A stretch of 63,989 nt of DNA, filler included, from Licmophora abbreviata (taxonomy: Eukaryota), in NCBI GenBank assembly GCA_900291995.1. It is 24 parts of 24 records of this genome, joined end to end, with 100 filler letters (N's around TTAATTAATTAA, not from the genome) between each part and the next. Parts side by side here need not be neighbours in the genome. Positions count along the whole stretch, not along the records: positions 32,765 to 39,561 come from OLMU01005891.1; 23 more parts are not named here. One strand, written 5' to 3'. Made by a program: the position numbers and the translations under genes. Positions 1-63,989 of this stretch are shown here, one piece after another; positions within the stretch are counted from its first letter, which is position 1; the number at the start of each line of letters is the position of its first letter. The notes under the pieces are model-generated. The model did no database searches, had not been told where the DNA came from, and was given only the letters and a program-made list of their open reading frames with translations.

Positions 1-118
1 AGCAAGGTTTCTATTGTTAAGTTGATATGTAACATGCGCTATTGCCTACCGGGGCCCGTCGTTTCCCGAGCGTCTAAGCCGTCTAGCTTCCTTGCTCGAC
101 ACCACTGCTCTCTCGCTC

Positions 119-1517
119 TTAAAATGGAATTGCCATGACAATCGACATGACAATCCATCCCGCCATGAACAAGGGCTCGCCAGCGGAGTAGACGATGGGA
201 TTGGGATTGACCGTCTGCATTTCCATCCAATAATCTCCACGCTTGCGATCGCCAAAGACCGTTTTCTGGCCAGCTATAATGAGCATGGCTCCCGGAGCTG
301 CCAACCAAGAAATGCCGCCACTGATGCCGAGTTCCACAGCGAGGGCCACAAACAAGATAACAAAGGGGATGGAGAATTTATTCTTTCCCGCCATGTCACC
401 CTTGTAGAGCGCTGTCTGAATAAATACTCCGGCCACTGAAGCGATGGCGGAAAGGGGCAAAGTCGGCGTGAGTCATACTCAAGCAATCATCAAAGCAAAA
501 CGCTGACGCCAGACATCACTTCTTCTTCTTCTTCTACCACGTACCGATACCCTGGAAGACACAGTTGGCAAGAATGATCCATTGGCGTGGAGTCACATCG
601 TCGATCCCGCCAAATGGTAGCAAGCTTGCAATACCAAAAAGGGTCCATGCAAATAGGAACGGGATCGGAGTCTCCCAGAAACGCCCAAAGTACCGTCCAT
701 CTGTACCGAGCCCCGTGAACTCTGCTCCTTCATCATGAGCATAGTCCAAGAGAAGGACGACAGGTACCATTCCGCAGCCCGCGAGGAAGGCGAACGCTGA
801 GCGCAACGTGAAGTAAATGGGAATGGCCGCATCCTCCGTGTGCACATTTCTGGTCGAGGCCATGCCAACCCAAAAGAGAAACCAGCCAAAGACAAAGAGT
901 GGGCCACCCATATTGTAAACGATAGGATTAGGATTGGGTTTCCCGTCTTGCTCCCAAGTGTCTCCCATCTTTCGGAACTTCCAGAGGATCTTCATGGACG
1001 CGATGATGCTGATGGCTCCCAAGCCGCGAAAGGCCATGAGCAATGGGTCCGTCGTCCCAGAAACAACCGTGAGAAGTAGCCAAGAAGCTACGAAGATCAT
1101 GCTGAACTTTGTCTTTTTGAAAGCATCCCTGAAACGAACAGCTTCTCCCATGGGAACCGATGCGATCCAGCCGATGGTCAAGCAGACGGCGACAGACGCC
1201 ACAGCGTTACTGCTGCTCACGTCCACTTCCCAGGATCCATCGACTGGAAACAGGTACGACACGCCAAAGATGGCCCAGCCAAGGATGAATGGCCATGGAA
1301 AAGGAAAAGCTGCGTTTAGATCTGCCTCGGGAATCGTCACAGTGCTATCTGCTCTACCCCGCGTGAGGGAGGTCTTGGCGCGCTCGTACGCTGCAGAGCC
1401 TTTCTCGTCCCAGATGCGGTCGGAGCGCCAAACGGCAGCAATAATGGCCACTGCACCGATAAGTGAGATGAGGCCACGAGGGCCAAGGAGGATCAGTAGA
1501 TCAGGCTGTGCTGACAT
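119..1517 (-). CDS. Multi-pass membrane protein of unknown function with two-fold internal duplication; exons 1517-545 and 435-119 (about 429 aa)
   Basis: A GT-AG intron at 544-436 joins two hydrophobic ORFs in frame. Duplicated motifs: GDTWEQDGKPNPNPIVYNMGGPLFVFGW and GDYWMEMQTVNPNPIVYSAGEPLFMAGW. Confidence 0.8.
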
Positions 1518-1995
1518 GATGCATCAGATAGGAAAGTGGCATCAAACACCACTGCACGGAACAAATAGATCACTGAGAAGTTCAAAACTGCACGGGAAAG
1601 ATACCACTCTCCGGGTTTTCTCTTCGCAGGACCGGTACCGTTACTCGTGATTCGGTCACTAACGTCTGGTCGGCTCGACCCATTGGTGTATATCTTCGGA
1701 TCATGCCTGTACCTGTAGTCGACCCTGCTCAAAAGGTCTGCTCCTACAGTAGTGTATCATGCATACATTTCACTGCAATACAGTACGTAGCTCTTGGCTG
1801 GAGACTGTAGCGCTTAGACGATTGCACTGGCCTCTGCAGCTCATTTGAAGTGCACGGGAGATTGCGCGAGTGAAAACTAGCCAACAACGTCGGATAGTAG
1901 TACTGACAACGCGCCAACAGCTGCCTCACCACTGACACACAGACTGTGCAGCAGAGCGTCCCTCAAGAAAATGTCGATTAATAGTATGCAATAGG

Positions 1996-2095
1996 NNNNN
2001 NNNNNNNNNNNNNNNNNNNNNNNNNNNNNNNNNNNNNNNTTAATTAATTAANNNNNNNNNNNNNNNNNNNNNNNNNNNNNNNNNNNNNNNNNNNN
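1996..2095. other. Artificial assembly spacer (N44-TTAATTAATTAA-N44), first of 23
   Basis: The same 100-bp spacer, with stops in all frames, also starts at 3217, 4381, 7072, 8779, 11353, 14473, 15696, 17519, 19969, 21566, 23159, 24413, 26213, 30624, 32665, 39562, 43105, 45932, 49059, 58971, 60519 and 62850. Confidence 0.99.
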
Positions 2096-3216
2096 GGGAA
2101 GTGTACCTCTCGTATTTCCGACAACTTCAATTCCGTCAGAGGTGTTTACATTGTCATCGCCATCAAGATCTTGAAGAAAATATCGATCATACAAATCGCT
2201 AACTGCAGTCACAATTCCAGGAACACGGTAGACTTCCTGAAGGAAGAAGGGCGATGAAGGCTCACTGCGAATCGGGAAAGACATTTTTGTGAGTGACATG
2301 TATTGCTACTACCCGACGGTTTCGTTGCTAAGAAGCATTCCGAAGGCAATCACTCACTCTCCCTGAATCTCGTAGATACGGTTGGAGAAGAGAGGATTCC
2401 GCAAGATTCGATTTTCCTCTTCAATATTGCAAAATGCTGTTGGCTGGGGAGTTGGCAGCGGTGTGGGTTGGGGAGTTGGAGCAGGAGACACGGTGGGTGT
2501 CTCACTCGGCATGGAGCTAGGAGATAGGCTAGGAGAAAGGCTAGGAAGAGCGCTAGGGGAAATGCTTGGGAGACTGCTGGGAAGGGCGCTAGGGGAAATA
2601 CTTGGAAGGCTGGTGGGCTCGACACTGGGTGATGTGCTAGGCATAGAACTGGGCAATTTGGAAGGCTGCAGTGAGCAGGGTGTTGTTGGCGCGGTCATGA
2701 TGCGTGAGAAAAGAGAATAATATTAGTAAGCTTGAACGCTTGCACAGTTTGTCGGAGAACGCAACTCTCTCTGGCATCGAAAATACTTACAGTCCCGGAT
2801 GGTTCTACTGAAGGAGCCATCGATGGAATCGTCGAGGGCTGGAATGATTGGATGGAAAAATTTAGTTGATGAGATACGAGCACACTTACAATGGGAGATG
2901 TCACCACGCAGTGCCGCCAGGCTTACCGATGCAGTTAGACGCGGGCCGGGCTTTGGGGTTGGCTTCGGGGTTGGCTTCGGGGTGGGCTTTGGAGTAGGCT
3001 TCGGAGTAGGCTTTGGGGTGGGCTTTGGGGTTGGCTGAGAGGATTAAATGAGACGGCGACAGGGATTCAATACAACGAAAAACGTTTGTCCGCATGATTG
3101 CGGGGCAGTGGCTGGATCGACCGTACCAAAAGCACTAAATTACTTACTTTATGAGTTGGCGCAGACGCTGTGAATCCAGTAGTGTCGTCCCGAGGCCCTG
3201 ATCCCCCATTTTGTAC
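2096..3216 (-). CDS. Partial multi-exon gene: PTPK/PSxxPS mucin-like stalk followed by a YhcR-like OB-fold of the ExeM/NucH extracellular nuclease type
   Basis: Exons about 3216-3148, 3034-2927, 2838-2791, 2665-2358 and 2264-2096, with GT-AG introns. The spliced end reads [56 protein letters not shown]. Confidence 0.65.
2948..3034 (-). repeat. 12-bp coding tandem repeat encoding (PTPK)x7
   Basis: CCN ACN CCN AAG units on the minus strand. Confidence 0.9.
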
Positions 3217-3316
3217 NNNNNNNNNNNNNNNNNNNNNNNNNNNNNNNNNNNNNNNNNNNNTTAATTAATTAANNNNNNNNNNNNNNNNNNNNNNNNNNNN
3301 NNNNNNNNNNNNNNNN

Positions 3317-4199
3317 CATAGCCACTGAATCCACAGAGACTCGCGAGAATGACGCAGAATGTCAACGCAGCCTTTGTAGAAGTCGCCCATCGCACTTTGG
3401 TTGGACGGTCGAGAGACCCGGCGATAATAAAGGCCGAGTGCTGACATACAAACGCAAAGCTCAAGACTCCCACCCCGACAAAGACGGTATCCAAATGAAG
3501 TGTCGAATGCCGCAGCATATCCGCGAGTCCCTCTTCTTGCACATTCTCAATCCACGGCGACGCGTATACAACCAATAGTACCATCAGCAGGTCGAAGACG
3601 ACGCTCACTCGAGAGGTCTTGGCCAGGTCCGCCATGTCTCGCTGCGACGAGAGCGGCACCATGATGCAGAGCGAGACCAAGAAGAGTATTCCTCTCTTGC
3701 GCGGCAAATCGGTAATGCCCAGGAGTAGCGGCAAGGTATCCTTGACAATCATCAAGTACGATGTCATCGCACCGAAGGCCATAACAAACATGGACAAACT
3801 TACAAAGAAGAAACCGAATCGTCCAAAGCACGCTTCGACCAGGGTTTCATACGACGGGGCATCAACATGCTTGGCCGTTTCTATTAGCAAGCGTAAACTC
3901 TTTTCCGTCAGAAACGCGACAAAGATCACCAGTAACACGCCACAGACCAGTCCACTCTGCTGCATGGCGTAGGGGATTCCGACAATGCCGCTTCCAACAA
4001 TGGCATTGATTAGATTGGCAGAAGTACCGAGCAGGGAAGACTTGTGTTCGTGCACTGTCTGTTTGACGCGGGCGGTGTGATGGGTGCCACCGGGTGTACT
4101 AGTCGTAATCGTAGCCAATGGAGTGCCAGGCTGGAAAAAGGGGGAACTCGATGGCTCCTTTTTCTTAGAAGTAGACGTTATGCTAGAAGAGGAAGACAT
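3317..4199 (-). CDS. Amino-acid transporter, Aa_trans family (SLC38A11-like), 3' end lost in gap
   Basis: NLINAIVGSGIVGIPYAMQQSG and FAFVCQH motifs, plus multiple TM segments. Confidence 0.9.
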
Positions 4200-5178
4200 G
4201 GCCGCAAGGGAAACTGTTCTTCTGATGTTCTACAATCGAGGGCTGTCTAGAGAGAGAAGGCTGTTCACTGATTGCTGGACCGACGAGCCGCTGCAGTCAC
4301 GTCGTCACTACTATTTCTGCACAGGCGAACCAAGAACTCAAAAAACTGCCAAATTCGAAACTGAATTTGACTTTTTCACTNNNNNNNNNNNNNNNNNNNN
4401 NNNNNNNNNNNNNNNNNNNNNNNNTTAATTAATTAANNNNNNNNNNNNNNNNNNNNNNNNNNNNNNNNNNNNNNNNNNNNATGATGTTTGCAATGTTGTC
4501 GTCAACTGCTTTTGATTTTGCAATTTTGTGCGTGCGGCGTGTGTGCTTGCGGCATGCATCCGCGTTCCGCGTCACAGTAACAGTGAGCATACTCATAGTC
4601 TAATAACAACATTCCAAATTCCCTCGTTTGGTTGTCCGGTCACACCTCGTCGTACTATAGTCTACATCACGTTCGATATTATTTGTAGTCAGAGACTGCC
4701 GGATAGGATAGACTGCATCATCATCGTACAATCGAACAATGGGAACCGCCAAATAAAAGCATAGGGAAAACGCCCCCTTGCCTATACAAGAAGTTAGGTA
4801 AGAAGATCACTTGAGGCGCGAAGCAAGCGGCCGGCCATATCGTTGTAGTATTGTACTCGCTCGCAATAGGTAAATCAAGAGTAAGAGGGCGTGGTGGTTG
4901 CTTTGTCTACCCCCAGTATATTGTATGGACTTCAGCAACCTCCTCTGTTCTACAGAAGTTCTGTAGTCTACCAACGTGAAGTTATAGTAGTAGTACCTGT
5001 ATCGGGAACTATAACTTACTAGCAAACAAGAGTAGCAAAAAGAAACTGCATCGTGCACGTAACGAAAGAATGGTAGTCCAATAGCTGGCTTAGTATCTCT
5101 TGTGTCTGCACTACGAAACGATGCCTTTTCTGTTTGATCATCATCACCACCAATCTACTACCGTACACACAAGTCTCT

Positions 5179-6029
5179 CTAGAACAGGGCATCTCCGGTG
5201 ACCCAGTTGTGATGAATCATTCCTCCAATGGCCAACATGGCCAAACGACCATTCTTGAGTTCCTTGTATTCCAAAAGTTCAATCTCTTCCTTGGACTTTC
5301 CCTTACAGAATCCAAGTGGATCAAATCCAAAGTTACCAGGGACACGGTCACTGTCACTAAACATGTCTTCCGTCGTGACCATTCCCTTGTTCATCCACCA
5401 CTCCAAGAGACCCACGCCAAAGACAATTTGATACATGGGCGAGGCACCGACACTGGTGGGGCCAAGGTTGCTGTCATCGACGTGTTCGTAGCCTGGGATG
5501 GTAATGAACTGCTGCGTGACGAATCCGAGGGTGGCGAGCATGCTGACACGGCAGTGTTTGAGTTCGGACTCGCGCAGCCACTTCATGTCGAAATTGTCCG
5601 AGAAACCAAGGGGGTCGAAGCCAACGTCGCCGACCCAGCCGGACAGGTTCGAGGGTTCGGTCAAGAAGGGGATCGACTTGGACATGGCCGAGAGAGAAGT
5701 CGCAGAGGTGGGCTGAATAATTTATGTGTGTGTAAGTTTGAGGGCAGCGAGGGTGGGGAAAAGAGCGAGTCAAGTAAGTACATGGTGCAATGGAGTAGTG
5801 TGGGGGGGAAAAGAGTGTTTGTTGCCGGGACAAAGACGACAAGTCACTACACGATACTACACTCTCGACTTGTGGTTTGCCACTACTTTCGAATGTCTTG
5901 CTTGGTTCCTCTCAATACTGTATGATAGAATAACTCAGACTCTCTACTCAAACGCACCTTGTTTGCCGGAACAAAGGCCGAAGCAGAGCCGACCAGGGCA
6001 GCCAGAAGAGAAGCAGAGAGTTTCACCAT
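5179..6029 (-). CDS. Lhcr: Fucoxanthin-chlorophyll a/c light-harvesting protein, Lhcr-type; exons 6029-5958 and 5712-5179
   Basis: Signal peptide with ASAFVP; GDVGFDPLGFS, WLRESELKHCRVSMLA and ELKNGRLAMLA motifs; intron 5957-5713. Confidence 0.93.
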
Positions 6030-6517
6030 GGTAAATTTTACAAGCAAGGTATGTACGAAGCAGGGGAGACTAGCGGTGTCTTTCAACAACGAGGATAAGA
6101 AGATCGACACGACGCAACAAACACACGCACACACACACCCGCCCGAGAGGAGGCAAATCTTGTTTCTTCTACTAGATCCGCAGATCCCCTCGTAGCGTGC
6201 GTAGAAATCCTACCAAGCAAGTTGAAGCCAAAAGATCGCGAGTGTGACGTGTAAGGGGAATGTGGAATTTCAAGAATTGTGGATATATAGAGGAATCTGG
6301 AATCTTTTCGGAAACAGTGACGCACGTCGGCGGAGCCGCACGATATCGATTCGCATCTTGAATTTGGACGACGACGACAACGTTAGACTACATGTATACC
6401 GGTAGATCTACTGTTCCTGTCGTTGCATCAAGATCACTCCTCAACGGTACTAGTGGTGGTGGTGCGAGAACGAGTTTTTATAGAGAGAGCGAGAACTGCT
6501 AGTAGAGCAGAGTCATC

Positions 6518-6948
6518 ATGTGGACCCGTGGATTCGCAGCACGCCACGGACGCACCGTCGGAGCTGCGGCAGTAGCCAGTGTGGTACGTCTCTCTTAGTT
6601 TGTAGGATGGTTTTCTTGTTTTGTATCCTACGTGCACATGGTTCGTCAGAGTTTGGTACTCACTCGAAGAACGTGGAGCAGGCTCTGTTTTGTACCATCG
6701 TCATGTATATTGCTTGTACACACCCCTAAACTACTGTTTTGAATTTTGAAACTTTTTTCTACTTCCTACAACAGGGTACCGCCGTCGTTCTTTCGACAAA
6801 AGAGGAACGAGACTCGGCTTGGTTGCTTTCCTCCCTTCAACATGCTAGTAGCATTACTGCACGACAGCTAGGAGTACAGACGAGTTCGTGCGAGACGGCT
6901 CCTTCGCAGCCGACGGTCCTGGGACTCTTGCAAAACATCTCGCAAAAG
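6518..6948 (+). CDS. Two 5' exons (6518-6583, 6775-6948), probably the N-terminal extension of adenylosuccinate synthetase
   Basis: MWTRGFAARHGRTVGAAAVASV|GTAVVLSTKEE...TSSCETAP...LLQNISQK|, with canonical phase-0 GTACGT..CAG and GTGAGT splice sites. Same strand as, and directly upstream of, the purA segment. Confidence 0.55.
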
Positions 6949-7171
6949 GTGAGTAGTATGTACAGCATGTCTACTACTACTATGGTACTGTAGTACAAAT
7001 GCGTCGTAAGAAAAGGAAGCGTGTGTGTCTGGATGGCATGGAATCTCTCCAGAAACTGAAACCTCATCGTTNNNNNNNNNNNNNNNNNNNNNNNNNNNNN
7101 NNNNNNNNNNNNNNNTTAATTAATTAANNNNNNNNNNNNNNNNNNNNNNNNNNNNNNNNNNNNNNNNNNNN

Positions 7172-8547
7172 GATATGCTCAGTCAGGTACGCAGAAGCAT
7201 GCAATACCAAGTAGTGTGTGTATTGCGCATGTTATTATTGTCATCATAACACCATGGTCATCCTCACCCATACTATCCACCATTCAAATACAAACGTTCA
7301 TGTTTTAGGAATACGATGTGTGTGCTCGTGTCGCCGGAGGCAGCAATGCAGGCCATACCATTGTTGTGGAAGGCAAAAAGTACAAGTTTCACCTCCTTCC
7401 GTCCGGTATACTGAACGAACAAGCCACCTGCGTCATTGGCAATGGCGTGGTCGTGCATCTACCCTCCTTTATGAATGAACTCGACAGTCTGCGCAAGTCG
7501 GGAATCGAGTATGAGGGCCGTGTGCTCCTTTCGGATCGTGCCCATTTGGTCTTTGATTTTCATCAACAAGTCGATGGCAAGCAGGAAGAAAAGTTGGGGC
7601 GTCACAAGATTGGAACGACCAAAAAGGGGATCGGTCCGGCCTATGCCAGTAAGATATCGAGAAACGGCGTGCGCGTGGGCGACTTGCTGGATTGGCCGAC
7701 CTTTGAACGGCGCTTTCGGGAATTGTGCGATGCGCACATGCGGAGTTATGCTGGATTGGAAATTGATGTGGACGAGCAGTTGGAGTATTACAAGAGTATT
7801 GCCAAGCGTGTCGAGAGTATGACTGTCGATACGATTGAATATACGAACGCACAATACAAGGCGGGGAAGCGGATTCTGGTGGAGGGAGCGAACGCGACCA
7901 TGTTGGACATTGACTTTGGCACGTATCCGTATGTGACTTCGTCCAATCCGTCGGTGGGGTCCGTCTTGACGGGATTGGGAGTGAGTCCACGCAAGTTGCG
8001 TGGGATCTATGGAACTGTCAAGGGCTACTGTACGCGTGTTGGAGAAGGCCCGTTTCCTACCGAGCTTCCCATGGACGAAGGGAGTGTGGGACTGCATCTG
8101 TCGCAAGTAGGAGCCGAGTATGGGACGACGACGGGTCGGTCACGTCGGTGTGGATGGTTGGATATTCCGCAAATGCAGTACTCGGCATTGATTAACGGAT
8201 TCACGTCGATCAATCTGACTAAAGTAGACGTGTTGACAGGCTTGTCGGAAGTCAAGATCGGCAAGGCTTACAAGTACAATGGAGAGTACTTGAAAGGCAT
8301 GCCGGCGTCATTGAGCGTGCTGAGCGGCGTGGAAGTGGAATGGGAGACGATGGAGGGATGGACCGAGGATATTTCCTCGGTCAAGACGTTTGAAGAGTTG
8401 CCGCTGAATTGTCAAAAGTACATTCTACGTGTCCAAGAGTTGGTGGGTGTTCCGATTCGGTGGATCGGTGTTGGGCCGAATCGACTGGATGTGATTGATC
8501 GAGGTGATGCGTGGGATCTAGCCAATATGGACAGAGGCGACAAGTAG
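7172..8547 (+). CDS. purA: Adenylosuccinate synthetase (GDEGKG motif falls in the gap); intron 7187-7308
   Basis: DMLSQ|EYDVCARVAGGSNAGHT, IGTTKKGIGPAY, EGANATMLDIDFGTYPYVTSS and EYGTTTGRSRRCGWLD motifs. Confidence 0.97.
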
Positions 8548-8878
8548 GAGTAGGTGTCGAACTACTAAGATACTAGTAGCGTAGTAGTGGTGACATGGCA
8601 CAGGGAGGTGCGATTGGGCAGTCGACACAGGCCGTTTCAGTAGCTCGCTAGAAGGTACTATGAAATTGGGTATTGGTGCTAAGTCGTGTCCTTTGGAGAC
8701 AGAGGAGAAAGTCGTCGATTGATTTTGTTCATCCTCCTGCTAGTGCGGGGGAGGTCGTCCCTAGCTTAGTCTAGTGGTNNNNNNNNNNNNNNNNNNNNNN
8801 NNNNNNNNNNNNNNNNNNNNNNTTAATTAATTAANNNNNNNNNNNNNNNNNNNNNNNNNNNNNNNNNNNNNNNNNNNN

Positions 8879-8958
8879 GTTGATGCTGCCGCTGAGGAAA
8901 GCGAGGCTACTAACAGCACTGCGAGGGCCTTTTTACAATAAAGCGAACGCATTTTCAT
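8879..8958 (-). CDS. 5' fragment of a gene with a signal peptide; the rest is in the gap
   Basis: MKMRSLYCKKALAVLLVASLSSAAAS runs into the spacer. Confidence 0.45.
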
Positions 8959-9669
8959 GAATCAAACAATAAACAAGAACACTTGGGAGACAGCGTTGAT
9001 TGTGTGGCAACCGAGGAGCGCCATGATGAAACTTTCAAAAGGTGTCAGGAGCAACGGTCCGGAGTTTCATTCAAAGCTTGGATGGCGTCCGAGTTTGAAT
9101 TAGTCAACGAATGAGCGCCCGTCGCGAAAGTAGTATTCCAAATGTATTCGAATTCTGATATAATCATGTTCAAAAGGAACGTATTTCATTGAGTCCCATG
9201 CAAATTGAAACACGACTCGCTTCATATCAAAATGTCCATATCGATATCATACGCAAAAAAGGTTATCGGTAGCTTGGCCCATGCCACTTGTAGTCTACTT
9301 ACTACCGGTATATGCAGTGCTTGACCTTACCAGTTCCGGTAAGGCTACGGTTATAGCTCAGTCCATGCAACTCGAAAGAGCGCGACCCGGATCTTCAACT
9401 CATTGTTCGCATACCCAACAGGCGTGTAACTCAGTAGCGGTAGAGTTGATCTTATTTTGTGATAGAAGCGTGCGTCGATGGCTCGATCGTGCGATAACGG
9501 CATGACAGGTGCAATACTGTGAAACGAAATGATCTTTACTAAAAATAATTTCTAAATCTCTATTTGGACTTTCTACGTATAATATGAGGTTGTGCTCACG
9601 GTCATAAAGCACTCGTTTGATGCTGTTTTTCCCCTTTGAAGCAAGAACGCTCGATATCGGCGATCCCTT

Positions 9670-11352
9670 TCACTTGGTCCCCAGCAGTAGGCGCCGTTCA
9701 ATGGCACACACTTGCTTTTCGTCCCAAGTAGCATATCTCGGCTGCCTTGGGTTCGTCGTCGCAGCAGTCGAGACCAGCCTAGCAGTAGTAGTAGTAGTAG
9801 TCAGCTGCTGTTGGCGCCTCCACGAGTCCAGCACGAACCACAAGTGCAACGCCGCATTGTGCTGCGCCGTCTCGTGTAGCTTGCGTCCCGCCGTCGTGCT
9901 TTCCTTGGAAGGAAGCGGCACAATGGTTGCCACGTTCGCTCCGTTTGTCTGCAAGATGACGCGGTAGCCTTCACCCTTGTTGTGATACTCGACGTACACC
10001 GACACGCTAGAAAGCGAGCAGGGTGGCGCCCAAGTTGTTGCCGTCTTTGTGCCGTTCTTCGTGTTCTTGTCCACCAAGAAAATAACAGGTGACGACTCGG
10101 TGATGGTCAAGTAGACTCGACGGATCGGTGATCCCTTGGCGTTGTCTCCAAACAGCACCCAGCCTTCCAACAAAACAACAGGATCTTGTTCACTCACCAT
10201 GCAGCTCGGTTCCGTATCCTTTTCCCAATACAGTGCGCCGCCAGTCAAGGAGGAAGCCAACGATGACGTTGGACTGTATTCGAGAAGTATGTCCGACTTG
10301 AGCGTGCTGGTGGACATGGTCTCCGACGGCATTGATACATGGGCAGTTCCGTCCTTCTTCATGTTGACCCACTGCTGCATCCATTGCGACGACGACGACG
10401 ATTGTGCATGTTCGGAAGGTGAGATAGGCGGTGGTGGAGGAGGAGAAGGAAGACTCTGGTAAAAATCATCCTCTCGTTTCGTGACTACATCTTGAACGCA
10501 ATCGTCGTTTTGCACTGAAACCAGAGCAGACACTTCCTCCTTGCCGTTGCACGTCGTCTCGTCGTTGTTGTTGTTGTTGTTATTCGTGATGTCTTGTGGT
10601 TGTTTCCCCGTAGCACCTTGTTTCTTCGTGTTGCCATTATTATAAATTCGCTTGACACTCTGAGGAGAGACACTGACGTTCGATCGTCTATGACGACTGC
10701 TGCACGTGGTGGTCGAAGAAAACGTATTGGTACGGTCGTTCCTTGTAATGGCAGGAGTCTTGTCTGTTGTCGTTGTTGTTGTTGGAGTAGTACTACGTCC
10801 TGGACGAGGCGGGCGAAAGGGAAGTAATGATGAAGCACGGGATGCCATGGGAGGTTTCAGTGGTGATTGTTGTAGAGGATGCTTGGAGAGTGAAGGAGCA
10901 TGTGGTTGTTCTTGTTCCTCATCATCGCTCGCAAACTCTTCTTCGTCTTCCGATTCCGTCAAGACGGTCTCAAAGGAAAGAAGTCGATCGCTCCTGTGCA
11001 ACTGAGTGGGCTTGACTAGGTTGTCTCCAGTACTCGCAGTATCGCGAGGTGGTGGGATGTAAATGACATTCATAGGACAGCCCTCCAATGAATCAATCGT
11101 TTGTAGCAAACAAGCAGCAGAAGCTCCAGAAGACTGTCGTTGTTGGGCAAGAGAGGATGCACACGAGTCCTTGGTGATTCTGAAGTTATCCTGCAGTCTT
11201 GTTGTTGTCTTGGATGGTGCAAGGTCGTTCTCGGTGGGATCGGAAGCAAGAATCACCCCATTTCTGCTATGTTCCCAGTCATTATCCGAAGATTCCGTGA
11301 GGAGCAGGAGAGAGTTGGTACTGCGGCTCCTGCTACTGTGTTCGTCGTCGTC
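9670..11352 (-). CDS. Low-complexity S/T/P-rich hypothetical protein with a possible C-terminal PH-like domain; 5' end in gap
   Basis: Open frame of more than 528 codons. The C-terminal VLLEGWVLF...RRVYLTI...AALHLWFVLDSW segment resembles a PH fold. Confidence 0.65.
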   Translation of the reverse strand, partial: DDDEHSSRSRSTNSLLLLTESSDNDWEHSRNGVILASDPTENDLAPSKTTTRLQDNFRITKDSCASSLAQQRQSSGASAACLLQTIDSLEGCPMNVIYIPPPRDTASTGDNLVKPTQLHRSDRLLSFETVLTESEDEEEFASDDEEQEQPHAPSLSKHPLQQSPLKPPMASRASSLLPFRPPRPGRSTTPTTTTTTDKTPAITRNDRTNTFSSTTTCSSRHRRSNVSVSPQSVKRIYNNGNTKKQGATGKQPQDITNNNNNNNDETTCNGKEEVSALVSVQNDDCVQDVVTKREDDFYQSLPSPPPPPPISPSEHAQSSSSSQWMQQWVNMKKDGTAHVSMPSETMSTSTLKSDILLEYSPTSSLASSLTGGALYWEKDTEPSCMVSEQDPVVLLEGWVLFGDNAKGSPIRRVYLTITESSPVIFLVDKNTKNGTKTATTWAPPCSLSSVSVYVEYHNKGEGYRVILQTNGANVATIVPLPSKESTTAGRKLHETAQHNAALHLWFVLDSWRRQQQLTTTTTTARLVSTAATTNPRQPRYATWDEKQVCAIERRLLLGTK

Positions 11353-12003
11353 NNNNNNNNNNNNNNNNNNNNNNNNNNNNNNNNNNNNNNNNNNNNTTAA
11401 TTAATTAANNNNNNNNNNNNNNNNNNNNNNNNNNNNNNNNNNNNNNNNNNNNCCCAAAGCGATTGTTGAACTCGTGTTGGACATGAAACATAGAAAAACA
11501 GGGGATTCGATTCAAGTGGTGGGCGTCACGTGCAGCAGCAGAGCATGTCAGGGTCGATGCATCCGAGAGAAACGTGATGGCAGTCAGTCCCGAGTCGAGT
11601 CAGTCTTCAGCGGAGTCACGCCAACAAATCGACCGCTGGGAATTTTGACTGGAATCCATCGAAACGAGCGATGTGTCGCCGAAATTTTGTTTGTACGAAT
11701 GAACTGTGTGTGACCTGATGAGGAAATATATGTGTGTATTACATACCCTAGAAATGTGCCACGGTCGTTTCGATGGGTCCTTCTGCGAGAGCGGCAGCCA
11801 CAGCTAAGTCGGTTGCAAACTACCTGTACAGAGCATGGCGCTCCTCCTAGAGAGAGCGTCGATATGCGCGCTAAGCACGTTTACTCTCGCGTAGATACGT
11901 TAGCAAGTTAAGGTAGCGTAGCTAGCCACACAAGAAAAGGAAGTTGATCCTCGAATCGCAACAGCTATTGGTTGATATGTTGTCCTTCCTCCAGGTCGCT
12001 CGC

Positions 12004-13849
12004 CTACGCATAGACCGGCACTGTTGACTTCAGAGACAACGGTTGGTCTCCAGATTCATCCCCACCAGCCTCATCATCTCCTCTTGCACGTCGTCGCAAC
12101 AGGTTTCGCCTTACCCACCTCCACACTGGGCTGATTTGTATCCGCTTCCATCGTCGCTTTAATGGCACCCCGATCGAACTAGAGGTCGACAATCGGATCA
12201 ACTCCCAGACACTCTGAAACGGCTTGAGCACAGATCGGTCCTTGCCACCGTCGTATTCGAGCGCCAGTGTCGACGCCGCTTGCGTCGCTGCCTCAGCGTC
12301 CACTTCGCATCGGGCCTTCGATACAGACGCGGCAGCGGAAAACAAGGCCGAACCAGTTGGAAAGGCTGCTACAATGCCCATTTGTAGTAGAGTCGCTCCT
12401 GGCCCACCCATCGCACTTAGATTATCCAAAAAGGGCAATTCCACAATCGCTGCCGTCACAGCAGCACACAGGGCAGAGAGAGCAGATGTAAAGGGCAGAA
12501 TAGCAGACGAGCGTGCTCCCTGGTTGGCATACGTGTCACAAATCGCAGCCGACCGAGCCTTCAACGCCACCGCATCTATGGCCCGGGCCAGAGAGTATTC
12601 GGACTGCGCCAAAAAGTACGCCGACTGCGCCGCTGCCAGTGCCGCCACAACGACCGTCTTGGTCGAGAGCGTCCCGGGTACCAGCGCTCCAATGATAGGC
12701 GCCGGCAATACCGACAAGGCAAACGTCTGCCACTTCTGGACCGATACCTTTGATTTGCGTTCAATTTGTTCCGTCGAGCTCAACCACGTCCTCGCCACTA
12801 TGTTATTCTTCGCAAACCTTCGATTTCCAACGGCTATGGCCGCCGTACAATAACTTCGGACGTCTTGCAATCCCAAACTTGAAACTGCCGCTGCCAGGAC
12901 ACTGACCAGAGGACACAACAAGTAAATCTCGGTCACCAACTGGGTATTCCCGACGGCGCCCATTGCATCCAACAAGACGGGCACCAGCAGACTCAAACTG
13001 GCCGCAAACGCCCCAATGCCTACGCACAATGGAGTCACTGCTTTGGACCGTTCTGCATTTGCCAGCAGGCCCTCAGCTTCGGCGGCACATTGAATGCTGG
13101 CAGCGGCTACCTCCTTTCCATCGGCGACTGCAACCTTGCCGACGAATTCAGCACCGATACCAATACTCGCAGCGACTACGGTCGTAATAATGAGTGGAAC
13201 GTGCACAACAAGGAGAGAAAGAAGCAAGCAAAGTGAGTACGTTTCCTGTATGAGATATCAATGTCCCAATGGTGTTAACCAATACTCGAGTATATTACTC
13301 ACATGCAGCCGCCGACGGAGCTAACACGTTGGTAATGTGCCCTCCAAACATCAGTGGACTGCTTCCAGCAGCTACAACTGCGGCACTCAGCATGGTGAGT
13401 TCCAGAGGACTAAGCTGAGCCTTTTCACCGGTAAACTTGTCGAGCATTTGCATGTCCCTCTCCAAGTTTGCCAGCGCGGCCCAGACTTCTTCTGATTTAC
13501 TCTGCGTTTTGCCGTCTAAAGATGCTGTTTGAAGCGCAGTAGGGACCAGGGCGGGAGACATGACACTCCCACCGAGACCCTTCACGTCTCCCTCGTAGCC
13601 TCGTCCGGTGTAAATCTTATAACTCCGTCGACCACTCTCGGCTGCTGTAGTCGATTCTGCCACCCCACTCGCCAGACTCTGAACTCCGCTGAGAACGCTC
13701 TCCCCGACGGGACGCGAGATCCTTTGTGAAAGAGCATGGGACGATGGTAGGAAATTGAATTGTAGTAGCAAGATTGAAAGACAGAAGAAGAGACGCAGTG
13801 TGCGATTTCGATACTGCCCCTTGTGCGTTCTTATTCTGGACGGCATCAT
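12004..13849 (-). CDS. Ala-rich multi-pass membrane protein with an N-terminal targeting-like sequence; exons 13849-13303 and 13175-12004 (about 572 aa)
   Basis: Intron 13302-13176 (GTGAGT..TAG) joins two long ORFs in frame; hydrophobic Ala-rich helices. Confidence 0.75.
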
Positions 13850-14343
13850 CGTCGCGGCGATACTTTGCAGTTTGATCTCAAATAGTCTTTTGGCCTCGAG
13901 GAAATTCGAACTAGAGCGGTTCAGTTTCACGTCAAGCGCATTGAATGAAGCTGTGGCCTCTCTCTTTTTCACTCGCACTGGAGACGGGCGTTTTTCGTTG
14001 CCACTGGTGAGGATGAAAGTGAGCACGTTGGACGTGACACTCATTGGCATCACGCATCAACACATCGTCTCGTCAGAACATCAGAACTGCAATCTGAAAA
14101 TTCAATGCGTCAGTGCGTCAGTGCCTCTATTTCATAGATAAAAAATGGATGGATGGCGCGAGCTGCGACGACGTAGAGACTGGAACTGGAACACACACGT
14201 TTTGAACGTCTCTTCCCGCGCAAAACATCCAAACGGAACCGTCACACACTCTGAACCCGCAGCTACAAAATCCAGAAGGCACAATCATCGTTGAACAGTT
14301 TATCATGTATGAATCCCTTCCTTACTTTGTATGAAATTATAAA

Positions 14344-15695
14344 TCATGTACATCCGTCTCCACAGCAGTCGCAGCAATCACAACCCACATCACAGTCGGC
14401 GCTCACAAACGTGGATAAGGTTTGCGCTTTGAGTGCTTCTACGTTGGTGCACGTAGCCTCTGGTATTTCCCCNNNNNNNNNNNNNNNNNNNNNNNNNNNN
14501 NNNNNNNNNNNNNNNNTTAATTAATTAANNNNNNNNNNNNNNNNNNNNNNNNNNNNNNNNNNNNNNNNNNNNTTTGCGCTTTGAGTGCTTCTACGTTGGT
14601 GCACGTAGCCTCTGGTATTTCCCCTGTAAGACCATTGAATTCTAGACTCAGCACTTGTAGAGCTGACAGGTTGCCAAACTCCGCTGGAATCGGGCCTTCG
14701 AGGGCGTTATTGTACACCAAAAACCCTGCAAGACTGGAACACAGTCCTATCTCTGTCGGAATGTTCCCACTCAATGAACAGTCTGCCGCATCAAAGACTT
14801 CCAAGTTGGGCATTGTGCCGATTTCAGTGGGTATTTGTCCACCTAAATCGGGGTTCGCGTAGACTTCCAGACTGATCAAGTTCGGCAGGGTCTTCATAAA
14901 GTCCAAGTTGCCGCTCAGAAACGAATCAAACAATATCACTGTCTCCAGAGAACCCAGCTCTCCTAGCTCAGTGGGTATTTCCGAGTCAAAAGTGTTGAAT
15001 GAAAGATCCAAATATCTCAAGTCTGACAGATCGGCGAATACGGACCCTGTCAAGGCCCCACTTATTGCGTTAAAGTACAGAGAAAGGTATTCTGTGGGAA
15101 GCGGAGGGTGAAGTAATGTGAGAGGATATGATGCTAAGCATACATCATCCATTTTACTGGACACCAGTTCAGTTTGACATACGTAGTTTGGTAAGCTCCC
15201 CTATTGACGGTGGTATTCCAACATATTCGACAAAACAGCTGTCCAAGTCGAGAATTTCTGTGGGAAGAACGAATGGACGAGGAATAGTTGCAACGGCATG
15301 ACAGGTGTGAGTGCTTTGTTGTAGTTCTATCAAATATGGTTCGAATCCTTCAGTCGAATACATACCGAGATTCGTCAATGTTCCCATCCAGAATGTTCCT
15401 TCGTCCTCGTATGAATCAAAGAAGTTGCTACTCAATGTCGCTTCCACCAAGGTTGGTGACAACAAGCCGATCTCATTAGGGATAATTCCCGTCAGGTTGT
15501 TGGATCCCAGTTCAAGTGCAATTACTCTCTCTGCGTCGTCACATACAATCCCATACCATTCACACTTGTTGGAAGACGTGGCATCCAGCCAATTCGTCTC
15601 ATTTGCCCATGCTGGGATATCATCGCCGGTCCATACGTTCGCGACGATATAGGTCGCGTAGAAGAGATTCGCGAGGCTGTAGTACTCTCGAATGT
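14344..15695 (-). CDS. Plant-type leucine-rich-repeat region with a Cys-rich C-terminal cap; intron-containing and split by the spacer at 14473
   Basis: N-cap NWLDATSSNKCEWYGIVCD; LxxNxLxGxIPxEIG repeats; ends SADCDVGCDCCDCCGDGCT-stop at 14344. Confidence 0.88.
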
Positions 15696-15795
15696 NNNNN
15701 NNNNNNNNNNNNNNNNNNNNNNNNNNNNNNNNNNNNNNNTTAATTAATTAANNNNNNNNNNNNNNNNNNNNNNNNNNNNNNNNNNNNNNNNNNNN

Positions 15796-16642
15796 TGAAG
15801 GTTCCAGAGTTGGTTTTATCGTGGGGTTTGGTGGTGGGAGCGGGCGTAGGAGCTTGTGTGGGGGGAGCGGCTGTCGGCTGAAATGAAGGTTCCAGAGTTG
15901 GGTTTATCGTGGGGTTTGTCGTGGGAGCGGGCGTAGGAGCTTGTGTGGGGGCGGGTGTGGGGGCGGGTGCGGGAGCAGGAGTTGGCTCTACCCTGTTAAA
16001 GACCGGCTGCACAGAAGGGAAGGTGGTTGGCTCATCCGTGGAAGAAGCGGTGGGAAGCGATGGAACGTTGGGAACGACTGGGACCGGACTCGAAGGAAAG
16101 GTAGGAGTCGGGAAGGTGGGGGAGGGAGGAGGTGGCGGTGTCGGTGTCGGTGGTGGAGGAGTCGGAGGGGGTGGAGACGGCGCCCAGCCTTTCTTGCCGT
16201 TGCCCTTTTTGCCGCCTCCCTTTTTGCCGTTCCGCTTCTTGCCGCTGCGACTGGAGCTACTGCTCTGACTGCTACTGCTACTGCTATTGCTGTCCTGGCT
16301 TGTGCTGGGTCCACTTTGCCTGGTCGATGTCCGGCCTGTTCTGATAGGTTCTATCGGCAAAGTCGATCCTCCTCTTCCTTGCTGTGTCGTACCTGTGCTC
16401 CGAGGCCGCGTGTACCAGACCGTCGCTCGTTCAAACAGGTAGCTGGCAAAGCCTTGGGACTCTTCCTTCGGTTCGCTCGTTGTGGGTTCTCGCTCACGCT
16501 CCGCAAAGAGTCGGTACTCTTCGACCTTCTTCTTGTAGACTGCAGAATTACCACGGAATACACCCGCAGTCACGTTCGTGGAGAAGAGGATCAACACGTA
16601 CAACGAAGTCAGAAGAATGCGCCGCATCACCAAGGGCATCAT
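15796..16642 (-). CDS. Secreted protein N-terminus: signal peptide, Ser-rich/Lys-Gly cluster and Pro/Thr stalk; probably the 5' half of the LRR gene
   Basis: MMPLVMRRILLTSLYVLILFSTNVTA; SSSSRSGKKRNGKKGGGKKGNGKKG; PPPTPPP and APTPAPT repeats; open into the gap towards the LRR segment. Confidence 0.8.
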
Positions 16643-17618
16643 GGTCAAACAGATGTATTTGTTGTTGTAATTTGTAATTTTGTGACGAGATGCAAACGAA
16701 AAAATGTCACACGATCGAAGGAATGACCTTTGGGCCTTTGGATATATGGCCCACCAGACATTCACCCGATGACACCTGATGGTACATAAATACGTACCGA
16801 TTCGGATGCCTCGAAGGATGACCGTTTATACTTTTTTAGCTCAGGTGAGCCAGGCGATCAACGGGACGCTTTTCCGGGTACCAGTGCCGGTAGACTACCA
16901 GTAAGTCGTTGCCTGGTATCATACCAGGTGCCGCCGGTATCCCTCCTGCCTCACATAGACTTCTCTATCCTGGCCTGCCTCTACCTACGCGGTACCTTAT
17001 TGGACCGACCGTCTTTCGTATTGTAGCGGGTCTTGTACCTGATAGTCCAGTGCTTCTATCGGTATGATATCTACAACCTGTAGTATCAAGAGCCGAGAGC
17101 ACACCGACGCTCTGCTGACCAACTCCCAAGATCTGATCAACCTAAGGGGAGAATGACCATGGAATAGAATCGACTTACCTGGTGGACCGCAGTGTTGCAC
17201 CTTTCGGCACTGCAGGTGCGAAGGTCCGCTGCTGTTGTCTTCTACTAATGCTGAACTTTGACCTCCTACGCGTGCGTAGATAGTACTCATAGAATGCCAG
17301 CGTACTCGACAATAGCTAGAAATGAACCCAAAGAATTTTATCGCTTTTCTACTTGTTTAATTTACCTTTCCTCTACTGTAAGCTGGACGCAGCCTTGACA
17401 CAAAGAACAATGTTGTTCGGCGGCAGTACCCCGCTTCGAAAAAATCGACACACGCTTCTCATTTTCAAAATATAAAATGGAATGCCCGATAGGGTCACTC
17501 GCAAGACACGGAGATTGGNNNNNNNNNNNNNNNNNNNNNNNNNNNNNNNNNNNNNNNNNNNNTTAATTAATTAANNNNNNNNNNNNNNNNNNNNNNNNNN
17601 NNNNNNNNNNNNNNNNNN

Positions 17619-18219
17619 AGCCTCCAGACTGCCCGGGAGGAGGGCCAGGACTAGGAGACTGTCCACCTACTCCAGATGGGGATCCGCCTGGCGAGCCTCC
17701 AGACTGCCCAGGAGGAGGACCAGGACTGGAAGACTGTCCACCAGATCCCTTGCTTGATCCCTTGCTTCCGGAAGGCCCAGGTGGGGATCCGCCTGGCGAG
17801 CCTCCAGACTGCCCGGGGGGAGGGCCAGGAGGAGGACCGGGGGGAGTACTAGAACTAGGAGACTGTCCACCTACACCTGCTCCAGTTGTCGGGCTGCCTT
17901 GCCCAGTACCGGTAGGAGTAGTAGGACGCGTCGGCACAAACCAGCTTGGAGGAGCATTGACCGGAGAAGGCGTGTTTAGAGGGGTTGTACCACCAACAGT
18001 CGGCGAGCTTCCGCTTTGACCAGAAACTCCTGCTGGGGTACTGCCCATCATATCTTGCTTTTCGGCGTCGTCGCCACCCATGCCCATCGAGTCGTCGTCC
18101 ATCCCGAGGCGTCGATTCCTTTGCACCTCCGTTTCGACGCGTCCACTCTCGCCTCTCAGTTTGGCGTGTGCTGGAGCACCGAGAAGGCAAACGATAAGCG
18201 CTAGTAGAGTGGTCTTCAT
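17619..18219 (-). CDS. Secreted Gly/Ser/Pro-rich silaffin/cingulin-like protein, 3' end in gap
   Basis: Signal peptide, RRL motif, GMDDDSMGMGG, TPSPVNAPPSW, GSKGSSKGSGG, and repeated PGPPPGQSGGSPGGSP. Confidence 0.8.
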
Positions 18220-18885
18220 TGTGCTTTCGTTGAGTTGTGAAAAGTCTCTCGCTCAAATCCGAATGCTAGTATGGATGGAGTGATGACATGCATGACCTTT
18301 GCAAGATTGCGTCGCAAAAACGAATGCTTTCAAAATGTGAGTTGGATTTGAATTCGTCGTAGCCGTACGTGGCGGCAGTACTAAAATCCAAACGACTAAG
18401 TATTTTTGAGTGATGAATTCATTGCGATAGATGCGCCGTATGATCACTCCAGTCGTACCGCGACTCCCATGATGTGCCAAGTGTCATTTCCACGGCACCT
18501 TGGTATGCTGACGGGCGCGACGGTTGTTCGGCAGTTGGAAAAAGCACGATCTACCATAAATAGCGCATCATTCATGTTTTAGGATTGCATAAAATGGTAG
18601 AGCATTGCTTCAGTATCATACATACTGAAATTACTTTGACCTTACGTAAGGGTCCAAAACCGAGGAGATCTGGCAGAAAGTCCGAGACGAAATGATTTTG
18701 GGTGTTTTTCCAAACGTCGGTCAGACATCGATTGCCTGTCACGGTACGTTGCCAGCCTGATGATGTTCAATTTTGGAAAGGGTGGGCACTTCTCGCCTCT
18801 GACGAACGAGAGGACTGCATCGCGACTTTACATGTTATATGCAGTAGCTTTCATAGTTTCGAAATCATTAAGCTGTCCTTTCACA

Positions 18886-19968
18886 TTATTTCATCATTCT
18901 CTGCCTCTTATTTGCCTTCCAGCAAGCCACAAGTGTCCCACCAATGGCACCCGCCAGTACAATGCTGGCGGCAGTCAACCCCCCAATGAGAGCGGCATCT
19001 GAGCTCCCACCGCTTCTTCCCCCCTGTCCTCCATTTTGTGGCTCGGAAATGGTGACCTGCAGGTCGGTAATGTTTTGTATCCCAGTCCTCTCCTGCACCA
19101 GAGCAGCCTCCAGGGTCTCGTAGCCGTTGCTATTGACAAAGTACAATTCGAGGAAATCACTCATTTCTCTCGACGAGGGGTACGGTTCCCCTGAAAAGAA
19201 GGCAGTAATGAGTACCTCGACACTCACTTCAGCCCTTAGAAAGCGTCGTTGACGAAACTCAAACGACAGGACAGTCGCGTTGACACTGCTTCTTTCAAAC
19301 GTATCGAATGCATTCGTCCCCTCCTTGATAATAATGGCCATGTATCCTTCAATCTGCAGTTTCAGCACGGCCTCATCGAAGGGGTCCTCGTCCTGGACCA
19401 CAAAGAAGATATCAATAGGATTGAGTGCCACATCGATCAGGTCCTCCTCGGGAGAAGGGACTTGGTCGTCGTCCTCTCCAATTGTAAATAGCAAGTCCGT
19501 AATGTTTTCAATTCCAGTTCGGGTCGAGACTAGAACAGTCTCTAGATCATCATAGCCCGTCCCAAGATCAAAGTATATCTGGACGCGATCCGTCAAATCT
19601 TGCGTGGTCGGGTACGGGTCGTCCGCAAAGAAAGCCGTCATGACAATCTCCGCCGTCACTTGCTCCTTGAGCACGCGGCGTTCCACGTCCAAAGACGTGG
19701 TGGTGACATTGACATCGCTTCGCCTGTAGGTAGGGTACTCTTGTGAACCAGTTCCGATGATGAAAGTCACAAAGGCTCCCAGCTGCTGCTCGACCAGGAG
19801 TAGATTTACCGGGTCCTCGTCTTGGACCACAAAGGAAACAAACATGCGTTCCACGGGCACTGCAACGAACGTTTTCGTGGGAGCGCTGGTCGGTGCGAGC
19901 GAAGGTTCGGCCGACGGCGCTGTTGTAGAGGGAGAGAGGGAGGGAGCTAGCGTGGTTGGAGCATTCGT
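18886..19968 (-). CDS. Type I membrane protein: PSxxPS stalk, two tandem ~130-aa SEA-like domains, C-terminal TM and short basic tail; 5' end in gap
   Basis: Repeated FVVQDEDP...VNxT...RRxL...TAFF...YP...GYxxLE..LV..RTGIxNITDL; TM ALIGGLTAASIVLAGAIGGTLVAC followed by WKANKRQRMMK. Confidence 0.8.
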   Translation of the reverse strand, partial: TNAPTTLAPSLSPSTTAPSAEPSLAPTSAPTKTFVAVPVERMFVSFVVQDEDPVNLLLVEQQLGAFVTFIIGTGSQEYPTYRRSDVNVTTTSLDVERRVLKEQVTAEIVMTAFFADDPYPTTQDLTDRVQIYFDLGTGYDDLETVLVSTRTGIENITDLLFTIGEDDDQVPSPEEDLIDVALNPIDIFFVVQDEDPFDEAVLKLQIEGYMAIIIKEGTNAFDTFERSSVNATVLSFEFRQRRFLRAEVSVEVLITAFFSGEPYPSSREMSDFLELYFVNSNGYETLEAALVQERTGIQNITDLQVTISEPQNGGQGGRSGGSSDAALIGGLTAASIVLAGAIGGTLVACWKANKRQRMMK

Positions 19969-20068
19969 NNNNNNNNNNNNNNNNNNNNNNNNNNNNNNNN
20001 NNNNNNNNNNNNTTAATTAATTAANNNNNNNNNNNNNNNNNNNNNNNNNNNNNNNNNNNNNNNNNNNN

Positions 20069-20415
20069 TTCTGCTCGTCCTCGCAGCTCCCGCACTAGCA
20101 CAAGTCCGCGAGAGGGATCTTCAAGAAGTGAAGAACCAGTCACATCGGCACGCTCAAGCAAAGCAAGCTGCTTCACTCCCTCTCCCATCAACGAAGAAGC
20201 TCATCCCTGCTCTTGGTATGAACCGCCAACGCCGACCGGTGATCGATCCCCTAATTTCCCCGATAGTGGTGCTCCCAAGTCAGGTGCTCCTTAGAATGGT
20301 GCTCCCAAGTTAGTCCGGCGGCGGCGGCGACACAGCCCCCAGCACAGTTAGTACCGGCTTTACTCCATCCTGTCCCCTAAACGCCCCTCCGTCTTGGGAG
20401 TGCATAGTGAACTGA
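20069..20415 (+). pseudogene. Degenerate copy of the secreted 'APPSW' Gly/Ser/Lys protein family
   Basis: A signal-like LLVLAAPALAQ, then FTPSPINEEAHPCSW and SGAPKSGAP*NGAPK in a second frame, then an in-frame TAG at 20311 before FTPSCPLNAPPSW. Confidence 0.6.
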
Positions 20416-21235
20416 GAAACAAAGTTGATCATGTGGATGTGCCTTTTGTATATCCTGTTGCCGCCCTCAGTGCTAGGACATCAACTCTGTCGGTGCAAAT
20501 CAAGTATGGCTTCGTTACAGTAGTGGTGTTGTAGCAAGTTGTATCGAGAATTTTTGAGAATGCAAGAATGCAGTCTTCGCATCATACGTAGTGATGGACA
20601 CTATGAGTCAAGCTTTTCTTTTATCTTATAGCGAGTACCTGGTAGGTGCGCAGATAGGTGTATCGAGACTCGTCCCAAGCACTACTAGCAACAAATATCC
20701 AGCATTGGTGGAGGTGGCACCCCCTGATGCTTGCTTGCTTGCTCGCAAGTACGATCTGTACAGGCACATGAGGTAGCTACTACCAGCAACAAACACACTG
20801 GGTAGCAATGTCGCCAGTTGTGGACCGGTTCAGAGGAAGGCATCTTCAGAAGTGAATTTACGGCTAATAATCAACGTGTTCCCTCTTAGCCTTTCCTTGT
20901 CTACGGCGTGACCGATCGATTGATTGGCCCAAGGAGAACGCTTCCTCGTCGAATTTTGAAATCTTTTGATAGTTCGGGCTTCGGTGCGTGCGACACCCGG
21001 CAGTCGATCCAACAAATAGTTAAATAATCTTACTAAATGGATAGTTCCATAGTATCGGTCTAGCCAACGGAAGAGGTGCGCGCGAGGAGGTGCGCCATTT
21101 GTCAAAATTTCAAAAAGTGATGACTGGTCGTGCAAAAAGCCACGAAAGCCAACCTTCTCTGCCACAGTCACAACCGTTGAAGCTGCACAAACATTGGCAA
21201 CTCGACTCACTTCTCAACTTTCTCTCGAGTTCAAC

Positions 21236-21565
21236 ATGAAGTTTACTACTGCCGTCGTTCTGCTTGTCGTCGCCTGCTCTGGCGTCGAGGCAAACCTGCG
21301 CGATGCCAAGCAGGAGAAAGAGGAAAAGCGTCCCCGCCGTCTCTTTGCCACACCTTCTCCCGTAGCAGCGCCCCCATCCTGGACCCCTGGTGGCACGTCC
21401 CCAAGCTTCTCCGGAGCTCAACCTGGCAACCCAACTGGTGGAAGTAGTGGATCCCCCAAGGGAGGTTCAAAGGGTGGCTCCAAGGGCGGCTCCAAGGGTG
21501 ACAGTCCCGGAGGCGCGCCCTCGTTTGCGGGTGGTCAGCCTTCGGGAGGCGGTGGCTTGTATACT
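21236..21565 (+). CDS. Secreted Gly/Ser/Lys-rich silaffin/cingulin-like protein, 3' end in gap
   Basis: MKFTTAVVLLVVACSGVEA, RRL motif, TPSPVAAPPSW, and SPKGGSKGGSKGGSKG. Confidence 0.82.
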
Positions 21566-22446
21566 NNNNNNNNNNNNNNNNNNNNNNNNNNNNNNNNNNN
21601 NNNNNNNNNTTAATTAATTAANNNNNNNNNNNNNNNNNNNNNNNNNNNNNNNNNNNNNNNNNNNNAATCGACGACGAGGCATGTTAGCTAGTGTATAAGT
21701 AGTGTACCTGGAGTGGATGTCGTTGTTGTCGTCTATTCTGTGCGTGGTGGTAGGAAGATGCAGGTCGTAGTATCAGGTAGTCCTGTAGGATTGGATGGAA
21801 GTAGTAGGCACAGTATAAAACGTCGTGTATGTGGAAACTGCAAAAGAATGTGTGAGTCTGGATCGATCCTTGTATTGACGTTTCCGGCGAATTCTTGCGT
21901 CAATGAATGGTGACTAGACGTTCGCGCTTCCAAGCAGATTTGAGTTTTGCTGTTCTTGAAAGTGCAGTGTGTGCGGGAACTGAAGTAGAGATGACTGTGT
22001 CACTGCGTCGTCTAAGATAGAAGTAGTGTCAGAAGAAGAAGACGATTGCTCTGTGAACTAGAATGAATCCATCCATCCATCCATTCAAACACAGCAAAAA
22101 CTACGATAGTTGAAATGGTAGAGAGCGTCACATTGCAGAACAAAAGGGCCTTCTGTCTTGAAGCTTGTGATTGTGGCTGACGACCCACCACTGACGAGGA
22201 TTCATGTCTGTCGTTGTGACAAATATCCATATGTAATCACGCTAGTACGACATGGAACAGACAAGGAAACGCACGTCGACGAAGATGAGTTTGGACTGAA
22301 GGACGAACGGACGGTCATGGGAGGCAACGAAGATCTCTCTTCTTGGGACTTTTTGTGTCTTGTGTTGTTCTGTGGATGAACCATACAGTTAATATCGGCT
22401 CTGTTGCCTTTGCATTTTTCCTGTCGTCACGAATCCCTCCTTCACC

Positions 22447-22899
22447 ATGGCGACTCGACGTCTCATGAAGGAACGATCTTCCCTGGAAAAGAACCCCCTC
22501 GCCTACTGCCCCAGCATTACTGTCCCCAACGACCAAGACATGTACTCCTGGAAGGCCCAAATCCTCGGCCCACCCCGCACACCCTACGACGGCGGCACCT
22601 TTACGATTACCCTCCACTTTCCCTCCACCTACCCCTTCAAGGCTCCCACACTCAAGTTCGACACCAAGGTCTACCACCCCAGTGTCTCGCTCAAGACGGG
22701 AGAACTCTGCGCGGCCCTCTTGGGCGACTGGGGACCGACGCTCAACGTGAGGCACTGTCTGGCGGTAGTCTACGATATGCTCCGGGAACCCAGTGCGGAT
22801 CATCCTCTGGAGGAGGAGGTTGCGGCGCTCTTGAAGGAAAAGCCAAAGGAATTTGATAAAATGGCCAAAAAGTGGACCAAGGAGTATGCAAAGAAGTAA
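22447..22899 (+). CDS. Ubiquitin-conjugating enzyme E2 (UBC4/UBE2D-like fold)
   Basis: RRLMKE, GPPRTPYDGGTF, YPFKAP, YHPSV...GELC (catalytic Cys) and WGP motifs. Confidence 0.93.
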   Translation: MATRRLMKERSSLEKNPLAYCPSITVPNDQDMYSWKAQILGPPRTPYDGGTFTITLHFPSTYPFKAPTLKFDTKVYHPSVSLKTGELCAALLGDWGPTLNVRHCLAVVYDMLREPSADHPLEEEVAALLKEKPKEFDKMAKKWTKEYAKK

Positions 22900-23258
22900 T
22901 TATACTATATAATATATACTGTGAAAAGTAAACGGCCGTCCTGCTACGTATCATACTTGTTTCGAGAGACAGTGAGTGAGTCAAGTCTCTTCCATCCATG
23001 GATCGTCGATTCGCAGTTTTCTAGTATAGTAGTATCATGATTCCTTTTTCCGTGTCAGAGTCCTGTGACTGCTGCTTCGAGTAGCACGCCTACTCGTAGT
23101 AGGGTTGGTACTACTATTGTTGTGACTGTTCCACAAGGACACGGATGATGATGATGATNNNNNNNNNNNNNNNNNNNNNNNNNNNNNNNNNNNNNNNNNN
23201 NNTTAATTAATTAANNNNNNNNNNNNNNNNNNNNNNNNNNNNNNNNNNNNNNNNNNNN

Positions 23259-24256
23259 ATGAAAACAACAAGAATTATGCTTCTTCTTCTTCACAAACGA
23301 AACTGGACGATTGGAAACCCTGGATCGAGTCTTTGCCAAAGGACTTTTGCACGGGCATTTGTATGACGGACGATGAAAAGGAATGTCTTCCAACCTGGAG
23401 TCGCGTGTTGGCAGAGGTGCATTGCATCCACTTTTTGCGCTTCTGTCAATCCAAACAGTCCTTGGTATCATCCTTTGGGAAGGAGGATGCAACGACGAAT
23501 GACCACGACGATGAGCTTCTCCGACTGCATCAGTGGGCCTTCAATGTGGTCTACAGTCGATGTTGGAGGTTCCAAGAAGAGGATACGGACAGATCCATGA
23601 CGATATTGAAGGCTACGGATATTGTGCCCATTGGAGACATGTTCAATCATCGATCGAATGCCAATGTGCTTGTACAGAATGAACCAGACTCTTTGACTGT
23701 CGATTTCGTGTACAAAACAACGATCGACGACACAGACGAACTGTACTTGTCCTACGGAGAACCCACCAATCCGCATCGCTTTCTGGTCTTGTTTGGCTTT
23801 GTAGATGAATCCATGGTAGAATGTGACTGTGAGATGGTCTTTCCGAATCCATCCAAAGAACTCCGAGAATTGGGCTGCAACGATCGATCCAAAATGGTCT
23901 TTCTGGTCGAGAACGGTGCCATTTCCAATACAGTCTACGATACGGTCTTGTATGCTTTGCTTGAAAGTCAACCCAACGAACGAGATGCCTTTTACAATGC
24001 GCATCGTCATGACGATAAGGCTGTCATCGAAGCCATGCATCGTCGGTATAGAGTTCAGGTTGCAACTGTGATTTGGAATCATGTCACGGGCAAGGTGAAG
24101 GAGCTCGAGTTGTTGGAGGATCGGATAGAGGTACTGCGGGGAAAGACCGGTGGTGATACGCCCAACCTTGCAGTGATTGCCAGGCAGAATAGATTTCTGA
24201 AAGGTGTATTCATGAGGGTAAAACATCGGCTGAATGAAAGTATGACGACGACGTAA
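23259..24256 (+). CDS. SET-domain methyltransferase (Rubisco LSMT/SETD3-like), 5' end in gap
   Basis: WKPWIESLP, WAFNVVYSR, IVPIGDMFNH and ELYLSYG...FLVLFGF motifs. Confidence 0.85.
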
Positions 24257-24512
24257 CAGGGAACAGAGCCGATTGACCCCTAGGTACTAGAGAGTTGAGT
24301 TTTCTTACTAGACCTACTAAATAATTAGTTCCCGGTCAGACTGGACAGCAAGTCTGCCCGAATCTCGATTCCGGTCAAGTCTTCCAAGGCAGGCACCAGC
24401 AGCAGCAACAGCNNNNNNNNNNNNNNNNNNNNNNNNNNNNNNNNNNNNNNNNNNNNTTAATTAATTAANNNNNNNNNNNNNNNNNNNNNNNNNNNNNNNN
24501 NNNNNNNNNNNN

Positions 24513-24774
24513 ACGATCTTGAGATGGTACTCGTGTCGAGCCGAACGGGGATCACAAGTATTTCAACTTGCAGGTATCTTTTCTTGAGTACAACACGGCT
24601 GCCGGGGCAGAAGGATCTCAAAGTGTTGAAACTGGCGACAGCACGTCCAACCCAAGTCTCGTGCTGGGGCTGATTGCCGCTTGTCTTCTTCTAACGTTTT
24701 CTGTAGGTGGGACGATGCTTGCTTGTTGGAAGGTCAGCAAGGGACAACGAGCGATGAGATACGGGAGTTTGTAG
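24513..24774 (+). CDS. 3' end of a paralogue of the SEA-like single-TM protein at 18886
   Basis: DLEMVLVSSRTGITSISTLQV, then TM LVLGLIAACLLLTFSVGGTMLAC and tail WKVSKGQRAMR. Confidence 0.75.
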
Positions 24775-25061
24775 AGTAGAAGGTTATCTATCTTATTGAT
24801 TTGTGAAAACGTGCCCTCTGATATCAAGCCATGCAATGCTGTACTTTTCTCTTGCATTGGTTTCCAGGAGAAAGGGCTTCTGGATAGCACTTGGTGCTTT
24901 TGACACATTATATCATAGATATCATAGCACCAGCGACTGGGCTCTTCGTGCTTCGGAGATACCTTTGCAAATTCATACTACGACGTCTGATGGTCAGTCG
25001 TCTCCCTTCTGTTCCAGCGATGAGTTCCAGTTGACCACCACTGTAGAGATGCACTATAGAG

Positions 25062-25988
25062 CTATCGCTTGATCAGTAAATCAGGCATTTCTCGTACAGC
25101 CATGAGATGTTGATTGATTTCGTCCGCCAACTGCTCCAGTTCTTGTTTCGACGAGCTCGTAGCGATTCTCGTGGCCATTCTTTCCCCGTATAGCCTCAAT
25201 TCAAAGTATGGTCGCTTCTTCGCCACCACCCCTACTTCCACTTTCGCTTCTCTCAAATTTTCAGTCGACCCATCCACATGCTTCTATATTCGCTTCCTAT
25301 ACTTGCTCGTATGGTTCCACGCATACTGTCCAATTTCGAGACGACTTGCGACAAAGGGATCCACTACTGCATTCTTGGCCACAACCGCACCAGCTCCCCA
25401 AAAGGGAACCATGAATAATCCTGCCCCGCTCCATGTGGCAGGAAGGATGATTGAAAACCACATCAAACTAAAGGCTCCTGCAAAAACCGTACTCGCATCG
25501 ACTCCGGTGGCTTCAAACTCTAAAACAAATGTGCCAGCGTCGGTTGTCGATGTCTTAGCGCGATCCATGACACGACTACGACGGGAGAGTGCCGGTGGAG
25601 AGGAGGATGCTGGAGGCTTCTTGAAACGTCGTCCAGCGACGAGTTTTTGATATACTGTCTCGGCAGCTGCCATGGCCCGCTCGAGTTCCAGTAGCTTAGA
25701 GTGGTATTCTTCTTCTCTTTCGAGATGATCGATGTCGTCCAGTTGGAGCGCCAGCAGATCCAGAACTGTCGGATCCTCAGTGTCCAACGGATGCGTAGTC
25801 ACAGAACGTGATTCGACAGGAAGCAACTCTCTTGTTTCTCTCGTCACGCCGATGAGCTTCTTTGTCCTTGTTGAAGGAGGCGTAGAACTCGAAAGTCGTT
25901 GTGAAGGAGAAAATGCTCTGCATGGGGCAATCCACAGCGCTGCTACTATTGAGCATAAGATGGGACTGATGCCAAAGGTACTCTTCAT
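25062..25988 (-). pseudogene. Plastid-targeted two-TM protein interrupted by one in-frame TAG at 25286-25284 (nonsense allele or sequencing error)
   Basis: Signal peptide with CRAFSP; FSLMWFSII..LFMVPFWGAG; the same frame continues for 73 coding-like codons after the TAG. Confidence 0.55.
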
Positions 25989-26525
25989 ATTGGATAAAGA
26001 CTCCTTGCCGGTGTTCTTGTGTGTGCTGTGGGAGACGTGATGAAACAATGAACGTCCTTTCACTTCAGATTTCAGACATTTCGTGCTTGTGCTTACTAGC
26101 TCTACAAGAGCACGACTAAAACGACACGCGGAACGCGGTCTGGCCGTTTCGGAAACCTCTATAGGACCTCGTACTGTTGTTCTTGTCGTGTGTGGTCGGC
26201 AAGAAGCGACATNNNNNNNNNNNNNNNNNNNNNNNNNNNNNNNNNNNNNNNNNNNNTTAATTAATTAANNNNNNNNNNNNNNNNNNNNNNNNNNNNNNNN
26301 NNNNNNNNNNNNAAACAACCAAGACAGAATACATACCTTGATCGTATGTGTCGGTGGTAGCGGCAACAAGAAAAGCCCGAAAAGACCACCGCTGCGGCAG
26401 TGAGTGATCATGATGATGATGACAAAAATGCACTTGGGAAAATGGCGCCAGCGGTGAGTGCGTGGGGGGGTTGGTTGGGTGGGTGGCTGGAGTATAAAAC
26501 TCTTCGTGGCGGACATAAATGTATT

Positions 26526-26593
26526 GTAATGGGCGCCCATTACTTACATAGGCGGTGAGCGAGGATGCAGGGCGAAAAGTAATGGGCGCCCAT
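26526..26593. repeat. Perfect 18-bp palindrome GTAATGGGCGCCCATTAC with a second partial copy
   Basis: Copies at 26526-26543 and 26579-26593; TTAGGGTTAGG nearby at 26621. Confidence 0.8.
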
Positions 26594-26905
26594 GTTTTAC
26601 TTAGAGAAAAACGATATATCTTAGGGTTAGGATGCGATGATGTGTCATTGAGGATGCGGGAGAGCCGCTGGCTGGGACTGTGTCCGCAACTTTAGTACGT
26701 GACATAGAAGCAGAGCGAGTCGATGGTCTACTCTCGAACCTCCATGTGCTTTCATAGTAGACGGAACGGATTCAGACCAGAACCAAGTTTGAATGTCATA
26801 GATAGCGCTCTGCGGTCGACCCGTAGAGCTGGTATCCAGTAGCGAACCCAATCCTCGAACCTACACGGAGCTGAGAGCTCGCACACATGCCGTCACTTCA
26901 GGAGC

Positions 26906-27464
26906 TACATGGAAGTAACTTGTCCCCTTTCCAGCTTATATCTCGATCCTCTATTTGCGCATGCGTTGCGAGGCCGCTTGCGCGCTTGATCTCTCGTTGC
27001 AAGGAGACTTCATGCTGGCCAGTTGCTATTTCAAATTCTAAACTAAATCCAATACCTGGTAGCATTTTATCCAGTTAATCTTGAGAGGACCTAGCCAAGT
27101 CCTTCCTGAACACCTTCTTCCATCCATCTTGGTTGATTACATACACTCCAATAAACCCACCTGAAAAGGCGTCTCGAAATGAAGCATGCCGGATTGCTTT
27201 TATTCCTAACGCAATAGCCTCGTCTTCTGACAAGGTCTGGGAAGACCTTCCGAGCTCAAAGATTGCATCTGCTTACATTCAGGCTCACCGCATTGCACAG
27301 ACGATCATTAAGGTCCGTGGCGACAATGGCTTCCTCGGCGGGAGCGGTACGCCTCACGTCGGCGTTCGGAAGGATTTTCATGAGACAGACCAGGGTCTCA
27401 CTCGTAAGGATCGTAAAGTGTATGGTCCACCTTAGTTAAATAAATACATGTTACTTGGACAGTA
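26906..27464 (+). mobile_element. Probable non-autonomous Tc1/mariner-like remnant carrying a transposase C-terminal fragment
   Basis: The ORF fragment VWEDLPSSKIASAYIQAHRIAQTIIKVRGDNGFL resembles the post-DDE C-terminal helices of mariner-type transposases. Imperfect inverted repeat AAGTAACTTGT (26913) / ACATGTTACTT (27446), each near a TA. Confidence 0.45.
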
Positions 27465-27933
27465 CACATGTTAGTAGTCTATCTTAAGACCCTTGAAGAT
27501 AGAGTCTTGGGTTAGGGCTAGCCTCTGCGAGTGTCGGCTAGTTCTCCTTGTGTTGCGACTACGTACAATTTATACTGGGTTCTACCTATTTCACGGAGTT
27601 TTGTGCTCAAAAACCGGGCACTGGAATTGGGCTGCACTGGAGCTCGTAGAGAACTCATCATCAAACCCAACGCCAAGATTCAAGATTGCCCGCGCACAAA
27701 AGTCTAGCACAATCGACAGCAGCGACGCGGCGAAAAAGAAGGCTGCGTGTTTCTTCTGTGGCGGTTCTCGACGGCCCTTCCTTTCCTCTCCACCACCCAA
27801 GCTTGCATTAGATTGTCCAGAGTTCCAATCCATTCAATACTGAATTCCGACGGGCCTCATTTTGACATCTGAATCGAATCGCCCCCCCAAAACTGAATAC
27901 CGCCGTGAACCTGGTAGACTACTCCCGCCTGGC

Positions 27934-28688
27934 ATGACGACTCCTGACTCGGAAGAATTGACGGCACAAGCGCTGGAGAGCCTTCCTACAGAAGTAGAAG
28001 CTCCTGTCACAAAGGAAAACGAAGAAGAAGAGCAGCGAACGGAAAGCTTGCCGCCTTTGCGAATGAACGTCGCCCATCGCCTCAGTGCGTCCGGCGGGAC
28101 CTCTTGGTTCCTCCTCCTACTGCGCCTTCCACGACTTCCGGTACGGGACCGAAGCCCAAAATGAAACGCCGCACCTCGCTCGAGCGGAAGAAGAGTCGGT
28201 CACAGTCTCCGTCCCTGCGTGCGGGCACTACAACAACGACGGCAGCCTCCACTGTGGACGGCAACTCCAGTCTCAGCAGTCTCGAGGACTTGGTCGTAGT
28301 CGATAGCGACATTCTCACAGACAAGATGGGACTGGAAGAACTCGATCTTGAAAAGCAACATTCCAACTCACAGCTTCTTCATGTGCCACCCCCCTCTCTG
28401 GCCCCTGTGAGCGAGCGCCTCTGCGATGAGACACTGGAGGACTCGCACGCTTTTAGCGATGTGAAGAGTGGAACGCATTCTCGAGGCACGTCATCCATTG
28501 CGACTGGAGGTGATATGGGCTCGTTGTTGGAGACACTCGAAGAAAATGAAGACGAAGAAGAAGAGAGGCTTGACGAGGAGGGAGAAAAGATTATTCTCAC
28601 AAATATGGAAAACTTGACGATCCACGAACACGAGGAAGAAGAGGCTATGCGACCGGAAGATGGGAGCAATACTCTACCAACGACATGA
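27934..28688 (+). CDS. Acidic disordered hypothetical protein; needs a frameshift near 28030 or an intron at 27994-28085
   Basis: The ATG-bearing frame (MTTPDSEEL...ENEEEE) switches to a second long frame that has no start codon of its own. Confidence 0.55.
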
Positions 28689-29121
28689 GGCTGGGGCGCC
28701 GCAACAAACCACGAATGTTTGTACCAGTACCGGTAGCGATGTTTCGCCGATGGTAATTCGATTGATTATTAATGTCGCCGTGTTACGAGATAAAATGTCA
28801 ATTGCTTCAGCCTTGCGATCGTGAGTCGACATGTTCAAGTGTACAGCGTGGCCGTGCAAAAAGAGACGTCGCATCCCTGTCGTAACTCGTTGTGCCAGAC
28901 TGGAGTCTCATCCTTAGGTTCTTGTCGCGTCCCGAGCATGACTGTGGAGCTAGTACTATTTATCGTGCACAAACCACCCAACGTAGCCACAAATTGCATC
29001 AAGCTATCATGTTGACAGCATTCTCACAAAAAAAAACGACAACTCAAAAATCTAGCCAGTATAGCTACTCTAGAGAGTATCAGATACCGTGAAGCGATCC
29101 CACCCGTCACCACGAGCACCT

Positions 29122-30390
29122 CTATAGATCCTTCTGTTTCTTTGCCTTCTTTTTCCCTCCGATATACTTAGCAATGAAGAACTCGAGGAACAGGAGCAGG
29201 TACGATCCATACATAATGAGAGCTGCAAAGTTGTTGCGCGGCTCCATAACACACTTTTCGTTGCTCGCCTTCTTGCTCTCGGCAAAGTAAAATCCCAGTG
29301 CAGTAACGATCACACCGACGACCATCTGCGAGATCTGTGCAACCGTAATGACCATGGCGTTCATCCAGGACGGCTTCAGCTTCATAGCCATCAGAAAGTA
29401 ATAGCCGTACATGATACTGTGTACTCCATAGTTCATTACGACAAAGAAAAGGCCACTAGGAGCCTTGGTGACATATGCGTGCCAGCAGTAGAGCAGTACC
29501 GTCACGTGGTGGTACCAGTGAAGAAAGATTAGTGGTTTCTTATGAACGACGATAAAGAAAGTATCAAGCAGTTCGCTAAGGAGAAGCGATCAGACAAACA
29601 GGGTGTGAGTTCCATGAGTTGCCATTTCCAAGCACGTCCATTGCGACGATTCTCATATGGTCGATTCCCATCACTCTCGAATGCCACGGAGCAGCCAAAT
29701 CATGCCATGAACTCGTCGCTGACCGTCGCCACAGCAGGGCGAACGAAAAAAGCAAACGACACTGTCGTCGACACAAATGAAAGTCATGGAGATGATACAG
29801 TCGTCCACTTGACGTTTCGGTGACTCCCCTCATGCAGCTCTCCCAATATTGACAACTTACGGAAACTTGGAGAGAATAAAGAACTGAACCCAGTTGCCAG
29901 TCGATCCGGAACCATAGAACGACTCTGGATCACGACAAAGGTTCTGGTCGATAGGAAAGTTCGTAAGATTGTGCGCCAGCTGTACGGCAGTCCGCGTAAA
30001 CCCGATAGCAGAAAACAAACTGAGCCCCAGGTTCCAGCAAGCCAGAGTGTTTCGCCAACTCCAAGGGTCGCGACTGGCAAAGTACCGACGGCCACCGACG
30101 ATTCCAATGCCATAGAGAAGAACAGCGACAATCGGAACCCACGAGTGTGCTGCCATCCAGTCACGGACCTTCACGGGATCGTTCTCCACCTCGAACCTGC
30201 GGAGAGGAAAATTATCCGACGATGTGAGCACACAGTTTCTAGAGTAGAGTGAAGCGAGTGAGGCTTCGAAACTGAAAACTTACTCGGAGAATGTCTTTCC
30301 CCACGAGGGGTACAGGCATGTGAGCTCTTCATACTTGAAACCAGCACTGTTTGTCCGTACACAGGACGGGTCGATAGCCTGAAACGCCAT
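29122..30390 (-). CDS. ELO: ELO/GNS1 fatty-acid elongase (ELOVL6-like); exons 30390-30284, 30196-29861 and 29575-29122
   Basis: FILSKFP|ELLDT, FLHWYHH, MNYGVHSIMYGYY and ITVAQISQM motifs; Lys-rich ER tail. Confidence 0.93.
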
Positions 30391-30828
30391 GGTACTGTAG
30401 ATAGTCCGGCACCCGACATTCGACATGTGGACCACGTTGTAACATACTCCGTATCAAATCTACATTGGATTTTGGCTGGAACACGTCACCGTATCTGCCG
30501 TATTTCGTGTCATTTTTATCGATTCGATCACTTTTTGACAATTTTGATCTTCTGCAACCTGATTGGTCCGTTCCAAATCACAAGAAGGCGCGCCCAAATT
30601 TGGAACTGAATTGCAGTACAAAANNNNNNNNNNNNNNNNNNNNNNNNNNNNNNNNNNNNNNNNNNNNTTAATTAATTAANNNNNNNNNNNNNNNNNNNNN
30701 NNNNNNNNNNNNNNNNNNNNNNNGTGACGTGCGAAATGCCGTAGAAAACTGATCGTCGATGAACAACCTCACTTCTTGTCGCATCCCTGCAGCTGTTTCA
30801 TTTGTCTCTTTGCTCTCCCACTGTCACC

Positions 30829-31700
<872 letters not shown>

Positions 31701-32078
31701 ATTCGTGGATCTCATCTTCACTGTCGAAGTACCGGCTAGCGTATGTTCGACTCTATAATGGGAACCAAGGATATCTATGAAAGTAGGTAGCAGTCTAATG
31801 GATAAATGTGTGGACGTGCGAAGGAATCGATAGCACCGGATCTTCGCATGTATGATGAGATGACAAAGAAATTCTAGACTACTTGTAGTCTCGAGGCGTA
31901 CGCCACACGAGTTTCAATGGATGAGATAATGACTTGTTCAAACGGGAGAGTCTCGCTGTGATGCCCAAATTGAGCAATCGTGATAGCGGGCCATCGAGGG
32001 GTGATAATGGACAGATGAAACTTTGCTATGTCTCCTCTTGGGGGCGCGCCGTAATGATTGCTATGATGAAATGGACGC

Positions 32079-32664
32079 ATGCCCGCAAGCACGAAGTGTC
32101 CCGCCGACAACACGAGCGCCAAGACCTCGCAGTCGTCATCTAGTCCAAGACGCGGTCCAACAATGACCGTCGCACCGGCGTCGCTTTGCCGCTTGCACGA
32201 CTTGCCCTCCCACACGGTTTCGCCGCCGTTGCTATTACCTGACAGTACTGCTGACCGTTTGGATAGACTTGGAGTGTGCGTTGCCTGTTGCTTGACTCCT
32301 TGCGATTTCATCCCCTGAAATTGGCGCGACAGCCTCCGGTGACAAGAACCAAATTGAGCGTGATTCGCGTGGAAAGCCGGAAGGTCGGGGTAACGATATT
32401 CTCCCACCATTTCGTCGTCAGGAGAAGCTAGAACCAGTCAACGGAGCAAGAAGAAGAGGCAGAACCGTGATTTGAAAGGGCCTCTGAAATTCTTTGGAGG
32501 GTCCAAGCAGCAGGACGCGCCGGCTCCTCCGTCCCAACAAGCATCCGAGAGCCCCCGCAGCCGAGTTGTTGACTTTTACCAGACCGTATTCCGCTGCGAC
32601 GTCGATACTGTGTGTGCTCCTGCTACGCCTTGGCGATCTTCTCAAGACGAAACTGATTCCGGAT
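32079..32664 (+). CDS. Possible 5' part of a hypothetical gene running into the gap
   Basis: Two same-frame open segments (32079-32315 and about 32400-32664) separated by a stop-rich stretch that could be an intron. No recognisable domain. Confidence 0.25.
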
Positions 32665-32793
32665 NNNNNNNNNNNNNNNNNNNNNNNNNNNNNNNNNNNN
32701 NNNNNNNNTTAATTAATTAANNNNNNNNNNNNNNNNNNNNNNNNNNNNNNNNNNNNNNNNNNNNCTACGAGGACCGCTCTACACCGAGTCATC

Positions 32794-34383
32794 ATGACGA
32801 CGACTTCGGATGCTCCTCCCGGCGCGGCGAAGGATGACACGAGTGCGACGAACCAGGACCATGTTCAGAAAGCCAAACAGGCTGTGTCGAGTTTCACGAA
32901 AAACACTTCTCGCGTAATTGGAAATTTCCTTCCGACCGAGGCGCTACAGAAGCTGACGACGCCCAAGTATACTATGCCTGACAAGACGGTCGCTTCCCAA
33001 GTATTGATGTACCGACAGTTGTTGCATACCAAAGCGAAGCCTGGACTGAAATTGAGCAGGGCGTACCAAGCAACCGTCGCACAGAAAGCTGTCATGCACA
33101 TGCCATGGTGGGAACAGGGGATTGAAGAAAGCAAAAAGATGGTCATCTCCTATGACAATCTCATCGTGCGCTTGTGGCTGAACGGGGCCATCATGCCCTA
33201 CACGGATCTTCTGGACGGTGCTTCGAGCGACGTCGGCAGCGGGATGGATACAATGATTGACGACAAGGGACTGCCACCTGTCCCGCATGTGTGGTGGGTC
33301 GAACGCATGGGATTCCAGCAACAAGATCCTGTCACCGACTTTCGCTCCAGCGGGGTCTTGGGACTGGGCATGCTAGTGTACATGGTGGAATCCTGTCCCG
33401 GCATTGTTGGGCGGTTCCGAGCCGGTGGGGATGTCGAAGTCTTGCCATTCGGGATAACGTGCATCAACATCACCGATATGATGGCTAAATTCTTGATGTT
33501 GAGTAAGAGCGTTGACAAGATGGATGCATTGTTGTCGCAAAAGCCGTTCTGGAAGATGTTTGGCGACCCGAACGCCATTCTTGCGCTACAAGAGATCTCC
33601 ATGTCGATGTTGTGTGACGTCGTCGTCGAAATCAAGCGTGAACGCCTTATCCCGGGACACGACAACGAGAACGAAAACAGGCATGGGGAACGCGACGGGA
33701 ATGTAAGTGCCAATACTGCCGCTAAACACCCTCGACGCTGACGATGCGTCTGACATGAGGAAGAGGTCAATGGAAACAAAGCGTTCTCACAGCATGTTCG
33801 ACACGTGACACCTTTTGTATATCGAATATAGGTCACAGTTTTTGACTTCCCGCAAATCTTGGAGACAACGGAAAGCCGTGTGCGCGACGATCTGCTTGGC
33901 GCGGGACCAAAGACGGTCGACGAATTACGCGCTGTCGCTGCGAAGCTCAAGATCAAGTACGAGGCGCAGCTCGCGGCGAAGGAGCATCGTGCAGGTATGC
34001 CACCGTCACCACCGTTGCGTGACGTCGCTGGTCAGGTGGTGGGCAATGCTGGAAACGTGGCGGTCGGCGTCTTCTCCAAACTCAAGGCTGCGTCGCCCAA
34101 CCTGAAGCAATCGTTGTCCGCCAGACTGAAGGGTGACACGGGCGTAAGTGAAACCAGAGACAAAAGCTCTTCCACAGCAGTAGGCTCATCTACTGCCGCA
34201 CCAGTTGTACCAGCTGCAGACTTGTTGACTGCTAACCCGAGCCCAGATAAAGCCAGCGCGAAGGCGTCAGATGCAGTCTCCGGAGCGGAAGAAGGCGTGT
34301 TTGTGAATCACTCGGATGCGGAGGCATACGTAACGAGTGGAGTGGGTCATTTTTCCATCGACGACGACGATGATGATCTCTAA
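32794..34383 (+). CDS. ELMO/CED-12 domain protein; intron 33703-33831
   Basis: WVERMGFQQQDPVTDFRSSGVLGLGMLVY and LPFGITCINIT motifs; VFDFPQILE after splicing. Confidence 0.88.
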
Positions 34384-34569
34384 ATGGTACTAGGGTGATA
34401 TGTCATTAGCAATAGTTCCAAATCGGGTGCCCGGTATCATACTTTTCCGTCGGTTGCATCTTACTGGGTACCTGCCCCTTGTCCAGGTGACGGTCCTTGG
34501 GTCGCTACCGGTAGCTTACGGTTTGTCATCACTGTTGAAATATAAACAAGTCTGGTCGATCCGGTCGAT

Positions 34570-35091
34570 CTATCCTTCAAAGCCAATAACTCCTCCGACT
34601 CGCAGCATTTCTTCCACTTGACCCGGGAGATCGACCCCGGTCCAATACTCGGTCAAAAGTCCGACGGCAAGAAAGAACATGGCATAGCGTCCGTTATACG
34701 TTTCGGCTTGTCCTGTCCACCCCACCATTCGCGATTCCTCATATTCCTCTTCGACTCGTTCCTTTCGCCACTTTTCTTCCATCTTTCCCAGCGCAGTTAC
34801 CTGCGCGGCGAGTTCGATCTCGTTCAACACGATCTTTCCTGGGACATTCTCTGTGATCCAGTCATCGTCGCCGCCAAACTTTTCATCCCAATCAAAGTCA
34901 CCCTTCAATTCAGGGAGTTCAGGGCGATCTGGATTCATTTTTGGCTCATCGTCGTACGCCTTGGCAGCTTCCTTGACCTTATCTGAGTGAAGAACGACGG
35001 CCCTGCGGTTTGTGAATGCAGCCGGCGTCGAAAAGGCAGACGCGGCTCCTAGACACGCCGAAATTACAACTAACGACCTCAAGGATGGCAT
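34570..35091 (-). CDS. OHP2: Plastid one-helix LHC-like protein (OHP2/HLIP-type)
   Basis: Signal peptide with ASAFST; C-terminal GWTGQAETYNGRYAMFFLAVGLLTEYWTG chlorophyll-binding helix. Confidence 0.8.
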   Translation of the reverse strand: MPSLRSLVVISACLGAASAFSTPAAFTNRRAVVLHSDKVKEAAKAYDDEPKMNPDRPELPELKGDFDWDEKFGGDDDWITENVPGKIVLNEIELAAQVTALGKMEEKWRKERVEEEYEESRMVGWTGQAETYNGRYAMFFLAVGLLTEYWTGVDLPGQVEEMLRVGGVIGFEG

Positions 35092-35579
35092 CTTGGCGTA
35101 TCGTAGACTTTAGTGGGGAAGAGGCGGAGTAAATTGGGTGGATGGCAACGACAACAACGACAGCAACGACTTTACTTTTGTTCCAGTTGATGGTATCATA
35201 ATGAACGAATGGTCATGTGTCAAGATGCTAGTGGCGCGGAATGGACTGTGGTGAAGAAGTGCGTCATCGAGTATCAGCTCACTCGACTCACTTGACTAAA
35301 AATGAGAGAAGGAGAAGAGAAGATGCCTTTGTCAGTACGATACTTTCTACCCTGTCCGAGAGTTTGAGTACGATAGGATTGACTACTTCAAACATCAAAC
35401 ATGGCTAGACTAACCGAAGGTACTGCACCAGCAAGCGGTACAACAATAGCTGCGAGGATGTTTAGCTTATGTCGCTTTTATTCACAGTTCATTGACAATC
35501 AAATTGAAAGATATTTCCTCGGTCTGCAGACTCAGCACTCGCTGCTACAGATCACCGATATGATACGAGGAGCGCAAGG

Positions 35580-37439
35580 TTAAAATGCCCAATCGTCCAA
35601 CTCGGACGTGTCGTCAAATGGAGGAGGGGGTGGCTCTGTGGCCTGCTCAATGGCTTGTTCAACAATATCTGGTACCGGTAGGCTTTCTGTCGGTTCGACA
35701 GGTATCTTGTTCGACGCTTGGAAGGCCTCACTAAGTTGGTGAATGATCGGTGCATCTTTGAGGGCTTCAAACAAAAACACTGCTGCCACCAGCAACACGA
35801 CAATCTTGATGAGATTCATTTCGGCTTCGTTGAATCCAACCATCCCTTTTTCCTCTTGAGACACAACCTCCGTTTGTCCAGACGACAGGTCACGAGTTGG
35901 AGCGGGGCTTCCCATGTTTTCAAGATAGCCCGTACCAACAGCGGCTGTCTTTGGCTTCCCTCTCGGGGGCTGCTTCTGCGCCGCTCCACCACCACTGAGT
36001 GCCGAGAGATAGTCTGTAGCAGCAGGAGTGCTTGTTGCTACAGCAGCCTTGGGCAGGTCGAAGTCGCGCACCGTCCCTCCCATGGCCGCAACAGTGGCAG
36101 CGGGAAGAGAAGCGTCTGCAGACGTCTCGATCGTCATTCCCATCAATCCAGAACCGAGAGAAGTCTCCTGCGCAGTCTTTGGAGTTCCCCGTGGAGGCAT
36201 CTTATTCACAGGCTCACTGCTCACTGCCGAAGCATAGCTTGCACCGGCAGGCGTGCTGGGAGCAGTGTACGGCGTTGGTCCTGGAGCTGTGGACCAAGCC
36301 GGAGTCGAAGAAGTGCCACTCATATTGTCGAGATAGCCCGTATTTCTCGTCGCCGTCTTTGGTTTGCCTCTCGGTGGCATCTTTTTCACAGGGCCACCGC
36401 CCAATGCGGAGAGATAGTCCAAACCAGCAGGACTGCTAGGCCCAGACGCCGGTGCCGACGATACGGCGGGGGCGACGTACGCTGGTGCGGCAGCAGTACT
36501 ACCCATGTTGTCAAGGTAGCCTCCTCCTTTCGTCGCTGTCTTTGGCTTGCCTCTTGGCGGCATCCTTTTCACAGGGCCGCCACCGAGCGCTGAAAGGTAG
36601 TCGGTTCCGGCAGAAGCGCTTCCGCTCGCCATCGGATTGATCGGTACGGCGGGTGGGACAAGGGGAGGCGGGGATACAGAAGCAATAGGCACTGTTGCAT
36701 CCTGAATACTCCGAGGAGGTGTTTCTGACAAAGCTGAGAACTCAGGAAGCGGAGAATTTTGAGGATCGACGAGAAACTCTCGTACGGACTGAGAGACACC
36801 TTGCAGGTACGACAAGTAATCCTTTGCCGATTGGACTGTCTCTTCCAGTTCCGCCAAGTAGCCAAGTGCCGGCGTGACTTGTGCGTCCGAGTATCCCTCC
36901 GGCACATGAGCAAGTTTGGACCGGACATCGCCGGCGACTTGCTCCAAATAATTCAGATAGTCCTGGGCCGCGGTGACCGCCTTTTCAATGTTCTCAAGAT
37001 ACTCCCGAATCTCAGCAGGGTCCCTAAAGTCTGGAAGATCAGAGCGCTTGCTACTCAATGATGGTCCACCCGACTGAGGACTGGTTTGTTCGAGGTCCTG
37101 CAAGTACGCTCTCACCACCGTAGCGACCTCCTCAAGGTATGCAAGATACTCCCTCGCAGTTTCGCCAGCCTCGACGATTTCCCCGAGGTACCCGTAGGCC
37201 AAGTTGAGACCGTCCCGCTCCATCATTGACAGCTGCTCCATATCCACGTCTGGCTGCACCCGCGAAGCAGCCGACACTAAAGTCTTTTTCAGAAGCTTGT
37301 AGTCCTGGGCTGGCTCGAGAAAGGCTGTCGCTGGTGTTCGAACACACGCCGGATGTCGCAGGACGAAAGCGGCTGTGCCACCCAGAGCGCAAATTAGAAG
37401 TATCGGTAAGGCTGTGGCCTTCGACATTATCTGCCTCAT
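35580..37439 (-). CDS. Predicted plastid-targeted repeat protein: Tyr-Leu helical repeats, disordered YLxxL/PPRGKPKTA repeats and a C-terminal TM (619 aa)
   Basis: Signal peptide with TAAFVL; three helical blocks (e.g. AAQDYLNYLEQV); four units related to DYLSALGGGPVKxMPPRGKPKTA...GYLDNM; TM LIKIVVLLVAAVFLFEAL. Confidence 0.85.
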   Translation of the reverse strand: MRQIMSKATALPILLICALGGTAAFVLRHPACVRTPATAFLEPAQDYKLLKKTLVSAASRVQPDVDMEQLSMMERDGLNLAYGYLGEIVEAGETAREYLAYLEEVATVVRAYLQDLEQTSPQSGGPSLSSKRSDLPDFRDPAEIREYLENIEKAVTAAQDYLNYLEQVAGDVRSKLAHVPEGYSDAQVTPALGYLAELEETVQSAKDYLSYLQGVSQSVREFLVDPQNSPLPEFSALSETPPRSIQDATVPIASVSPPPLVPPAVPINPMASGSASAGTDYLSALGGGPVKRMPPRGKPKTATKGGGYLDNMGSTAAAPAYVAPAVSSAPASGPSSPAGLDYLSALGGGPVKKMPPRGKPKTATRNTGYLDNMSGTSSTPAWSTAPGPTPYTAPSTPAGASYASAVSSEPVNKMPPRGTPKTAQETSLGSGLMGMTIETSADASLPAATVAAMGGTVRDFDLPKAAVATSTPAATDYLSALSGGGAAQKQPPRGKPKTAAVGTGYLENMGSPAPTRDLSSGQTEVVSQEEKGMVGFNEAEMNLIKIVVLLVAAVFLFEALKDAPIIHQLSEAFQASNKIPVEPTESLPVPDIVEQAIEQATEPPPPPFDDTSELDDWAF

Positions 37440-38224
37440 TCTGCACCAGTTCCGTTCACGTCCTTGTTAGAAAGACAAGGCAAAGATTCGACACAGACAC
37501 GCTCTTGGATGTTGAGAGGCGTCGAAAGCCGATCTATTTCGCTTTTGGATCTTTCACATCACTTGACACTCCATGAACTCTTCGTAGAAACCTACGTGAA
37601 GTTTGCTCTGTTTTGCTGATGGAAGTTCTAACGCGAAGGATGAGTTTGATGGCTCTAGTCTAGTCGAAGAAGTCAAAATCGGAAGAATGGACGGCCAGCG
37701 TCAAAGTACGTCACACAGCCCATAGCCTCAACAAATCTGGGCCATTCAATTCGTTCGCTCGTCTTCTTTTTCCGCCTGCTGCCCTGCCCCGAAAGACATC
37801 CCGAGTTGAACTTCAACGGCTCCATGATGCATTCCGACGTCAGATCTATGACCAGTGTCTCAAATCTTGATCATTAGATACGATAGCCGACAGAGTAAAT
37901 GGACCTCCGAGGCAACACTGTTGCCTATTGGAAGGGCTCTGCTAGCAGCCCCTTCACTCTCAAGGCCAGCAACCCATAGTATGATGCGACGAATAAGTTG
38001 CTAACTACCCTAACCTAGCCCGCTGGACCTTGTGTCTCTGTACGGAACCCGTTCCTAATGTTCAAAGAATGAATAGCAAAGTGCGTAACAAGACAGTGGT
38101 GTTTAGAGAGATTATCTCATTCACGTAGTGGCCTTATTGTTCTGTATGTGGTTTGATACGCAATATTCCGTGGGACAATGAGTAAAAAACATGAACAGAG
38201 AGATCTCTCTTCCTCCGTAAGCAT

Positions 38225-39385
38225 TTACGATTTTGACGCCCGCTCAAAGTACTCCAGGTAATCCTTAGCAGCCTTTGTTGCTCCCTCCAGGTAGTTCAAG
38301 TAGTCCTTGGCAGCGGTCGTTGCTTCCCGAAGGTAGCTGAGGTACTGGTCGGAACTAGCATCGCTCGAGATCGAGCCAGGAGAGAACGAAGCAGCGGGAG
38401 TGAAACCACCGGGAGTGGAGCCCTGGAAACCACCCGAGCTACGGCCGGACGTGTTGGCGTGGAGAGTGGAAGTGTATCCCTGGCTGGCGGCGCCGGTTCC
38501 TCGGACACTGTTTGCACCAAGGGTGGAAGTGTAACCCATCTGGCTAGCGCCGGTTCCTCGGACAGCGTTGGAGGCAAGGGTGGAAGTGTAGCCCATCTGG
38601 CTGGCGCCCGTTCCGCGGACAGCGTTGGTGCCAAGAGCGGAAAGGTAGTCGGCACCAGTTGGTGGGGCGGCAGACATGGGCGGAGCGGAGGAAGCTCCAA
38701 CTGGCGGGGGGCTGCTGACACTCGGAGGAGCAGCGCTGACTGGGGCAGCGGCGGCCGGGGGAGCACTGACGGCGCCGCCCTGGAATCCGCCGGACGAGGC
38801 TCCGGAAGGATTCGTCTTAAGGTTGGAAGTGTATCCCTGGTTGGCAACACCGGTGCCTCGGACAGCGTTGGCGGCAAGGGTGGAAGTGTATCCCATCTGG
38901 CTAGCACCAGTTCCTCGGACAGCGTTGGTTCCAAGAGTAGAGGTGTAGCCCATCTGGCTAGCGCCCGTTCCACGCACAGCGTTGGAGCCGAGAGCGGAAA
39001 GGTAGTCAGCACCGGACGGCGCGGCCGCAACAGGGGCAGCGGGGGCTGCGGCAGCCACCGGGGCAGCAGGGGCAGCGCTGAAGCTGGCGCCAGCGCCGTA
39101 GCCTGCACCACCGGCTGCTCCTCCGCCACCGGTCAAAACAGGGCGTCCATTGGTAACCGCAGTGAGATTGTCAAGGTATCCTGCGGGCGAATTACCAGCC
39201 TTGGGAATGGGCTTGGCGCCAGCTGGAGCGGAGCTAGTTGGCTGCGCGAGCTGATCGAGATATCCGGCCATTACAGTTCCGTCGGAGAAGACGATTGTAC
39301 GGACAAGCGAGGGACGCACCGGTCCAAAGGCATCTACGCCAGTGGCGGCAGCGAGAAAGAGGGCAGCGGCGGCGGAAACCTTCAT
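38225..39385 (-). CDS. Predicted plastid-targeted Ala/Gly/Ser-rich disordered repeat protein with Tyr motifs and a C-terminal amphipathic helix (386 aa)
   Basis: Signal peptide with VDAFGP; GYLDQL, GYLDNL and 2x DYLSAL; six 18-aa NAVRGTGASQMGYTSTL-type units; terminal YLSYLREATTAAKDYLNYLEGATKAAKDYLEYF. Confidence 0.88.
   Translation of the reverse strand: MKVSAAAALFLAAATGVDAFGPVRPSLVRTIVFSDGTVMAGYLDQLAQPTSSAPAGAKPIPKAGNSPAGYLDNLTAVTNGRPVLTGGGGAAGGAGYGAGASFSAAPAAPVAAAAPAAPVAAAPSGADYLSALGSNAVRGTGASQMGYTSTLGTNAVRGTGASQMGYTSTLAANAVRGTGVANQGYTSNLKTNPSGASSGGFQGGAVSAPPAAAAPVSAAPPSVSSPPPVGASSAPPMSAAPPTGADYLSALGTNAVRGTGASQMGYTSTLASNAVRGTGASQMGYTSTLGANSVRGTGAASQGYTSTLHANTSGRSSGGFQGSTPGGFTPAASFSPGSISSDASSDQYLSYLREATTAAKDYLNYLEGATKAAKDYLEYFERASKS
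38460..39010 (-). repeat. 54-bp coding tandem repeat in two blocks of three, within a larger internal duplication
   Basis: Units such as AACGCTGTCCGAGGAACCGGCGCTAGCCAGATGGGxTACACTTCCACCCTT on the minus strand. Confidence 0.9.
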
Positions 39386-40130
39386 GGTGGCGAGTCTTCT
39401 GATGTTCTTGATGGCGAGAAGTGCAAGGTAGCGAAACAGCGATCAAAGTACGTGCGTTGTGAAAAGAGCCATCACGCGTACGATGTCTTTCACACACGTC
39501 ACTTTCGTTGGCTACGTCGATTTCCTCGTAGAATCTACGTGAACTCTGGTACAAAGATTTCNNNNNNNNNNNNNNNNNNNNNNNNNNNNNNNNNNNNNNN
39601 NNNNNTTAATTAATTAANNNNNNNNNNNNNNNNNNNNNNNNNNNNNNNNNNNNNNNNNNNNGGCCTTTGTTTTGGGTCGGCGGAAATATTTATCCGCCCT
39701 CCTGGTGCATTAGGGAAGTCAATTCTACTGTACTCGCAGCTATCCAAACTACTGTGGTCTACCTTGACCCCTTGCACCGTACGACAAGTTTTGTTCGGCA
39801 TCATTGCGCCTTTGTTTGAATGTCGGGTTTCCTAATCCGAGAAGAAGCTACGTCATGCTAGCGTCATGAGACATTGAACAAGGTACGCACTTTGTACGTA
39901 GCAATCAGTATGATCTGTCGTAACGACGCCGGCTTTCTAATCTCGAGGTATTTCCACGGAGCTCAAACTCCATAAAAATGCGCGCCATGTCATTGCGATC
40001 GCGTTTTCCCGCGCCACGTACCGACGTGGCATGGCAAGTCATCATCCGCTTTCTAATGAGATCTCCACAAGTCCCACAATACGACCCCTTGCATCGCCAA
40101 TCAAGTCTTTTCTCTCTCTTTCCTTTCATC

Positions 40131-40563
40131 ATGACCCGCTCTCTCCTTCTCGCGACCCTCGCCGTCGCCCTTACAAGTGGCAATGCCTTTACAAGTGAGT
40201 TTCAAGTCGATCGGGGAGAATTCGAAGAAAATGGTCCAAAATCGAATTGAGAATCCCGCTAACTCAGTCTCGCCGTGTACTCGTACCCATAAAATTACAG
40301 TTTCCAAGCCTTCCGTGTCTCCTCGCACTGTGATTCGTATGTCGGAAGGTGACGAAGCACCTACGAACTTTGTCGAGCGCGGTGTCTCCGTGGATCAAGA
40401 CGGAAAGTCAAATGTGTGGGCGATTGAGCCCAAGGTTGAAGTCGAGAGCAAGAGCAACGAAGAGAAGACCACGAGTGCCTTGATAGCTGCTGGAGGTCTG
40501 GCTGGATTTGGAGCTGCGGCTGCCTTTCTCCTAACGAATTTGCCGGATCCGAACCAGTTCTAA
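40131..40563 (+). CDS. Small plastid-targeted single-TM protein, Psb34/Ssl1498-like; intron 40195-40300
   Basis: Signal peptide with GNAFT; VDQDGKSNVWAIEPKV followed by a single TM helix. Confidence 0.7.
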
Positions 40564-40844
40564 GAGTAGGAATGAACTGCGTCCTAGTCGACGAATTCAG
40601 AAATTTCGACGTCAAATCCCTATCCAATATTCGCCGCTCACTGCTCTGACACGACAATCGAACACAATTGCATCTGTACCCAGTAATCTATCGAGTAATA
40701 GAACGAAAATTACCAGCTAGCTACCGCGTCGGTCATCAGACTTACTGTCGCCACGCGCTTCAGAACCTCTACTCCTACTACAGTAGCCAAGCCATGCTAG
40801 TAGTAGTCCACTCTTCAGTCTTTTACCGGAGTGCAAAACAGAAA

Positions 40845-42421
40845 TCAATTTGCCTCGACCTTCTCCTTCTCTTCTGCCTTCGGGGCCTTGGCAAACCTGT
40901 ACACCATGAGAAGAGAGGACACTTTGAGTCATACAAGAGTCGATCATACGTCAGACGCAAAAGCCAGTGAAGTCCATTCTACTCACATTGTGGTGTACGG
41001 ATCGTACTCTTGCCCGTCCACTGCAATCTTGTTGTAGTGTTCCTGCAACGTCATGGTGCCAAACTTCTCTCCTGGGTCCGTCGTCAGCATGTCCTCCACC
41101 GCATAGTATTTTCCGATCCGACCGAGCTCGGCAGCATCCTCCAACTGTTCGCTGTTGAACGTATCGGCGAGCCATTGAAGAGAGTTGATGATTGTATCGA
41201 ACAGCCACAGCGGCGCATAGAAGAAGTTGGGCTCCTTTCCAACAGCGTCAAAAAGCATCTGCAAGGAAAGAAGAACCCGAGAAGAGATGTGTACACAAAC
41301 AAGTTGTCGTGAGTGGCATGCACGATTGATTTCACAATAATATTGGGAGGTACACGGACTCAGCATCATCGACAACCACAGCGACACGTAGTTCAAGTCA
41401 CACTCACTTCTCCTTGTTTCTTCATGGTCAGTGGCTCATCGGGACCTCCAAGATTGATTATTTGATTTTTGCGTTCCTTCAATCGACTGCTATCAATCAG
41501 AAACGTCGCCAGATCCGCCTCACTGATGGGATTGCATCGCGTCACTTCTCCATCACCAAACATTACAAAGGGCGCTCCCTGCTGAACGACTTCGAGTTGA
41601 CCCGACACTGACTTGAAGAACGCCGTTGGTCTGACGATAGTATAAGACATGTCCGACTGGCTCGTGAGTGCCTCTTCGAATTTGAGTTTGGCTTGCTGAA
41701 ATTGCAACCAGGGATTCTTGACACAGAATGCGGACAAGAGCACAAAGTGACGAGCCCCGACCGCGCGACCCGCTTCTAAACAATTCAAGGTGGCTTGATA
41801 GTCAATTGCATACGCGTCCTTCTTGACACCGCTTCTAGAAGCCAAACAGGAAATGATCGAATCAATCTTTTGCGAACTTGACAATTCTTTCAGTGCCTGG
41901 TGAGTATCGCGATAAATGTAGATGAATGTAGATAAGATGTGAGCAGTCGCATATTGGTGAACGTAGCGAATGACACAAAAATTCGAAAGGCGATCGTTCC
42001 ACACGCCTACGCCCGCCCCGCAAGATTTTATTGCACCCACCTCGGTCAGCTTCTGTGGGTCCGTCACATCACACTCTACAAGTCGCGCCCCGTCAAAGGA
42101 GGTTCCATACATGGCCTGGCCCTCGGTAGTCTCGACCTTGCTTTTATCTCGCACCAACGCAACCGTGTCGTATCCCTGTCGCACACTTTCTCGGACCACT
42201 GCCTTGCCAATATATCCTGTGGCCCCTGCAATCACGTTAATCTTGTTGGAATTTGCGCCCGCTGAAGCCATCATGGACAAGGACGACGCTGTCTTGGTCG
42301 AATGTGGTCGAACTACCGAAAAGGCGCGCGCGAACTGGATTTCCGATGGCAGGAGGCATAACAAAAGCAACGCAGCCGATGCCGACCACACATTCATACG
42401 TAGAGGCACTGACGTCTTCAT
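40845..42421 (-). CDS. DVR: NADPH-dependent 3,8-divinyl (proto)chlorophyllide a 8-vinyl reductase; four exons
   Basis: Signal peptide with [58 protein letters not shown] and [16 protein letters not shown] motifs. Confidence 0.92.
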
Positions 42422-43295
42422 TGTGCTGGGGAGCCAAACTTCAGGACTCTAAGAGGCACTCAAACAGATTGAAAGATGGAAACGACGACAACAACAGAGG
42501 TGCAAGCAAAAGAAGAAAAGATACGAAGTTGAAGTCCTTGCGTAGACGTTCGTACCGGTCTAGACGGTACGTACATCTCGCGTAAGACTCAGTACGGAGG
42601 AATATTGCGCGCCATGATACAATTTTCTGCGCGCATTTTGTCCGCTCAAGTTTCGATTTCAAGTTCAGTGTGGCCACACATTTGTCAGTGACCATGGGAA
42701 TTCGTCGAAGCATCGACAGGACAGAACATATGGGATATAAAATGACCTTCTGAACGTAAGAGGGGCCCATTGACGCAATGCTGAGACTTGAAGGGTGCGT
42801 AAAAGATCTGGGCGCTCTATCAAAGACTTGTTGTTGCAGTCGATACGTTCCGAACACTTCGTACCGGCCCACGGTATCATTAGCGCGATACTGTCTGCGA
42901 CTCCCATCTCAGGTGCGTTGGAACGACCTTTCACGACACGTGTCTAACGGGAGAGAGGATGATGATACTTCCAATGTAATAAATACACAATGATAGGTCA
43001 CCAGAAACTGGATTGGTGATAAGATCTATGGAGATTGACTCTCTCGGCGGCGGAGTCGCTTGTTTCTGGGTGTGACTAGAGACGCTCGAAAGCGACGAAT
43101 GGAANNNNNNNNNNNNNNNNNNNNNNNNNNNNNNNNNNNNNNNNNNNNTTAATTAATTAANNNNNNNNNNNNNNNNNNNNNNNNNNNNNNNNNNNNNNNN
43201 NNNNAGATGGTCCCCGTATTTTTTTTCTTGGGCTGCGGCCTGAGGGCCACAATAAGTCAGAAAATAAATTAAGTGAGAGTGAGACTCTCCCAGGA

Positions 43296-44624
43296 TCAGA
43301 TCTCGGAGATTGGAGGCCTGTCGACCAGTTCCTTGTCCCCCTCCCCGTTCCCCGCGCCGTCTCCGACGATGACGTCGAGCAGCTTTGACAGGCCTTTCTT
43401 ATCAGGCTTTACACTCTCCATGTATTCTTTAAGCATTGGCTTTTCTTCGGCAAGTCGCATTTCTGCCGATAAGTGCGGGTCCGTCGTTGCGAGATCTCGT
43501 AGCTCGCGCTCCGACAACAGCTGGCGACCACCCTCGCTCTTCATGGGCACAACAGTCCGCTTGGGCCACAAAAGTTCGTCTTCAATTGACTTTTTGATTC
43601 CATCCATTAGCTCGGAACGTAACCACGGGACCTTTGTGATTTCAGATCCAGCGACGCGAACGTCAAGTCCAATCTGGGGTACAGCTGGAAACGATACGAG
43701 CACGGCGCCAAAGCCAGGCGGTTCCGCCACCAAAGGCACAAGTCCAACACGGACGACGCCTCGAAACTGAACCTTTTGGATAGTAACAGGGATAGGAATG
43801 CCCAAGCGCCCCGTTCTGAGCTTGATTTTGGCAACCAGCTCACTTTCCCACTTTGTGTCGACGTCGAACGCCATAGCGTCATCTCCGACGTCGTAAATAC
43901 GGGCAGAGAGAAGCTCCGGCGCCTTGTTGCCAACGGAAAACTCATCGAGACTAAGCTTGCGAATGTTGGGGTTCTTGACGTCGCTCAGTACGTCCCGAAG
44001 ATTGTCTTCCAATTGCTTCGCGAGGCTATAGGGCAACAGATGATTGACGATGTACTGCAGTGGTAGCAAGCCCGGTGCCCCCACTGCAGCATAGTAGAAA
44101 TTAGCTTCCGCCTTGATTGTTTGCACCCCCTCAGCTGCTATCTTTCGAGTTTCCAACAAACTCGCTTTCAGAACCTTCCAACCATCTCTCCACTTCCATT
44201 TTCCGTCCATGCGTAGAGCCCGTCGCGCTTCTCCAACACCAGCTCGGAACACTCCCCAGACACGACCGGCAATCAGCTTAAAGATGGACCAAAGCTGCAA
44301 AAGGTTCTCTTTTCCGAGGGCAGTAACCGCTGTGACGGCGGCGACAGCTGTAGAAAAAAAGAGGCCGCCCAAGCAAAAGACAAACACGAGCTGGAAGAAA
44401 TTTCCAGGTGAAGCCGCTCCTCCAGTCTTCGCAACGGCAGCCGCGAGTGGTACTCGGGAATAAGGCGACACCATATTTAGAGGAGAGACGCCTGGACGAA
44501 AATGGACATGCGGTGGAAAAGGTGGAACGGTCCTTGGGAAGTGTGGCGGCAACAATGGTCGAAGTCGTGATGTCGACCGCCGCTGCGATCCCGTTTGGCG
44601 GGAGGATGCGGAGAGGAATGCCAT
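43296..44624 (-). CDS. SMP-domain (synaptotagmin-like lipid-transfer) membrane protein; start uncertain
   Basis: N-terminal TM, then LSLDEFSVGNKAP, FRGVVRVGLVPLVAEPPGFGAVLVSF, EITKVPWL and LLWPKR motifs. Confidence 0.8.
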   Translation of the reverse strand: MAFLSASSRQTGSQRRSTSRLRPLLPPHFPRTVPPFPPHVHFRPGVSPLNMVSPYSRVPLAAAVAKTGGAASPGNFFQLVFVFCLGGLFFSTAVAAVTAVTALGKENLLQLWSIFKLIAGRVWGVFRAGVGEARRALRMDGKWKWRDGWKVLKASLLETRKIAAEGVQTIKAEANFYYAAVGAPGLLPLQYIVNHLLPYSLAKQLEDNLRDVLSDVKNPNIRKLSLDEFSVGNKAPELLSARIYDVGDDAMAFDVDTKWESELVAKIKLRTGRLGIPIPVTIQKVQFRGVVRVGLVPLVAEPPGFGAVLVSFPAVPQIGLDVRVAGSEITKVPWLRSELMDGIKKSIEDELLWPKRTVVPMKSEGGRQLLSERELRDLATTDPHLSAEMRLAEEKPMLKEYMESVKPDKKGLSKLLDVIVGDGAGNGEGDKELVDRPPISEI

Positions 44625-45019
44625 GCTGCGGTGATCAGCGGCAAGAACTCGAAGTGCTGTAGATGACCCCTTTGGAAATTTCACAGTCCTTTTTACCAAT
44701 CCCAAGTGAGGTGGTCTGGTGGAAGAAGTTGATGTTGTTACAAAGCACACCCAAAAAGTCTTTGCATCACACACTCGCCACGTGTTGAAATTGGCGAGCG
44801 ACAGAATACATCGAATGGATCGCTCAAAATGTGAGGGAATATTTTGCGTTTTGGCAAATGTCATGACATATTTTTCGCGCGCGCCAACACTTGTAATGCA
44901 GCGTTCACAACTAAATTCCCGCATCGAAAAATTGGGGACCACAACATCACAACATTCAGCATGACTACCGGGTCTGCTTCTGTGGCTTCTCTTTTTAACA
45001 GCAGGAAATCAGAACAAGC

Positions 45020-45931
45020 ATGCTGCAAGCACAATTACGGTCTCGTGGTTCTCAGGGACTGCTCATGAAAGTCTTTGGGACAATGGTTCTCTATTCTGTG
45101 CTTTTCATCGTTGCACTGGACTGCATGGCACAACGCGAAGAGTCACTGAAGCCATACACTGCTTCTATTTCTCGAATCCTTCGTTCATCTGGAGTAAACC
45201 TCTTGTCTGTTCTCAAAGATGAGGCGTCCATTTACACAACTTGCAAGTACGAGGGACACTGTGCCGTTGGATTTACCTGTGTCAAGAGTGCCCAGTCGCC
45301 GCAAGGCGGTATATGCCGTCCCTACCGCAACGAACTTGCCGAGTCACTCCGAGTCAAAGGCGATAATGCGACCGAGTGTGTACAGCACTGTCTTCAACAA
45401 GTCGTCTGGGACGAGCAGTTCTACTGGGAAGCATCACCCAACATTAGTCATTCAGAACTGGCATTGCATGATGACGACCGACGACCACCCGGGTGTCTCA
45501 TTCGGTACAGCCGCAATTTCGGTCACGAGTGGCCTGGATTCTCGTTGGAGAAATGGCAGGACCACACTCGCATGAAGCGTATTGTAAGAGTCGATCCAGT
45601 GGGAGAGGCTGCGACGGCACAGGAACAAGAGTGGGCGTCGTTTTGCTATGCACCCTGCCGCACAAATGCCGACTGTGGGGCGTCGGATGCTTTTGAGTGT
45701 GTCGACACGAGCTGTCGTCGAAAAACAAGCTACTGGAATTGCACTACGAATCTCAATCAAGCCGAGATGGTGGTAGTATCTGGGGCAAACGCAGCTTACT
45801 TTTCCGGATTAAAGAACCTTGCCGGGTCTGTAAGTTACTGGGCACCCCAACATCACATGGTTGTCTACAATCTGGGTCTGACAGCGGAGCAAATCGCCGA
45901 GATTGAATCCTGGGCAGTGGTCACAGACATT
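45020..45931 (+). CDS. Type II membrane protein with a Cys-rich module and a DUF1647/glycosyltransferase-like domain start (copy 1, 3' end in gap)
   Basis: N-terminal TM; CKYEGHCAVGFTC...GGIC; CYAPCRTNADCG; VVVSGANAAYFSGLKNL..SV....P...VVYNLGL. Confidence 0.75.
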
Positions 45932-46441
45932 NNNNNNNNNNNNNNNNNNNNNNNNNNNNNNNNNNNNNNNNNNNNTTAATTAATTAANNNNNNNNNNNNN
46001 NNNNNNNNNNNNNNNNNNNNNNNNNNNNNNNGCACCGCATCACACGGAATACATGGCTGCGGGACGCAGTCAAATCGGTAGAAACTTGTACCAATCACGT
46101 AGTCGATTCATTATCTGGACGTCGCGAAAAGGATGCCGTGATTTTCAGTCAAAGGTGAAGAGAAGAGCTGCGAATACCAGCACGATCGTCAAGGCAACAC
46201 CTCTGCCCGAAAGGAGCGAAAATGAAGATCGGACATGAATACAGAGGCGATCAGTTGCCAAGCCCGGTCGTGTGGCCAGTGTTATTCCTGACAGGCAGGA
46301 GGAAAGGCCGCTCAAGAAGCCTCGTCAAATGGACCGAAAAGAAGCGACGCCAACGGCGGTACACAAAAAGAGGACACCAACAATTGAGCAAGGGTATCGC
46401 ATCGTCTAGAGGTTGCACCTCAAGTCAGTAGAGCGTAATAG

Positions 46442-47688
46442 CTAGGGCATGTCATCATTCGACGGTGGGAGTTGTTTTCCTGCGTTGACCCATCGACGGC
46501 CGGCACCAAAGTTGAGCTCCGACATCAGTACATCGACTCGAATGTTCTGCCCGGGAAATCCCTCCACGCCAAATGAATCCAAAAAGGATTTTGAAAGCTC
46601 CGATAAGCCCTTGAAAAAGAAAGTCAGCAGACCTGTCGCCGGAATGGCCAGCCACTCCGATCCTGGGAGTTCCGCATACACCGCCGCGGGGGCCAAGAGG
46701 ATGAGCGTGTCAACCAGAACCTGTACAAGCTGCACATATGCCAGCGGCATTCGACCCGCTGAGCAATCGTTTATCTTTCCGTAAGCACCTCGTAAGCTGC
46801 ACAGCCGATCCATGAGATTCCCCTCGACGCCATGTCGCTCCATCAAGGTGGCGTCACGGAGCCCTTTTACGGCACGGAGTCCGACCCACTCTAGCAAAAC
46901 ATAGTGGTATTGGGAGGGAGGTAGACTTGATGCGCGCAAAGCTTCAACCTCTGCTCCAGTCAGCTGATTTGCGGCCTTCAAACCTTCTAGACCCTCGTCG
47001 CTGAGTAGTATTGGTCCAATTGGGTGATCTTTCTCCAGTTCACCATAGTTTGCAATTCCCTACACGAAGTGTCATGAAGAAGAAGAACGAGATTGAGAAA
47101 AGGATACACTCAATCAGTCAGATCCCTCATTTAACTTACATTTGACGCGGTAGGAATGTGAGCCCAGAAGAAGGTATGACTGATCTTAAGGAGCCGTGTA
47201 CAGTTGCTCAGAAGAGCAGTGGCCTGGACTGTGTACGTGTAGCCCGACTCCTTTCTGGCTGCCAAGAGGGTCAGGAGAAAGCATAGATCATTGATCCGCC
47301 CCTGAATAATATCTCGACAGGCCATGTAAACCTTTTGACGATGCATGTAGGCTTCAGAGGTGAAGAATGATAGCACAAAGGTTGTGAACGTAAGCTGGTA
47401 TTCAAAGACTCGCTTGACACCGCCGAGCTCCCAGCTGTCGTCGACGAAACCTACAATGGTCGCCGCCACTAGCATGTTGAAGATCACAGTTTTCGCAGAT
47501 ATCTTGAGCACAGTTCCATCCCACCGAGTCCACAGCCACCAAGCATCAGGCTTGTATTCGCGAAAGATCGGCCGATTCGCGTCTTCGGCCGCTGTCCAAT
47601 CCGTCAGCCGATTTAAATGCCCCCTTTCCCATCCAGGAGTGCTTGGGGCTCCCTCATATGCGGCTTTGGGTACCAAGAGAGCGTTCAT
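46442..47688 (-). CDS. Bestrophin-like (RFP-TM) anion channel; intron 47139-47060
   Basis: LTFTTFVLSFFTSEAY, IQGRINDL, RMPLAYVQLVQVLVD and FFKGLSELSKSFLDSFG motifs. Confidence 0.82.
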
Positions 47689-48125
47689 CGTGGAGCCGTG
47701 AGCGATAATAGGATCGAAAGATCAGCAATACAAGGTCGCCAACTTCCTCAAATGTTGGATGAATGAGACACCCCAACACCCACATCTAATCGTCGCAACG
47801 AAAGCGTCAACAAAGCTTCGTTTCGAATTGGGTCCTTCCAATTTTTTTTGCAAATTTGTAAATTGTAAATTGTACTAGTAGACGCCGGCCAGACTTCTCA
47901 AGTTTTCGTCAATCCGGATCGGCGGGCGCGAGAATTTCTGCACAATACAGACATTAATAGTATATAATATATCATGACATTTCGACCAGATATTCGTTTC
48001 CCGCTCCCGCAACTAAACAACAGAAACATTGCATCACAACGACGCGACTAGACTATTCTCATCGCCTCGACTCACCCCCCCCCCCCCTCAATCGTAGTAA
48101 GAAGATCTGTGATCACCACAGCACG

Positions 48126-49058
48126 ATGATAGTGCTGATGACCAAAACGAAGGATATTCGTAGCCCTCCTCGCCGCAGTTCTGGTCTTTGGACTCAGTTT
48201 ATGGCAGGCGTCCTTGTGTACACTTTCATTTCGATTGCATCCATCTGTCAAAAATCAATGTTGGAACGATACGACGACAGCGGCACCTTTTCTCAGATTC
48301 TACGATCCTCTGGAGTGAGCATGATGCTCATGTATCCATGGGAAGATGAATCCACTTTTGATACTTGCAAGTATGAAGGACACTGTGAGGTTGGATTTAC
48401 ATGTGTCATGGGCGCAGACTCTTCGCAAGGCGGCATCTGTCGGCCCTACCAAGACAAATGGGCGTCGTCGATTCCATTCCAAGGCGAACACATCGACGCC
48501 TGCGTTCAACATTGTCTGCACGACGTAATTTGGAACGAGCAGTTCTATTGGGAGGCATCCCCGAATGTCACTCTGGCAGAGCATGCAGTGTACGACGACC
48601 GCCGGCGACCACCGGGGTGTCTGGTTCGCTATAATCGTAAACTGGATCATAAGTGGACTAACTTCTCATTGGAGCAGTGGCAAAACGAGACAAAGGACAA
48701 GCGTATTGTACGAGTCGATCCGGTGGGCGATGCTGTCGCGAGCGCGCACGAGCAGGAGTGGGTGTCGTTTTGCTATGCACCGTGCGACACAGATGCCGAC
48801 TGTGGGGCGTCGGATGCTTTCACATGTGTGAATACAACTTGTCGGAGACGGACAAGCTACTGGAATCGCACCACGAATCCCAATCAAGCCGAGATGGTGG
48901 TAGTATCTGGCACTTCTCAGGGATATTTCTATGGCTTGAAGAATCTCGCAGGAAGCGTTCAGCACTGGGCTCCGAATCACCGCCTGGTCGTCTACAACCT
49001 GGGCATGTCTCCGCAGCAGCTAGCCGAGGTTGAATCCTGGGACATTGTGCTCGACGTG
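48126..49058 (+). CDS. Paralogue (copy 2) of the Cys-rich/DUF1647-like type II membrane protein, 3' end in gap
   Basis: Colinear with 45020-45931: CKYEGHC, EQFYWEASPN, RIVRVDPVG, QAEMVVVSG and GLKNLAGSV. Confidence 0.78.
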
Positions 49059-49266
49059 NNNNNNNNNNNNNNNNNNNNNNNNNNNNNNNNNNNNNNNNNN
49101 NNTTAATTAATTAANNNNNNNNNNNNNNNNNNNNNNNNNNNNNNNNNNNNNNNNNNNNAATCGATCTGGCACATTGAACATTGCTCCTGGCCAAGGACAG
49201 AGGCGCTGTATATTGAATATCTTCCTGTCTCTCTTGCTCTTCACTTCTGCGCTTCGTACAGTCATC

Positions 49267-50176
49267 ATGGGAGACTCTGCTTACTCGTTTTCGCTGACGA
49301 CGTTCTCTCGCACGGGCAAACTGCTGCAGATTGAGTACGCCTTGAACGCCGTAGCCAATGGACGGACCTCGCTCGGTATCTGCACCAAGGACGGCGTCGT
49401 GATTGCCACCGACAAGAAGCTTGCCAGCAGCCTAGTCGACGTCGATCATGTCAGCAAGGTCGAACAGGTCACGCCCACTACGGGATTCGTGTACAGTGGC
49501 GTCGGACCAGATTATCGAGTTTTGGGTGAGTACAAGAAGTGTGGTATGAAACATGTGGTATGAAACATGAAACGACGGTGTCGGGAGACACACGACGACG
49601 AAGCGAGACGTGACGTGACGTGCTGCACTAGAGCACACTGGACTCACCACTGCATCGGTTGCTCTATCCTGTCTATCGTCACTTGTGAAACTTTTGCTGA
49701 CTTCCCTCTCTTTTGCTCTGTTCGCAGTCCGCAAGGCGCGCAAGAGTTCGCAAGCCTACAAGCGTCACTACGGCGACGTGCAGCCCATCTCGCAGCTCGT
49801 CAAGCAGACTGCCGGGGTCATGCAGGAGTACACTCAAAGCGGCGGCGTCCGTCCCTTTGGTATCAGCGTACTAGTGGCGGGTACCGACGGAGACGGCTCG
49901 ACTGGTTTGTATCAAGTTGACCCCAGCGGTGCCTATTTTGCATGGAAGGCCACTGCCATTGGCAAGAATTATGTCAATGCCAAGAACTTTCTGGAGAAGC
50001 GTTATTCGGAAGATATGGAGCTGGAGGATGCAATTCACACGGCGCTTTTGACACTTCGGGAGGGATTTGAAGGTGAAATGGACGCGCACAACATTGAGGT
50101 AGGTGTCGTGCGGAATGGCAGCTTTGGTGTCCTGACGCCCGAACAGATTCAAGATTATCTTGACGAAGCGAACTAG
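49267..50176 (+). CDS. PSMA2: 20S proteasome subunit alpha type 2; intron 49526-49727
   Basis: [35 protein letters not shown] and [25 protein letters not shown] motifs. Confidence 0.97.
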
Positions 50177-50420
50177 AGATGGACACAGAAGAGCATTATA
50201 AATAGTCGAGTAGGAAGTATGGACTTCACGAGTAGAAAAGACCTCAACCGAGAATATGACTACTAGTAGTAGACTACTCGTCGTCGTCGTACTCGTACAC
50301 GGACTATAATTTAATCATGGATCGATCGCCAAGTGTACCCATTGATACACCATTGGCGTCTACCACGACAAGCCTTATACCAGTATAGCCGCCGCCATCG
50401 CTCTCAACCCCCCACTTCTT

Positions 50421-51400
50421 CTACTTGCACGACCCTGATCCAAGCATGGGCGGAAGATTTGTTTCTTGGTCATCTCGAAATTCCCTTGGAAACTGACTCG
50501 CCTCGGCCAAGACCGACAATGGCACTTCGCCCGCCGTCACCTGCTTGGGTTTGAATTTCCAAGTGGGAAAGCCATCAATATCATTCTTATTGCAAAGTTT
50601 CACGTTGGCATTGTACCCTTTCGGGGCACATTCGACGTAGTTAATATAGTTCCATGCTTCCTGACCAAACAATTCCTTTTGTCTCGCACAATGGGGACAC
50701 CAGTAGGCACCGTACATGACGACACCCGTCTGTGGCGAGCGGGCGGAGAGGTTGTAAGAATGAGGTCTATTCTGCAAACGATTTCACACATGTACAGGCG
50801 CGTATTCACCTTTTGAAGATGCTGAGCGAGTTCCACGGCCTGTGGACTAGACTCTCTCTGAACTCGTTTCGGAACGTTCACTGTTTCTCCTTTAGAATTG
50901 GTCACGGGAAAGTATCCGAGCTCTTCGGCAATGATGGAAATAGGAGGAGCGGCTTGTGCGTCCTGTACTGTAGCGTATGGTAATGATACAGTGGAAAGTA
51001 GTAGCGGGAGCTTTAGCAAGTGACGTCGTGAGAGTGATGGCAACACGGTAGAGTCGGAGGGAGTCGCACAAACGAAATCTTGCTTGAAATCTCCTAGGGC
51101 GTCTGGATCCTGCAATGGTGACTCATCCATATCATTATTCTGTAAGAAAGATGACCCATGTAGCTGTGCTAAGCCAAATCTTGGAGCGGAAGCCTCGAAC
51201 GAACGCGTCTTCGAAGGATCTCGTCGACTACTAGTGTGAAGCAGCAGCGATTCGGAAGGACCCCGTTGTGATCGATAGGAAGGTCCTGAGCAACCAATCG
51301 AACTCCAAACAGGTGATACAGATGGAAAGGATTCTACCTGTGAGGTCAAGAATGCGGACCCCGCCAAACAGAGCGCAAAAATGAGACGGAGATAAGCCAT
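50421..51400 (-). CDS. Thylakoid-lumen thioredoxin-like protein (VKOR/LTO1-associated Trx-type domain); intron 50809-50730
   Basis: Signal peptide with VESFP; Tat motif SRRHLL and AQA cleavage site; MYGAYWCPHCARQKELFG...YVEC...IDGFPTW. Confidence 0.85.
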
Positions 51401-51724
51401 GGTGGGTGGTCGGTCGAGCTGATGATGGATGTGTGTCTTTCGATCTCTTGTGAAGTGAGCGCGCGGAGCAGAGCTCACACAAAGTATCAGCCACGTCACG
51501 ATGACATTTCGTGCCGAACACCTATGCGCGCCTGCAAGCTTATTGGCGGGAAGGACCCAAAGTTCAAAGTTCACAGGCAAGTTCAAAGTCTGAAATTGTT
51601 TCGCCGACCATGACTGGAGGTCACCATACCATAGTTCTATACTCATCGTCGCCCTTCTCTGCCCTTTTGTGACTACTTCTCCACTCCCTTTCATATTCAG
51701 AAGCGTCTTCTGCTTCTTTCAAAC

Positions 51725-54700
51725 ATGACAGCGTCGTCGTATGACTCAATCCGCTCGTCCGTCGACGAGTCTCACAACACGGCACAGCGCGTCGAGGTCA
51801 ACCAGCGGTATGTTTTTTTTGTGGGAGTGAAAATGATTTTTCAAGGATCTTCTGCACGCGAGTGCAAACCTGAGAAGGTTGTCATTCATTTGTACTCACA
51901 AAGCACCGAATTTTGTGATTTTTTCTCAAACAGAGCCCTCATTGACAAGATTCTGGCCCGATATGCCAGTGCAGGTGCCGTGTATCGTGAGTTGCTCCAA
52001 AACTCCAATGATGCCGAAAGCAGTGCTGCAGAGATTCGCTTCAGTACCGGAAGCGATACTACTACTACTGCTAGCAATACTGTGACACAGGTCGTTTACA
52101 AGAACAACGGATTTCCGTTCCGAAAGCAGGATTGGAAGCGTTTGACCAAAATTGCGGAAGGCAATCCCGATGAAAAGAAGGTCGGTGCGTTCGGCGTGGG
52201 TGCATATTCCATGTTTAGCATCAGTGAAGAACCGCTGATCATTTCGGGTACGACGGCATTGGCGTTTGTGTGGAAAGGCGATTCGTTGTGGACCCAGACG
52301 ACCAACGTCAAGGATCGGAGCGGTAGTGAATGGACGACCTTTGTTTTGCCGTCGCGGGATCCCTATCAGCTTCCTGATCTGGTGGAGTTCGGTGAGTTTC
52401 TCTGTGCAAACTTGACTTTTACACAAGCCTTGAATACGGTAAAGGTGTATGTTAATGACGTGGAGCGACTGAGCATTTCCAAGTCCATGGTGCGACCTCC
52501 GGCAGTCGTGACGCCGCCCAAGTCCTCCTCGTGGTTCAAGAACGACGGTGCGGTGACGCAGACTCCTAATGGACTCTTTACGTTACAGTCTAAGGGTATT
52601 CTTGAATCGATCCAGCAGGTGAGAGTCATATTGGATGGAGACAAATCGACCATTCGGGCGCGATATGTGTCGGGAACTGCCAAGACGAAGATTCCTTCCG
52701 ACATGGTGAAACGAATGGAGCGAGTGACCAAGAAGAAGCCTCCGGGAGAGGTTACCTTGCAACTTTTTCTGAACGCACATCAGGATGAGGACACTGAAAC
52801 ATCACAGAAGAAAAACAAAGCATGGAAGATAACACAGTCGTTTCGTCCGCAAATGGGAATGGGGCGCGTCTTTATTGGATTTCGAACGTCGCAGACGACG
52901 GGTCTGGCAGCGCATCTGGCGGCTCCGCTCGTTCCCACAGTAGAACGTGAAGCCATTGATCTGCAGGAACCAACTCTGAAACTCTTCAATGTTGAGCTGC
53001 TAGAATTTGGTGGTATTCTACTTCGGCTTGCGCTTGAACACAGCATGGGAATGATCGGTCAGGAGTGGATTGAGAACCAAGCGGAGCGAGATGCTTTGGA
53101 ACAGAAGCTACTCGAGGAATCGGTCATTGATCAGTCCGGCTCTGGAACTTTGGAGACGTCCGAAGGCGGAAAGACACAAAATCGAGACGAAGAGGTGCCA
53201 ACCACAGACAGCAGTGACGCCAAATCGAGCGGCTCGTCTTCGATCTTGAGCTTTGCCAAGTACATGGCCAAAGGAGTGAAGAAGTCTATCGTCAGCGTGA
53301 TCAACACAGTCGACACGATCGTTGACGATGGCAGCGCGGAGCTCCTAAACCCAAGAGACCCTCGAGCTCTGTCATCTGAAGAAAAGCATGCTATTCTGCT
53401 AATGCGTTCCTTCTGCCCCCAGCAGTCTACACCTGACCATCTCGTCGGTACAGCGCTCGCCCGAGGGTTCTCACGGTGCCTGTCCAATGTGACGCCTCCC
53501 GTGTTGACTCGATCGGGAATGATGCGAGGGACGGATGCGCGCTTGCCCAATAAGGGTATGGAGTTTTTCTGCCAGGACAATGTCGTCCGAAAAGTCATGT
53601 ATAAGGTACGACATGTTTGTATGCTTATTCGCAAACGAACTGCGTAAACACAGACTCACAACTTCTCTCTGATTGATACAAAGAACGCTGAAGAGTATCA
53701 TGATGTGATTGCACGGTGCCGCAAACTTCATATCGACGACGTGGCTGGGCTATTGGGAAATCAGATCCTGGACGAAGAGAAAGTCGTTCGTTTCTTGAAA
53801 TGGTGGACGAAGTACAGCCGAATCGATCCCCGGGTGGTATCACGAAGTCAATCTTTGAAAGAGAGTATTCGCTATTTACCTGAAACGATCGACGATGTAG
53901 CAGAAGTGCAACACTTGAAGGACCGTTTCTATTATCAAGAAATGAAAGTTCTATCGACTGATCTACCCATGCCCAAGTCTGTTGTCGAAAAGGGTATACA
54001 AGAAGGTGTCTCCGAGAGAACGCTCTCAGACGTGTCGCTCAAGTCTTGGTTTAGTCCAATTTCTGTCGAAGTCTGGGCGCGATTCATTGGTAAGCATCCC
54101 TGTATGACGGCTGGGCAGCCTGAAGACGAGAAACTGCGAGTGACGGTGCTCTCGATTCTCTGCAAGGAGTATAGGCGCCGGTCCATGACCGAAAAAGTCC
54201 TGTTTGCTAGTGCTGTGAAGAACATACTCGGTGACAAGAGATGTATACCTTTCGACTCGCAGGAGCCGACTCAATTCGCTGCTGAGTTTCCATCGGACCT
54301 CTACCTGAATTCCGCGGAGCTCAATGCGTTTGAAGGAATCGGGGCGTTCCACAAAGTATCTGAGTCTTTGAGGGATGCAGGGGTGACGGACGAATTTTTG
54401 ATTGCTCTGGGGGTGCGCAAGAGCGTCGCGATTGAGTTCTTGTTTGCTAACCTCGACACTCTTCGGTGGAAAGAAGACCCCAGGCCTCTAATCGAATATC
54501 TACGATCTGCCCTCTTGACGCCAGGAGATCTTCAGATGTTACGGACCACACAGTACTTGCCAGCTGAGAACGATATCACACGTGCATTCGCTCCGTCAGA
54601 GTTGTACCTACCAAATCCCGACCTGCGCGTCTTTCCCTTCGTCAATATTCTGCAGTGGCCATCGGACGATGAGCCCACGGAAAGATCTGCAAACGGCAAG

Positions 54701-57460
54701 TTCATGGTCAAGCTGGGGTGTAAATTGCATCCGCCTTTGGGTGCCTTACTTCAGTATATTTCGGATGATGTGAAGGATGATCATGTCAGGAACAAGTGTC
54801 TTGTGTATGTTGTCAAGAAACTTGGACCGGACGGCGCTTATACTTCGGAGTATGCGAAGTTGCGCTCGTCCCGTGTCCTGACGAAGTATCGCTTTCTGCC
54901 GTGCGCGAGACAGGACGTCCTTACCAGCGAGGATCAGATGCGAGAAATACAGTCGCCTCTATCCTGTTACTCCGATACTGCCTGCCTGGTGATGGGGTTT
55001 TCAGCCATCGACCCTGCACTGGACAAGAAGAGTGGAAGTATGCTTGGTAGCCGGTTTCAGTGCGACCAAGATCCTGATCCCGACACTCTGTTGCAGCAAC
55101 TTGATCACCTGGTGGCGACCGCCAAGTCGAGGCTGGACACGTCGACCGATGAGGAGAAAAGGAAAAAGCTACGCCAGCGTGTCTTACATGCATTCCATGA
55201 CATATTCAAGTATTTGTCAGCCCGAAGCGCAGAGTTCACTGCCCGACAGTTGAAGTCGTTGAAGACTAATGCATTTATTCCTGTCCTCGTCGATGGCACG
55301 ATCCGTTGGTGCCAGCCGGACGGAGTTTATTTCAAAAGCTCCAAAGAGAACGAAGACTCGTTGACCGAGTCCCTATTTTGCGTGCTCGAGTTCAACCCGT
55401 TCTTGGCCGCTGCGGGCGTAAGATCGGAAGCAAATACACAGGACCTCTTCAGATTGATGCTCTCATCACCGGAAGAAGTGTTGCGAACGTTGGGTAGCGA
55501 AGTAAAATACCGCGCCCTTCTTCGGCGAATCGCAGCCAACCCCCCATATCGCTTTGTCTCGCCAACGATTCGAAGCGCCCCCTTTCTCTTGGCCTACAAG
55601 ATTGAGACGAGCGAAGATGGCGAAGAAAAGAGCCGTTCCTTGCTTGCAAAGGCTGAGGACATATTTGTCATTGACAATTCGTTCTTTGGAAGAATGTTCC
55701 CCGTGGTTCGCGCTCCCCACGAGTCGGATCTTGAAGATTTTTATGTGAGCCTTGGCTCCTCGTACATCTCGAAGAAAGTCAGTACTCGTTTCGAGGTCTT
55801 TGGTCAACAGCTCCAGAAGACAGCATTGGTGGAGCAGCTATCGGAGCGTATCAACGAACGGAGCCCCCTTCTCGTGTCCCCTACAGTCACTTCTCGCCCC
55901 CTGGTTTCGGATGCGGCTGCTGTGTTAAATGCAGAAAACTTGCAGGTCGTCGAAAGTGACGGACTGAAAGCTGTTTACACACTTGGCAAATCGGTACGGA
56001 ATCAGCGTGTCACGTGCTGCGCAAGATCAGGAGGATCTCGAAAGAACATGCTGTTTGTTACCGAGGACTTTGATTGGTTCGACGTCGGCAACGCGATTGG
56101 CGGGCTAATTCTTCAGCGATGTCAATTGGAGGACGCGTTCTTCATTGGTTCGCTTCTAGAAGCTCCGTTGCAGCAGCTCCGTGCAAGGGGCTTCCCTGTG
56201 GATCGCATTCTTCGACCACCAGAGCCGTTGATTCCAGAACCCGCAACCGTGCCGACGCCGAGCGTTTCAAAAGGCCACGCTTCGAATGGTATCGCAACAC
56301 CCATGTCGATCTCTTCTGGCGCACCCAGTGGGGCATCATCCAGTGCGAACGATGGCTCAGATGGGGGAAGTCCGCCTGGGGAACTGGACGAAGGATTTGA
56401 TACTATTCTCCAGCAGATGTTCCCCGATTGCGAACCAGAGCACATTCAAGCGCTTCTTGGCCCTAATCCTACGCTGGAGGACGTTCGCTCAATTGCGGAG
56501 TCCATGGCGACGGGTGACTATCCCAAGAAGCGAGCCTCGAGTGCTCTCGATGACGACGCTTCAGTAGCGACGCAGAGTACAACCGCCTCTAGCGTTCCAG
56601 AACGTCCTGCTAGTACGCCAAAACAGCCAACTCCACCGGGAGGTGACAAACCGCTCAGTTCGAACAGCAAGCGCAAATTCGGAAAACGTTTGGGAAAAGC
56701 ATTTGGAGGCCTCCGCCCTAGCATGCACGGAGGCGCGACGCCTCCTAGAGTTCGCTCGTCCGGTCACACCGTGGCTCCTCCGTCCTCTGCCTCAAACGAT
56801 GGCCGTCCCGTACCTCCTGAGGCAGACGTATCAAGTCACACGGGGATGGAGCAAATGCTCAAGAACGCCGTCGGCAACTCGGCAAAGGTCAATTCTCGCG
56901 GCGTCAACTCAGCCGAGACAGTCTTGACGTCCGTACCAGAAGGCCTCGATCGTCGTAGCGAGGGATGCGAAATCATTCCTGGACACGCGTTGAAGCCTTT
57001 CCCCGGACAATATCGAAGCGGCAAGACGTTCAATGGAATCCGCGTCTTTTCGGCACGTCACCATCCCGAGTCGGAAGTCTTTCTACAAGAGAACTTTCAC
57101 GCCGTCGATACCTTTGGCGAAGTGCTGAAAGATCTCTGTCATGTGTACGAGTTGAATCTGAGTTCGATTGCCATCTTTCACGATCCGAGCGGAGGAACGA
57201 TTGCCTTCAACGCCAATCGGGCGCTCCATTTCAACATTCGATTCTTTTTCGCGCTCCACTACAGCCAGAATCTACAGACCAGCCGAGAGTGCTATAGCTA
57301 TTGGTATACGACCATGGCACATGAGCTCGCGCACCACTTGGCCAGTGGCCACAACAAGGAGCACGGCTTTTACACCGAGTCCTACATAACGATGTACCTG
57401 CCCAAGCTGGCGACCTTGATGGCAGAGACGGAGTCGAAGGCTCGATCTGGCAGCAAGTAG
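51725..57460 (+). CDS. Large (about 1840 aa) protein: sacsin-like GHKL ATPase, DUF3684-like middle, CUE-like motif and C-terminal HEXXH zincin; introns 51808-51933 and 53606-53683
   Basis: RELLQNSNDA, IAEGNPDEKKVGAFGVGAYS, IFIGFRTSQTTG-like segment, PTVEREAID, LQQMFPD, and TIAFNANRALHFN...HELAHHLASGHNKEH. Confidence 0.88.
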
Positions 57461-57644
57461 GACTTACGATTGGACGTACCGGTCGCGATAGAACGTGGAA
57501 ACACAATTGAAGCCCAGATATTCTAATGACAATTAACACTTTAGCGGATACGACCGTATTGTCGTTCACTGTACTATTAATATCACTTTTCCGACACGTT
57601 TGGACACAGGCACATGCTATTGGCACTCCCTCTAGCCATGATGT

Positions 57645-58856
57645 TTACAGAGCCTTTTTCTTTTTGGGCGTCACCTTGAGGTACCTTCCGATAAAGAACT
57701 TCAAAAAGAGGAAGAGGTAGCTTCCGTACATGACAAAGGCGGCCGTGTTATTTTCCCGCTCAATCTTGCACTCTGGGTCTGTCAAGTAATAGTAGAATCC
57801 AAGCACCGTCACGGTAACACCGACGAGCATTTGACTGATCTGAAAAAGGGTAATGATTTGTGGATTGAACCACTTGGGGCGCCACTTCATGGCCATGAGA
57901 AAGTAGTATCCGTACATGCTGGCATGGACCGAGTAGTTCATGGCGACAAAGAAAATACCAGGAGGCGAGGTTGTGACATATGAATGCCAGCAGTAGAGCA
58001 AGACGGTAATGTGATGGTAGTAGTGCAAAAAGATGAGCGGTTTCTTGTGAATAACAATAAAGAACGTATCGACAAGTTCACTGTCCCGGTAGTAGCAATG
58101 GATAGAGAAATGAGAAGTTGAGCAAGAGGCCGACAAGGGCGGCCCACTGCAGTCCTCCAATGACACCGCTACTTACGGAAACTTGGATATGATAAAGAGT
58201 TGCACCCACAACCCAGTACTTCCCGATCCGTACGTCTCCCTTGGGTCCCGACAGAGATTGTCGCGGATACTCATGGTCGACAGGAGATGAATGAGGTGCG
58301 GCAAGGTCCGTGCCATGCCTATCCAGGAAAATAGAGAAAGTGAAAAGTTCCATACCGCCAAGGTCTTGCGCCACTGCCAAGCCTCTCGGTCCTTCATGTA
58401 CTGCTGTCCCAAGACGATGAACACGCCATACAAGACGACGGTGACGAGGGGGATAATGGTGTAGTCTTTCATCAAATACAGCATCGCCAGAGGCTTGTAG
58501 TCCTTTTCGAATCTACAAGGGGATCAAGGGGGGCCGGAGGAAGCATGGTAACGTGAGTAAGGAGCAGTAGAGCACGAAAGAGCCGTCGTTTCTGGACACT
58601 CCTGGCCGTCATGGTCGTATCGGTCGCCCAGAATTTGAAACCTGAGGACCTTCCGTTTACACCGTGATTTTGAAGGCTAATTATGTCGCACAATGTTTAC
58701 ACATATACAGAGAGTATAAATACCGATACACACGATAGCGAGGGGGCCGTCTACTCACTCAAAATACGTCGTTCCGAGCGTCGGATAGAGGCACGAGAAC
58801 TCATAGAACTGACTGCCATCGGCGTTGACTCGAAGGCAAGAATCGACTGCTGACAT
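57645..58856 (-). CDS. ELO: Second ELO/GNS1 fatty-acid elongase; exons 58856-58759, 58512-58177 and 58080-57645
   Basis: FIISKFP|ELVDT, FLHYYHH and MNYSVHASMYGYY motifs; KKKKAL tail. Confidence 0.93.
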
Positions 58857-59070
58857 GGCGGATAAGTTGATCAATTGGAACTTGGACGGCACACAGGGAG
58901 AGACAGCTCGTGCACCAAGAATGTGTTCTGGAGTGATCGTGTCATTTTGTCCACCGTCGCACCACGCGCANNNNNNNNNNNNNNNNNNNNNNNNNNNNNN
59001 NNNNNNNNNNNNNNTTAATTAATTAANNNNNNNNNNNNNNNNNNNNNNNNNNNNNNNNNNNNNNNNNNNN

Positions 59071-59357
59071 GTATAGAATTCCTGCAGCTCGTCGTCCGGA
59101 AGATCGACGTCCGCATCGTCGCCGTACAAGACACGCGGATCCATAGGACCGTCGCTGGGACTGGCGTTCGATAGTACTACCGACCCCCGACGATCTTCAT
59201 TGTCTTCTGATGTCCAAGCCGCTTCCTGCTGCTGCTGGGGGTGTAGAAGTATCGGGTCGTCGTCAGTAACGGCGCCATCAGTCAAGGAAAGACCGTCGGT
59301 GTCTGTGTTTCGTGCAGTCGGTGTAACGCGACTGTAATAATCTGTCAGCTTGTTCAT
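59071..59357 (-). CDS. 5' fragment of a hypothetical protein with an acidic disordered N-terminus
   Basis: ATG-initiated frame open into the gap; no recognisable domain. Confidence 0.5.
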
Positions 59358-59929
59358 GCTGCGGCTTGGGCTCCATTAGGCATCAGTCTCAAGACAGTAG
59401 TGAGTGAGTTAGCTACAAAGACTCCGAACGCGATTGGAGAGAGAGAGAGAGACGGTGGACAAAAAAGAGATGAGACGGCCCCGCCCTGCGCGCACATTTC
59501 AATTCAAATTGAGGGGTTCGGGAGGCGCGAACAAACAACATTAGAGTCGAATGAGTCGCTAGACCTATTCAATTGAACAGTTCGAAGAGATCGTCGACGC
59601 TGAAAAAAATCGAGAATGATGAGAGTTGCGTCGGATCGGAGATAGTCCAGTCGACTAGACTATCATAACGGAGCGATCAGACTGGTTAGTAAAAAGAAGA
59701 CCAGCATCATATCGACTAAGTAATTTTACATGAAATATAATACGTAACGTGTAGCACAAAAAGGGGCGGTCGTTCGTTCAACTTTGTGGCACGCGGCCGA
59801 GCATGACCGAGACACCCAATGGCACGAAATCGTCGGCAGTCTTATACGTATTCTAGGCAAATTCACAAGACTCCACGAAAACAAAGTACGATCTGCGACA
59901 TGATCGACAACCGCGTGCGACATGCTCGT

Positions 59930-60518
59930 CTAGTGTTCTCCACCATTCGTATTGCTATGATTCCCACCTTGCCCATTCGACTCTTGTCCACCACGTACCG
60001 GTATGTCCGCCACCGTCATATGAATCGACTCTTCCCCCATTGGTATGACAATCGGTTCGTCGTCGATCCGGGATATGCGCATCCCTGGCCCAGACGTAGA
60101 CTCCTCAGCTGCCTCGGCAGCCTCCGCACTATCGCGAGCACATGACTGCGATACAGACCCCCGAGCCGTCGGCGCTTCATCGGAGTTCTGACCCTTGAAG
60201 TCTACCGACGTGGCCTTGGTTACGGAAGTTGCTTCTCCTTGTTGCTGACTGCGCTTTCGCGATGACCACTTCCATCCGTTAAATGGAGAGTGACGCCGTT
60301 CGGTCGTCGGCCGGGACTGCTGCACAGCAGCTCGAAATGCTTCATTTCGCTGGGCGGGAGTTTGATTCTGGTAGGCGCGCTCATAAACTATCTTGGGAAC
60401 AAAGATCAACAGAAGCGTTGCCATACAAATTATGAAGATCATAAACACCAGAATCAAGTAGAACGCTCGCGGAATCTCCCGCACCACAAACAAGATCGGT
60501 AGACCAGTAATACCCGCC
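59930..60518 (-). CDS. C-terminal part (TM6-TM7 and tail) of a class C, GABA-B-like GPCR
   Basis: GLPILFVVREIPRAFYLILVFMIFIICMATLLLIFVPKI, matching the class C TM7 IFxPK signature. Confidence 0.8.
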
Positions 60519-60618
60519 NNNNNNNNNNNNNNNNNNNNNNNNNNNNNNNNNNNNNNNNNNNNTTAATTAATTAANNNNNNNNNNNNNNNNNNNNNNNNNN
60601 NNNNNNNNNNNNNNNNNN

Positions 60619-60859
60619 CGACGCGCGGGGTTCGAGCCATGACCTGGCGCACGACCTCAATTTGCTCCTCTGGGTCGGGGTCGACAGGTCCGATGTAGTC
60701 ACAGGTCACGTTTTCCCCCATCTGCTTCGTCAACTGGTCAGCCTGGTAAATGCATCCCTCCCTTGACCAGTCGAAGAACGGATTGTTCTGCTGCTTGGGA
60801 ATCACAACGAAAGTCTTGCCTGAGTTTCCGCCTGTTTCGGCATCTGTCGCGGTCGCCAT
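60619..60859 (-). CDS. N-terminal periplasmic sugar-binding-protein-like domain (type I PBP); probably the 5' end of the GPCR gene
   Basis: KTFVVIPKQQNNPFFDWSREGC...A..L...CDYIGP...DPEEQIEVV. Confidence 0.7.
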
Positions 60860-61444
60860 TGCAGGGGAGTCAGAATGGGAGATCGTGGGGGTTGCGGGTC
60901 ACCCTTGGGAGCGTAATTTGTGGGAATTAGACGAATAAGTCGCTCAAGAACTCAACAAGCGGATCGTCGATCTGTCGCTGCTAGACTAATGGCCCTGCGT
61001 TGTGTTCGACGTCAATAACTCTTCACGCAGAATGCCTGCAAAGCAAGAGGTATCAGCTGGTAGAAACTGTACTGAAATCTGTGTGGAGAAGAGTACAATT
61101 CGCACGAGCAACATGAGTTCTTGCCAAAACTGCTTCCACACGTGGACACGTCAGTTCTCAAACAACTTTGACATTTTGTGCCCATAAATGCAAACTGTCA
61201 TTGCACTGGAGAGCAGATTGCGATATACAAACGTGCGTCATACGATGACCTTCACATTATTGGGCGTATGTCTGAATTTTCACAGGCTCAGCCGGCCTGC
61301 TCGCTGTACAATCTACGTAACCACCTGTACGTACCAATTTGTACGGGCGGGTACTTGTATGTACGTACCGTGCCTTGTGCTTTGCGCACAGAATTCAAGA
61401 ATGCTCATTCCTGCTTCGGAAGTCGGAAGGATTCGGGGTGCACC

Positions 61445-62849
61445 ATGAGGAATAAACCGCCGTCGATCACGTGGATGGGCCACAAAGAGGAGGGACGTGT
61501 TCACTATGAGAGTCAAGAGTACGAGAAGGCCGTAGCGTCGTACAGGGCTGCCCTGAGCCCGGAGTATGGCTGCCCCGCGACCGAACGCCAGATTCTCCTC
61601 TCGAACATCGTCGCCTGCCGTCTCAAGATGGGAGGTTCCGCTCAGGCAAGCGCTGCCGTCGAGGAAGCCAAGCAGTGCGTGGATCTGAATGAAGAGTGGG
61701 CCAAGGGACACATTCGATTGGCGTCGGCGTACGTTGCGCTGGGCGGCCATAGCAACGACGCCTGCAATTCGCTGCAGAGGGCGCTTGCCATTGATCCGGA
61801 CAACCAGACCGCTCTGCAGATGCTGGCGCGCGAACTGCGGGGAGACCAGCAGACTCAGGCTATCTGTGATCAGACGGGACCACAGCCGGAGGACCAGCAG
61901 CAGGAAGAGCCGCAGCAGGAGGAAGAGGGTGTCGAAAGTGGAGTCGTGGACACGACTCAGTCTTGGACGGGCAAACTCAGGTTGCTCTACATGCAGCGTG
62001 TCGCATCGTACCATGCCCAGTCGGGTTATATCAAGACTCTTCTCAAGTGTTTGGGAGTAATTGTGGTGTATGTGGCACTTGGGGGGCGCTTTGGACTGGG
62101 TTGCTGCTCAACCCGACAGAAGCTTGGCCACTTCGAATCAGGAAACGTGTTCTCGGCGCAGATTGGCGCCAAGCCGCTCTCATACGCCAGCGGCAGGTAC
62201 ACTGGTCCACGCGAAGGGTTGAGTATCGAGGCGCCCCCTCGGCAAACAACGAGCTTGGAGAGTGAACCGCCTTCGTGCGGATGCTGTAGTTCTGCCAGTC
62301 AAGCGCCTTCGACTGCTCAGACCCTCGCTCAGCGACCAGCCAGCGCGGACGATGCATCTGTACGGTATAGCACTGGCAAGTACGCTGCTCCACTTCAAGC
62401 CCTTCCATCTACTAAAACATCCACTCAGCGATCGACCGCCTCGGAGGGCGACTCTCTTTGGTACAGCAGTGGCAAGTACACCGTCCCACGTGAAGATCCG
62501 TCGTCTGCTTCGACCCCTCCTCGGCGATCGGCGGCCGTAGAGGGCGAGTCTCGTTCTCCTTGGTACAGCAGTGGCAGGTATACTGCTCCTCGTGAAGGCT
62601 CCTTGTCTACTGAGACTCTCCCTCGGGGCTCGGTCTCTTCAGAGGATGACTCGAACTCTCCTTGGTACAACACTGTCATGGAGTACATCGTTCCAAACGA
62701 AAGCCCGTCGGCATCTGAGACTCCCCCTCAGAGATCGGCGATTTCAGAAGACGAATCGCCTTGGTACAGCAGCGGTAGGTACCGTGGCTCGTCCTCTTCC
62801 ATGAAGCAACTGGGCAGTCCAGAGGGGGGCGCTCCGTGGTACAGCAGTG
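61445..62849 (+). CDS. TPR-domain (STI1-like) membrane protein with C-terminal WYSSG repeats, 3' end in gap
   Basis: HKEEGRVHY...YEKAVASY, LLSNIVACRLK, WAKGHIRLASAY and ALAIDPDN motifs; TM LGVIVVYVALGG; about seven WYSSG(R/K)Y-like motifs. Confidence 0.82.
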
Positions 62850-62949
62850 NNNNNNNNNNNNNNNNNNNNNNNNNNNNNNNNNNNNNNNNNNNNTTAATTA
62901 ATTAANNNNNNNNNNNNNNNNNNNNNNNNNNNNNNNNNNNNNNNNNNNN

Positions 62950-63551
62950 CTGTGGGTGATAAGGTGGAGTTTACTCGTGCCTTTCTCAAGAGTGTAGACA
63001 TGGGACAGAGCTTTGACGACCACCCGATCTACTTTCTTATGCATGAAAGTATCTACGCAGATGGTCGTAAGTCCTCGCCGACGAACTGGGCCGCTCATCG
63101 TGCATACGAAAATCTCCGGACTCTGGCGGAATACGACTACCGACTCACGTCCAAGCTCGATAGTGACGAGCGCCCAACACTTTTCTTCGGGGAAATGGTC
63201 TTTCCTTGGTTTGCGGATGGAGACTTTGCCGAGGTAAGCGGCCTCGGAATGAGGTCTCTTGCTAGTTCCTTGGCAGAAAAGGCCGATTGGGGTCCACTGT
63301 ACGATGCAGAACACATGAGACGAGTGCTCGACGATGGATCGACATCAAAGGCAGCGGCGGCTCTGTATCTTGATGATATGTACGTCGACTTTGAGGAAGC
63401 AAGAAAGGTCACAGCTCGAGGCGGTCCTCTCGAGAAATGCAAGGTATGGGCTAGCAACGAATATCAGCATTCTGGTCTTCGCGACAATGGAGCTTTCATC
63501 TTTGAAAAGTTGCATGGAATGGCAATCGGTAGCATACGAACGCCAAGCTAG
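62950..63551 (+). CDS. Proline iminopeptidase (alpha/beta hydrolase S33), C-terminal part
   Basis: HPIYFLMHESIY, FFGEMVFPW, DWGPLYD, LYLDDMYVD and NEYQHSGLR motifs. Confidence 0.88.
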
Positions 63552-63572
63552 AGTGCGTTGGCTCAGCTATCC

Positions 63573-63989
63573 TTATCTACTTATCGTGCGACTTCGCTTG
63601 GCGGGTGCCTCCTCGTAGTATTTGTCGACGTGAGACATTGGCTTTCCGAATAGCAACTGCTCTACCCGATGCCACGCTCGATGTCTTCCCATCGCAAGTT
63701 TCCAGCCATTCTGGGCGATCTCAAGACGTCTCTCATCGTTCTTTGGATCAAGGTAGTACCGCAAAAGCTCTTCCAGCGACTCGCCGCTGTCGTATACTAC
63801 AATATTTTGCTTGTGCTCTAGACCATTCGGAAGTCCATGCATTGCGTCAGTCATGACGAGTGCCCCGCTGACGAGCGAGTCGAACAATCGATAGTGATCT
63901 TCCCATTCGTCGTGCTGCGCAACTACCACAATCTTGGTGGACAAGAGGCCCTCTATGTACTCTGGCTGAGTTTCATTGTGGAACAAATC
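63573..63989 (-). CDS. C-terminal part of a GT-B glycosyltransferase (Glyco_trans_1_2/CgeB-like)
   Basis: WEDHYRLFDSLVSGALVMTD and LRYYLDPKNDERRLEIAQNG...HRAWHRVE. Confidence 0.75.
   Translation of the reverse strand, partial: DLFHNETQPEYIEGLLSTKIVVVAQHDEWEDHYRLFDSLVSGALVMTDAMHGLPNGLEHKQNIVVYDSGESLEELLRYYLDPKNDERRLEIAQNGWKLAMGRHRAWHRVEQLLFGKPMSHVDKYYEEAPAKRSRTISR

Follow-up and report, generated by a model that had tools for sequence, protein, structure and literature searches.

A tandem pair of DPC2-like YLxxL repeat proteins in the diatom Licmophora abbreviata as candidate pyrenoid scaffold and membrane tether

Introduction

PYCO1 (Phatr3_J49957) is the Rubisco linker of Phaeodactylum, and its Tyr motifs drive self-condensation (PMC10288592). 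PYCO1 is described as poorly conserved, and for Thalassiosira pseudonana Nam et al. (10.1101/2023.10.26.564148) report no linker and name DPC2 as a prime candidate. They describe DPC2 as a Rubisco-interacting network hub located in the pyrenoid matrix and only in the pyrenoid, and expect the stickers of a linker to lie ~60 aa apart. Nigishi et al. (PMC11142338) report pyrenoid targeting by a bestrophin tail, with no motif found in it. In the literature we searched, in which few subscription papers were covered, DPC2 was named in one paper and a YLxxL pyrenoid motif was described in none. In Chlamydomonas, one short Rubisco-binding motif occurs on both soluble EPYC1 and tubule membrane proteins such as BST4. 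The Chlamydomonas Rubisco-binding motif is Trp-based.

Here we analyzed a gene pair in a 63,989-nucleotide stretch of L. abbreviata DNA, filler included (the window), which a sequence-only reading had likened to PYCO1 and EPYC1 and interpreted as a candidate matrix linker with its membrane tether. The observation on the pair is confirmed and the pyrenoid interpretation is partly supported, while the choice of PYCO1 and EPYC1 as comparators was not borne out; Pfam similarity points to DPC2 instead.

The gene pair and the encoded proteins

As first described, the two genes are adjacent and co-oriented. Both are uninterrupted ORFs on the minus strand of a single contig (G000:C5891), separated by 785 bp, and a Psb34-like match lies among the photosynthesis-type genes around them. 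Their features are as follows.

38225..39385, minus strand: gene 1, P0001, 386 aa, soluble, carrying Y[LT]xx[LM] ten times and with a putative C-terminal helix (from sequence; orthologues P0003, P0072 and P0154)
39326..39385, minus strand: putative signal peptide of gene 1 with its Phe at +1 (VDA-F), read from sequence; AEA-F in orthologue P0003
39164..39265, minus strand: N-terminal motifs GYLDQL (residues 41-46) and GYLDNL (69-74), by motif count; YL invariant at both sites in the orthologue alignment
38810..39013, minus strand: repeat block 1 (residues 125-192), DYLSAL and three 19-aa units ending in GYTS.L, by motif counts
38453..38656, minus strand: repeat block 2 (residues 244-311), sharing 58 of its 68 residues with block 1
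38234..38356, minus strand: putative C-terminal amphipathic helix (residues 344-384), three YLxY[LF] units with a 14-residue period, based on its periodicity and its similarity to the helical domain of P0002
35580..37439, minus strand: gene 2, P0002, 619 aa, with a predicted helical domain, paired-motif modules, one predicted TM segment and an acidic tail (from sequence; relatives P0009, P0011/P0026 and P0028)
37365..37439, minus strand: putative signal peptide of gene 2 with its Phe at +1 (TAA-F), from sequence and regex; Ala-Phe also in paralogues C5630 and C1170/C1171
36726..37226, minus strand: predicted helical domain (residues 72-238) with YLxYL repeats along three long helices (AlphaFold2 mean pLDDT 65, pTM 0.51)
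36492..36620, minus strand: module 1, DYLSAL, basic PPRGKPK spacer and GYLDNM, inside the PF25195 match (residues 276-378)
36309..36437, minus strand: module 2
36171..36242, minus strand: degenerate module, PPRGTPKTA retained and YL motifs decayed, from sequence
35901..36032, minus strand: module 3
35760..35816, minus strand: single predicted TM segment (residues 542-560, Kyte-Doolittle 2.36), by hydropathy; co-located hydrophobic segment in P0009 and P0026
35583..35759, minus strand: acidic Pro-rich tail with a D.WAF end common to P0002, P0009 and P0026

The Ala/Gly/Ser/Pro-rich composition attributed to the proteins stood up on counting (A+G+S+P 54.9% in P0001 and 40.7% in P0002). P0001 has neither Trp nor Cys and no hydrophobic segment beyond its signal, and P0002 is acidic, with 47 K+R vs 68 D+E. 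Several conserved stickers are present in these repeat proteins, and the earlier picture of disordered stickers and spacers holds, as judged from composition, in P0002 only from residue ~240 onward, whereas residues ~72-238 are predicted to be helical. A Foldseek search with this helical domain returned generic bundles only, none at E<=0.001.

A second element common to the pair, unreported in the sequence-only reading, is a 14-residue YLxYL helix repeat, which makes up the three long predicted helices of P0002 and occurs once at the C-terminus of P0001. The best BLASTP segment between the two proteins (E 5e-7) falls within these repeats. The C-terminal segment of P0001, which appears helical from its periodicity, is also the best conserved part of the protein in 3 of 3 orthologues (P0003, P0072 and P0154). 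The Tyr motifs are likewise kept in the orthologues, so the sequence-only reading withstood the check on their conservation; in P0154, GYLGSL/GYLDNL align to the block 1 GYTSTL of P0001.

Signal peptides and the Phe at +1 were judged by eye and hydropathy, and the claimed signal peptide with an AF-type start was read in both genes. An AxA-[FWYL]-type regex flagged P0002 and missed P0001, whose Val at -3 lies outside its class. P0001 and P0002 are probable chloroplast proteins. A signal peptide, Ser/Thr/Pro/Ala richness, a single C-terminal TM segment and a conserved D.WAF end would also suit secreted, periplastid or ER proteins, with P0002 as a type-I mucin-like membrane protein bearing an acidic-aromatic trafficking signal and P0001 as its soluble counterpart, and in many relatives the first YL motif directly follows the signal peptide (positions 18-25), which leaves little room for a transit peptide. 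We consider such a location improbable given the +1 Phe in both genes, their orthologues and paralogues, the AxA-[FWYL] site in 77 of the 92 relatives whose N-terminus is hydrophobic (a heuristic for which no background rate was computed), and the likeness to a pyrenoid protein family.

Motif counts and selection on the repeats

The shared Tyr motifs were counted in both proteins, DYLSALG twice in each (with a further P0002 copy, DYLSALS) and GYLDN[LM] once in P0001 (plus GYLDQL) and twice in P0002 (plus GYLENM). The six N[AS]VRGTG....GYTS.L units claimed for P0001 and the four PPRG[KT]PKTA units claimed for P0002 were found as well. For each motif, the count was reached by 0 of 2000 shuffles, and a scan of the window's 521 stop-to-stop frames (58,639 aa) found the motif pattern in P0001 and P0002 only. 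Comparison of P0002 modules 1 and 2 gave 14 synonymous vs 4 non-synonymous codon changes, and the duplicated halves of P0001 gave 16 vs 10. Since change between repeat copies is mostly synonymous, the repeats are constrained as protein and are under purifying selection. Chance or a non-coding repeat as the source of the motifs was rejected on the shuffles, the frame scan and the synonymous bias.

There are ten stickers in P0001 and six, in three pairs, in P0002; 12 of 17 and 16 of 22 Tyr of the pair lie inside Y[LTMV]xx[LMVI]. Single stickers are spaced by 19-34 residues, P0002 modules 1 and 2 have a period of 61, and the P0001 blocks a period of 119.

Relationship to DPC2 and to known linkers

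In the following comparisons, DPC2 refers to the Pfam model PF25195 (gathering cut-off 70 bits), not to the T. pseudonana protein sequence. In the Pfam search P0002 matched PF25195 with an E value of 1.3e-6 and 29.2 bits, under the cut-off, while P0001 gave no match; among six unrelated control ORFs, mostly low-complexity, none matched. The model is carried by the four more distant of five P0001 homologues. A profile of the P0001 family found 163 proteins, and 111 of the 147 new ones matched DPC2, 21 of them over the cut-off. Profile-profile comparison with 24 DPC2-type sequences gave a probability of 99.4 (E 6e-22), and an HMM built from these 24 scored P0002 at 38.8 bits and P0001 at 15.6, against maxima of 5.9 and 1.8 in 400 shuffles each.

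Both proteins share with DPC2 frequent Y[LM]xx[LVI] motifs set in spacers of Gly/Ala/Ser (more broadly, repeated YLxx[LVIM]), in addition to the profile similarity, and their putative signal peptide followed by Phe, as judged by eye and hydropathy, resembles that of DPC2. In the 21 members over the cut-off, 237 of 374 Tyr fall inside Y[LTMV]xx[LMVI]. In the model of the DPC2-type P0048, confidence was highest in the Cys-hairpin regions, and short helices of lower confidence formed at many other YL motifs. A Cys-pair helical core, defined by a regex from the member alignment, is present in 14 of the 21 members and in neither P0001 nor P0002; because this core is missing, the two proteins are DPC2-like rather than members. 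The pair further differs from DPC2 in its low score (29 bits and no match vs 70), in position -1, which is Gly/Asp here and Ser in DPC2, and in having, in addition, a YLxYL helix domain, a basic PPRGKPK spacer and a TM segment with D.WAF tail. P0001 had no BLASTP match to P0048 or P0151; its link to DPC2 is transitive and could be motif-level convergence. The closest known relative of P0001 and P0002 is DPC2, not PYCO1.

Membrane-bound members also exist among DPC2 proteins, as P0002 has its TM segment. P0115 and P0171 have an apparent N-terminal hydrophobic segment, and in P0151 (one of the 111 matches, a single sequence on one contig) a bestrophin (213 bits) is fused to DPC2 repeats (315 bits). 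Soluble and membrane-bound carriers of the same YL motif exist among other sequences. This resembles the EPYC1/BST4 design, with a common motif on soluble and membrane proteins and a bestrophin-repeat fusion that echoes BST4, but the Rubisco there is of the green type and the motif is different, which makes the likeness an analogy only. Compared by description, PYCO1 is likewise a plastid-targeted low-complexity repeat protein with aromatic stickers; its repeats are ~80 aa, however, whereas the spacing here is shorter and P0001 lacks Trp. PYCO1 is also basic, while P0002 is acidic, partly folded (predicted) and carries a TM segment. Neither KWSP, whose absence had been reported, nor GTGYNP occurs in P0001 or P0002.

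A possible scaffold and thylakoid tether

The idea of a linker and tether gains from the DPC2 similarity and from the soluble and membrane-bound motif carriers elsewhere, and loses from the predicted folded domain in one of the two proteins. We put at about even the chance that the pair forms a multivalent pyrenoid scaffold and thylakoid tether. P0001 and P0002 would then be plastid proteins encoded in the nucleus, on a lineage-restricted branch of a large group of YLxxL (DPC2-like) proteins. Each of their Y[LT]xx[LM] motifs may fold as a short amphipathic helix with a binding partner in the pyrenoid matrix, most likely Rubisco and failing that a different matrix scaffold. P0001 would be the soluble cross-linker, its ten stickers set mostly at 19-residue intervals, and its C-terminal helix may mediate oligomerisation. 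P0002, with three sticker pairs on basic spacers and a putative three-helix bundle, would be anchored by its TM segment with the stickers in the stroma, thereby tethering the matrix to the thylakoid; the common YLxYL helix offers a second possible route for association of the two. As a counterpoint to a linker role, the sticker spacing of 19-27 aa is below the ~60 aa expected by Nam et al.; P0002 modules 1 and 2, taken as units, repeat at 61.

The same features may also describe plastid scaffolds outside the pyrenoid, whose YL helices bind each other or rest on membranes and whose basic spacers attach to nucleoid DNA or anionic lipid, shaping thylakoids or building a stromal network unrelated to Rubisco. 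Every YL element is amphipathic (hydrophobic moments of the helix repeats 0.49-0.60), the YL group is large and diverse, neighbouring genes are of photosynthesis type, and a YL tail was present in 0 of 15 own bestrophin loci examined (of 37 matches). We nevertheless regard this account as possible but rather unlikely, since the sole localised relative, DPC2, is found only in the pyrenoid, and the motif is limited to few genes, 13 of 15 genome-wide G-Y-L-D-N matches (reversed control 6) being in five family genes.

On the pyrenoid reading, the pair are plausible organisers of the CO2-fixing compartment. A five-residue motif common to DPC2-family proteins, a bestrophin fusion and a soluble/anchored pair bears on Rubisco condensation and its tie to thylakoids in most diatoms; if it binds Rubisco, the motif would serve diatom pyrenoids in general as an assembly code and could be used as a part in engineering. 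In a bolder form, which we think distinctly unlikely, Y[LT]xx[LM] would be a diatom-wide pyrenoid binding motif (DPC2, bestrophin tail, anchored scaffolds, perhaps a PyShell arm) and the red-lineage counterpart of the Chlamydomonas motif, with P0001, in a diatom that yielded neither PYCO1 nor DPC2-proper, as the Rubisco linker made hypervalent by trimerisation of its C-terminal helix and P0002 tying the matrix to the pyrenoid-penetrating thylakoid.

The family in this genome and beyond

With the queries used, neither DPC2-proper nor PYCO1 was found in the genome, and the KWSPRGG pattern occurred 0 times; in an assembly of 7734 contigs these absences are weak. The failure to find either KWSPRGG or DPC2-proper leaves a possible need for another linker. 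PyShell (PF25192) had 8 matches in the genome, none in P0001 or P0002. Genome-wide scans for YLDAL and [ST]YL found no excess over control (3 vs 6 and 28 vs 52), and no motif-rich frame appeared at the 33 loci checked after these scans. Neither protein had a usable match in the ESM Atlas or a match in NCBIfam, and PDB sequence searches with three family alignments (A1, A5 and A8) gave nothing below E 0.05. Matches between DUF7640 and P0001 fell below cut-off (E 0.002 and 0.0007) and were attributed to chance, and CO2-responsive TGACG[TC] elements (three upstream of gene 2, one upstream of gene 1) were rejected, the window holding 72 vs 76.4 expected.

Three paralogues of the pair reuse its modules, and one of them, C5630, scores 50.7 bits against PF25195. 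That modules are shuffled over five genes on four contigs would suit a motif that serves only as an address tag or is left over from module shuffling, the neighbours having common ancestry and separate roles and forming no linker and tether system. The spacers are wholly different between P0001 and P0002, the BLASTP link runs mainly via the helix, and metagenome synteny scans confirmed conserved adjacency in none of their candidate stretches (0 of 597 and 0 of 210). Ten and six stickers with selection on every copy are more in keeping with multivalent binding than with one tag, and we judge the tag or relic explanation highly improbable.

The breadth of the YLxxL (DPC2-like) group counts against the pyrenoid reading: it has at least five C-terminal classes, and DPC2 alone has been localised. 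YL repeats are also present on the HbpS-like protein P0132, and the module occurs in proteins with lipoyl-like segments (P0010 and P0013); the L. abbreviata lipoyl-like gene, on C6221, is interrupted by the contig end.

A conserved pair of YL-motif genes

The window DNA is diatom nuclear, from a 29-Mb assembly of 7734 contigs. Gene 1 (product P0001, 386 aa) and gene 2 (product P0002, 619 aa) both lie on contig C5891, which makes them true neighbours. A gap in the assembly begins ~180 bp upstream of gene 1, and because the window was joined from contigs, neighbours across gaps depend on scaffolding. The pair and its surroundings are as follows:

34570-35091, minus strand: 173-aa gene, signal peptide plus Phe, ExxNGRxAM-like stretch
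35580-37439, minus strand: gene 2
38225-39385, minus strand: gene 1
39562-39661: short TTAA linker between N-runs, with stops in all frames
Within 40130-44924, across the assembly gap: Psb34-like gene (NF033486, E 2.8e-4, below cut-off)
Within 40130-44924, across the assembly gap: gene for an NAD(P)-binding protein
Within 40130-44924, across the assembly gap: a further plastid-type gene

The ExxNGRxAM-like stretch is of a type common to light-harvesting-like proteins; the 173-aa gene had no Pfam or NCBIfam match. The genes at 40130-44924 form a run of plastid-type genes beyond the gap from gene 1.

All motifs that a sequence-only reading had claimed for P0001 and P0002 were found, in counts reached by none of 2000 shuffles. 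A pattern spanning both motif kinds occurred 16 times in the window, always in the P0001 and P0002 frames (2 of 521 frames), and the repeat copies differ mainly at third codon positions. What that reading overlooked was a 14-residue YLxYL helix repeat common to both proteins, which makes up the best BLASTP segments between them and whose one copy in P0001, at the C-terminus, is the best conserved part of that protein. For residues 62-240 of P0002, three long helices were predicted with moderate confidence (AlphaFold2, 5 sequences; pLDDT 65, pTM 0.51), and a structural search with this domain gave no specific match. Multivalent motifs under selection, shared helix repeats, one transmembrane segment (TM), in P0002, and similarity to the DPC2 family characterize the pair. 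That these two neighbouring genes have unrelated roles is quite improbable.

Orthologues and paralogues

Three database sequences look like orthologues of P0001 (P0003, P0072 and P0154). Since P0154 carries GYLGSL and GYLDNL at the GYTSTL positions of P0001, the six 19-aa units of P0001 are variants of the YL motif. The helical domain, YL motifs, TM and D.WAF end of P0002 are all retained in its relatives P0009 and P0011/P0026, and the helical domain in P0028. The gene pair is real and conserved, and of a kind already known but uncharacterised.

The paired-motif module of P0002 (in its first copy DYLSAL, a basic PPRGKPK spacer and GYLDNM) also occurs in three further genes of the same genome, on contigs C5630, C1170 and C3225, with 14 copies in the genome including the window's three. 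Helical repeats are present in two of these three paralogues and a TM in one. Genome-wide, 13 of 15 matches to the G-Y-L-D-N pattern fall within the five family genes (reversed control, 6). On C1170 a frame shift, either an intron or an assembly error, lies near the 5' part of the paralogue (~1745-1845), and the signal peptide is encoded on the next contig, C1171. On C5630 (3-2867, 3832-6999 and 7827-9443) the gene 2 paralogue is flanked by two low-complexity genes that each encode a signal peptide followed by Phe; neither matched Pfam, and one contains many SSYGMNGD repeats.

Similarity to DPC2

Nam et al. (10.1101/2023.10.26.564148) report that Diatom Pyrenoid Component 2 (DPC2), a protein of unknown function, lies solely in the pyrenoid matrix, interacts with Rubisco and is a network hub. 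The name as used here is Pfam's for PF25195 and rests on the Pfam model, not on DPC2's own sequence. P0002 matched PF25195 at E 1.3e-6 (29 bits; cut-off 70) and P0001 did not match; four of five P0001 homologues matched, as did none of six unrelated control ORFs. A profile of P0001 and its five homologues, searched against 1.84 billion proteins, found 163 proteins. Among the matches listed (150), 147 were new, 111 of them matching DPC2 at E<=0.001 and 21 passing the cut-off, and the commonest motifs were SYLDAL and GYLDAL. Profile-profile comparison of the P0001 family, weighted towards the database proteins P0004-P0007, with 24 DPC2-type sequences gave a probability of 99.4, and an HMM of these 24 scored P0002 at 38.8 bits and P0001 at 15.6 (shuffles at most 5.9 and 1.8).

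On the other side, the Cys-pair core present in 14 of the 21 members over the PF25195 cut-off is absent from P0001 and P0002, and BLASTP against P0048, a DPC2-type database protein, gave no match for either. Judged by sequence, they are therefore DPC2-like proteins and not DPC2 members. A predicted model of P0048 reaches its highest confidence in the regions that contain Cys (10-residue pLDDT 65-93); at lower confidence, many of the remaining YL motifs fold as short helices apart from one another, as would be expected of linear motifs.

Candidate role in the pyrenoid

The assembly contains red-type plastid rbcL and rbcS and eight PyShell matches. Genome searches gave no match to the KWSPRGG pattern or to P0048, YLDAL patterns at control level, and one sub-threshold PF25195 match, the C5630 paralogue; as the assembly is fragmented, the absences of PYCO1 and DPC2 mean 'not found with these queries' only. 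The PYCO1 motifs KWSP and GTGYNP (PMC10288592, available text) are both missing from P0001 and P0002, the former as previously stated. The available text of a 2026 review (PMC13655443) gives PYCO1 as the diatom linker; DPC proteins are mentioned neither there nor in that of a proteomics preprint (10.1101/2025.06.11.659125). Searches of mainly open-access literature turned up no paper describing a pyrenoid motif of the YLxxL type. The outcome of the genome searches is compatible with a replacement of DPC2 or PYCO1 by the family of five genes.

A pyrenoid scaffold plus tether is a candidate function of the pair to which we give an even chance. Both proteins would be imported into the plastid; their targeting sequences were judged by eye. 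Of the rival readings, a plastid scaffold outside the pyrenoid is somewhat unlikely and a secretory or periplastid location is improbable. The P0002 N-terminus would face the stroma: downstream of the TM, each of the three sequences with a full tail (P0002 and relatives) is acidic. Each YL motif may form a short amphipathic helix, the motifs would bind the pyrenoid matrix, and the shared helix could mediate oligomerisation. Within this scaffold and tether, putative direct Rubisco binding is a more tentative proposal. As a lead on how diatom pyrenoids are assembled, the pair is good and cheap to test, its role being a candidate one.

YL motifs on membrane and other proteins

The motif described on membrane proteins in Chlamydomonas is paralleled by P0151, a 1436-aa database protein in which a bestrophin domain is joined to multiple DPC2 repeats and the tail is coiled-coil-like (one sequence only, from a 4,664-bp contig). 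P0115 and P0171, both DPC2 members, form a further parallel, as their N-termini seem to hold a hydrophobic segment. No DPC2-repeat tail was found on this genome's own bestrophins at the 15 loci examined, of 37 matches. These PF25539 matches lie on ~24 contigs, their count inflated by exon splitting; 2-4 isoforms are reported for model diatoms, which suggests a larger family here.

One of the eight PyShell loci (contig C5674, 3-521, minus strand) encodes an N-terminal arm with one SYLTNM, a weak instance of the YL motif given a very loose pattern; the corresponding arm of TpPyShell1 has an unmodelled short helix (Shimakawa et al., 10.1101/2023.10.25.564039, available text). In P0010 and P0013, from other species, a PPRGKPK-type module lies between lipoyl-like segments, which fits an address tag without favouring the pyrenoid as the address. 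This genome's own lipoyl-like gene copy (contig C6221) is cut short by the contig end. Repeats of the YL type were also observed in P0079, P0163 and P0132, alongside domains that resemble I29 (cathepsin propeptide) or HbpS.
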